In this document: positions 1 through 64,000 of the stretch, one piece after another
Layout: every line of letters begins with the position of its first letter
How positions within the stretch are numbered: position 1 is the first letter of the stretch
From: Balanoglossus misakiensis
Taxonomy: Eukaryota > Animalia > Hemichordata
Direction of reading: 5' to 3'
Assembly (NCBI GenBank): GCA_040954595.2
Contig: CM082592.2
Span: forward strand, 6,489,531 to 6,553,530
DNA length: 64,000 nucleotides
The notes under the pieces: generated by a model
The model's database searches: none
What the model saw: only the letters and a program-made list of their open reading frames with translations
What the model was told of the DNA's origin: nothing
Program-made: the position numbers and the translations under genes

Positions 1-69
1 CACAAAGGCACCCTCGATGAGTTCTTCACGTTGTTTAAGAAAATTCTGGGGGAGCTAAAAGCTGACTGA
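1..69 (+). CDS. 3' end of an upstream PLP-dependent group II decarboxylase paralogue (partial)
   Basis: Frame 1 reads HKGTLDEFFTLFKKILGELKAD*, clearly homologous to the C-terminus HKDTIDDFLALLKKYLAELKAE* of the two complete copies downstream. Confidence 0.85.
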   Translation, partial: HKGTLDEFFTLFKKILGELKAD

Positions 70-724
70 TTTATAAGTCTATCGCGTTATATTCTGGCTT
101 GGTATTACAGATTACTCGATCAGATGTGTGTATGATCTGGACACGATGCAGATGGCACAACGGACATTAAAATCAAATCATATTTGCCCAAATTGCACAG
201 TTGCAAACAGAAATCAAGTGGGATGGGGTAGTTTATCTTGAAGTGCAATCTACAAGTAATAATTTTTTGTCGTCGTTTTCTACATGTTACTATTTCGGTT
301 TGAATGTATTACATTAGCGTTGTTTTTGTGTGAATGGTGAATAAAATGTGGTGCGTGTTGATAGCTGTCAACATGGACAGGGACGGCCAGTCGGACCGCC
401 ATACATGATTAAAGGCTGCTCCCGTATATGCTTCAATTAATTTTCAGATTTGAATTTTCAGAGAGAAATGTGTGCCTCATTGCTTGGTGAAATTGAAAAT
501 TAAAACGAGTCTTTCGATATCAAACCATTTAGCAATCATAGCATTTGCTGGTACGTCGGGGCGTATACCTTTAAACTGCTCGCACACACACACACACACA
601 TACGCATCAAACAACACATTTCATTACCGTGACGTTAAATTTGGGGTCGTTTTATTGACATATATACTACTATTAACACCCAAACCAACATTTAATTCCT
701 TTGTCGGTTAACTCATTTTTGGCC

Positions 725-3065
725 TCATCCATAGTTGGGCCATGTCTGGATTTCGTTGTACAGCTCTTGTCCTGGGCACGAGGTGGCGTCGACGTCACGA
801 TGTCCCAACAGACGGTAGTTTGATATGATCTGGTTGTTGGCCACACCGCAGTCGATCAACTGTTGGCCAGCATTCAGTGCTTTCTCGTTAGGCTGGGGGA
901 AAAAAAGTTGAAAGGTCGGTTATCATATGTTTGGTGAGATTTTGGGCAGCTCATTTGATGCAATCACTGTTTCATTCCTTCGGTAGAATAACGCGCTTCA
1001 AAGTCATGCAGTATTGATTTTTTGTGTGCTCTAAATTGAGTCACCGTTGTTAAAATCACTTACCAGCACAGGGTCAAAATTACCGAGGTAGGAGATTGCG
1101 TGAGATATACTGTTGTATCCAGATGTGTGTGCACCAACCACTCCCCAGCCACGACCTTCGTACGCGTTACCATCTTCACCAACACAGAAACTGTAGCCAA
1201 TATCGTTCCATCCTGAGCAGTGCGGAAAAAGGGGGGATTTCAACACCTTGTAGTTGTACCTTCATCTTTCATTACCTACATAATATTATTTCGTTGCTTT
1301 CTTTTTCCACCCACTATAAAATTGAATGTTCACCTTTATGAACGCAAAGTTCAGGTAAGTTACGCAACTGTACGGTTACACGTGAAGCACCCCCACAGTT
1401 CATTTTCTCCTTCGAAAGGTGTACGTTTGTAATTTATTTTCTCATCCCAAACGTCTGTGTGTCTCTTTGCCTGTTTATATCTGCGTGTTGTGTTTTTGTC
1501 TGTGTCTGCGTATATGTGATGTCTGTGTCTTTGCTTGGGTGATTGGCCGCGTGTCACTGTCTGTCACTCACCCTGGCTGTCCATATGGTAGTTTTGGACT
1601 GAGCGCATTTCCGCACTGCATGCTGCAATATCATAGCACCTATTGCCAACGGTATGGTGGATGAACTGATAGTCCACTGGCGTTGACATGTAGCTGACAC
1701 TCCTCGCATCTCTGGCACCCCACTCTGCACGACTTACGAGACGAACCAGTCCACAATACTCCGCTGGACAGGAATGAGGTCAACCAGAAAAGGAAAATCA
1801 CAAAATCGGTTAGTTTCACCGGAACCGTCTCTGCAAGGCAACCAAGGGCAGTTTTGTGTGTGGAAAAACATGTATGCCAGGTGTACTCACGCTCTCCGTT
1901 GGGCACACAGCATCTCCGGTCTGCAGGGCCAGAACAGAGTCCATTCTGGTAGGATCCATCAGTGCAAGGCAGAGAGTCATCCTGACATGTGCCGCCCATG
2001 CTGGTGCAGGCCGAGTCGTCTGGTGTTGTGGAAGGGATGTCAAATGGTTACATCACACTAAAAGTTCAGGTAGGCCTATCTAGCTATCGGATGTTGCATG
2101 ATGTGTATTGGCAGTTGTCGCTCATTTTAAAATAAGCGTCTGCCACTTTAATTCCGGAATTCCCTGGAATTGCAACGTCTTTCCTGTAGACACTACTGTT
2201 TTTCACTTGTTGACATTCAAAGGCCAAAAGCCGCTTCTTTCGCATTATTTCCATGCGAGTTCAAACTAAACTTCGGAAGTCGTTGCCTTAACTTCCATCA
2301 TAGACCCTAGACTCTATGGTCTATGCTTCCATCAAACAAAAAATCGCAGAAAACCAATTCCAACCATGACTAAACCTCCGATAGTCTGTATGTCTTTCTT
2401 TCTTTCCGTTCGGAAAGGCTATGCGATCGTTCGATTTGGATAGCACACAAACCTCTTACCTCCTGGCGGTACACAACACCTCCTGTTTGCGGGTCCGTCG
2501 CATAACCCGCTCTCATACCATCCATCGCAGTGTAGATTGTCATCCTGGCACGTTCCACCCTTAGCAGTGCACTCGGTGTCGGCTAAAACAGACAGGTGTA
2601 TTACAACGTATAAAACAACTAGTTGGTGTTCACACGATATACTGAGAAGACGGCATGCTGTGCAGTTTCTGATAAGTCATCACTATAGCGGATCCGGATC
2701 CGGATGTATCTTTCTTGACCCGAGAAGCAAGATATTAAAAGAAATATGTCCATTGCTAGAGAAAAAACGACCCCTTCAATTCATTTTTCTAACCTTTTCT
2801 AACGGAAAATTTCATAAATGGTCAAACTGTAATAAGCTATTAATTATGTACATGTATATGCAATCGTAATTCCGAATCGCCAGTTTTTTTTTCTTTTCTG
2901 ACTGACAATCGCAGCCTGCGTCAAGTCCATGTCTATTTCACCTACGAAGTAACATATTTCGCGACTGAGGTTTGTATGCGATCGCGAACGATTAATGAAA
3001 AAACGGGGAACGAGTTTACCATATGCCGTCGCGACGATGCAAAGGACGAGAATAGTAGTCTTCAT
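725..3065 (-). CDS. Secreted peptidoglycan recognition protein (N-acetylmuramoyl-L-alanine amidase type) with two N-terminal Cys-rich defensin-like repeats
   Basis: Six GT-AG exons: 3065-3020 (signal peptide MKTTILVLCIVATAY), 2582-2460 and 2019-1891 (six-Cys repeats), 1763-1572 (VSRAEWGA...FIHHTVG...CSAEMRSVQNYHMDSQG), 1212-1064 (WNDIGYSFCVGEDGNAYEGRGWGVVGAHT), 892-725 (LLGHRDVDATSCPGQELYNEIQTWPNYG*). Frame is continuous across the junctions, and the amidase His/Tyr/His/Cys residues are all present. Confidence 0.93.
2155..2164 (-). promoter_or_regulatory. kappaB-like site (GGGAATTCCG) in a PGRP intron
   Basis: Near match to the GGGRNNYYCC consensus inside an immune gene; motif match only. 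Confidence 0.25.
2299..2325. mobile_element. 27-bp miniature inverted-repeat insertion with 7-bp target duplication
   Basis: CATAGACC...GGTCTATG inverted termini flanked by direct repeats CTTCCAT (2292-2298 and 2326-2332). Confidence 0.55.
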
Positions 3066-4668
3066 GGCTGGTCGACTCGGCAAAGATGTGAAGCGCGCTG
3101 AAGGTACTGTGCGGCCTCTGCGTCAACAGCCGCTGGCCTCATTTAGTATAGGGTCTCACGCTTCCAGGGGGGGGGGGGGGTTTCACTCAGAAACATCAAC
3201 CGGGGACTAGCTGATATTTTGATAGCTGATGATTATAGTTCCATCGTCATCGCGCGCGGCAATTATTCGTCAAAATGTTGGCGTCTTTGCCGCAAATCTC
3301 TTGCAAGTTGCAACTATACATGCGCGTCAAAATGTTGTCAAGTGCGCGCGCCCGTGAATGGGTGGGGAGTGAAACCCCCGGCTACTTTGCTTTTAACCGA
3401 CTTCTGACAACATCGACTGTCTCTGTCACATCTGCGATAGTGTTAAGTACATGGGAACCCAGCAGCTCGTCAAACATCACAAAATGGGTCTTTATCTTGT
3501 TTGGTGTTACATTTATATCCAAATATCACACCATCCATGGTTAATGTTTGCCAATCGTCCGGCGTCTGCAAAGTCGACATACATTGACGATGTTGACGGT
3601 TCTGATGAGCTGGAAACAGTTCGAAGTGAACTTCAAGCCGTTTATCGAGATATAATATGCAGGGGGCGAGGAACTGTTTTAGTTCATTTTTGGTTAGGAC
3701 AAATACATAACATGTGCAGACGATGCCGGTATATGAAGGTTGGGCCCTAAACAACATAGATTCTTTGTCGCATCCCCGCCTGTCAGATTTTATCTCCAGG
3801 CGCACCTGTTCCTGTCTGTTGTACTAATGCATGACCTTTCTGTTGTACTAATGCATGGCCTACTTTAGAAAGTCAAACAGAAAATGATACAACGATGGAA
3901 GGACGATTGAGGGCCACAGACAGAAAATAGTCTGCACTTTAGAAACGGTTATTGGGTCATTCAAGCAAGTTAGTGGGTCATGCAAACTTAAGCGCATCTG
4001 TACATATTGTATAGAGTTCAATTTGATTGTAACGCGAATTACCACTCAAAATGGCTGACAACGACTACGTGCTTATTATACAGTACAATGTGATACAGGG
4101 ACTGTGGCACAATTCAATTTGGATGAAGTGCGAAATATCGCCCCCCTAAGTAGGTGACCCCCTTATACGTGTTAATGGCCCCACACTGTGTCCGATGTAT
4201 ATAAAGGAATGTGTGTCACGTGATATTCTAAAATACCCCATGCTCATAAATGCAATATGTTAACAATATGAATTTACTCGTGGATATATTTACCGAGCAT
4301 CAAAATTAGAAACATGATATGGGACTGTTCACAGTTTCTCAACAAGCGAAATTTCAGCGTTTTTGCAAAGCAAAATCCTATTCATTAAGCGAACAATCGG
4401 CAGGGAATTAATTACAGTGCATTATGGAACAGTCGAAATAACGTACATTGGTAAAGCGTTGTGTAACGTTGCATTGCATTATGTACGCTGTGTACCGTGC
4501 ACATTCTCTTTTGTTCACAAATGTGATTATATATATTCAAGTGACTATTGTTTACAACTGATGATGCCCTGAAAACAATTAACAATTACGGTTCTTACAA
4601 AAGACCGCACCAATGACGTGACACTTTCTCCACGCGGGAGAGCTTCACATTTAACTGGGTGATATGCA

Positions 4669-4675
4669 TATAAAA
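4669..4675 (+). promoter_or_regulatory. Candidate TATA box of decarboxylase copy 1
   Basis: TATAAAA about 150 bp upstream of the ATG at 4825. Confidence 0.35.
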
Positions 4676-4824
4676 GGTAGAGAATAATGACTCGGAAATT
4701 ATCGCCAAACTGATTGGATGATCTCGGCATAAAAACTGCCGTCAAGAGAATTTTTTGGTCCATATCGCGACACGGCCAATTAAGCCACGGTTCCTCCTCC
4801 ATCACTGTGAATAAGCGTATAGAC

Positions 4825-7800
4825 ATGGAAAACGGCGAGCCGCAGTTGGGAAGCCGTTACTCCAGCCAGGAACGTCGAATTTTATGTGACAAAATCGTCG
4901 ACTTTGCTGAGAATTACCTACGGAGAGTGGAACGAGCTGAAATACCGAGCTTCCGAATGAAAGAGGGCAAGGCGGCCGGTTTGCTGGACTGCGCGTTTGA
5001 TGACCCTCCCAAAGATATTGGTAGGTATGCTTCTGGTTCACCGTAACTTTAAAAACTGAGCTGTTCCGCATCTCAACCGTCCCAAACATCGTTTCACCCT
5101 AACACCATTTTGTACCGAAATTACTTGGCTCTCTCTGTGCATATCTTGAAACGGCGTTACGCACGTAATGTGAGGTATGTACAGGTGCCCCAGAAGGCTA
5201 CCTGCGACCGAAAGTGCGAGTCGCACTTTTGCGCATGCGACAAGTCGTATGGTGGTACACATTCGTGTTGGAACACTTGTTAACATTTTCCATTATAGCC
5301 ACATTCTCACAAATCAGAGGTTTATTAAATTCCTCTTCGGTAACAGAATGTAGCATTGGAACGATTACGCGGTACCCACACTTTGGCTGAATGTGTTTCT
5401 GATACACGTAATTCTTTGTTTAACTTACAGTTACGTCATTTCAAATGATCACAATTATCTTGTTTTCGTGGTGAGGTAGATAATACGGGCACACCCATAT
5501 TTGACCAAAACGATCTCTAATTACATTTTGCTTGTTGACTTGCAGAGAGGGAGGGGAGGGGTCCGTTAGAATCGGTTTAGAAATGATAAATACTCAACCC
5601 GTTTATAGTACGATGCCGTACTGTTATTTCCAGGCAGTCTTAATGTTCATTTCATTGTTTTGGAACCCGGCCCAATTGGTGTTAGAAAGAATTGAAATAT
5701 TCAGATATGTTCTGACTTCATAGGTTTGAGAAGACAGAGCGAATGCTCTTTTGTATTACTTAACGAACCCCACACCTTGTCTTTTGCACGACAGATTCTC
5801 TCCTGTCGGTGATTGAAGAACATGTGATTGGTTCAGGTATCGAATTTAACCGCCACACCACTATGGGTACCATACCAGGGGGTGGCACATACCTAGCAGC
5901 TCTCGGGGACTACCTTGCAGCAGTTCTCAATCGATTCACAGGTATGTAGCTATATAGGCACCTTGGCGACCCCTGGATGATCTTCTATCCCACTGATTAT
6001 GAAAGCATGGCATCAATCAACGATATTATACAACACTCTTTATTCATGCTATTGTAACAAAGGTCGCATTTGTGTTCTAGCATAAGTGGGGGGGGGGGGG
6101 GGCTGACTAATCACTGACAGATTTCCTTTAGAAAACTCAGACACGCCCTTCGTGATGCATTTGGATTTATAATGTACGAATCCCCGTGCCCACCAACAAC
6201 ACTTCAATTTTCACTTTCCTACAGCTGATTTCGCATCTTGTCCCGGTGCTGTCCGTATGGAGAACATGGTGATATCTTGGACAGCGAAGCTCTTCAACTT
6301 CCCAGGCGGCTTCGCTGGAAATTTGGTCTCGGGCGGCTCATCAGGGACATTACTGTCCTTCTTGACTGCAAGACAGAGCAAAGGATTGAGGGGCGAAGAC
6401 TTTAAACGGTAGGTTGATGCATCCATCTCGCCCCGGGGTCTACGGTGTATCCATTCTCCGTACTGAGATTGTAGCTAACCTGGCTAGGAAGACTGGCCGC
6501 ACCAATATATATTGGTACATCAAATCTTTGAGCGTATCTTATGACCAAAGGACTAGTATATTACATGTAAGCCACTATCGCGGCTGATTGACAATATTTT
6601 TATCACATTTTTGTTACTGGTAGTTAAACGTATCTCTACATCAAGAAACATGATAATTTTCCTCGCAGGGTTGTTGTGTACATGACCAGTATGGCCCATA
6701 AATGTGCACAGATATGTCTGACGACAGTTGGTCTGTTTGAAGCCATAATCAGAAAAGTACCGATGGACGATAACTTCAGAATGGATTCTTGTGCCCTGAG
6801 AGATTTGATCAGAAGGGACAGCGAGGTACGTACTATAGGAACTGTTGCCGATATATGATAAAACACGCGCAAGTATTGGAGATTTTCTTGTTTGTTTGTT
6901 TGTTTGTTTGTTTGTTTGTATGCAGCCTGGGAAGACAGCAAGTGACGTAGATTCAGATTCGCGAACAGATTTCTCGAGGATTACTCCGTACAACGTTGTG
7001 TAGGCCTAAGAATAAACTATTACCGACAATTTTTGTTTATAAATAGAAGCGATATCAACAAGTCTTGGCTTCACACATTCGCCATTTGGTGAACCCGTCC
7101 ATTTGTCTACCGAAGTATAAGTGCTTTTTGTCACCATATATTTTCTACAGGCAGGTCTGTTGCCGTTCCTCGTGGTGGCAACCACCGGCACCACTGACAT
7201 AGGTGCTGTGGATCCCATAGAAGAAATCGCCGATGTGGCGGAGGAATACAATCTGTGGTTCCACGTGGATGCTGCGTATGGCGGTTACTTCGTTCTTGTG
7301 GAAGAATTGGAGGACTACTTTAAAGGGGTCAACAGGGCCGATTCAATGATCCTTGACCCCCACAAAAGTAGGTTTCATTTCAAACAAATATGTCTCGTGT
7401 ACAGATGTTGTCTTATTTCAAGTCAAGTGAGTGATTTTGAGATCAAATTCCTGATGGTTGTGTAAGGGCGCTATAGAGACTGTTCAAAATAGGCGGTTAA
7501 CTTTTCAATCGTTCCGCATCATCCAGTGGCTATAGGCACAGTCATGGGCAAATGCGTGGACCGGTTTCTTTTCAACATGACACCCCTTCCAGTGTATTCT
7601 AAGTCTGGCCACCCAGACCAGCAGTGATATCATCGTGTAACTATTTGAACTTGTTCTTGACACACCCAGGTCTGCACGTTCCCTGGGGGACCAGCGTTGT
7701 CATCGTCAGAGATGGTCACAAGCTACGAGATGCCATACGGGGGTCTAATGAACAACCGGCCATACCAGGATATTTACAAGAGCATGGCGGGTATTTTGAG

Positions 7801-8683
7801 GAGTCCCCGAGGGATCTGACATTTGAATTGACAAAACATAATAGGTATATTGAGTCATTAATATACATAATGTAAATGAATACAGATTTAAAGAAATTGT
7901 GTACAACGGCTATTCTGCCTGTGTTCGAAATCGGATGATACCACATTTGTTGCGGGGGGGGGGAGACTTAATGGAGTATAAGACGGATTTCGAGAGGCGT
8001 AGCTTTAACAAAATACATGTACACAATCTGAAAGAAATGTATGAGTTATTAACATTACAAAACATCTTCCCCCCTAGGGCACTGCGAGTGTGGTTGCCAC
8101 TGCAGTTTTATGGAGTGGCGGCATTCCGTGAATCTCTGACAGAAAAGATCCAGCTTACTCGATACGCATACCAGAGTATCAAAGGTTTGTGTTAATCGTT
8201 TATTTTACTTTAATTATGTCGATCTGCCTCCATGCAATCATGAGGCGTATAGAAGTTATCATTTTGGCTTACTTGGTCGATTGTGGTTAATGAGCTGTTA
8301 AAAATGTGAAGTCTCCAAAATTTCCGACACAAAGTTGTGTAACTGATAACATGTTATACCACTTGAAGTTGTTCAAATGAAACAATCGATGTCTTTCTTC
8401 GTTGTCTTCGCCAGAAATACCCGGATTCAAAGTCGACTGTCCACCACAGTTGACTATCATGACGTTCCACTATGAAACGGGTGATGACAAGTGTAATGAA
8501 ACGTTCAACACGGCCATCAGAGAGAAGATTGTAGCGGACGGTACTTTCTACGTGTCCTCGACGAGAATCCGTGGACAATTCCGACTTCGAGTGTGCATTC
8601 TTCATTTGTGCACTCACAAAGACACCATCGATGACTTCCTGGCGTTGCTCAAGAAATATCTGGCCGAACTCAAGGCTGAGTAA
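4825..8683 (+). CDS. PLP-dependent group II (aromatic-L-amino-acid-decarboxylase-like) decarboxylase, copy 1
   Basis: Eight GT-AG exons: 4825-5020, 5795-5941, 6225-6408, 6669-6825, 7151-7367, 7670-7844, 8078-8184, 8415-8683. Motifs IPGGG, SGGS, AH, ATTGTTDIGAVDP, WFHVDAAYGG, DPHK (PLP lysine), RALRVWL. The frame is intact. Confidence 0.93.
6889..6918. repeat. (GTTT)n microsatellite
   Basis: Visible tandem repeat in an intron. Confidence 0.85.
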
Positions 8684-8946
8684 ACGATCCTCACACATTT
8701 TCTGTCCTATAGTTTCCCACTGTGTAGACAAAGTGGACTGACGAACTTAAAAACCAAGTTCATAGTCGGAGTCCATTTGATAACCAGGCAGACACATTCG
8801 AGGAAAACAATCATTAAAAACCAGACGACAAGAAAAGCAACGGAAGAAAAGTACCTTTAAAAGAAACCAGCTCTGTTTGCACCGTCAATACAATGTTCCC
8901 GGACACTTGAACGACACACTCCTCACAGTTGAGCCCTAGAACTCTC

Positions 8947-9432
8947 CTATAACTTTTTACTTGCCATTCTCTCGTACATGGGCATGCAATCGTCTGCAAA
9001 CTGTACCAGCTTTTCTGGGAGGTTTGTCAAGTCGATATCGGTGTCAGACGATGGGTGGAAACGAGAACTGTCTATTGCCTTTTTGAAAAACAGCTCAGTG
9101 TATTCGGAGGTCTTCATGGAAAGTGGGAAATGGTCTATGTTTCCCGGTTCCCACTTGACAAACGATTCACAGAATGGCAGCCCTGTCGCTTTACAGTGCT
9201 TCTCTAAAGTCTCCCTGGGCGAATTGGCCAAATCTGCCGAGTCGACGACGATTGGGGGCGCTTCCATTTCCTCGGTGACATATCCATACAGGTTGAACAA
9301 ACTTTCGCAAATAAATATGTAAATGCACCAAGAATGGCTGTATACATTATGGCATTGGCATCGTGGTGTTATTTATAGCAACTCGGAACAATGAAAGTAT
9401 CAACGCCCTGGGTTGCGAATAAGAAAAGTGTT
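8947..9432 (-). pseudogene. 5'-truncated pseudogene of the sulfotransferase-fold gene
   Basis: 8947-9300 is almost identical to 14107-14460. 9300-9432 still aligns (NTFLIRNP) but has frameshifts and stops. No N-terminal WSHARSRST region is recognisable upstream. Confidence 0.85.
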
Positions 9433-9947
9433 TGATAAGGCCAGTGAATACGACTTGTAGGCATGGGGAACACCTTTTTGAAGAAAACACGAATTGATTA
9501 TACTAGTATTTGATTTCATTTTTTTTATTAAACTAAAGAATGATGGTAGTCTAGTTACTAGTATATGCATGCATGCGATAGTATGTAAAGATAAGAATGG
9601 GTGTCTGGCTTTACCCATTCATGTTGCCTATGGGACTAGAGGGCGAACATGGCCTAATCTATAAATGAATATCAATATGTCTCGGTAAAGCACATACAGC
9701 TATTATTATAGTCATTGATAGATGCGAGCCAGCTTTGAGTCGAGTGAAGGGGCTGTATGGAGGCAACACAGCCCTGGTGCACGCAGAGGTAGATGCGGCC
9801 ACACCTACATTTGTGAGTTGGTCCATATCGTGGGCAACTCGTGAGCGTGACCTAGCTGTGGAAACGCAGCTGGGGTAATTAGCATATCGTCCCCCCCCCC
9901 CCCCCGCTGCTATACGTGACCCAAACCCCATCATATGTACTAAAGAC

Positions 9948-13808
<3,861 letters not shown>

Positions 13809-14106
13809 ACGATCCTCACACATTTTCTGTCCTATAGTTTCCCACTGTGTAGACAAAGTGGACTGACGAACTTAAAAACCAAGTTCATAGTCGGAGTCCA
13901 TTTGATAATCAGGCACACACATTCGAGGAAAACAATCATCAATAACCAGACGACAAGAAAAGCAACGGAAGAAAAGAACCTTTAAAAGAAAGATAGTATT
14001 TTTTCGCGCCTCTACCAACCAGCTCGCTCTATTTGCACCGTCAATACAATGTTCCCGGACACTTGAACGATACACTCTTCACAGCTAAGTCTTAGATCTC
14101 TATCTC

Positions 14107-14931
14107 CTATAGCTTTTTGCTTGCCATTCTCTCGTACATGGGCATGCAATCGTCTGCAAACTGTACCAGCTTCTCCGGGAGGTTTGTCAAGTCGATGTCG
14201 GTGTCAGACGATGGGTGGAAACAAGAACTGTCTATTGCCTTTTTGAAAAACAGCTTAGTGTATTCGGAGGTCTTCATGGAAAGTGGGAAATGGTCTATGT
14301 TTCCCGGTTCCCACTTGACAAACGATTCACAGAATGGCAGCCCTGTCGCTTTACAGTACTTCTCTAAAGTCTCCCTGGGCGAATTGGCCAAATCTGCCGA
14401 GTCAACGACGATTGGGGGCGCTTCCAATTCCTCGGTGACATATCTATACAGGTTGAATAAACTTTCGTAACCAGATGTGTTAATGCACCACGAAATGGCT
14501 GCATCCGTGTCCACTGACGGCGTGGACATCGTGATGTTATTAGTACATGTAATCCGGAACGAGGAAAGTATGGAGGCCCTGGGATTGCGAATAAGGAAAG
14601 TGTTGACGTACCCCCCTGGAATGTACTGGTAGCGACCCCTGCCCCCCGAAAAGTTATCCTTTACGAAAACGGCCGTTTTCCCCGGGAATGGTTGTTCCAG
14701 CATCTTCTGCACGTCCACATACTTGTACCCAGGTACGGGTGGTTCTTGGCGCAAAGTCGTCTGGATGTGTCGTTCTTCGCCGACGCAGTAGGCCATGACA
14801 AAAGGTTCGTGAATGACATGGATGTTTTTGTCCGACGCGATTGCGAGTTCAAACGCGGTTGATCTCGACCTGGCGTGCGACCACAGGATCACACGAGTTT
14901 GCGGTTGCCATTCGGTTGAACTTGCCGCCAT
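14107..14931 (-). CDS. P-loop sulfotransferase-fold protein (family often annotated 'branched-chain-amino-acid aminotransferase-like' / Sulfotransfer_5), intronless CDS
   Basis: MAASSTEWQPQTRVILWSHARSRSTAFE...HEPF...FVKD...TFLIRNP...PIVVDSADL..P..TL..YC...GLPF....W. The [P/A]RSxST 5'-PSB-like loop and LIRNP 3'-PB-like motif are typical of the sulfotransferase fold. First in-frame ATG is at 14931. Confidence 0.85.
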   Translation of the reverse strand: MAASSTEWQPQTRVILWSHARSRSTAFELAIASDKNIHVIHEPFVMAYCVGEERHIQTTLRQEPPVPGYKYVDVQKMLEQPFPGKTAVFVKDNFSGGRGRYQYIPGGYVNTFLIRNPRASILSSFRITCTNNITMSTPSVDTDAAISWCINTSGYESLFNLYRYVTEELEAPPIVVDSADLANSPRETLEKYCKATGLPFCESFVKWEPGNIDHFPLSMKTSEYTKLFFKKAIDSSCFHPSSDTDIDLTNLPEKLVQFADDCMPMYERMASKKL

Positions 14932-15295
14932 GTTTTGGGTCACAGCGTCGGGGTAGCTGAGAAATAAACCGAGGAATCTTATCTCCCTAGGCGTAACGTG
15001 TTGTCGCGACCCTGACCCATTTGTCTGGCTCACTCGGGGAGTTCACCGGCCTTGTCCTCGTTTGCCAGTATAATCATGTCTGTCATTGGCTAAATTACAT
15101 GTATCATGGAGGTACCTCCATGCATGTATCAAGTGTTCTAATTCGTGGGGATATATTTCTCTCGTGTGAGTATTCTAAAATTAAAAAAAAAATACTTATC
15201 GTTTGCAATGTATAATATGCGGGTAGGGCAAGGGGGTGTATTGCACATATGTATATAGGTAATAATAGTATTCATCGTGCGACGGTAGCTCTGCG

Positions 15296-15403
15296 TACAG
15301 GTTAGCTGTCGCAGCTGTACCGTTGGCGGGGGGGGGGTGCTGATTACCCCACAATCAGCCCCCCCCCCCCCCAATGGTACAGCTGCGTACCACAGCTACG
15401 TAC
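15296..15403. repeat. Imperfect palindrome with G-run and C-run arms
   Basis: CGCAGCTGTACCGTTGG-G(n)-GCTGATT ... AATCAGC-C(n)-CCAATGGTACAGCTGCG. Confidence 0.7.
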
Positions 15404-15904
15404 AGGTCTGTGTGTTCCCGGCGTTACACGGCCTCCACCACAGCCCTGCAAAGTAGTCTGGTTCCCTGCCCCAATCCCACCGCTGGCTACGCTACGCTAA
15501 AGTGCCGCACCCGTTAATCAGCGGCCTCCATACAAACAGTACGCAGCTATCCTATCGTGGTGTGCGTCGCCAAGAGATAACAAACTGATGCACATAAAAG
15601 TAATATGGCTTAATGGTGAGGATTTTAAAGGATAGGCAATAGATTTGAAGTATTTTAATGTGGAAAAAAGTGAAATTTGGCAGCTCTAGGGGCTTTAATA
15701 GTTTTGTATAATGATAGCTTTTCCAATTCAGGGAAAAGATCTCCGGCGGACTACATTGTTTTTATGACAACTTTTGACAATTATACTCATACATAAATTA
15801 AACGGTCTTCATAAATCCTGTATATTCTGATATCTTTTGAAATGTGGACTATTTCCTTGAATTAACCTTCAACACAGAAGAAAACCGAGAACTTTTGCAA
15901 ATAT

Positions 15905-16726
15905 TTATAGCTTTTTAATGATCATTTCCTCGTACAGCGGAGTGTATTCGTCAATACAGTGTCTCAGTTTTTCGGGCAATTCTGACAAATTCACGTCTGA
16001 GTCAGGCGAGGGCTGGAAACAAGAACTCTTCAAGGCCCTGTCGTAAAACAATTTTGCAAACTCGGAAGACTTCATAAAATCGGGGAAATGGTCGATGTTT
16101 CCCGCTTCCCAGTTCAGAAAGGTTTCTTTGAATGGCAACCCCGTCAGCTTGCAGTACTTCTGTAGCGTGTCTTCGGGCGAATTGGCCAAATCCTGTGAGT
16201 CTATCACGATAGCCGGCTGCTGGAGTACCTCGGTTACGTACTTGTATAGTTCAAAGATGGGCGCCATGTCGCAGAGATCCACGCAAAACTCAACCAAAGT
16301 ATCTGGGTCGACCCCGCGCTGCCTATGCTTAGTTTGGACGCATCTGAACGACGAAAGCACCGTCGCTTTCGGATTGCGGACCATAAATGTGTGTATGTAC
16401 CCGCGTGGCATATATTTGTAACGATCTCTGCCTCCCAAACACTTGGCGCTGTCTTTGACGAATATGGCCACTTTTCCAGGGTAGTCGTTTTCCAGCATCG
16501 CCTGCATGTCCCTATATCGATAACCTGGCAACGGGGGAGTGGTGATGGATTCCACGTGACACAGTCGTTCCTCTCCTTCATAGTAAGCCATCGCGAATGG
16601 TTCGTGGACGACATGGATATTCTTATCAGAAGCTATGGCTAGCTCCAGCACCGTTGATCTTGATCTTGGGTGGACCCACAGAATAACGCGAGTTGACGGC
16701 AGAAATATAGCCACATTTTCAGACAT
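15905..16726 (-). CDS. Second intact sulfotransferase-fold protein, 273 aa, intronless CDS
   Basis: TRVILWVHPRSRSTVLE...HEPF...FVKD...FMVRNP...VIDSQDLANSP...YC..TGLPF...W; paralogue of 14107-14931. Confidence 0.87.
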   Translation of the reverse strand: MSENVAIFLPSTRVILWVHPRSRSTVLELAIASDKNIHVVHEPFAMAYYEGEERLCHVESITTPPLPGYRYRDMQAMLENDYPGKVAIFVKDSAKCLGGRDRYKYMPRGYIHTFMVRNPKATVLSSFRCVQTKHRQRGVDPDTLVEFCVDLCDMAPIFELYKYVTEVLQQPAIVIDSQDLANSPEDTLQKYCKLTGLPFKETFLNWEAGNIDHFPDFMKSSEFAKLFYDRALKSSCFQPSPDSDVNLSELPEKLRHCIDEYTPLYEEMIIKKL

Positions 16727-17570
16727 TTTAGAGTCTCAGATTGAGTGGCTGGTGTGGGGCACTTTACAAGCTGTCAAGGCAAGATGATTTTAGCTTGGGG
16801 CTGGTCGGTTGTCGGTGGGTGATTGATTTAGGCACCCATTTCCACATGACCAAAAGGTCACATTACCTTCTCCTCCCCAAGCCCCCCCCCCTCCAATGAT
16901 CACCTCCTCTATGCGATAACAATGTTTAAACATTACTGCATAAAATGAATGCACCATATGTTAAAAGTTCTCGCACAGTTGCAAGACCTTATTTGGGCCA
17001 TTAGGTTTTACGGATGAGATGATGTTTTATACGTACCACAGTATACATATAGCCATAAATTACCAGTAGTAGTATACGATGAATGAAATTGGTATTTGGG
17101 GTGAATGACGCCGTTCTGTACTTCTATGGGCAGATCAACTTCACAAAGGTCATTAAGTAGATTTATGGTCTACATAGTACATTTACTCAATAAATGTGTC
17201 GTAACAACATTCTTTTTCGACCACTCGAAAGAAGTAAACAACATCAGCAAGGTATAAGTAGTTACTCCCCGCAGTCACGTACTCCACAAACCGTGAGTAA
17301 AGTACAACCTATAGAGGGCGCACAGAGTTTGACCCCAAGGTTTGACCTCATTCACCTTATTTGACCCCTGTCATGTGATCGCCGAACACCGGCGACCGTG
17401 TGTGTGTGGTACCGAAGTCCAGAAACTTATAGGTTATCAATGTTATTTGGCATGATCGGCCAATGCGGTCGATTATATGTCCTCTCGCACCTTTAGCGGG
17501 TAAATTGGTAGACTTTGTTCGATTCACCGGATGCAGTAGAAGTTTTTCGCTTTCTGGACACTGGTACAAA

Positions 17571-20500
17571 ATGGCGTCGCCCCCCTCCAAGCAGTTGAAG
17601 CGTGTTGGGATTCTCGGCGGAACACATGGGAACGAGCTATCGGGCGTGTACCTTGTGAAGAAGTGGCTGAAGGACAAGACGCCGGTGACGAGAAGCACGT
17701 TTGAAACCACGGTTTGCATCAGTAATCCCCGCGCAGTGGAAAAATGTGTTCGCTACATAGATACTGATCTGAACCGAGTGTTCACGGAGGAAAATCTAAG
17801 GTGAGAGGAACTTGGAACATCTGGCAAACTAGGATCTGCCATACCATAAACTGCGTAATGAGCTGTGTATGTTTGCACGTGATGTGATGCGTGAATTGTA
17901 TCATAGACACTGAGGTCGACTGCAGTGATCTGTGGTGATACCTCCTTGGGTGAATGAAGGTGGGCTAACTTTTTAAAGTGGACGACCCAAAGCTGTCGTA
18001 CGCCCATGGTAACTTTGAGCAACGTCCCTCTATTGAGATCCTTGTGGTAGTGTGTCCACTAGACCATAGGGAGTGCAAACACAACCGCTTTTCAGACCTA
18101 ATGTATGGAAGTTAGAAGTACATCCGAATTGGCATACTCATTGCAACATCTACATAATTATATTATTTTAATCGGAATGTGAGAATTGTGTTAGACCTGC
18201 ACCAGGTCTGATCCAGCAGACTGCTGCAGGTCTGTGTCCATATCGCTGCACATGACCTGTTGGTCAGACAGGCACCAGACCTGGTGAACTTTTTGTTGTG
18301 GGTGAGACTGTTTGATCAATTTGCTCATGGATAATTAATTTTCTGTTTCTTGCATAGGTCGGAGTCGACAAGTAATTTGTATGAATTAAATCGAGGCAAA
18401 GAGCTGAACGCAATCTTTGGACCAAAACACTCCACAGAAGCCTATGACTTTCTCATGGACTTCCATAACACAACGTCCAACATGCTTAATTCTCTCATGA
18501 TTCACGACACGAGAGACCCGCTAGTGCTGCAGTTAGTGCACTATGTCTCAGGAAACCTAAAACAATTCTCAAACTTTGTCTTTATAACGGGGAACGCGTA
18601 TCAAACGACCCGAACTGTCGCCACGCATGGGTTAGGTAAGTGTTGATCACCTCAGGCCTGACAGGTTGATACGCATGCTGTTGTAGGTTTTCTGTAGAGT
18701 AGTTAGCTGGTAGAGCGTCACATTGCAAATAATATTTGTAGACACTCTTACACGTAGTTTTGTGTTCATGAAAGATGTTTTGCTGTGCTACCCACCGCTT
18801 CCCAGAGTCGCAATCAAACTCTGTCATTACCCCCCTTGCTCCCTAACATTGCCATTTGAGGTTCCTTGACATGGGAATGAAAACACACACAATGGTCCAA
18901 AGATTTCATTCAGTTCTGGATTTGTGTCCGTTGATATTTCTGTGTATGAAAGACATCGTGAATCAAGTGATTATATTAATGCAGTCACTGAATGTAATGG
19001 TAAACAAAAATCCAAATATAATACAATAACAGAAGTTGGTCTTTACTTTGTGTAGATTGGCCAAAGATTCCAACATTTATGAACTGACTCGAATTAGTGA
19101 ACTGAATGAAATGTTTGGACCTGGAGCCACCGAACGGTATGATGTCTTGATTGACATGCATAATACGACAGCTGATGTGCGAGACTGCCTGATCTTCAGC
19201 GGCAGCCCCGATGAAGTTGATCTGCACCTGGTCAGCTACATGGCTGAGAGAGCGGGACAGGAGAGGCTGAAAGCCCTTTTAGTGCCTTGTAGTGGAGCTG
19301 TTTGCTCTTTAGGCAAACACATCCTTGGTGAGTCTAGACACAAGTTGTGTGGGGAGTTGTTACACTGGGATGTCGTGCCTTAGTCATTGGCGTGATATCG
19401 CAGTGTAACAACTCCCATGCGACTGTGAGTCTAGATGCTAAGAACACTGGGCTAGCCCATCAAGAAGTATTTCTCAGCAAGTCTTTTGAAAACTGTTGCT
19501 TAAGAATATCAGCTTTGGAGTATACTGGCGTATAATTAATAAATATGGAAATTGTTTTAATACTGCAGATATTAATAAAAACTTGGGGGTGTGTACATTT
19601 ACATGAAAAAGTTGTATGTATTATGTCCCCTCATTGGTCCAAAGATTGTCTTCAGATCTCTATCTACCGTCCAATCATACACTGGCTTTAGTGTCCACTC
19701 AATCTCATCATCTTCAGAGTTCATCACAAAGTTTTCAAAGGCAAATTTCCATAAGATCACTCATTCCTTAAAGGTGTGAGTGTGCGTGTTTTATTTCTAT
19801 AGTAACAAGAGTGTTCAGATCGGACACTGAGCTGTAAGTGAATCATGGAACCAAAATCATAAATTTATTCTTGTTCTTGTTGCTCACCTAGGCCAGAGAC
19901 GGAGGGTGTGGCCACTTCCAATATCCCCTATGAAATAGCAATTGCCAGGGAACTAGACGCAGTCTTTGGACCAATGGGAGAAAGCAGTCGCACTGATTTC
20001 ATGTTAGACTTGCACAACACCACGTCGTGCATGAGTAACTGCGTAATTTTAGAGCGCGAGGACGACCTCCTCACAACGCACATGGCCAGCTATTTGCTGC
20101 AGTTTTTGCCGTGCCCGCTCTTCCTGAAACATAACAAGCCCGAGGAAGGTTTCCGGCTAGTGGCAACTGTTAATCTCGCAAAGCATGGCATCAGTAAGTG
20201 TCTGGTGAGCTTGGTGTGGGGCGTCCCAGTGTTTAATTGCTACATGTCCGCGCCCCCTGGATATGTTAAAGGTCATAGGTTAAAGGGTCACAGTTCATAG
20301 GACAAGCAGTGTATGCACAGGGGTGCGTTCGACGAACGAAGCGTTCGGTAACGTTCGGAAACGTTTTCATGTCGAACGATCTTTTGTCATTGTTTTTCGC
20401 GAACGTTTTGTAACAATGGAAGGCGTAAGACGGAGGTGACTCGCGGCGAACAACTCATTAATTCAAAATGGCGGACCTGTAAGCCGAAGTACGACTCGCA

Positions 20501-22247
20501 GGGCATATTTTCGAAGAAGTAGCAGAATATTTGTCGATTTAGGTAGTGATAGTTTTACCAAGCCGAAGCTTGTATTTTTTCTCAATCAATAAACCAATTC
20601 ACATGGATTGTGCCGCTACTGTCTTGTGTAAAACGGTTTAAAAGTGGTATGCACTTCCGGAATCATGTCCTTGTATGTGCACCGGGACGTTCTTGCTGAC
20701 GGCCGCTGTCTCTGAAAAGCCAAAGGTCATTGACGGCGCCCTCTTGTGAAAGGCAAGCTTATCGTTCGACGAAGTACAAAAGCGCCCGGCGCAAGCATTC
20801 ACAAAACGCTTTGTGCGTCGAACGCACCCCAGTTGTCCACCTGCACCAAGCACAACTCTGACTCATGCTTTTGTTGAGATGCCTACTCGGTACATCTTGA
20901 CCAGCTTGCACTCTGACCTCTGACCTCATGAAAAGGTTACTGGTATTTAAAGCTTTTGGTGTTTTTTTTCTCTATAAATAAAAATGTGAAGTCGGTTGGT
21001 GCACGTTGTCAAAATTTTTACCGATTCTGTACTGACCTTTTTATTTTTACCAGCTTCATCATATTTCTTTCTGTTTTGCCATCTGATCAAAGGTATCGAA
21101 TTAGGTCCACAAGCTCACGGCACTCTGGTAGCCGAGGTCTACCAGAGAATGGAGGAAATTACCCATCATGCACTGGATTTCATTGAGAAGTTCAACAAAG
21201 GTGAAGTGAAGTACCCAGCATACCTCAGCACACATTTATCTCAAAAGTTATAGATAGAAAGTCCTCGTAACTAATGGATTAAATATGCTCTGTGTGTGTG
21301 TATGTCAGTGCGTTTGTCCACTCAGAGCCAAAACTCGGACATCCTGGACTGATTTCTTTATTTTGATATACAATCCAATATGGCCACTCGGCGGCCATTT
21401 TGTATCCACAGCCATTATTCATTCCTACCTGAACATGTTCCATTCAAGCTCAAGGTATAATGAGTGTACCATGGCGTACATTGTATTTATGCACATGAAT
21501 TTGTGTCACAATATGATCCAATATGGCTGCTGGGCGGCCATTTTCTTACAAGTTTGTCATCATAATCTTGAATTTCAGGCCATGAATTTGCCCCGTGTAC
21601 CATAGAAGCTCATCGGATACTCGAGAAAGTGGATTTTCCACGTGATGAGGATGGAGAGTTGACTGCCATGATTCATCCAAAGTTTCAGGTCACTAGACTT
21701 TCCCTTTCAACTTTATTTCTCACAGATATTGAAGAATACACCCTTTTCAAAAGTCTAGCGCCCTCAAGCGAGACCAATTGGGAAATCCCCTTGATGTGAT
21801 TGGTCGATTTCCCCATTGGCCTCGCTTTGAGTTCAAATTCATGATGGCTGCATGAGGATGTTTATGTTGAATTTTATGCAGATAATTTTTTGATGTACTT
21901 GCAATGCTGTAAACCCAGATTATTTTGTTCTTTGAAATCTTATCGCAAGAATATTTTCATTTGTGTCACTTTGTGTGTCATTCTTCAAATTATATTCATC
22001 TTGTTCCATCTGCTGTCAGTGTGAAGTAAAAAGCTTTTCCTCTTGTTTCTAGAACAAAGACTGGCACCCCTTGAATCCGGGTGATCCCATCTTCTTGACC
22101 TTCCAAGGGGAAACCGTCACCTACAAAGGCGACAAGACCGTCTACCCGGCATTCATTAACGAGGCTTCGTACTACGAGAAAGGCCTCGCATTCTGGGCCA
22201 TGGAGAAGGTGCAACTCACTGCTCCGAAGTTGAAACTCCAAGAATAA
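17571..22247 (+). CDS. ASPA: Aspartoacylase / aminoacylase-3 family Zn hydrolase with three alternative exon-2 variants
   Basis: Exon 1 17571-17800 ([30 protein letters not shown]); alternative exon 2a 18358-18635, 2b 19056-19327, 2c 19892-20193 (each with DxHNTT); exon 3 21093-21200 (IELGPQ); exon 4 21579-21688 ([17 protein letters not shown]); exon 5 22053-22247 ([12 protein letters not shown]...[13 protein letters not shown]). All introns are GT-AG. Confidence 0.93.
18358..18635 (+). other. ASPA alternative exon 2a (278 nt)
   Basis: tgcatag| ... |gtaagt; encodes [16 protein letters not shown]...DFHNTTSNM...[13 protein letters not shown]. Confidence 0.9.
18893..18917 (+). promoter_or_regulatory. 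Intronic antisense element A (candidate splicing RNA-pairing element)
   Basis: TGGTCCAAAGATTTCATTCAGTTCT is complementary to exon 2b 19099-19121 (22 of 23 Watson-Crick) and to exon 2a 18400-18424 (22 Watson-Crick + 1 GU of 25). Confidence 0.7.
19056..19327 (+). other. ASPA alternative exon 2b (272 nt)
   Basis: tgtgtag| ... |gtgagt; encodes [16 protein letters not shown]...DMHNTTADV...[12 protein letters not shown]. Confidence 0.88.
19332..19436 (+). other. Long RNA hairpin directly behind the exon 2b donor site
   Basis: GGGAGTTGTTACACTG pairs perfectly with CAGTGTAACAACTCCC; the stem extends in both directions with several G-U pairs. Confidence 0.7.
19630..19659 (+). promoter_or_regulatory. 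Intronic antisense element B (candidate splicing RNA-pairing element)
   Basis: CTCATTGGTCCAAAGATTGTCTTCAGATCT is complementary to exon 2c 19960-19978 (19 contiguous pairs, 2 GU) and to exon 2a 18400-18424 (22 Watson-Crick + 1 GU of 25). Confidence 0.7.
19892..20193 (+). other. ASPA alternative exon 2c (302 nt)
   Basis: cacctag| ... |gtaagt; encodes [19 protein letters not shown]...DLHNTTSCM...[13 protein letters not shown]. Confidence 0.9.
20321..20829. mobile_element. MITE, PIF/Harbinger-like
   Basis: Terminal inverted repeats GGGTGCGTTCGACG / CGTCGAACGCACCC, flanked by the 3-bp duplication CAG (20318-20320, 20830-20832); no credible coding capacity. Confidence 0.8.
21767..21827. repeat. 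Short imperfect inverted repeat in ASPA intron 4
   Basis: AAGCGAGACCAATTGGGAAATC ... GATTTCCCCATTGGCCTCGCTT. Confidence 0.55.
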
Positions 22248-23786
22248 AGAGACTGATCGCTTTTACAGGCTGTAGTTACATGTAGTAACATACAATTTTA
22301 GATTTACAGACATATTTCTTGAGGAACTAAGGGTCGTTCTGGTTTGTTTTTATTTGTCCCATGTGAGAAGTCATTTTCGTTGCTGTACCTCCATATAAAG
22401 CCATGTGGTCATCACAGCTGGACTTGCTCCACAGCTGTAAAACGGGACATTTTCACAGCAGGAATTTTCGCGATATCAACAGAGGCAACTTTTTCGCGAC
22501 GATTAATTTTCGCGTTCTCCATTGCACACATTGTTCTTTCTCGACTGCATATTTTTGCGTTTTTTTGTAGCTCTCGCGAAGTTAATTAATTCAACTTGAT
22601 GGTGAATGAAATGAGATAACCCTTTTATAATGAATTGTCGGTTTCCCTACTGTTTACATTGCTGCTTTGTCACCGAAAATGGGTGTGCCCAGGGTTAATA
22701 TCAATGAAAACAGCCAAGATAACTGAAAAATAATAATTTTAACTGCTTTCCCAGAGAGTGCTGCATTTTACATGGAATGTGCCTTGTGCTAATTTATGAC
22801 ATCAGCGTTTTCCTTCGAGTTGTAAAATCGTATCGTCAGAATTGTTGCTGTAACATCTAATGAAATAAAAAAGATGATCAAATCACACAAACCAAGATGT
22901 CACCTTTTTTTCTGTATTATACCTTTACATGATGTAGGTCGCGATCTGAAAATTGATAATCTCAAATGCCACAGGTCAATCAAAAATGGCCACACACCCC
23001 ACAATACATCCCCGGGGTTGCACGTAACAAATGAGCATAAAAGGAAGCAATTTATTCAATTTTTAATTCTTTGCGAATGTACAGATACTGGTATCAAACT
23101 TTAAACGAATATGTTCTAATCTCTGTCATATTAACATTCCCAGAAAAATACCATCTTTGAAAGACGAGTAACAGTCCATTTCTTCTCGATTTAAAATTCA
23201 TCTTACATTATTTACAAAAACCATTGAGATCTAGAAAATTACAGTCACTTCATGCATGAAGTTTGCATCTTATGAAGAGGTCAAAAAGATGATTCACTGA
23301 GATACAGTCTGTTCAGTCAATGAGATGTAGCCCACTTCGACAAGAAACTGCTGTTCCCACAATTCTTGTAAGAATAAAATATTTCATTCAAAAGTAGATT
23401 TTACCACAGGTAAACACAATGATTTTACATTGTTTGTGTATTAATTGACAATTTTTAAGCCTATAATTAATACAGAAGTCACACCAGCACTTCAATGGTT
23501 GGTATACATAGCAAACAAGTTACAACACTTTCATATCAACAAAGAAGTGAAACATTTGTAGTTTCAGTGTCTTTCTTTGTGCGATGCAGTGGCGTTGTGT
23601 ATCAACTCGTGGTCAGTATAAACTGCAATAGTCACACACTTTGACAGTTGGAGAATTCAGCATAAACACGTAGCAAGACTCAGTTGGCAAACAGAGACAT
23701 TCTACTGTTTCGGATATGGATATTGTCTGTAAAAATGTTCCCCTCCTGGTATTGACTTCGCACTCTTGTAGTCCGACATAGTTCGT

Positions 23787-26700
23787 TCACCTCCCGGACA
23801 GCTTCTCGTAGAACAACATGTACGCCTGTGCTGACAAGACTTCCGACCGAGCCACCTTGCGCACAGTGGAGTCGGACGTGTACAGCCACTGGTTGCTGGA
23901 CGGGTTGCCTGGTGGCGTTGGAACTCGACGGTACGTGACGAAGTGACCCGAGTTGGCGTCTCCCATGTGAACGAGTGCAGCGACTAGTCTGTAATTGGAT
24001 TCAACTGACATTTGCCTGAGAGGGGGAGAGAGAGAGAGAGCGAGAGAGAGAGAGAGAGAGGGAGGGAGGGGGAGAGACAGACAGAGAACACATTTTATTC
24101 ACGCTGTTTTCTTCATGTTTGTAAAGTGTACTGGGACTCATAAAAATGTCAAACTTTCATTTCTCGGCTTCAAATTATAGTATTGTACTTTCCCTACTCT
24201 GCTAGCACTTTTGATAGCTCCACTCTGATTGGCACGACAGCTGGTTCTGAATGAACTTTTGACATGGAGCAGCAGACACAACAATGCATGCCTGACATAT
24301 CTTGTGTATTGAAGGTGGTATCTTACCTTTGGAACAAAGATTTTGATACTTCTGTTGTTTTACTCGGTTCAGGCTGGTTGATCCCATCCCGACAGAGGGA
24401 TGACAGTCCCTTCATCATGGGACGGGGCTTCAGTTGGCTGAAGGAACCATTGCAGAAATAGGGGGTGGAAGGCATATCGCTGGAACTGTATATACGAGAC
24501 ACACAAGATCAACAAATGAAACACATAGACAACTTGTTCTGTAGGGGAAAGGGGGAGGGTATTTCCAGATAGCTGCATCACAAATGCGTAAACATTAAAT
24601 TCCACTTATCTCAGGGCCACATTTGTGCAAAGAAGAGTGTGTAATTTCGAAAAAGAAACTGGCCAAATACAAAATAAGAATGTCAGGATCTGTCTCATCG
24701 TCATGGAAACCAAGCTCCTGATCATTCTGAGCCCCCCACCTGTCATCTGTCCTCTTCTCATCTTTCTTTGTGGTGGTTGTCATGACACAGTGATGCGGTG
24801 ATGATTCCACTTTGCCGTTTGCTTGATGTAAATACCGAAACTTGTCCATGTTCAACATCTCCGGAAACTCCACGTAATCCTCTCGTTTCATGGGCATTCC
24901 GTTGGGTAGCCAGATTCTCCGGTTGATGTGTATGGACAGACACTGTGGCAACTGTGGCACAGAAAAAAAAAATGATCGTATCATCACAAAACTTACAAAA
25001 AGATCATCGATCATTCGATTTTGAACAGAAACATGTAAAGGAATCTGTTTCAGTGATTATGAAGGCTCAATATATTCCTAAACCACCCCTCCATACCTTG
25101 CCCAAGTTTAATTGTTTGATAAATGTCGCCTTCGGCTTGATGTTTTCTGTCGTGTGATCCCGTACACCATTTTTGTTCACGGGCAGCAAGTTGTATTTGG
25201 CGAGTAGCTTCGCACATCCCGTGCACTCGACATCCTCAACGATCTCCGACATCACAAAGCGGCGAAGTAAACCCTCGAGGGTCACGTTACCGTAGTGCTT
25301 CGGTGATAAACTCAGTGAGATGCTGTCGAAGTTGTCGTACTTTATCGGACACTGCAAAAAAATAAAAAAATTGGTAAGTTTGCAGATGTTTTTAGTTGAA
25401 GGTGACATGAAATAATGTTAATTACTGAGAATCATTCATGTTAACTCAGTAACTTTAACGTGATATTTTTTTGGCACACCGAATTATTCTGGAGACATGA
25501 AAATCATGTTTCAGCCATGTACTTACTCTGTATCCACACTGTTTGCATGTCAGCTGACTGGCAAGCGATCCTGTGAATGGGTGGTCAATTTTGCTGCCGG
25601 GTAGTTTGAGAAGTGGAATCTCGCAGCGAGTTCTTGCTTTCTCTTGAAAACCATACCTTGCCTGTGAGACAACACAAGCAACGACACTGCAGTCAATTGA
25701 ACATTTTGAGAAAATTTGATAAACGGAGATGACACACAGTTTACCTGCTTTTCTGATGAACTGATAGAAGTTTTGGTTTTACACTATGATACAGAAGACA
25801 AAACTGGCACCAGAATAAGATTTTATTTCAATTTCTGACAATATCTGGGCTACCTGCATCATTTTCAGCATCAGTTTGTACCATTGGCACTTCTTACCTC
25901 CAGTGTAGCCACATCGAATAAAGACGGATGCGCCGGAAACTTCTCCGCTTCCTCCGACAGAGTTGTTGTTAAAACGTGAAACAATTCATGGGCATCCTGG
26001 ATTGTGAGAATGTGATAGGAACATAATTCAGTTTACATTGAAACATGGAATCTAATTATGAGGGACATATGACACCTGGCAACATTATGAATACCGTCAA
26101 CATTGAGAGAGTACAAAATTTTTCTGATCCAATTTTCTATCTTTCTCCACCATTTCTGTCTCACTCTCTCCTACTATCTGTCATTCTCACAATGTTTCTT
26201 GGCATATTTATTTATCTGTTCATTTTTGAGTGTCTATAAGTCATCTCAGTCAATTTTCTTAAGCTTCCGTCATGTCTCCTAGCAACTGTCTGTGTGTCTC
26301 TTCCACTTTTGACCCCCCCCCCCCCCCCTGTGACTTTTCTGTGTATCTGACCTGTTCTTCCCAGGATATCACCCATCTCCTGGCTCTCAATGCCTCCAAC
26401 ACTTCCACAGGGTTGTGTGGGTCTTCTGCATCATCAGTTTGATTGCGCAACACTGAAACATACATAGAGTTGGACGCTGGTTGTTGAGACGCCAACTTTC
26501 AATGATTTTTAAAGTTCACTCTGTGTGCCATATGGTGCATGTGTCAGTGTGTCACAGTGTGTATCACAGTATATGGACAGTGCTGCACATGTACAATCCT
26601 TTATTATAGGTGCTGCGTACTGTACTTGTCATTGTTCACTGTGTCACTGTGTACAAACTTCTTGTTAGGGCTCATACTTACCCTTCATGACTTTGATGAG

Positions 26701-27059
26701 GGGATAGGCCAAATGCTGTGTGTAGTTGCCACTGGAGTGAATATCAATGAAGTCACCCAACCAACTGACAAACGATGGGCATGATGCCAGACTCTGTAGA
26801 ACGGCATTCAGAAAGCATGTGTTGCCCTGGTTGACCAATCCTGAACATCTCCCTGTGGATGAACAAACAGTCATCATCATCATCATCATCATCATCTGAT
26901 CACCCCCCCCCCCCTAATTGTGCATGCATGGAGCAAGTTACCTGTTTTCTTTCTGGTACTTGGCGATTCGGATCCCCATAGCACATATATTCCAGTTAAC
27001 ACTGCTCCTGCGAGGCCGCCAAGTATTCTGATCTCTTTTGATGTAAAATTATACGGCAT
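23787..27059 (-). CDS. USP30: Ubiquitin carboxyl-terminal hydrolase 30 (mitochondrial outer-membrane deubiquitinase)
   Basis: N-terminal TM segment GGLAGAVLTGIYVLWG (27059-26942); Cys box GLVNQGNTCFLNAVLQSL (26852-26682); EEQ|DAHELFHVLT (26452-26352, 25996-25898); ATFIKQLNLGK|LPQCLSIHINR; His box YRLVAALVHMGDANSGHFVTYRR...WLYTSDSTV...AYMLFYE (about 24015-23787). Some internal exon boundaries are approximate. Confidence 0.93.
24017..24060. repeat. (GA)n tract forming the polypyrimidine tract of the last USP30 intron
   Basis: Visible repeat adjacent to the minus-strand acceptor. Confidence 0.75.
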
Positions 27060-27444
27060 GATTCTCTGATCAGCTGATGTTAGTGATGATTCGGAGTGTC
27101 TAACTTGACATCATCGGTCTTTCCATGTGATTAATTCTCGACTTCTTGGTCAGAAACCGATTTGCGACATATAACACAACCTCTGTGATTTCCTCTGTGG
27201 TGTAAAATATTTGGATCGTTGTTTCAAACAGACAGGAACAGCAAATCACCCAGCGTCACACACTTTCCTTCTCTTCGGATCGCAATCGCAATGAACATGG
27301 TGACCTCTCAACTTTGACCTCTGACACATTCCGGAAATAAAACCCAGGGATTCCCTGAAGTTGACACCTTCTCACCCTCTTGGCTGACAGCGACAGATCT
27401 TGAACAAACAACGTACAGAATGAAGTTGACATGAAACCAAAACC
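27060..27444. promoter_or_regulatory. Putative bidirectional promoter USP30 / MAPKAPK5
   Basis: Start codons diverge only 385 bp apart; contains an ETS-like CCGGAA near 27331. Confidence 0.6.
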
Positions 27445-33313
<5,869 letters not shown>

Positions 33314-36300
33314 CTTACTGTCAAGGAAAATTAAAAAAAAAAGTTCAAATATCTCTGTGTCACAAACCATATGTTTGTGATCTTGATGTTGACGTGGGGT
33401 TGCCCAGATGCTGAAATCAAATCTGACAAAAATATATTTGGCAATTTTCTCTTTTAGAATAGCCTGTTTATGACATTTTGCACATAAACTGCCATAAAAT
33501 GCCATCACCTTTCTCTGGTGAACCCATAAATTTAGAGTTTTCCAATATCAGGGATTACTGTTATTCTCAATAAGGTGACTTAAGGGAGCAGTTTGTGACC
33601 ATTTTTGTTATTTATTTGAACATATAATTCTTTAATATTGATGTTGAATATTAAGAAGGAATATGTCTTGAAAATTGGAACTTTAATCAGAAAAAGGGAA
33701 AGGTACTTAAGAGTACAGGCATTGCATGATGCAGTAATATGCAATATACAAGTAGCATGATGGGAATTATAAAATACAAAGTAAAATCACGCGTATTTGT
33801 CATAAACTTAAAATTAGAAAAATGTAGTTTCAAAGGATTATACTGCAGATGTTGGTGGTATATCAAAAAATCATTAATGTCTGCAGTGCTAATCTCAGGA
33901 GCGATTCTTTCAGTACAATAGTTGGATTCTGTGATATGATCATATCCAGCCACATTTCATCGCTCAGTGTTCTTTCGCAGCTTTCTAATCAGGCGGTGTC
34001 ATGGTAGCAATATTGTAATATCACCGTGGTTGTGTACTTTTTATTCTGCATTGTGCCTTGCCCTTACGTCTGAGCATTCGACTAGTTTAAAACATGTCAG
34101 TACTTTGAACTGGCGCAACTTTGTGCTGTACTGTTAATATGCAAGGCCGCTCATAGCATGATAACAATGCATTGGGCCGTGATGAAGACGCAGTCGCCAC
34201 GGAAATGAGGTATCAGGCTGGCGTGTCCATTTTCAAGTTCTCTTAAGATCAATCCCAATGGAAGTTTAAACGCCAGCAAATTCTAGACGAGAGATCTTTA
34301 AAGAGATCGTTTAGGAAAACAGGAACCGTGGATGCACAAATCATGCATGCCTATATGGCTTTAATGGGGGAACTGTGAGACTTAAAAGCTACGTCGTATA
34401 AACGCCATGTTCAATCGAACAAATTGAAGTCCGACAGTGATTCAACAACATAGCTGCCTACGTGTGGTTGACTCATTAGCTGTTACACAATAAGGAATCA
34501 TTTGGCTAGCCCTGGAATCTGTATGACAAAAAGAAGTGCCATTATTGTCAACAAAGTATTGGTACCAAATGGAAATGGGATGAGAGGGGCGCTGTCAGTG
34601 TCGTTAATGTTTTATTCACGGTTTCAGGCCAGAACAGTTGCGGTTATGAGTTACTCCATTGCTTGTAAGTGAACAAGGGTTGGGTGGCGTCAATTAGACC
34701 ATGGTCCCTACAGTCATTCTGTTCTGTTTTATCTGTGCAGCTCGGTAAAAGTAAATCGTGGATATTTATAGAAGTGATAAACCATGGGTGGGTTTGACGA
34801 GAGTTAGCCCGCTAATCTTGGCAAAAGAAACTGATAAACTCAGCCCTGCTGCTACGCACCACAGTTTAAGTGTGTCATGCAGATTCTGGGAGGTCACAGG
34901 TCAAAGTTCAAGTATTATTATCTAATCAGCTTAAAATAATGTGCAGTGACCTGTGTAGTAGGTACGATCTGTGCTGATGTAAGTGGGCGTGACTTGTGGC
35001 ATGAATAAACTTGTATCATAATGTGTACTTGATATGCACGTTCGTGTGCATATACATGTTATTTAAATTCACGTGAAAACCCTGGTTTTCCTAACCTTCC
35101 TTCTTCACGTCATTAGTGTTCCCATGTAATTGTCTTAGGAGGAAGCAATAAAGTTTAACAAGTCAGCAATTGAGCCAATAAAGTGAATTAGTTGGCAGGC
35201 ATCACCAGTCAAACTCTTCCAAATGATGATTGCAACGACTTGCGTCAACCCTGGCAAATCGCGAATGATGACATTTGGATTCCCCAATTGAAATCTCAAT
35301 TGAGATGAAACTGACAATCAAATTTCATCTTTTGTATACTCGTATATCCCTTCCTGTCCAAGTGGTTATATTTTGTTCCATCTGAAATTGTATTACAGGA
35401 AATTCACATTTTCTGTGCCGCTGTATATTTTTCTGTCTTACTCATTTTATTTGTAACCAGCCTTTGAATATCACAGCCCTTGCCGAACACATTTCCCAAT
35501 CAATCATTGTAAACAAAAGACCGATCTTTACTCCGGCAAGCAATAAATATCATTCTTTCTGATTTCGAAAGTATCAGTAGGTGATATATTGTCAACTACA
35601 GTACTCAGAGTGTGGCTGAGTTTTCTGTGCAATTGCAAGGCTTGTGTGTCAGTGTGGGACTTGCATCTGTCAAATATATAAATCTACGGGTAACGAGCTT
35701 TTACATGTCGGTAACAAATTAATTAAATTTAGGTCAAACATACAGAATCACAGCCCTCCTCTGTTATTTTTCCCTGTTAAATTATTCATGTGATCACTTG
35801 TCAATTTCAATAAAAATTTAAACAGAGTACTTATTTCGTTTTAATACATATTGATGATATTGCGCAATATTTCGCAATATTTCGCAATGACTTTATTCAT
35901 TTTGATATACACAAATACCGGTACATATTATCAAATTCAGACATTGATCATAATTATTTTTCTATCTTTTATTCATTTAATTTTCCAGAGCAGTGACTCT
36001 TATCAGTTTAAGATGCATGGAAATGTAATAGGCGATATCTGTGGTCTGATTAAATCTCAACTACTTTCATTTTGTCCAGCCCAGTAGTTGTTTGTATATT
36101 CCCGGTATGACAATCGAATCAGCCGTTTACTTCAATATGTGTATCTGGGCGAGCTGAAAGTTTTGCATACTGATTAAGTTGGTTGGAAAAACATCACCCA
36201 AAAAACAATTTGCAAGCCGGCACTTCAAGTCAGGAGGACGTGTCCTCCTTGCGTTCTGAAGTAATTTTCCCGGGGCAAGTTCAAGACATCAATTTTGTAT

Positions 36301-38726
36301 CGTTGAGCGAGATGGCAAAATCATAATTAGAATCTGACTGAACTTTGCCCGCACCGATTCCCTTGCTCCTGACAGTTTAGCGACTCCGCAAATGTAGCCT
36401 CAGTTACCGTGGATACTGAGGATTTGGCCGATTGGGCTCCTTGACTCCCTAGCATGCTGTCTCCTGGCAAAATAGAACATCTGGTCGGACGCATAACACA
36501 CAGATCAGATGACTCTAAGTGGGTTAATGTGTTGCCTCAATTGCCACTTGATTTTGTCAATTTTGCACTTTTCCACCGAGGAAAACGTGCCCTGACACAG
36601 CATGGTGTGTTTAACTTAATTTCAAAAACAGGAGAGTCCTTTTAATGTCTGCCAAACTCTATTGAGGAAGTCTACAACATTTACTCTGTGAGTCATTAGA
36701 CGGGATTTGAATTAGAAACTATTTTTGCTGTTCAGGATGCATGCCTACCACCGATGTTAATACATCTGAATTCATTCCACATTTGGAAATAATCTGCTAT
36801 GTAAGCAGCGATTATGAAAATGATTTATCCTACTTGATTATTTTAAACCTGTTTTGAATAGTAATATGATCTTCTGTGCATGTATTTCATTGTTTATGTC
36901 TTGCCTCTCACAAAGTTAACCTGACAAATTGCTTTATAAATGCTTGATTATTTGGATTCCATTTGAAATGATCTCCAAACACATTTAGTAGCTGCTATTT
37001 GAAACTTGAGGAGTTATTTTATTTTTATACGACACATCCCTGAGGGCAATTCCCACAAATATTCACTAAACTGTGAGTGAGTGTTTATTCACAGTAACAG
37101 TAGACAACAATCTGATCTATGTTGCACTTTAGTTGAAATGCTGGTTTCCTAGACTATGGTCAAACATAGCGTGTCGATTATTAGTTATTGTACGCTAACT
37201 TAAACCTTACATTTTGTGTCTGGCCTATGTTAATGCATTGTATACAAACAGAAAAGTTACAGATCTTGTTCCTGAAAATGGCCGAAAATGGCCAATTTTA
37301 TATCACAAACAGCCACTTCCAAAGAGCTTTTTTCACAGAGTGAAAATTTAGAAAGCTTTCATTTTCATTAAGACATCCCTCTGAGATAAATTCTAAATCA
37401 GATTTTATACCCGGTGTGAGGGCTTTTCTACTGATGTGCAATAACTCAGGCTATTTTATATTCATAAAAATGACCTTCTATGCAGATGCCGCCATGTTGA
37501 ATAGACCATGAAGGTACTCCCTGTGGTGCGAACAAAAAGAACATTGACTGCTAGCATTCACTGGGACATACAGTATTTCCCTCCTGAAAGATTTTTCAGT
37601 GCCAAAGAGAACACCCCACTGGTTTGAGTGAAAAATGCATTTTATGGCAGACGAGCTTCATTCACGAGATACAGCTGGAGTTTGCAAATTGAAGAGACGC
37701 TAGGATGTCATCATCCATTTATAGGCTGGCTAAATTAAGGGATAATTCTAGCAGTTATGGTTTACAATAATTTCAGGGTAATTTCTCTCGTCGAATTTGC
37801 TTGCAAGGTTTGCAGAAAACGACAAGCTGTGTGTGTGTGTGATGGTGCCACTTTCAGACTTGGTTTTAATTCCTCTATCAAATTTGTGCAAAGCTGACAG
37901 AGGAAAAAAATGTAATTTCACCAAACCCTACGTTCGTGTGAAACATGAAATAACATAAATCATATAATTTGGCACGCATGCCAAATTTATCAAGGTCAAA
38001 TGTTTAAACATCATGGTCAGATGCAAACTACAGCTGCATTCAGCGAAACTTGACGATGTTGACACTAGGTAACTGACGTAAAAGTACTGTCAGATACAAC
38101 AGTGCTTGCAGATCAGTGAAGTCCATTAACACTGGTTGTGTGCACTTGCCCTTGGATGAGAAATAAATCACTCTCAACACATGTCTGCAGCTGAGTTTGA
38201 AATATGTCTTCACCATGGACTCAGTCGGTAATTATTCCACTGCTGTTCTGTGAACAGAACGACAACTGTATTACTAATATTTACAAAGAGTATATGCACT
38301 ATAATCTGTGCAGGGATGTATGAATTTCCTGGTTTACAGTGTTGCTGTGTTTGAATCAATTGCGTGTTTTGGAGGTACATTTATAGCTTTCTGTGGCTAT
38401 ATATTTATTATCCTATCATCAGTCGAGCAAAGAAATTGGCACATGTGTTGCCCAACTGCTGTCAAACTTCTGCTGTGCTCCTTCTAGACAATTAAAAAAT
38501 ATGACCAATAAAGTTTTCTCCTAACACCTATTAAATGTCCTTCAATCCCATGTTTGTTTTACTTCCTGATGGATTATTTAGCTTTGGGCCATGAATATAT
38601 TATCATTTTATTCCACTGCATTGCCAAAAGATGACATATTGTGCTATAAAGAAATTGTTAATATTATGAGTCTGAGAATTTGGTTTTTGGAAATAAAATT
38701 TGTACAGCATGGTTACTGATATAATT

Positions 38727-39884
38727 TTATTACGGGCCCAAGCCAAGCCAGGCTTGGGCCCGTATTGGTTTCGTTGGGGTTTTTCTTTCTTTCTTTATTC
38801 TTGGTTCATTTCTTTCGCGCTCTAGATCTCAGACACCGCTGCAGGTACAGTTCTCAAACTTGCTACAGTGGTCAAGGTCAATGAGTAGATGTGCAGTGAC
38901 TTGTGAATACTTAATTAGTCACGTGACATGGCGGCCATATTGGATTTTCTGAAAAAATGCAAATCTCAGATCTCAGAAACTACAAGTCAGATCGACTTCA
39001 GATTTGGCGTGCTGGTAGTATACCCTCTGCCCATCATTTTTGTAATTGGATATTTTGCTGTCAATGTTGCAGTTTTTTTGCTACAGTTGTTTTTCTGAAA
39101 TCTGGTCAAAATTTCAAAAATCTTCTTCTCCAGAACCGGCGATAACCGAGTCACGCCGTTTGGGTTATGTGGTCACCTAACTGATGTCTATCAAGTTTGC
39201 GAAGATCATTGTGATTGGTCAAAGATTATGGCGGCCATATTGAATTTTCGAAAAACCATAGTGAAACTTCAAAAATCTTCTCCTCCAGAACGGGCGATAA
39301 CCGAGTCACAAGATTTGGTGTGTGTGGTCATTAAATGGATGTCTATCAAGTTTGCGAAGGGGAATGTGATTGGTTGAAGATTATGGCGGCCATATTGGAT
39401 TTTGTGAAAAACGATTAAAAAGTAAAAATTCCTTTTCTAGCCTAAAAATTGATAGCACAGAAATTCTTTTTATGGATATGAATCATCATATGACAAGAAT
39501 AAGCTATAAATATTTTTGTAATTTTGCAATGACCTTTGACCTACTTTTGACGAATCATTTTTCTGCATATCTAATTCCAGGCTAACCAATAGGGCTATAA
39601 GTTTGGTTTTTGATGTATGTGGATTTGTATGTGATCAAAACATTTTGCTACTTTTCATGACCCCTTTGACCTCTGGTGACCTCATTAAATATGCGCATAC
39701 CTAATTAATGATGAACCAATAGACCTAGAGGTTTTGTTTTTGTTATACATGGACCAGTATGGGGTCAAAATATTTTGCCCAAATGTTGGGTGACCTCGGG
39801 TGACCTTTGACCTACTTAACACTATATTAGCATCAGATCAGATAATAGAGCTTGGGCCCGGACAATGCTGCTTGCAGCTTTAAT
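38727..39884 (+). mobile_element. Non-autonomous Helentron-associated (HINE/DINE-1-like) element
   Basis: 5' hairpin CGGGCCCAAGC..GCTTGGGCCCG, then a TCTT tract, internal tandem subrepeats (about 39120-39410), 3' sub-terminal repeat GCTTGGGCCCG and terminal hairpin GCTGCTTGCAGC; T-rich flanks, no clear target duplication. Confidence 0.7.
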
Positions 39885-42184
39885 TTAATTTTAAAATTAT
39901 GACTTGGATAACTGTGTTTAAACAAACATTTATTCATATGGGGCTTTTTGACGAGAGATTTTGCTTAAACGTTCAACTGGGATTTATGTCAGAACCTATT
40001 CCATCATCGTAACAGTTTAATACCCGTGAATATCACCCCTCCTTATCTGCACACATCTTGATGATTTGTGTAGATATTAAAAGTCATAATTTAATGTTTA
40101 TGGTGAACATTTTTATAAGAGTGGCCCCTTTCATGTTTGTTTATCATCACGAGGGTAGAAGATAATTAAAAAGTAGACTTTTAAAGGCAGTTTTTTTAAT
40201 GCAGTTAAACTTTATTGGTCAGTATGTGGGAAATAACGGTAGAATAATATGAGTGGTTTACATTTAGGCCTTTATAAAACTAGTGCTAGTGCTAGTGTTA
40301 GCATTATTACCCACAGTACGATAGTAGTATATCACCCATGAGGTAATTTGGCAGATGTCTTGAAATAACAAGGCAGATATAAATTAATAAGAAAGAACTC
40401 ATATCGTGATAGACATGTTTTTCAGTTTCTATCCTCCCAGGCCGCATTGACATGCTGACCTTGTCTGCGACTCCCTGTATATGTTTATTTGTTAAGTTAA
40501 TCCTCGCCTCGATTAATCTTCATTTCATTTGTCTTTCCAGGGTGAGGATGTCCCGACTTAATACCAACGCTAACAAGACATAAAGACAAGTCTGCGAACA
40601 ACTGACGGTCGCACCTCTCCCCGTCATTTACATCTTCTGTTTTCAACTGCTAGTAATAAACTACAACTCTACAAGTACTATAATCAGCAATGACAATTCC
40701 CGCCGAAAACAGACATGGTGTGGATTCATCTTTCACAGATCATTTTAGTAAAAAAAAATGTTACATTTATTCAATGAGAGAATAGTGGGAAAGGGTTTTA
40801 GGATATTAAATTTTTAACGTAAAATTTTCATCAAACAAAAATGTCTGATGGATATAAAAGATATTTTATTATAAGACTCGCAAAATGAATTGCGACATAC
40901 AGTATCGTTCTTGTAAACCCGTGACAAGAAAGGTCCATTAAAAACTTTCTTTTGGGCATGAGCTGAAGGCCTGTTTGGCCTATTGAGGATAAATAGTGCA
41001 ATGCACACTTGCTCTGAAGTGATAGATAAGTGTTGGAAAATTACAATTACTTTGAGATGGATAGCCGTGTCTTTTTGTCAACGGCATGAGACAATTACCG
41101 AACAGTGTAAATTTCCGAACGCAGATATGCCCCTAAGTGGCGTATTCCACGCACACAGACTAAAGTAAAGCGATGCAGGGATTAAATACACACAGGATGA
41201 TGCATTACCGGCGCATGTGTGTTCCAAATTTGGCAGTGGATCAGCTACATGGGCTGCGGCGATCTGCTCGTGTTGCGCGAGGCGGCCAAGAGTGTTCAGA
41301 ACGCTTGAAAAATGATGTAATTGCCCTATAAATCATAAAGTGAGTTCGCATCCAAGACGGGCGTGATCAATCTTACTGGTTTGTTATCTCAGAGAGAACT
41401 AAGATTGAGAGGCAGTCGAGCCAGGGTTGGATTTTGTTTTAACATGATTTACAGATTTTCACATTGTTTTCTCTGTTTATCAACACCTTTGATGCATTTC
41501 ACGTGGGCACTCCTCACCCAGATGGGTGCAATCGTGTCCCAATTAACGGCCACAGTTTATCCAATGTGATAAAAAGTGTTTGTGTGTGTGTGTGGGAGGG
41601 GGGAGGGACAAAGTAGGCCGGAAAAGTCACAGAGAAACATTGTGGATTCTTATCTGGAGTCTTTCAACATTTCAGGTGATAAATCTTGGAATCCGACACT
41701 TAATGACAATTTATATGCAGCTGGCCTCCCTCAGAGTTGATTCTAGTAGAAATTATGGGGGTTGAGTTTGGAGTTTCTCTCTGAGATTGGAGTGATCGCT
41801 GAGGGCTTCAGTTGGCCAGGTTAAGCCTCCTTTATTTAGTGTAAGTAATTCTACGGCAGCGGTGTGTGGTGCAGAGCAGGTCACGAAATCGTTTTCAAAA
41901 ACAAGATTCCATTAGTGCCGCATGAGGGGACCTTATTGAATTCATGAAAGTCAAAACATATTGAATTCATGCAAGTCAAATCAGTCATGACCTATATTGT
42001 ACACACAAAAATGATAGTCAGGGTATATGCAGTACAGGGTTCCGTCATACAGATTGTTGGGGATTCATAGATTTCAGGTGACTGCAATAAAAAATATCCG
42101 AATTCTCTGTATCAGGATAAATTTTACACACATTGTGCTAATGTAAATTTTTTAATGAATGAAAACAGTCAAATTTAGAGTTAA

Positions 42185-42787
42185 AGCCACAGTATTTCTC
42201 GTAGGGGCAAAATTTTGTTTGAAACGGCATCTATAATTTCTAAAAGTAGATGATAATTGATACTGAATCGAACAGTCATCATCCCCAGCTCTGCTGATAA
42301 ACTCATACAATTTACAATATAACGAGTGAAGAATGACTTTCTGTCCGGACAGAAAGTCACGTGAGTCAGGCTAATGTTGACACACGTGACTAGTGCGCAT
42401 GCGCACTCAAATGTGAATCTATGCGGAAGAGGTTTGGTCGCCCCAAATCAAGCGACTCAGCGAAGAAATGCGCACTAATTCGGCGAAATTTTGGGAAGAT
42501 AACTTTATGGGAGAAATCAGTCGATGGAACCAGATCAAATCCGAAAATGGTCTGACCATCAAAATGTCAAAGTGGCACGTTTGCTGATCGACATGTACAA
42601 CATTTCCGTTGTAAACAAACCCGCGCATCATTTCAAGTGTTACGGGCAATATTTTCGGCTTGCATGTAGCTACAATTGCCCTAACCTTTCTTACATCTTC
42701 ATTATATAGTATTCCATGATGGATGTACTGGAAAAACGGGCTTTTTTCGATGATGAAAAATGGATGCACACGAGAAATACTGGGGCT
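42185..42787. mobile_element. MITE with TTAA target duplication (Kolobok-like)
   Basis: TTAA|AGCCACAGTATTTCTCGT ... ACGAGAAATACTGGGGCT|TTAA; 18-bp TIR with one mismatch. Confidence 0.8.
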
Positions 42788-45700
42788 TTAACTTATATGT
42801 TAAGTTTACTGTTATATTGGTTTCTGTAGTGTAATGTTTCAGCACACGTTTTTTTATTGTTTCATGTGTATACCATAAGAACAAGAAGCTGTAGTTTTGC
42901 ACACCCAAAGATAACGTGCAGTGATCATCATTGAAGTTCCAGCTGCAGAACCTTTGACCTTTTCAACTGAAATGCATTTTGTTGAGCGTTGTTTTAGACG
43001 CAGGGGTATATCGTGAAATAGGTAACGCACCTTTAGTGTGAAAACAATTTTTAAAAACCTTGATATGACACCGTGTACTTTTGACATTTATCATGGTTGC
43101 CTTTGTCAAGTACATGATGAATAGCACGGAAAGTTTTCATGTTTCTGTGGAAACGGAAGTCGTGCATTTCACTTAAACAGCAAAGCCATATTGATGAATG
43201 TCTGTAATACATACAGGAAACCTAAATAATCCGGTTAGAAAATCAAGATGGCACTGATATGGTTTTTGAATAGGTTATATGGTGGGCACAAACTTGCCGA
43301 AGGAAGGGAACGGAATTTAAAGCTGATGTTCTATTCTGTATTTTTAAGAGACATTTTAACAGCATGGACACATTCAGTCGGTCCATGGATCATGAATTTG
43401 CAGGAAGCTAGTCGATGGACAGATAGACAGGAGTTCAGTTTGACTTTGGACTTATGACATGCAGATCGAAGCATCATTTACACTTAGTATAGACATCAAT
43501 ACATTCCACTCACCACACAAGTAGTGATTCACATACCTTGACAAAAATCGTCAGGGATATAAAACATAAAATACAGATTAACTCACAGCTGCAAGGATCT
43601 TGTCATTTTCCTCAGAGGGTAAAGGTAAAAAATCATGTGTATTTTATAAATTGCAGTTCACACTACAGGGAATTTCAAGAAACATTTTCTATCTGTGGCA
43701 GTGGATTTTAATGCATTGACGAGTATTTTTCACTTGTCGGCAGCAACATCAAAAACCGTAATAATTTTGCTGGCTGCCTTTAAAAAATCTTCGGGTGTTG
43801 TTGATTTATGGGTGTGTGACACTATACTGTCGTGATAATAACAATTGTTTCGGAATCCACGGTAATTTAGTCATCAGGGGCTATTAAATTGTGATATATG
43901 TCACTACTTGTGGTCTGAAATATTAAAAATGTCTCGATTTATAGCAAGCAATAACACTACAGGGAAGCGCTGCAGGCTCATATATACAGCATGGTGTGTG
44001 TGATGAAATTTTTCCCTGCGGAGAGACCGAGTACCAATATAATACAACACCAGTGTGGTGTATGTGCGAGTCGTGGTCTTTCACTTGGTCTTGACCTTGG
44101 ATAAGAGTTGGTACGTTTCTTTCAAATAGGCCACTTTTCATGACCTCTACATGACCCTACATCCTCGTACTTCCGTTGGTATGAATCCATCAGTTTTATT
44201 TTTAAAAACACTCTACAAAATTGCAGCTCTTGTCAGTGCAGTACGTGCTGAGAATTTCAAACGATATTTCTTGTACCAAAATGTTGAATTTGGACAACCC
44301 TTTACCACCGGAAGTACAGGGATGTGAGGTCAGAGGGTCGGTGTGGTTGTTAGATGTTTCCTCCTCATCACTCCCATCAGTACTTGACACGCGTGACTCC
44401 CTGTTTACTTGGTATATTGATAGGTGCACTCTTGCTGTCCAAAAGTAAATAAGGAAATTATATTCTTAAAGTGTCTTGTAACATTTTTTTAGAATCTGAA
44501 GTGTTAAATGTTGTTTCAATAGAAGTATTTTAACCATTTGGTTCTTGTGAATTTGTCTTATTTGGGGGTTCAGACTGGACAGTTTACGACCGAAGTGGGG
44601 CTAGGTCGTATAAGGCTTCATATAAAGAATTGTAATATTCCTAGTTTTTACTTGCGATGCTAGTCCATGGTAACCATGGCAGTGCAATTGCCAACTTACG
44701 GATGCTGTCAGATAAATCGGCAAAACTCTGCCCTCAGGCAGTCAATTCAGATGGAACATTAAACGTTTGCAAATGTTCCCCTCTAACAAAGGAGATTTAA
44801 TTGATAATTTTAGATAACACTTTCAAGGAAAATATATATCATTAAACTTTCAACGAAAACCAGGTAAACATATGTCTCTCTGTGGCAGTCAAGCAAACTT
44901 TTTAATACTTCGTATTGTTCCCTCGAGAACAAAATGCATGAAACCTTAGCGATTAAAACGCAGCTCTATAAATTATATGCATTGGCTTCAAAGCCTCGAG
45001 GTTTTGAAAGTTTTGTATATGTAGATGTTCTAGTTCTGGGAATACCACCATGAGCGTTTAGATCTTTTACGGTTCGTGATTTTTTTTTCTTAAAACAAAT
45101 CCTTGACTACAGACCAAACAGTATCTAACCATAAAATACGGAAAAGATAAAGATGGCCCCAGTATTTTTAATAACCATATTGCCCCTTTGTGTATTGACA
45201 TCGCGCCGTGTGTCGGCACGTCTGTATGTATTGCTTTCTATATAGAAAATTCTCCGGGGATGTAAAACTAGCCAAGCATAATTAAGATAGAATACGAATT
45301 TTGATTATGAAGACTTTATTAGTTTCGGTTCACTCGTCGATGGAAACAGATTGTGTAACAAATATTAGCAGCGAATATCACTTGTGGAGAATTGATTTTT
45401 AAACAGTATGGCAGTTTTTATTGTTGGGAAGAAATACTGATTGTATGATGTACTTATCAGATTCGCACAATATTTATTGTCAGTATCTGATGATGTCGTA
45501 GTTGAATTTTTAGATTGGAATTAGAATGGGGTTTTAAATATTCGTATTTTCCATTTTATAGACAATCTCGATGGGCTAAGCTAAGGCTTACATAATAATT
45601 AGATGGCACCGGAACAATATATGTCATTTGCATAGGATCTAACGAAATTACAAAGTAAATTTAATTATTTTTCTTGCGTGTGGGTGTAGGATTAAAATGT

Positions 45701-48700
45701 TTGCAATAATTAATAGGCCTACCAGTAGCATGTGCACCAGTGAACAACAGAATCGACCAGTGCCCTGTTTCATCGTATAATCTCACAACTTCATCAAAAA
45801 TTATTCTCTTACCGTTATGTGAATATCAACCAATAAACCATTGACATTTGGCTTTTTCTCCATGATGTAGATTTCGTCTAAAATCAAAGAAGCGGCAGAT
45901 GGTGCAGCTTTTTAATGGCAAAGTGCGGTTGTAATTCACGTGCCGCCGGACAATGGCAAAAATAATACTTAATGATGCACCAGTCTGAGAGTGTTTCGGG
46001 CTTTCTAAACTATACATTGATTATAGGTTTGCTTGGTTCAACGCTCAACTTCGAATAATTCGTTTGGAAGCTACTGTTCCATGTCAACTGTGATTCAAAT
46101 GTAAACATGGGGCTGGGATACACTTCAGTTGTTCAGCCACGGGGGTTGTGGGCTAGTTGATTATTCTTCTTCCTTTTAATGTCACTGATTCCTTCCAGCA
46201 GAAAAAAATGATAGTATTCGTTGGTAACTCATCACAAATTAGGAACGTGGACAGTGCCCCTGAGATATATTACATAAAAGAGCACAGGACATTTTGTAGT
46301 GATTAATATTAAGGGACAGTTGTGCCTTGCTGCAGCGACCGAATGGCACCATGGAAAATGTCTGTGTGTTTGGGCAAGTTACCTCCCGTTCCCTTTGCTG
46401 ATACAAGTTGTGTTTCTGCCATAAGTTCATCATGAGTTCGTCGTTTATGTGAATTCACGAAGTCTCGCGTGATAATCCATCCAGTTCACGCACAAAAAAA
46501 CATGAAATCTATAAAATTTTATTTACGTGTCACTCCCCAGCATACCATCTCGAGAATAAAATTTCAATACAGTATAAAGGCCCGATTTTAATACTCGCTT
46601 CACAGCGAAGACATTCGCCGGACATTCCACGAGCAGGCAACAATCTCATTGATGTCACCTGAGAAATTTGGTGAATGTCACGTCGTTGACCTTCAACAGT
46701 ATCCTCCGTCCTTGAAGTTTGATTTACAAATAAGGACGTCGACCTTCCCCTTGCACTTTGTGCATGCATATCACACCTTCGTTTGATTGATGGTTGGAAA
46801 ACCGAGCTCACACCTACCAGCTAATGATCATTAAAGAATTTGTCAACCAATCATTGATCACCACAAACATGCTGCTTTACACGCACGCAAACATGTATAC
46901 GTGAGGCAACGGGCGTTTGCACTCTCTGTGACACAAAACAATAAGCTTATTGCAGATGTCATAAGACAAGGTGGCAACCATAAGCCTGTCTTTGAATTCC
47001 CGGCTGGACGAATTCTAGAATTGGGACTTACAGATTTGGTTTAATCAACGTCCCTCTAGTACAGGGACTGCGGTTTAATCTGTCCATATACGCACGTGCA
47101 TCCCACGCTTACTGTATGTTGTCGACTGTCTGACATTCGAGTTTTCTTTCAAGTTCAAACATACACATCATTCTTTTTGTAATCGGCCATGAAGTGGCTA
47201 CCCAGCGTCAGTGTTATTCAAACACAAAACAGTGTGATTTGCACACACAGAACGGATTCATTATTTTGCCATGCGATCCAGTATAGCCGCCATTCAGTCA
47301 CCTACGAATTTTGTTAGTTGTACGGCCACAGCGTTTTACTTCTCAGTCACCCGAGAAAAATTCTAATAGTGTGTTCCACTTTTACAAACTCTCTAATGGT
47401 TTTACCTGAGGCCTTGTGTACCTATTTTAACGGCGGAAGAGACAGTCGGTCGACCCCATGTGGCCTTTTGACTCCGCGGGGCACCACATCACACCGGAGA
47501 ATGATTCGACTGTTTGGCGATTGGGTTTGCCATCTTATTAACCAGTTGAGCTGTCTGAATGCCATCGAGCTTCCTAACGTTGACAGCTACTTGTATATGC
47601 CCGCAAACAAGTCACGCCATGTGTACTGTCGTCGCTATATAATTGTTTTTGCATCTTGCATGGATACCAAAAAAAAACCCACGCGATCTTCGGAGATATT
47701 AGCCATTTCATGCTCTCCAGATAAACTGCCTAGCTACGCGAGATCTCGCGGGGTCTCGTGGAGTTCCGACTATGGTCTATTGGACGTGTTCGTGTTGGCA
47801 CTGCGGCTTCCGGGCTGCTCGGAGACATTGGTGTGCAGCAGAGAAGCAGACCAACCACGGACTGTGAGAAAATCTTCATCAACTGTGACTTTCCAGCAGA
47901 ATGGCTATTTTTGGAGAAGCTCGAATGATATTGTTTAGACTTTGAAAACAGTTGCATTTAAAAATAAGATGCTTGGATTTCAAATATGATACACTGTGGT
48001 TGCTTTCAATTCCATCCATGTCCCCTCTTATCTTCAGGCTATTTTTTCTGTCGAAAACCACGCCAGCTAATGATAGATACCTTGAGTAATGACTGGTATA
48101 ATGTCTGATTCACGCGGAATGCTGCATTCCGCCATGAAACTACGAAAGGCAATACGAATCTGGCCGGAAGCCCTTGTTTCTAGCTGGACATCGATCGATG
48201 GAACCATCGCAATTTTTGCAATCCCAGAAATCCATTTGTAACGATCCAAGGCTTGACTTTATCCACCGTCTCGTTTCAGCAAAAACACTTCATCCCTGGC
48301 GTTCTCGACTTCGTGGCTTGATAAGCGCTCGGGCTCACTTGGGTTGCCCGTCATGTCGCAGACGGCATCTGTATTCCCGCCACCGAACGCCGATCAATGA
48401 GAGATGACTTCAGCGCGAGAGAGAATTTAGCCAAGAAAAGCTTACAATTACTGGGGTAAACCAGTTATATCAGATCTGAGTTGGCCTTTTATCTGGGACT
48501 TTCCCGTCCTACGCGATAGGACTTGATTTATCAACCCAGTGCTGAGTGTCCCCAAACAGTCAAAGTGCTCCTTCATGGAGTCTCATGCACTGCCATGAAT
48601 GATAGGAGATTTCTCAGTGCTGAAGAACGCCAGTAAAAAATAATGAATATATGACGCGTAAGCTCGACCTTTTTCTTGCCCTCTTTCCATTTAGCGTTTT

Positions 48701-51141
48701 ATCCTAGCAAGTCGCCTTAGCGAGTTTATCTCAATAATTTGTATTCAGAATCGATAACGTTGTCTGCAGCGGAAATCGATTCAATTTTATATCGCATTGA
48801 CATTGCATCTGAAAGGGTATACACGAGATGTCGGCCTGTTTGTCTGGCCGGATGCTGCGCCAACGCAATCAATCCCAAATATCATTTTCGAGTTACTTTC
48901 TCGTTTTTACGACTTTTTTCCCGACAAAGATTGCCCGACGTTCGCTTTTTAGATCGTAACAGGCCTGGGATTTACACTGTTTATGGTCAAGCGTGCCGCA
49001 GTAAAAGCGTCCGAAAATGCAATAAAATCGTTAATGACCGTTACAATCAAATGTCGTACTTCCCGGCTGGTTACGTAAAATGACTGGTGATTTATCTGGG
49101 TCAGTTTGTTCGAGGCTGCTGCTACATGTATAGACACACGCGCCGATCGCTGGATTTTCTTTCTGTCAAATGGCTAGAAAAAGGTTAGGACATCTATAAA
49201 TGTCAAATCGACGTCAAGTTGCAATAACAGGAGCACTCAGCCGGCGTTCAATCTTTCACCGACTTTCCAAAGATATGCCGAATCCTTCGACGGGAAAAAT
49301 TCCCCCTTTCAAATGCGCCCAAGACATTTTTCCAAAAGACGATAACAGTGCCGCTGAAATCGCAGCGTTCCTATCTCACCTGGTCTTTTCTCTAGGGTTA
49401 TCTCGAAACCTGTGCCGTACTCCCGGGAATTCGAAACCCATTTTCCAGTTTTGTCTCAGATGATACTAGATTAAACAGAACGATTTGCAGGCAAAGCAAG
49501 ACCGAATTCAAAGTCATGCAGCCTAAGTCTCACTTAAATCTGCCGAATCATGCCATATATATAGTGCAATCGACTTTCTCCACTGCATGAAGACGTGCAA
49601 AATCATAAAATGTTTGTGCTTAAAACCGTACGATTGTTCTGCTTTTTTAAATCAAATGTCCAGAACACTAACTCGTGGATTTCAAATAAGCTAGCTGGAA
49701 AGTCCGACGGGTTAGGTTAACCGTAGAGAATATCTTCAGTGTATATTCCGAAATGAGAGTTACAGTACAAATGACAATAAACCAATTTAATGCATGGAGT
49801 CATCAATTCCGCCGAGCTCTTATCACCTGTCTTGCCTGAGGGGGTTTCCAACTCGACCAGAAAATGACATAACAGCTCGATATCGAGAGAACTCGTCAGC
49901 GCCGAGACTGCAATGGAGTTACTAAAGGTCAGGGGTCACAAGGGGGAGTCCATGATGGAAGAGATTCGCAAGATTGGTTCACGATTGCGTTCCCATCATA
50001 TAAGTAAAAATCTGTAGTTCTCGACTGAGCGCGATATGATCACGGTCATGTCGTGTCATCAAAATCGCACCGAGCAGCTCAATTCTAACGAAAACAATCT
50101 TTCTTCTATAACAGATGGCGTTTTATCGATGGAGGTTGCCGCCCCGGGTTCGGATTCGCGCAGCGAAGCGGTGAAAATTCCCATGACGGCCGTGGGCAGT
50201 ATCGGGGAGAGTGTGCGTGTGTCTCTCTATGAAAGGGGAGGGGGGGGGGTGTTATATTGGGAGGGGCGAATATTTCGGGCATGAATTTGCTGACTCTGTG
50301 ATATCCCCAGGGGGAAATCTGATAATCCTCCTTCATTTTGCTGCTCTAAAGCAATTATGGATATCATGCTTTAACTAATATTACATAGAATTTTATCATA
50401 TGTGTGTGGGTGGGTGGGGGGGGGGGTATATACAAAAAACAAATGCCGCTTTTTTTCGGTGCAACTGTCTCCTGTGATCAACCGTTCAAGCCTCCCCGCA
50501 CCCCCTCCCCAGGGTATCAAATGAAAATGATCCGTTCCTGATTAGCTGCGGCGATGATCCTTGTTCCTGAACTCGAGTGGCGAACTCCATTAGTCGTCCG
50601 GTTTCAGTTTCTGCCCATCTTCCTGAACAAAAATTGCGATGGCGACTCCATGGCAACCAAGATTGCAATTCCCGTATGATTATTCAATCCTGAATATATG
50701 GGAACGGTGTTCTGAGCGCGCGGCACTGACTATAGTAAATGTCAAATCCCCACGCCAAATAGCGGTCGACATTTTCTCCATAAACCGCAATTTTCGTTAT
50801 ACGTTAGGTCACGTCCCCAGACTTACCTTTCTTACGAACCTGGAAAGTCGACTTTTCTGTAGTCAGTGTGAAATCCGGGGACGTATATATTCCCTATGCA
50901 AACGTTGCCACTGTAATTACTGTATAAACACACTGTTCAACATCAAGCCAGTCAAAGCCCAGGGCAATCCAGACCCAAATACGTCAAAGTCGATATCAAA
51001 GCCCCCGCTTTGATTTTGACTAATGCCGGAATAAAAACGAAAATGACCGGCTGGAGGCCACATGTGACGTTGTCCAAAAGCCAATTAGCGTACATATACA
51101 TGTACATCCTCAAAAGATAAATGCAAATTCATTGCGTCATT

Positions 51142-51147
51142 TTTATT
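51142..51147 (-). terminator. Candidate polyadenylation signal for the RASL10-like gene
   Basis: AATAAA on the minus strand at the end of an AT-rich, UTR-like stretch about 2.6 kb past the stop codon; motif only. Confidence 0.25.
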
Positions 51148-53749
51148 GAACAACAATCAGGAATTATCCAGGAAATAAATAATACAGTACTTTTTTACAG
51201 TTTTGTAAATGAAGCACAGACATATTACAAACCCCAAAATCAGCGACATAAACAAATCAGACAATGCGTATTTAGACGTCCCTAGCTTCGTGTAACTGAT
51301 CATCGAGTCAGTCATAGACACTACAAAAATGTCCCGTGTCCATCTGTTACATTACACTTTATATCACCACACGCACCTCGAAGACTTGCAACTTGTTTAC
51401 CCGTGGAAACACGGTATAAAAATCGAAGAATTAAAACAAAAGGAAGGACTGGCCGACAAGCAAATTTTTATAGGCAGCCATATTATTTAAATTGAACACC
51501 TGAATTCAAAATGGCGGCCATTCTCTGCCGATGTCATGTCAAGCACAGCAAAGATTTCGAAGATGCTGATAAAGGTAATGTTACTGATAATTCCTTCTTG
51601 AGATGCCTTCACAGCTGTCCTTGGACTTGGTTGTATAGTATTGGTTATCAATTGAGTTGCATTTCAGTGAGAGTTGCGACGCTACCACTGAAAACTGTCC
51701 CGCTGTATGATCAGGTCGACAGCAGCTGTACGTCTCAATGATTCAATGCGTCCGGTCTTTTAACCGACTCACGTGAAGACTCTAACCCGCTCAAAGATAA
51801 ACCGAGTCTCACTCTGCTATACAGAATCTCTTAACAAAATGCAGCGTGATAAAGGCAATGTCACGACCCTTCCCCGCACTTTCATGAGACAGAAAATCTT
51901 GTAAACAAAACTTGTGTACCCTTCTTTACCGCGATTTGACGGACTTAGTTCCACGAGGGCAGTCTCATTTTACGCCACAAAGCAGTACAGATTCTTACAA
52001 TATCGTCCATGAGAAAACAATAAGATTGCATATTTCGCAAGACGTCTTTGTCGGCGATTTCATTTTCGAGGGACGTACGACTCGGTGAACACAGTAGACG
52101 TTACTTGAAACGTTAAAATTATAGCCTTTCAGTGTTCCACGCGGAGCGTTGATGGAGTCAGAGTTTCCAATTTCGATTTGTGAAAACATTCGCAAGAGTC
52201 ATAATTTTAGACGTTTCAAATTTACTGTCATTTGAATGATCGCTCTGTGTATAGTGCAATTTCGATTTGCAAATTTTTTTAAAAGGCGTTTAGAAAACGG
52301 GCACAAATGGTATTTATTGTCGCTCTTCAAAAATGAATCGTGTTGACATTACTTCAATTACAGATATTTGAATTCCGTCGCGCGCCGTTCTTTAGGTTTG
52401 CATCGAACTTTAAAAAGAGCGGGAATTTTCGCGGCAAGCCGTGTATGTTCGGGTGTCGGTTTACATATTTTCGTCGATTACAGTGCAGGTATGGAATTAC
52501 TTTCCTTTCCCCCCGAGTGAAGCATTCTAGACTCGTGCGTTTTAATAACGTAAATTGACAATCCCGTGAAACGCAAGACCGCGTACATCTTTGCTGATCG
52601 TCGTTAGAGGGTATCTGTCTAGTCTGAGCAGGATCGACGGGCCTTTTGTTGGCATTATCTGATGAATTCCCGCCATTAATTTAGCAAATGCTAACCAGTG
52701 CTAAGCTTCCCCCCCCCCCTTCTTCTCCCCTCTTCCACTGTGGCAGAATGTATGCGCTTGCCTGGGTGAAATAGTTCCCGGAACGAAGCCGTAATACGCC
52801 CTGCGTTACAAATTAGTCTTGAACGAAGCTTTAATTACCACGGCGTGTGGGATGAAGTCGCTTTGATCTTCCAGGAAATAGTTTACAGCGAGAAGCAGGT
52901 TAGGAGCGACAGAAGAAATTAAGGGGAACAGAATGCTCTTTTATCAGCGCGCTAATTTCGCATCAAGTAGCCATAATACTGCACGACCGGGGAAAATTGA
53001 GTTTCAAAATGAAAACACATCGCTTCTTTTGTGGCTTCCTTAATGCAATTTAGTCGGTGATAAAAGTCGATCAGGACTGGAACAACTGGGAGATTATTGG
53101 GTTTAGTGGCGAGGGCTCCTGCCTGCAACTTTGGCGGGAATGGCGTTTATTCCCACGTGATTACAATCACTGTCACAACACTGCATCTCGCCACGTTCTG
53201 GTAAGACGCACCGCGCTCTTATTTCGAGGAAAAAACTGCCGGTTGTCATAGCTACTGCGCATAAGGTACTCCAGCGACGCCGACGTTCTTCGGTGAAGTC
53301 CTGTGGATGCCCAGTGTAAATTTCCGCTTCAATTATGACAGACAAAATAACTCGAACGGAAGCGGTGGAAATGTGTACTATAAGATTGCGTCGTGTCTTG
53401 TCGTTTGTATAGATTAAAACGGGCCTGGTAGCCTACATGCGTGTCCTGGCGATTAACTGGTAGCTATTTGTAAAAAAAATCCCCTCTCAAGTTTTTAACA
53501 AAGAATCGCTGTTTTGTCGATTCATAAGGCATGTCCCTAATTGAAGGCTGTAAATACGAAGACCCTGAGATTCATGCACCATTTTGCATGCCAACACCTC
53601 TTCCTTCCATTTGAAAGAATTTACGGTTGGTAAAACGTTTCGAGCACGTTGTCCCAGTCAGTCAAGGCCAAAATTGGCGAACGACACCCCGGGGGTACTG
53701 CGCACGGTGGTGGTCACCGAGACGGCGTGCCCGTGCATTTCGGCGTGGT

Positions 53750-54361
53750 TTACATCAGCTGGCAGCTGTTACGGCGCAGCCCGCCCCTCATCCGCGCCGT
53801 CGGCGGCTTGTCCCGGTGCTCGCAGATGAACTTCATCACTTCGCTGAAGAGCGACACGATGTGCCAGTTGTACTTGGCCGAGCACTCCACGTAGCCGGAC
53901 TTCCAGGTCTTCTTGACGATGTGCGTCATGTCCCGCCGGGAGAGGCCGTTGCACTTGCCCAGGTCGCACTTGTTGCCGGCGACCACGATCGGCAGCTCGG
54001 TGCCGTTGTTGCAGTCCCGGTAGTCGAGGATCTGCTCGCGCAGGTCCTTCACGAACTGGAAACTGTCGTTGTTGGACACGTCGAACACCAGGATGAAAGC
54101 GGTCGCGTCCCGGACTTCCGGGTTGTACGACTGAAAGTCGACCCAGTCGTAGAAACTCTTCATCTGGAAATACTGCAGAGGCGGCGTGTCGACGATATTC
54201 AGCTGGTAAAGATGCTGATTGGCTAATACTGCGGGATTGAATACAGATGTGGACTTGGTAGGCAAATGCTGGTCCGGGAAATTACAATTTACATATTGCT
54301 GTATAATGGCAGACTTCCCGACTCCAGGTGCGCCGAGGACGGCTATGTCTACACTCTGCAT
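53750..54361 (-). CDS. RASL10B: Ras-like protein family member 10 (RASL10A/B co-orthologue), single coding exon
   Basis: AVLGAPGVGKSAI, DTPP in place of DTAG, VAGNKCDL, VKKTWKSGYVECSAKYNWHI, C-terminal LRRNSCQLM (CAAX). Start could be 54361 or 54385. Confidence 0.92.
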   Translation of the reverse strand: MQSVDIAVLGAPGVGKSAIIQQYVNCNFPDQHLPTKSTSVFNPAVLANQHLYQLNIVDTPPLQYFQMKSFYDWVDFQSYNPEVRDATAFILVFDVSNNDSFQFVKDLREQILDYRDCNNGTELPIVVAGNKCDLGKCNGLSRRDMTHIVKKTWKSGYVECSAKYNWHIVSLFSEVMKFICEHRDKPPTARMRGGLRRNSCQLM

Positions 54362-57300
54362 TCTGACGTCAGACAGTGTCCACATTAGGAAAAATAATCA
54401 CCTTTTAAAGACGAAAAGGACCAGGTAATTCCTCCCTCCAGATTTCTCACGTCTGCAGACTGATCAATGGAAAGCAATTGTTCGCGCGTTTCCGCGTTCT
54501 CTCCCACCTGCCCGCCTTATAAGGGAGTTCCTCCCGACTTTCTTCCTCGACACACCGCATGCGCAATGCCACGACTGATGAGTAAAATTGTTTGCGTTTC
54601 CACGGGCAGGGTTCTGGTTGTCACGCAGAGACGACTTGCCCAACGCTGTCACGGTCTCTTCGGGTTGTCTTCAGTGAAACCAGTGACAGAAACTCACGCG
54701 GGACTCGCGTTCTGCAACGAGAATGGATACCCTCTGTTAGAAGATATGCGGGCAATAGGGCAGGCACGGCAGACGAAGCTCTGGGCTCACTGGCCCAGGT
54801 TAATACCCACATTACAAGCTACCATTACATACATGAATAAAGTAATCCTATACAGCGCATGATTCCAATAATGATCTCCGAATAGAACATTATATGAATA
54901 CACGGAAGGTAATCTCGGCCAACTATGCGCACAACGCAATTCTAATCGGCCCAAACCCATCTATTAAATAGCTTAACATTTTCGATGTACGGACGACAAT
55001 TGCGAAGACGGGTGAATAAAAAATAAGCCGCATTCATCGAGAAAATATGAATCTGCTCGAGTCATTAAAGACACAGTACTAAGCCGATATGAAACCCAGT
55101 GAATAACTTCTTAAAGAATTAATACTTTTCAAATAAAATGCAACCGATTGCTGGGGACATAAGCTCATCTGCACGCGTCATTGGAATTTTTAAAAAAAAT
55201 CGAGCAGACGATAATTTTGATCAGACGATAATTTTGCTTCATTGAAAAGATGCTAACTTTCTTCTTCATTTGTTCCAGAAAAAACGGCAGCTGCAAGGTT
55301 TCAGCTTTGCGTGTCGTCCAGTTCGACATAAACGCGGGCTTTGGAGACTAATTGGTACAATCCCAGTTGTTGAAGTATCGCCATTAATGGCCGTGTAAGG
55401 CAAAATTGGAGAGTCTAACCGCAACGCACCTATCAATGTGATACACGGTAGGCCATATATCGGTATGTATAAAAACTCCTAAACCCTGCGGCTACGTAGA
55501 GGCGGTGGGTAATTAAATTGAAATGGTGAAGTCTACAGGGAGTCCGATGAAGTACTGTCTGAAACCAAATTTATCCCCTAGGAGAATTTTTGAAATCATC
55601 CAGCGCGTAGTTATTACAAACAAAGAGCAACGCGCAGTTTGGTTGTACTAATAAGGGGGAATGCCGCAGTGATTAGGGCTGCGACGTGGATCACGTACTA
55701 AACACCTCGGCGATCGGCAGCAAAGCTGAATAGCCTCGCGCCAAATAATCAAAAATTTAATCGCCCTCAAAGAAACTCCCCTACACCGTCTTCTGTAAGC
55801 GGAACGCACTCGATCCGATTCCGGGAAAGATCAGATGCGAGACGAGGGAATCTTTCGATTGAAAACGCGACATTTTGATGGCGTCGCTAACGCTGGTGTT
55901 GGGATCAAAATTGTGTATTATATAGAGTTGTGACAGACCGACAGATAGATAGATAGATAGAGCTACTCATCCACTACCACTGAGCGTCTAAGCTTAGATA
56001 TCTGAGTCCATCCGTGAACTTATTAAGTCGCTGTTTTCAACTGTAGTCAACAAGTTGATGAGAGTTAATTTACCGTCACGTTCACTCTGTTATAATCGTC
56101 CACTCAACAGTCTCGCCGTTCATTGCCCATGTATTTCAATCGAGAATCTTCCAAATTAGCGGCCTTTCGGTAAGTCTCGGCGGTATATATAACGCGCAGA
56201 CTGTCGTCGCTGTCCACACCGTTTTATCTCAATGCAACAAATACGGTCGCCAAGCCAATCCTTCAAGTGTCGAGGCGCAGACACTTGGGGCCGGAAGATC
56301 GCTTCTGAAGTGCGCGTCTTTGCGAACCAGCACCTGAACGGCTCGCGTGGTACAGTCCAGGTATAAGGCAACGTCAGTCGGCGATGGTACTTCAGTTGGC
56401 TCGAACTCGTCTTAATTTGGACTCAGCCCGTTTCTTTATGCAGCTCGCTGTATTTTTTATGGGTTGACAAAAAGAAACATTCGTCGAAATGGCTATCGGG
56501 CCCGAGCTCAATTACTATGGAAGCCGTATCAACGTCCACGCGGATTGAATACTGACGAGTTCGCTGGAGAGGTTTCTAATTTAATACTGAACACAGCAAT
56601 GAGAGAGAGAGAGAGATGGAGAACGAAATCAGACGAGTTGGAATTACAGCGCGAGGTAAATTCGTCAAAACCCAATAGACATTTGTAGTTGTGTGGTAAC
56701 GAAGGCGAGTGCTAGAAGGCAGTGAATATTGAGTCAGAAGTTGGATCGGGGGGGGGGGGGGACCGAGGTGGTGGAAATGAGGGATTGTGGGTCCTTTCGG
56801 CAAGTGGTAACTAGGGAAACCAGAGCGCGGGAAACACATGCAAACTACAGAGCAGATATTATCGCCTGATTTCAAGGGGGAAAAATTCAACAGCTCATCG
56901 GCCCGTCACGAAAAAAATGTGTGCTGTGCGTAAACTGTAAAGTGAACTCGCCTTTCGCCGGAAATTCAACCCATTGCGATGCACGCCCGACATGAATAAT
57001 GTTTTATCGCCATGGTAACGGGAATCTGCGCGCCGCTGATTCCCCTCTTCAAGTCGCGCGGCTGTAGCTGTCTCGTGTCGCGGTATTCAAAACTCACCCG
57101 GTGCGTTGACTTGATAGGGAGTTTTTGCCGGTGGGTCGAAACTCATTCAACAAATGCCGTTTTTTTAATAATGAAAATTCATACAGTTTATTTCCCCCGG
57201 GAAGTTAAAATACTGTACAAAGAAAAATAAATGCCTGGATCACACAACACCTGACGGACGAGAAAAAAATGGATTCATCTAATTGACGCATACGTGTTGA

Positions 57301-60300
57301 AGTAACCGACTTCAAAAAATGCCGAACTCTTTACGTGTGAATGGGTCCATTTGCATCATGCGCCGGTGATTATAACCGATCTGACCGTTGAACCGAACCC
57401 CAGCTTTCTTTTAATCTGTGTATTCGGCTAGACGAGGCGAAATTATGTTGACTTTCTTTGATTTCTCGAGCACGGCAAGCAATTCTGATTCTCGTTTTAT
57501 GCCTCCGTGACGTCAATAGCAGATCCGTAGGTTTGTAAGATACGCGCGGATATGAGCATCCTCTCTGGGAGTGGCGCCCCCTGGGGATGGCATAGTATGC
57601 GGTTCCCCCTTCTCTCCGTGAGCATTGATCGTGTCCCGCAATGCTATATTTCCTCGTCTGCCGACCAACAGCATCGAAATTGTAGCCGCTATATGGAGTC
57701 AAATGACAGGAACGTGCTGGGAATATCAAGTACTGCCTACATTTTAAGCCAGACGGACGCGCGGTAGCTTCAGCGACGCGAAGTTGAAAGAGGGCCGCGT
57801 TTCACTGATTTCCTCGTATTTATCAGAAGCATGCCAATTTGTCTCCACGCACGGAGTTAAATTTCACACTCAGTTTGTCTATTAAACACTCATCCAAACC
57901 ATCGAGGGATTTTTTCAGGCGAGGGTATTTCTCGGAGATTGTTTATCTAAACAATTATGTGAGGACTGACACAGTACACACCGTACCCTTATGTCTAGCC
58001 GAAGAATGCGCGGGAAATTATTTTCTCCAGGTGACCAGAAACTGATCGACGACAGTGTTTTTTTCTTTACCATGGGAACGCAGAGTTCAGTTTCTAGCAA
58101 AGAGAGGAGATATCTCAGGTGAATAAGTTTTGAATGCTCCGGCATAAAAAAAACGATGATAGGATCTGTCATGACGAATACAGGGGTATTAACAGAAGAA
58201 AAAAAACTGTGAACAAGCCCTAACTATTCGAAATTGTGAGATATGCTGCAATTTAAAATGGCGGACTCGCGTACAGCCCAGATCACGATTTATGGACCCC
58301 CTAGGGCATTCAAATTCAATCTTGGTAACGTCTGTGCGGATTAGTTTTCTGTGACTGAAGGGTTTATTTTGAAAAATAGCTCAAACATAACACGAGGCAG
58401 TGAAGACCGTGGTTTACAAGTCGCGAACAATCCCACCAATTTGATAGAATTTCGTCGGTACATATGGAGCGCCGTTCTTCCGTGTACAATACTTTGAAAG
58501 CGGTCGACACATTGTGCAGTTTCAATTTGTTGACTTGAGAATCTTTGCTTGTAAATGCATTCAAAATAAATGCACAGGCGCGCGCTGTGATGCCAACTCT
58601 ACAATCCCTCTTGTTAGCCGGACTGGCACACCGAATTAGATCTACGAAATTGTGCCCTGTGCATTTGAAAAGACTTCAGCCAATTTCATCGAGTCCGCAC
58701 GCAGTGCTTATATATCTCTCGCCAGGGAGAGATGTTGAGCTGGGACCCGAGTTGTAGCCGCAGGGTGGGTGATAATTTGACGTATCGAAGAATTAAAGAG
58801 ATTACCGTCTGATGTTTGCTGTGATTTCGAATCTGAATCACGAGATAGAAAGGGAAGCCACGATTAGCTGTCCGTACAGGCATGGCAAATTGAACAGTTT
58901 TTTTATCGTTTCACGTCCAACAAGGAAATATACTTAACGTACGTACAGTGATACCAGTGCTACTGATTTTTTTGTAAACATGATGACTCCTACATGAAAA
59001 AATAAATAGAAGAATTTGCTCACAATTGTGCAGGTTGAAGTAATTATCGAACGTCAGAATGAAGACGGGATATATCTGCATATTTACTCAAATGCCTAAT
59101 CCTCCACTGAATTTGTGGCAGATTACATCCGAACCTCGAAAGTTTCATCTATATTAGGTTACATAGTGACGTCATTTAGAGCATAATTCGTTCGCGTGAT
59201 CTCCCCGAAAGCAATTAAAATTGTCCAGTCCTTTCAGACTTGTTTGAAGTTTCCCAGACTGGGGCATTGGAAATATGGCAGGTGTACATATCTATTATGC
59301 TAATCAGGACTGACGAAGGCAACCGCCGTCAAAACATGTTAGGAGAGTTGAAAGCGTGTCACAAACATGAAGTGGATCGATTTCAGCTGAGCACGTGCGC
59401 TCGACCCTGACTTTTCAAATGTCGAACTCAAGAGAACACCGCTAGATTCACTCTGTCACACCTGACAATTATCGAAGCCTAATTCCAAGAACAGCAACTC
59501 CCGACGTGCAGCGCCTCAGTCGAAAATCCGCAAGCTTGACTGAGCGGACCGCAGTCGAGCCTTTTGATGAAAACACGTAGTGATATGGGCGAATTGTTTT
59601 TTTTTCGCTGGAAAATGTGCGGAAGTGTGCGTATGTCACGTCGAATGTCTACCTCTCGAAACCGTCCGTGGTATGAAATAAGTGAAAAATCCGCAAATTA
59701 GTCATACATAACGGAAAATGGCGAATCACTTGAAAACGACAGTGGTTCCACCCCCATTTCCTTGAAGACGTTAATCTGACAAGTGGGTAGCTTCTTATCA
59801 AATCACTTGAACAGTTACCATTTCCGTCACAAATACCTTTTTAGCAATTGTCAGCAGACTCGACTGAAAGCCAATATCATGGTTTAATATGACGTCGGTC
59901 GTATCAAGGCTAATTTAAAACTGAGCTGAAACCGGGCAATGGCGGCTCAAGACGATCTAACCGCAAGCGGGTTTACCGCTTGAAAGCATTTAACTGAAAC
60001 CACAGAAAAGGTAATCTTCTTCAAAACCAGGTTACCTAATCCGAAATAATTAAAAAAAGAAGGCGAAAACCTTGACTGTGCGCGAGATATGGAACAGAAG
60101 ACGTTCAGTATAGTTCGTGGTACGCATCTATATTAACTGGGTAAAAATCTGGAGACGCGTGTGTCGCTTTATTTAGCCCCCAGGGTTTAATTTTTGATGG
60201 AGAGTACGGCAATTAGGCTAAAGTCCTTCAAATTGTGCAATTCTGCCTTCCATGCACTCACGCAGTAAACCTTATAAATCGACTCTACGCGGGGCAGACA

Positions 60301-63300
60301 TGCCATAATATTTCCAAAGATTGAACATTTTAATTGACAAATCTGACTCGGGGTGAATTTAATGAACTACCGCTGGGGTTGGCAGCGCTGGTTCAGGTCC
60401 ATCCAAATTGCTAGCCGTTTGAATTGTGATGGATGCCAACGATTTGGCGATCAGCGGAGGGATGTTGGTCGTGCCTCGAGACCCGTATGTTGATCAATCT
60501 AAACGCGAGACGTGACGTCATGTCGAAATGGATGGTTTTTATAGAGCCGTGAGATACATGCTGGGTCTTGGCACGTTTAACTATCCAACGGGAATTGGCG
60601 GATTAATATAGCGGCATCAGATGCAATCGGGGAGGTAATTTCGAATAAATCGCCGTCGAAATATGTCGTTTTACCGAGAATTACGATGACTCCGTTCGGC
60701 ACGACTCCCAGTGACGCATTTCCCGCGTTTTGTTGACAAACGACACGTTTTTTCAGGGTTCATGCACGACATTAGTCAATTACAAAATGATGGAGAATGT
60801 CCATTGATCGATCCCGAATCGTCAGTTTTATTTTTACTGAGTTACCCGCCTGCTTATTACGCTATAGCACACACCCCCCTCCCCGGCCAGGGAAACTGAC
60901 TCGTCCCTTAGCTTATATAATTAGCTAAAACTGGCCTTGGTACCAATACAGAGCGTACTCGCTATGATCAACTGTCTACGGTGCTAATCAATACAATTTC
61001 AATCGAATCACAACTACGTGTGTAAACATCGCGCTGCACTGGCCTTCGTTGTGCATCACGTGTTCTCAGGTATTGATCTGTAAATAGATAAGTGTTTCGA
61101 AGGGCAAAACGATTATTCGAGCGACGTCATCGTCGCAACACGCCCTTTGAAAGTCGCGTGGAAACACGTCATTTCTTTATCTCTGAAATTGGTTATGTGT
61201 GCAGCTATAGGATGTATCCTTCGCTGGCATCATTGTTAGTGGCGCGTGGTGTGTAACACTTTCATTCAAAACAGCGGATGTTATTCCGCACACAATATAG
61301 TTCCGCAGCACATGGACATTTTACGCCCAATTTACGTTTATAAATTGAACAATTAGATGGAAGATCTCGACTAAAGCGGTTGGAAGCCACCCTTTTAAGT
61401 AGATTTGTCGACAATCGGCCCATTTACTGATAAGGCACGTCTTATCGCCACACTGTTCAGTGGTGTTATTTCGTCTAATCCGTCTAAATCGCAGCGCGTT
61501 CCATCACATATGCAATGCGAATTAGCGTGTAATGGTACATAAAATACTTAACTCTCACTTTTTTCATTTATGTCAACAAAATAAAGAGGTACAAGTCCCA
61601 GCATGCGGATGAATCTTGAAACGCTTTCCGTATCACTGCTACAACGGCGTTTTTTTTTCAAATGGCTTGGTAATCCATTATCGCCATTATAGACACCATC
61701 GATGGATTTAACCATCGACAGATCCGAAAAATGTTATGAAGTGCTTTCAATTGCGCACTCTGTAGGATTGCATTATTACGCACATGGTAGTACGATAAAT
61801 ATGCATAAACACTTTGGAAGGGAAATTTGCTTATCGTTCGACATTTTCATTTTCTTTTACAGGCCGAAAAAAAACAGTCATTGAAGCTCTACTCATACTT
61901 GGCAATATGCAAATCCTCAATGACATAACATCTGGTGAGTACGACAAATTAAATCCTTGAATTCGTTATGTCATAAGCACTATCACGATTCTTGATGTCC
62001 CTGGAAGTATTTATAGCATCGATAAATAGTTTTCTCGTGAAATGAAACTAACACATCAAGCGAAAAGACAGTAACAGTGTTCCTTTTAAACTTTCGAACG
62101 TCGTGTTAACAAAGGGGGTGTATTGAGAGGCAACGCGTCGTTCGAATAAGTGACTGATGCCAGAGTGGGCAAGGTTCAGCGTGGCCACTTGATATCGCAG
62201 AACAGTTAGAAACGGAAATGCGATAAATCGTGTTTAGTGAGTGCACATTACGATGGTCACGTAGACTCACTCCGACAATATCTTCTACGCCGGCTACTGG
62301 ACACAGAAGATTGCGTTTCGATTAACGAAGTTGGATTACCGGTGACAGTTGATCGCTGACAGGACTGTGAGGGGGCTCAATGCGTAGAATTTTAACACAC
62401 TGCTGTCTCTGCACCGTTCAAATTGGCAATTACGTTTCCTAAATATTTTGGAATAATTTCGAGGAAGGTGCACGGGTGAGGCAAATCTGATGTAATGCGA
62501 TAATGAAGACCAGAAGTTCAGCTGAACTTGTCACAAGTTGATGAAGGATTGGAGATTTTCGCTCGCTCTCTCTCTCTCTCTCTCACTCTGAATAACAGTC
62601 TCCTGCAGAAATGTAGGATTAGATCTACATGTATCTATACCGGACATTCGAGGTAGAAAGCGACACAGACCGACATGGACAAATTACACGCTTCCATTGC
62701 TCGCTGCAATAACAGAATTGATGGCATGTTTCACGAGAGATTTGTGAAGGTTAATAGCAATCGCGGCCGGGGCACAGGCAGACACCGTGAAGGGGATTAT
62801 TGTGTTTATGGCACTCAGTCTGGCCATCATAGGAAGGTTAATAAAATCCCGCATTGGGACCTAACAAGGTTTACATCATTTATTTCACCCACTGCAAGCG
62901 ATTAGCCTAGGTTAAGACCGCGGATATAAGATATCCAGCCAGACTGATTTACAGATTTTTCGCTTGCCCTATAGTGAACACATTTATTCAAAAATCACTT
63001 TATAGGATCGGGATAGGTGATTTTATTGTTTGCTTCATTCGGTAAAGTGAAACCCCGGTAAGAGTTATCGCCACCGGGTTCACAAGTTCACGGTGACCTC
63101 TATCACAGTATGTACATAATTTTACGCTGTATACTAGTATGTATTCTAAGAGCTCTCTCCTTTGAAGCTCGTTCGGGGGTGTCTTCCCAGGTTTCTGTGG
63201 TTTGCCAAGACTCGACTCCCTCAGAATAGATTAACACCTTCAAGTTCTATGAATATTCATGAGATGCACAATACAACAAAAACCCAGATGGATGTGAGAC

Positions 63301-64000
63301 GTTCACACCTTTTGCCTAATTTACATATCCAGTTAGACTATGAATACATATGTAGTTCAATGACCTAGTTTCCAAGTTGACTATCGCGCAGATGCACAGC
63401 TGATCCAGAAACTCCATCGGATTTTTGTTTTTGCCTCATATCTGAACACTGAACCCGTTTTGAAAGGCATAAACTTTGAATAGAATTATCATATTCTTTT
63501 TTCCCGGCTTATCGATTCTCACCGCGTGCGCTCTTTATTTTCCGTCTGTCGCGCGCATCGATTTCACTGTTGGGCAATCCGCGTCGATGTATTTTCCGCC
63601 GGTGATGGATCGTATCGATCGTCAATAGCTGGATGCGAGTTGGCGGAATTATCGGGAAAAAAAGACCCAACATGTGCTGGTGATCATGTCTCGATTGTAA
63701 TGACACAACTTTACCATGGACTGTAAAGGATCTAACCGTCATGTTGTATATTCAGCGGGCCCTGTACAGCGCACGCGCACTAACAACGACTCTCAGCATT
63801 CACTCTCGGCACCAGTTTAGCTTTTTAGAACAAGATGCTAAGTTACAGTGCCTCTTCAGCAGCGATCAATATCCGACGACATACTTTCGCTGTCCGCGCC
63901 GGTTTTTTTGTACGCAACAGATGTGAGCAAACGACCCTACTTATACGGCAGAACAATCAATTAAGAGATTGGAGCGGTTTTCTCTTTAGTGCATATAGTC

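Follow-up and report, generated by a model that had tools for sequence, protein, structure and literature searches.

Two intronic antisense elements complementary to three alternative exons of a Balanoglossus misakiensis aspartoacylase-family gene: a candidate competing exon-masking structure

The 64,000-nt stretch of Balanoglossus misakiensis DNA analysed here (the window) contains, on the + strand, a gene of the aspartoacylase family (Pfam PF24827) that hosts a cluster of three alternative exons. The coding part of exon 1 (17463..17800, with an ATG at 17571) encodes the HGNE zinc-ligand motif and matches PF24827 with an E value of 1.9e-20. It is followed on the same strand by the alternative exons 2a (18358..18635, 278 nt), 2b (19056..19327, 272 nt) and 2c (19892..20193, 302 nt), the constitutive exons 3 (21093..21200) and 4 (21579..21688), and the coding part of exon 5 up to the stop codon (22053..22247). 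Exon 3 encodes the sequence GIELGPQ, in which the Glu aligns with the human catalytic E178, and every intron of the gene is of the GT-AG type. An upstream in-frame ATG at 17463 adds 36 residues at the N-terminus (17463-17570), as is also seen in isoforms X1-X3 of Ptychodera flava, and N-terminal extensions of a similar kind are present in Glandiceps and Saccoglossus; the 36-residue extension may be a targeting presequence. Upstream of the gene, and divergent from it, tandem sulfotransferase-like open frames were observed on the minus strand (8947-9372, 14107-15042 and 15905-16735), and the two such frames that were scanned both match PF19798.

The closest proteins were found to be the RefSeq isoforms X1, X2 and X3 of P. 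flava (XP_070572358.1 and its isoforms), which derive from one contig and include orthologues, one each, of 2c, 2a and 2b. Exon 2a, the best conserved of the three, is orthologous to X2 (80% identity) and to the corresponding exons of Glandiceps (71%) and Saccoglossus (72%); 2b is orthologous to X3 (51%; tree support 100/99), and 2c to X1 (70%; 100/100). Among themselves, the three exons share 32-35% protein identity. Their lengths are each 2 modulo 3, so the frame is kept by single inclusion only: transcripts with one of the exons encode full proteins of 306, 304 or 314 residues, and the five aberrant combinations (zero, double or triple inclusion) reach a first stop at codons 108-185. This frame logic agrees with the P. 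flava isoforms, which are RefSeq gene models in which single-exon use is known from annotation, and together they suggest that the tandem homologous exons are used one at a time. The aspartoacylase of the crinoid Anneissia (P0044) is annotated as an isoform X4. Two protein matches in two stretches (P0121 and P0122) proved to be near-identical repeats in fish gene models, unrelated to the exon cluster.

The AstE_AspA catalytic domain is present, with the zinc ligands H21, E24 and H116 and the catalytic E178 (human numbering); the roles of these four residues in ASPA, and the link between R168 and aspartate selectivity, are described in the available portion of a review (PMC10998430). The alternative exon holds the third zinc ligand (H116) together with the R168-bearing segment. 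Exon 2a retains a Y-x-T-x-R segment that aligns to Y164/R168 of human ASPA, and in 2b and 2c this stretch aligns with gaps and with no equivalent of R168. The encoded enzymes belong to the same fold family as aspartoacylase and aminoacylase-3 (PF24827, PF04952; human ASPA, PDB 2O4H), with an E value of 1e-99 for the 2a isoform of P. flava, but, unlike in human ASPA, the segment with H116 and R168 is exchangeable here and the R168 motif is clear in 2a only. Since the switched exon contains both a zinc ligand and the substrate-selecting segment, exon choice likely yields enzymes that differ in their substrates.

Two intronic segments on the + strand, element A (18890..18936, core 18893-18917) in intron 2a-2b and element B (19626..19681, core 19632-19659) in intron 2b-2c, are antisense homologues of a single coding block, YE...FGP, that the alternative exons share. 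The corresponding sense targets lie in 2a (18380..18424, YE...ELNAIFGP), which can take either A or B and is a candidate docking site, in 2b (19078..19122, YE...ELNEMFGP), the preferred partner of A, and in 2c (19929..19981, the equivalent YE... block), the partner of B. An initial annotation of this DNA had proposed both motifs as reverse complements of one homologous block and had given them a size of 25-30 nt; their presence and antisense relationship were borne out, but each was found to extend over about 48 nt (18890-18936 for A, 19632-19681 for B), in register back to the TAT-GAA (YE) codons. The two elements match each other at 34/47 positions. The pairing counts of the initial annotation were reproduced for A:2b (22/23 in register), for A:2a (22 Watson-Crick pairs and one GU over 25) and for B:2c (19 contiguous pairs with two GU, or 20 if a third GU is counted), and for B:2a the recount gave 23 Watson-Crick pairs and one GU over 26, compared with the 22 and one GU of 25 originally reported. 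Once A and B are masked, the two introns are indeed unrelated, both in local (330/500) and in global (123/300) comparison. A search of the + strand of the 64-kb window for the element core within one edit returned four matches: A, B, one near 39200, and the first bases of exon 2b (19056..19069, + strand), which resemble the core with one base missing. This last stretch is like a third, shorter copy of the core, and could pair weakly with the 2a and 2c targets (-18.6 and -17.9).

The complementarity between the two elements and the exons is real and well beyond chance. When the antisense alignment of each intron was compared with 2000 dinucleotide shuffles of that intron, intron 2a-2b was equalled in 0/2000 shuffles against 2a, 0/2000 against 2b and 36/2000 against 2c, and intron 2b-2c in 0/2000 against 2a, 3/2000 against 2c and 81/2000 against 2b. 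Against the four constitutive exons, 90-1998 of the 2000 shuffles of these introns were as good, and for the four other introns of the gene, aligned to all seven exons, this was so for 9-200 of 200. The lowest of these values, an antisense match of intron 1 to 2a (9/200), is weak and falls on another part of 2a, and was dropped. Seven spaced inverted repeats were counted in the whole window (arms within 1.5 kb, blastn score of at least 28), four of which are A:2a, A:2b, B:2a and B:2c; two others lie at 42179-42793 and 44152-44332, with arms of 24 and 30 nt. Among 7370 background tiles from outside the gene, one equalled B on the 2c target (-35.6 vs -35.1). Considered by itself, B:2c is therefore the least secure of the four pairing claims, convincing only jointly with the others.

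Full-length duplex energies were calculated as -49.2, -38.4 and -35.9 kcal/mol for A with 2b, 2a and 2c, and as -42.4, -42.3 and -33.3 kcal/mol for B with 2a, 2c and 2b, respectively. Pairing of each element with its third exon (A:2c and B:2b) is thus also predicted, at energies weaker than those of the four main helices. A favours 2b by about 11 kcal/mol and is not a balanced switch, whereas B is balanced between 2a and 2c. The 3′ extension of A (18918-18936, + strand) is specific to 2b, with an equally good fit in 13/2868 background windows, and is a candidate toehold; the extension of B fits 2b and 2a (13 and 49 of 2868 windows equally good). At its ends, B is 2c-specific on the 5′ side and fits 2a best on the 3′ side. 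The 3′ overhang of A prefers 2b (-13.2 vs -6.7 and -5.1 kcal/mol) and the 5′ overhang of B prefers 2c (-6.7 vs -0.4), and these preferences fall at the positions from which an element would need a toehold to leave 2a. The helices begin 22-37 nt into the exon and stop 205-220 nt before the donor, and no splice signal is covered.

In the model that we favour, and to which we give about an even chance of being correct, A and B would constitute a competing exon-masking structure, folding onto the alternative exons in the pre-mRNA such that a bound exon is skipped. Two elements would mask two exons at once, and one exon of the three would be left free. By default, each element would occupy the next exon downstream (A:2b and B:2c), leaving 2a free. 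The 2a block would hold one element at a time: A on 2a would silence 2a and release 2b (A:2a and B:2c), and B on 2a would loop out the 2a donor and all of 2b, releasing 2c (B:2a and A:2b). The partner-specific overhangs (3′ of A for 2b, 5′ of B for 2c) could serve as toeholds for exchange during transcription, with B as a balanced switch between 2a and 2c, and with 2b predicted to be the rarest isoform. Repression itself would proceed, we infer, through blocked exon definition or through the looping out of one splice site, and nonsense-mediated decay would remove transcripts that contain none or several of the alternative exons.

The three-state scheme, earlier likened to musical chairs, was found to be geometrically feasible, in that all of its states are nested or side by side and can form, but its equilibrium strongly favours one state. 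Equilibrium folding of 18300-20200, which at 1.9 kb is unreliable at this level of detail, gave probabilities of 0.997 for A:2b, 0.999 for B:2a and 0.000 for the other helices, and placed the states that free 2a and 2b 8.5 and 18.4 kcal/mol, respectively, above the favoured A:2b and B:2a state. Taken at face value, the predicted fold speaks against the best-conserved exon, 2a, being the default. Folding of growing prefixes produced A:2a first, then A:2b, and then A:2b with B:2a, so timing could matter. In the minimum-energy structures, the splice sites of the free exon were not more open than the others.

An alternative reading, which we consider unlikely, is that the helices form and are selected but merely tune isoform ratios, for example because A:2b and a hairpin over the 2b donor (described below) keep 2b rare, or because the helices bring splice sites together; exclusivity would then be due to splice-site competition, proteins and nonsense-mediated decay. 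It gains from the strong bias of A toward 2b and the dominance of one state at equilibrium, as well as from the premature stop that follows every double, triple or zero inclusion. Precedents are provided by the R2R5 helix of ATE1 (PMC7797038) and the ISRE1/2 helix of SCN9A (PMC12772994), which, in the text available from these sources, shift ratios and not exclusivity. Ratio tuning leaves unexplained, however, why there are two elements for three exons, both able to bind the 2a site, and why B has equal energy for 2a and 2c. Frameshift and decay could also give exclusivity with no RNA structure at all, whether as a fallback or as the principal cause, given that 278, 272 and 302 nt are not multiples of three and that the aberrant combinations stop early.

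A second alternative is that A and B are functionless relics of a short inverted exon copy, made for example by template switching, which was duplicated once and is now decaying or being refreshed by gene conversion; this appears distinctly unlikely. The elements are 48-nt, in-register antisense homologues whose reverse complements, when translated, still resemble the exon peptide, their extensions are matched at only about 55-65%, and palindromes and insertions abound in the genome, all of which a relic would account for. Indeed, because A and B are homologous, in inverted orientation and in register over 48 nt, to part of an exon, they likely began, as judged from the sequence, as an inverted duplication of such a segment. 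The initial annotation had set selection for dual pairing against a decaying inverted duplicate; the chimerism on which it relied was upheld, but the two are not alternatives, as the elements do resemble old inverted exon copies. A recent copy should match one exon evenly, and neither element does. A matches 2b, 2c and 2a at 35/47, 32/46 and 31/47 positions, and B matches 2a, 2c and 2b at 33/48, 31/48 and 30/48, so neither is a copy of one exon, although matches to several exons are inflated because the FGP and YE residues are kept for protein reasons. In decay simulations that started from one exon, the match to a second exon was as good as observed in 1876, 176, 5331, 627 and 4 of 200000 runs, depending on the scenario, which places the chimeric cores beyond what a randomly decayed single-exon copy would give.

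The relic reading is further opposed by the age of the cluster and by the codons of the target. An exon-2 tree was built from 18 peptides, comprising 15 of 120 proteins hand-picked for taxonomic spread and the three exons of the window. In this tree, 2a joins the Glandiceps and Saccoglossus exons (P0001-P0004, P0006) with support of 100/99, and a grouping made up only of the six cluster exons is rejected (p-AU 0.0014), although the 2b and 2c branches are long. The triplication therefore looks old, and the Glandiceps and Saccoglossus genomes may hold unannotated 2b and 2c exons or may have lost them. Outside P. flava, no 2b- or 2c-like proteins were found in searches that are limited by clustering and annotation, and a search of metagenomes for orthologous loci gave 188 pattern matches, none of them confirmed. 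The elements themselves appear to be old. Outside A and B the introns share no similarity, and synonymous changes beyond the target are close to saturation; neutral copies as old as the cluster should therefore have become unrecognisable, like the remaining intron sequence, which disfavours an old relic.

Target codons, moreover, are conserved across the exon copies. In the block, which was defined after the match had been seen, codons for residues shared by 2a, 2b and 2c are identical in 4/7 columns, compared with 1/11 outside it (one-sided p 0.047); counted pairwise, the figures are 16/23 and 21/67 (p 0.0015), the pairs not being independent. From the core Glu to the Pro codon, all four differences between 2a and 2c are A/G, and two of them lie opposite a U in both elements. 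A also tracks the Glu codon of 2b, at a position where Ala is encoded by P. flava 2b and by the 2a and 2c of the window, and B retains the base of the Ala type. The Glu change in 2b and A is thus one apparent coupled change, which recent copying of A from 2b would explain equally well. The A/B pairing is probably under selection, to the extent that small, post hoc tests internal to one genome can indicate. A contig of the same species (X1) carries 11 substitutions over 18327-19121, none of them in A, in the 2a target or in the 2b target up to 19121, and five over 19177-19731, none in B; as the chance of seeing no variant was 0.34 and 0.52, this single sample has no statistical power. The comparison covered 40 of 192 substitutions and 12 of 57 indels; both contig counts above are complete, and 4 of 10 substitutions were covered for the stretch with the 2c target. 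The runs found with this sequence are three DNA runs from a single sample and study. A single-base insertion was placed, by inference, in the interval 19592-19699 and could lie within B.

ADAR acts on editing-complementary duplexes of about 20 bp or more, for which an imperfect exon-intron duplex is the general form. The predicted duplexes here are imperfect, contain 34-40 pairs and are of at least that length, and at two sites where 2a has an A, the genomic base in 2c is G. Both observations would suit a third reading, in which A and B serve as editing-complementary sequences, pairing with the exons to give ADAR substrates so that the exon is recoded or marked, with any effect on splicing being secondary. 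This is very improbable: the sole exon A opposite a C inside the cores is at a silent Leu position in 2c (19955), and editing would not require a pair of elements in competition for a single site. Outside the cores, A-C mismatches occur at the helix-edge sites 18427 and 19125, and editing is also possible at A-U pairs. Steric hindrance by a branch point near the donor was rejected, since the introns, 557, 420 and 564 nt long, have AG-free zones measuring 51, 20 and 53 nt, as was incompatibility of U12 or mixed spliceosomes, the donors being ordinary GT(A/G)AGT.

The masking model has its closest proven counterpart in human ATE1, where, in the accessible text (PMC7797038), the R3 element in the intron separating exon 7a from exon 7b pairs with R1 or R4, represses one exon and hinders one 3′ splice site, loss of R3 gives double exons, and the mechanism was proven by mutagenesis. 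Competing pairing of this kind thus has a precedent in its logic, and the targets here are coding, unlike R1 and R4 of ATE1 as described there. The two systems share an element in the intervening intron whose complement occurs at two paralogous sites, one for each exon, and in both the elements number one fewer than the exons, ATE1 having two exons and one element and the present gene three and two. In ATE1, R1 and R4 are intronic and lie on polypyrimidine tracts, whereas here the coding targets are 22-58 nt inside the exons. The elements here, unlike those of ATE1, are themselves paralogous inverted exon copies, and are known from sequence alone. By analogy the locus resembles ATE1, but, with coding targets that lie away from the splice sites, it is not assigned to an ATE1-type class.

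In Dscam1, according to the portions available of PMC8791459, PMC8042237, PMC7430681 and PMC4691838, a docking site in a constitutive intron is served by one selector per variable exon, and the protein hrp36 is involved. As in its exon 6, one site (here the 2a target) would be competed for by elements upstream of downstream exons, and the choice would fall on the exon that directly follows the loop, a geometry that the modelled A:2a and B:2a helices fit. In contrast to Dscam, the first variable exon itself contains the docking-like site, and exons would be silenced by default through RNA pairing to their own sequence. At a score of at least 28 and within 1.5 kb, no inverted repeat connects the cluster with intron 1 or intron 2c-3 in the manner of a constitutive-intron dock. 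In place of one selector per exon, the three exons have two elements between them, and neither intron 1 nor the sequence after 2c was found to contain one for the target block. Pairings that touch exons are mentioned for Dscam systems too, in the same partial texts (PMC8791459, PMC8042237).

RNA structures involving or controlling one alternative exon are also described for SCN8A, in which an intron:exon 5b pairing has RIC-seq support (PMC12772994), and for chicken beta-tropomyosin, with a hairpin at the mutually exclusive exon 6B (PMC9198270). The passages available from these two sources describe one pairing at one exon and no exchange of partners among several exons, whereas here there are two elements and three exons. 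A published duplication model (PMC6071210) derives competing pairings from an ancestral hairpin, one arm of which was duplicated in tandem; the arms in the text available are intronic, and here one arm is coding sequence and both arms appear duplicated. In the literature found, there was nothing on the splicing of this gene or on two elements that mask three exons, and supplements to the Dscam and ATE1 papers may hold similar cases.

A fuller version of the masking model is put forward more tentatively, at somewhat below an even chance: an n-minus-1 selector made of RNA only, in which the downstream exons would be silenced by inverted copies in the preceding introns and the coding sequence of 2a would be the shared dock. 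Partners would be exchanged through toeholds, so selecting one of three active-site segments of the enzyme, the unit would derive from a tandem-duplicated exon-plus-anti-exon hairpin, and synonymous codons would have been constrained since before the enteropneust families split. If correct, a three-way mutually exclusive exon choice would be encoded by RNA pairing alone, through the masking of exon bodies, with coding sequence as a docking site, and one gene would give rise to three enzymes via exon selection. The origin would be simple, an exon being duplicated along with its own antisense copy, and synonymous codons would be under a second constraint. The unit spans 1.9 kb, which would put a full series of compensatory mutants within reach and make it directly testable whether competing structures are under kinetic or thermodynamic control.

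Structure prediction places a long hairpin, some 50 bp in length, across the 2b donor (19324..19441, + strand; -73.2 kcal/mol, z -10.3, 0/200). It is possibly a second silencer of 2b, or else a palindromic insertion. An Rfam scan returned four matches, all below the gathering score, and no family for the hairpin. A second GTGAGT lies at 19425, inside the hairpin region, and a T>C substitution at 19376 in run X1 turns a G-U pair of the hairpin into G-C. Read depth near 19324-19441 is about 2.5-fold, so the region may be a low-copy repeat. The inverted repeat at 20317-20833 was rejected as a regulator, as it is a high-copy insertion that is absent in runs X1 and X2; the insertion is MITE-like, being polymorphic, covered at very high read depth and bounded by terminal inverted repeats of 29 nt.

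Follow-up and report, generated by a model that had tools for sequence, protein, structure and literature searches.

A three-exon mutually exclusive cluster in an acorn-worm aspartoacylase gene and two candidate antisense elements in its inner introns

An aspartoacylase (ASPA) gene of the acorn worm Balanoglossus misakiensis, located in the 64-kb stretch of DNA analysed here (the window), contains three tandem homologous exons, 2a, 2b and 2c, of which the reading frame admits exactly one per mRNA. In addition, one element of about 28 nt is present in each inner intron and is antisense to the same coding stretch of all three exons. We lean towards an account in which the reading frame, these two elements (masks M1 and M2) and nonsense-mediated decay (NMD) together would leave one exon per mRNA and provide three likely enzymes. 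Judging from the encoded pockets, a single gene likely gives rise to three enzymes that differ in substrate preference.

The gene is composed of the following parts:

17463..17570, + strand: upstream in-frame ATG and 36-aa extension, basic and acid-poor, apparently similar to a mitochondrial presequence
17571..17800, + strand: remainder of exon 1, with a second ATG, the HxxE zinc ligands (GGTHGNE) and a phase-2 donor
18358..18635, + strand: exon 2a, 278 nt, ASPA-type pocket with the His116 ligand, Tyr164 and Arg168
19056..19327, + strand: exon 2b, 272 nt, pocket Ser164/Cys168
19892..20193, + strand: exon 2c, 302 nt, pocket Leu164/Val168
21093..21200, + strand: exon 3, 108 nt, equivalent of catalytic Glu178
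21579..21688, + strand: exon 4, 110 nt
22053..22247, + strand: exon 5, C-terminal domain with the Tyr288 equivalent (NEASYY), ending with the stop codon

The remainder of exon 1 also encodes the equivalents of Arg63 and Asn70/Arg71, and every intron of the gene is of the GT..AG type. Coordinates, lengths and phases of the three alternative exons agree exactly with those given in an earlier note on this DNA. The three exons share their phases and encode the same protein region: in a per-exon profile search each matches the same part of PF24827 (ASPA catalytic domain), exon 2b with 23.3 bits and hence below the 25-bit cut-off. Both the PF04952 hybrid domain and the PF24827 catalytic domain are found, and both are precomputed on the isoforms of Ptychodera flava. 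The DxHNTT motif is indeed kept in all three exons, which are otherwise strongly diverged with a pairwise identity of only 33-36%, and the zinc ligands His21, Glu24 and His116 as well as catalytic Glu178 are present in all three isoforms. The roles of the zinc-ligand and catalytic residues and of Arg168 are reviewed in PMC10998430, which holds no mention of a role for Tyr164. Neither a fourth exon copy nor a second ASPA gene was detected by tblastn in the 64-kb window.

When all eight inclusion patterns of 2a, 2b and 2c were computed, a full open reading frame resulted in three, all of them single-exon patterns (342, 340 and 350 aa from the upstream ATG for the 2a, 2b and 2c isoforms, respectively), as the frame argument of the earlier note had predicted. 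The remaining five patterns run into a premature stop 124-760 nt before the last junction. Two other known causes of exclusivity were ruled out, namely steric exclusion with a donor-to-branch-point distance below 50 nt (the inner introns measure 420 and 564 nt, with AG-free zones of 18 and 51 nt) and U2/U12 incompatibility (all donors are GTRAGT-like).

The exon cluster, for which a search in related genomes had been proposed, was found in P. flava, where RefSeq lists three consecutive isoform models, X1-X3 (XP_070572358-60), of the orthologous gene, which derive from automatic annotation only. X1, X2 and X3 are orthologues of 2c, 2a and 2b, their flanks are identical across the three models, and the exon lengths of 100, 92 and 90 aa are those of B. 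misakiensis. In an exon tree with 14 of 35 inner branches left open and one catshark row skipped, each alternative exon groups with its P. flava orthologue at starred support. These isoform models and the frame logic strongly support mutually exclusive use, and splicing of 2a, 2b and 2c is very probably mutually exclusive. Identity between the two species amounts to 74/92 aa for 2a, 70/100 aa for 2c and 46/90 aa for 2b, the fastest-evolving of the three. The final 15 residues of 2c are all identical, compared with 45/72 in its front part; in 2b, 5 of the final 15 residues are common to both species. Purifying selection was not significant for 2b or 2c (Fisher p 0.07 and 0.31), and neutral change would leave the frame open with a probability of 0.11 and 0.30, respectively.

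Queried with exon 2b alone, a word index gave no match; queried with the 2c region, it gave only P. flava X1 and weak matches (5 of 48 candidates). A metagenome scan yielded one weak locus with 31% identity among 139 stretches, which was set aside, and two representative matches with doubled stretches turned out to be fish gene models devoid of exon clusters. Literature searches found no published account of the P. flava cluster, the pockets or the masks.

Tyr164 of ASPA helps the pocket to recognise the aspartate side of the substrate, and Glu167 of mouse ACY3 is a pocket residue. Counting back from Glu178 gives Tyr and Arg at positions 164 and 168 in 2a, Ser and Cys in 2b, and Leu and Val in 2c, exactly as counted before; the P. 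flava orthologues have T/C in 2b and L/V in 2c. Among 28 hand-picked rows, Tyr164 and Arg168 occur together in 4/4 2a-type rows and in 10/10 other non-ACY3 deuterostome rows, and in none of seven ACY3-type or four 2b/2c rows. The assignment of an ASPA-type pocket to 2a is supported by the 4/4 rows and by the 80% of its residues kept in P. flava, and the 2a isoform probably hydrolyses N-acetylaspartate. The label "ACY3-like" for 2b and 2c is based on the loss of Tyr164 and Arg168 and on a slight phmmer preference for mouse ACY3 (35 vs 31 bits for 2b, 46 vs 38 bits for 2c); trees do not place the two exons. Since position 168 of ACY3 itself varies (D, M or L), loss of the Arg names no substrate. 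From these residues, the 2b and 2c isoforms are probably active with an altered preference, which would be for uncharged, probably hydrophobic or S-conjugated, side chains. That they act on the substrates of ACY3, N-acetyl-aromatic amino acids and mercapturates (PMC11511702, PMC5743706), is a tentative suggestion. AlphaFold models of the P. flava 2a and 2b isoforms (pLDDT 88.9 and 86.9) have ASPA and then ACY3 as top structure matches (TM 0.91-0.96 by target), so that both isoforms are predicted to share the ASPA fold.

The earlier note had ascribed exclusivity to the frame alone; the frame logic was right, but the two antisense intron elements had been overlooked. They and their targets, together with a hairpin at the 2b donor, are:

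18400..18425, + strand: target in exon 2a, complementary to the masks and encoding ELNAIFGP
18890..18917, + strand: mask M1 in the 2a-2b intron, complementary to the target in 2b (22/23), 2a (22/25) and 2c
19097..19121, + strand: target in exon 2b, complementary to the masks
19324..19442, + strand: long hairpin with the 2b donor in its base, -73.2 kcal/mol, z -9.2, 0/200 shuffles
19632..19662, + strand: mask M2 in the 2b-2c intron, complementary to the target in 2a (23/26), 2c and 2b; paralogue of M1
19947..19976, + strand: target in exon 2c, complementary to the masks

Complementarity was assessed in 84 exon-intron comparisons, five of which gave p<0.02; all five pair an alternative exon with an inner intron, in antisense and at one site, and the sixth pair of this kind gave p=0.053. 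When the 1938 windows of the 64 kb are ordered by summed pairing to the three targets, M1 comes first and M2 second; by the 2c target alone M2 ranks 7th, and by the 2b target alone it falls outside the best 8 of 1938. No third mask was found within 17000-23000, where the next best value is -49.9 vs -88.5 and -80.3. M1 and M2 resemble each other although their introns cannot otherwise be aligned (p 0.003 with the masks, 0.75 without), and M1 is a mosaic, one end matching 2b and the other 2a/2c. Outside the target, synonymous sites compared between the exons have reached saturation (28/76 vs 29.5 expected), whereas inside it agreement is raised (10/15 vs 5.6 expected), the exon pairs not being independent. 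As in ATE1 and Dscam, one element is complementary to several paralogous sites; the mask DNA is known from this single genome. A long inverted-exon relic was not supported, the similarity being limited to about 30-45 nt. A weak minus-strand tblastn match at 19581-19718 overlaps M2.

In the predicted free fold of the 1951-nt pre-mRNA, M2:2a and M1:2b are formed with a pair probability of 1.0, so that both masks are engaged and 2c is left unpaired; the same two pairings also appear in four of four further bound or temperature settings. In the fold constrained to leave 2b free, the M2:2c pairing is absent and the state lies 24 kcal/mol above the minimum, and M1:2c is absent from the predictions even where permitted. 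The predicted states are 9-24 kcal/mol apart, and equilibrium folding would give the 2c-free state almost exclusively, although the annotated form in Glandiceps and Saccoglossus is 2a. The 2b donor has an 11-nt direct repeat (19328 and 19425), and three of four Rfam matches, none reaching the gathering score, are the 2b-donor hairpin. The locus contains further inverted repeats.

In the switch that we propose, the reading frame tolerates one copy of the exon carrying one of the zinc ligands and the substrate-side pocket, and M1 and M2 would each base-pair with the ELNxxFGP codons of one exon. Each pairing would hide purine-rich exon sequence, loop one splice site of that exon and presumably repress it. 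Two masks can cover only two of three exons, and therefore one exon would stay free: 2a with M1:2b and M2:2c, 2b with M1:2a and M2:2c, and 2c with M2:2a enclosing M1:2b. The isoform ratio might be set by transcription timing or proteins, and NMD would clear mis-spliced mRNAs. The likely outcome would be one enzyme that hydrolyses N-acetylaspartate (2a) and two that hydrolyse N-acyl amino acids with non-acidic preferences (2b, 2c). That the masks influence exon choice appears reasonably probable. A more far-reaching "N minus 1 mask" switch, in which the masks silence any two of the ancient duplicate exons, free exactly one and so swap the pocket, while the gene performs the jobs that vertebrates divide between ASPA and ACY3, in cytosol and mitochondria by means of its two starts, can be put forward only tentatively.

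It is unlikely that exclusivity is merely apparent, with splicing factors or splice-site strength choosing the exon, NMD destroying wrong mRNAs and M1 and M2 being neutral, recent inverted exon copies. All five wrong patterns are NMD-type targets, other inverted repeats exist at the locus and G-U bias among transition mismatches was null (13 vs 10, p 0.34), all of which would suit this explanation. However, there is one element per inner intron and none elsewhere in 17000-23000, the mosaic M1 is unlike a single recent copy, and M1 and M2 remain similar where their host introns do not. According to PMC5740500, 60% of human clusters of mutually exclusive exons have frame-shifting lengths, yet exon-joining reads occur in only 22% of such frame-shifting clusters. 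Less likely still, the pairings may be real and tune the ratio or activate a neighbouring exon, in the manner of balancers or docking sites, without enforcing exclusivity. The distance of 9-24 kcal/mol between folded states suits a bias, the 2b donor is already covered by the extra hairpin, and in Dscam1 the ratios of exon 6 variants are shifted by "balancer" pairings between intron and exon (PMC12962786); exactly two elements for three exons, sited between exons like R3 of ATE1, argue otherwise, and activating pairings would favour two exons together, which the frame forbids.

Two further explanations concern the exons themselves, and both are improbable. Only 2a, perhaps with 2c, might matter, 2b being of minor use or in decay, with a product of little or no activity. 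In line with this, 2b shows 51% identity between the species vs 87-88% in the constitutive parts, the selection tests were not significant, its donor sits at the base of the -73 kcal/mol hairpin and M1 pairs with 2b in every full-length fold. Yet its length, open frame, DxHNTT motif and splice sites are intact in two species, P. flava has a dedicated 2b RefSeq isoform, and the model of that isoform has an ASPA-like fold. The other explanation treats the likeness of 2b and 2c to ACY3 as descent: the cluster would predate the vertebrates, and ASPA and ACY3 would each have retained one ancestral exon. The phmmer preference for ACY3 is consistent with this, and in AU tests a grouping of 2b, 2c and ACY3 was not rejected (p 0.33), while a duplication after the Saccoglossus split was (p 1e-4). 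An all-hemichordate clade is, however, not rejected either (p 0.47), and the constitutive parts are placed, weakly (84/82), outside ASPA and ACY3. Moreover, ASPA-type and ACY3-type fragments share an internal break position in 57/63 cases, which points to a shared intron that is absent from 2a, 2b and 2c, and protein searches surfaced no comparable isoforms in tunicates, cyclostomes or a crinoid.

The closest parallel to the proposed mask switch is human ATE1, in which, according to PMC7797038, two exclusive exons are separated by an element that can pair with either of two sites, and blocking it leads to double inclusion. Both genes encode enzymes with homologous exclusive exons (7a/7b in ATE1, with R1/R3/R4) and an intronic element complementary to one paralogous site at a time; ATE1 combines two such exons with a single element, whereas the acorn-worm gene has three exons and two predicted elements. 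ATE1 R1 and R4 are intronic and overlap splice sites, whereas the predicted acorn-worm targets lie 40-85 nt inside the coding sequence, so the M1/M2 design would extend the R1/R3/R4 scheme into coding sequence. In Dscam1, long-range pairings likewise compete within a tandem exon cluster, and there is precedent for intron-exon pairing (PMC6071210, PMC12962786 and PMC11802352). Its docking sites, in contrast, flank the cluster and act by activating one exon, and its balancers shift ratios, whereas the acorn-worm elements lie between exons as predicted silencers. Vertebrate ASPA (PDB 2O4H, 2GU2) shares the fold, the zinc ligands, Glu178, the Arg63/Asn70/Arg71/Tyr288 equivalents and, with 2a, Tyr164/Arg168; the human gene has 6 exons, whereas the acorn-worm gene uses 5 for each isoform and differs further by its cluster of exclusive exons and its N-terminal extension. 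Vertebrate ACY3 (PDB 3NH4, 3NFZ) has the same fold and, like 2b and 2c, no Tyr164/Arg168, but is a separate gene with D, M or L at 168 instead of C (2b) or V (2c).

If the masks work, they would constitute a compact 2-kb switch for three-way exclusive splicing with a simple counting rule, place coding sequence under RNA-pairing constraint and supply a new search rule for clusters, namely N-1 antisense exon copies in the inner introns. For enzymology, the gene would provide a natural pocket swap on one scaffold, in the family concerned in Canavan disease, which would isolate the segment that determines aspartate vs other N-acetyl amino acids. It would also permit a clean comparison of exon duplication and gene duplication as paths to the same specialisation.

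The gene start had previously been placed at 17571; this ATG exists as the second one, but the ATG at 17463, 108 nt further upstream in the same frame, had been overlooked. Position -3 is C at the first ATG and A at the second, which also has G at +4. The extension has a pLDDT below 50 in predicted structures and, by its composition, would resemble a mitochondrial presequence. Extensions of 32-36 aa with five to eight R+K and zero or one D+E are found in 4/4 acorn-worm proteins, including those of P. flava, Glandiceps and Saccoglossus.

The three-exon cluster of the acorn-worm ASPA/ACY3-family (aspartoacylase) gene is real, is conserved in the annotation of a second species, and is more structured than the earlier note had seen. 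The coordinates, lengths and splice sites which that note assigned to the alternative exons 2a, 2b and 2c were exact on re-examination:

Exon 1, ends 17800, + strand, phase 2 at its end
Exon 2a, 18358-18635, + strand, 278 nt, AG acceptor, GT donor
Exon 2b, 19056-19327, + strand, 272 nt, AG acceptor, GT donor
Exon 2c, 19892-20193, + strand, 302 nt, AG acceptor, GT donor
Exons 3, 4 and 5, starts 21093, 21579 and 22053, + strand, downstream of 2c

In per-exon domain searches all three alternative exons align to one region of Pfam PF24827, with pairwise identities of 33-36%. The argument that each mRNA must carry exactly one of them was borne out by translation of all eight inclusion patterns: only the three single inclusions read through, and the other five contain a stop codon 124-760 nt upstream of the last junction. 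Such mis-spliced mRNAs would be cleared by NMD. With the sequence GTCACT, the donor of exon 4 (21689-21696, +) is weak; the junction nonetheless agrees with that of Ptychodera flava.

Among the matches listed, exon 1 is closest to three P. flava proteins (96% identity), followed by Glandiceps (89%) and Saccoglossus (84%), which marks the source as an acorn worm near P. flava. The three proteins are RefSeq isoforms (XP_070572358, -59 and -60) with mutually identical flanks and middle parts of 100, 92 and 90 aa, the lengths of 2c, 2a and 2b, respectively. They are predicted models from automatic gene annotation, and RefSeq isoform models of this kind are usually backed by transcript evidence. 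Identity to P. flava is 70% for 2c, 80% for 2a, 51% for 2b and 87-88% for the constitutive parts, and in the exon tree each alternative exon clusters with its P. flava orthologue with starred support. Among the 120 matches listed out of 342, Glandiceps and Saccoglossus are represented solely by a 2a-type protein.

Two antisense elements in the inner introns were overlooked in the earlier account. A repeat finder detected inverted matches linking these introns to all three alternative exons:

M1, 18890-18917, + strand, between 2a and 2b, inverted match to the exons
M2, 19632-19662, + strand, between 2b and 2c, inverted match to the exons

Each is complementary to the codons for ELNxxFGP in 2a, 2b and 2c, located 40-85 nt past the acceptor. 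In 84 exon-intron alignments (300 shuffles), p<0.02 was reached by five, all of an alternative exon with an inner intron and at this target; the sixth such pair gave p 0.053, and four unrelated pairs p 0.03-0.05. By summed pairing to the three targets, M1 and M2 rank first and second among 1938 windows over 64 kb, though not for every exon taken singly. A 12-mer core, picked post hoc, occurs four times versus 0.47 expected, always within element or target sites. Codon choice shared between the exons is raised inside the target (10/15 vs 5.6 expected) and at chance level outside (28/76 vs 29.5). A test for G-U bias in the pairings was null, and a search for target pairing in 17000-23000 revealed no third element. 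M1 is similar to M2, and the surrounding introns are dissimilar. The DNA of M1 and M2 is known from this genome alone.

In the free fold of 18300-20250, M2:2a (25 bp) encloses M1:2b (24 bp) and 2c is left unmasked, an arrangement recurring in all four other fold settings. With alternatives barred, M1:2b plus M2:2c (2a free) costs 9 kcal/mol and M1:2a plus M2:2b (2c free) 21 kcal/mol; a constrained 2b-free state costs 24 kcal/mol, with M2:2c not formed, and barring all element pairing costs 33 kcal/mol at 25 C. M1:2c never formed in the folds run. Each helix is predicted to enclose in a loop a splice site of the exon it pairs with. Two elements would hide two of the three exons and leave one free for splicing. 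Since a third element would silence all exons, the finding of two fits this scheme. Against it stand the costly 2b-free state, the failure of M1:2c to form and the null G-U test; equilibrium folding alone would also yield mostly 2c, and therefore timing or proteins must intervene; in predicted folding of the growing transcript, M1 pairs with 2a first and moves to 2b once this is transcribed. In addition, the 2b donor sits at the base of a hairpin (z -9.2) that may lower the use of 2b in this species. The hairpin (19324-19442, +; about 50 bp) begins at this donor and is flanked by two direct copies of an 11-nt donor sequence, at 19328 and 19425; it could be of the tailed-mirtron type, supply a decoy donor, or stem from a fold-back insertion with target duplication.

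The nearest known system is human ATE1, in which an element between exons 7a and 7b, R3, can pair with either R1 or R4, both intronic and overlapping splice sites, and blocking of R3 leads to double inclusion (PMC7797038). The competing mode of pairing, predicted here from sequence, is alike; the acorn-worm gene differs in the number of its exons (three) and elements (two) and in having targets within coding sequence. Intron-exon pairings in Dscam1 are described as ratio balancers (PMC12962786), and in a model outlined in PMC6071210 competing structures arise through duplication of one stem arm. Among the papers listed by literature searches, with subscription papers and supplements outside their scope, none dealt with this gene and none linked mutually exclusive exons to aspartoacylase.

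All three isoforms have equivalents of the zinc ligands, Glu178, Arg63, Asn70/Arg71 and Tyr288 (human ASPA numbering). The roles of these residues are taken from a review (PMC10998430), which in the part consulted assigns aspartate selectivity to Arg168 and leaves Tyr164 unmentioned. In a survey of 28 hand-picked rows, Tyr164 plus Arg168 are present in 4/4 2a-type rows and 10/10 further deuterostome rows outside the ACY3 type (vertebrate ASPA, lamprey, hagfish, tunicates and crinoid), and in none of the four 2b/2c, three cnidarian and seven ACY3-type rows, two of the latter being unnamed and classed by tree. The pair is thus the widespread deuterostome state, from which 2b, 2c and ACY3 departed. 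In phmmer, 2a scores best against ASPA (64 vs 38 bits), and 2b and 2c against mouse ACY3 (35 vs 31 and 46 vs 38 bits, respectively). The pockets described previously stand for 2a, and for 2b and 2c as far as the missing pair and a small phmmer margin go; the latter two may act on the substrates of ACY3, though this is less likely than not. Between the two species the pocket end is identical at 15/15 residues in 2c, 14/15 in 2a and 5/15 in 2b, and formal selection tests on 2b and 2c gave no significance. Structure predictions for isoforms 2a and 2b of P. flava adopt the ASPA/ACY3 fold, a result towards which the homologue alignment would tend in any case.

The copies are old, as synonymous sites are saturated between them. 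In an exon-only quick tree (25 rows, long branches), the AU test rejects duplication after the split from Saccoglossus (p 1e-4); neither a grouping of all hemichordate exons (p 0.47) nor one of 2b, 2c and ACY3 (p 0.33) is rejected. The constitutive parts are placed, weakly, outside ASPA plus ACY3, and a published tree (PMC6006793) leans towards dating the ASPA/ACY3 split to vertebrates. Convergence, preferred over descent and not demonstrated, is the better reading of the likeness of 2b and 2c to ACY3. Short unnamed ASPA-type and ACY3-type fragments break after a common YIK/YLQ motif, which points to a mid-segment intron common to both vertebrate genes; the next residue is Val in 46/63 and Ala in 11/63, the latter (P0174, P0190, P0194 and eight others) thus having Ala in place of Val at the vertebrate-type internal intron position. 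Exons 2a, 2b and 2c are uninterrupted there, and because this intron is absent, His116 and the pocket loop share one exon. Human ASPA comprises six exons, the acorn-worm gene five per isoform.

A start at the upstream in-frame ATG (17463) lengthens the protein by 36 residues. All four acorn-worm proteins carry a basic, acid-poor extension ahead of the aligned second Met, unstructured in both predicted models, and the start context is weak at the first ATG and strong at the second. Leaky scanning likely yields mitochondrial and cytosolic forms, judging from general features of mitochondrial presequences.

The intron that follows 2c holds a 29-nt inverted repeat (90%; 20317-20345 / 20805-20833) with arms 459 nt apart, probably the ends of a small DNA transposon, and a palindromic element of modest fold (18185-18295, z -2.4) precedes the 2a acceptor. 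The gene is flanked upstream by PLP-dependent decarboxylase exons (11871-13808, +) and, head to head, by two tandem intronless Sulfotransfer_5 ORFs (14107-15042 and 15905-16735, -), and downstream by ubiquitin C-terminal hydrolase exons (23787-27110, -).
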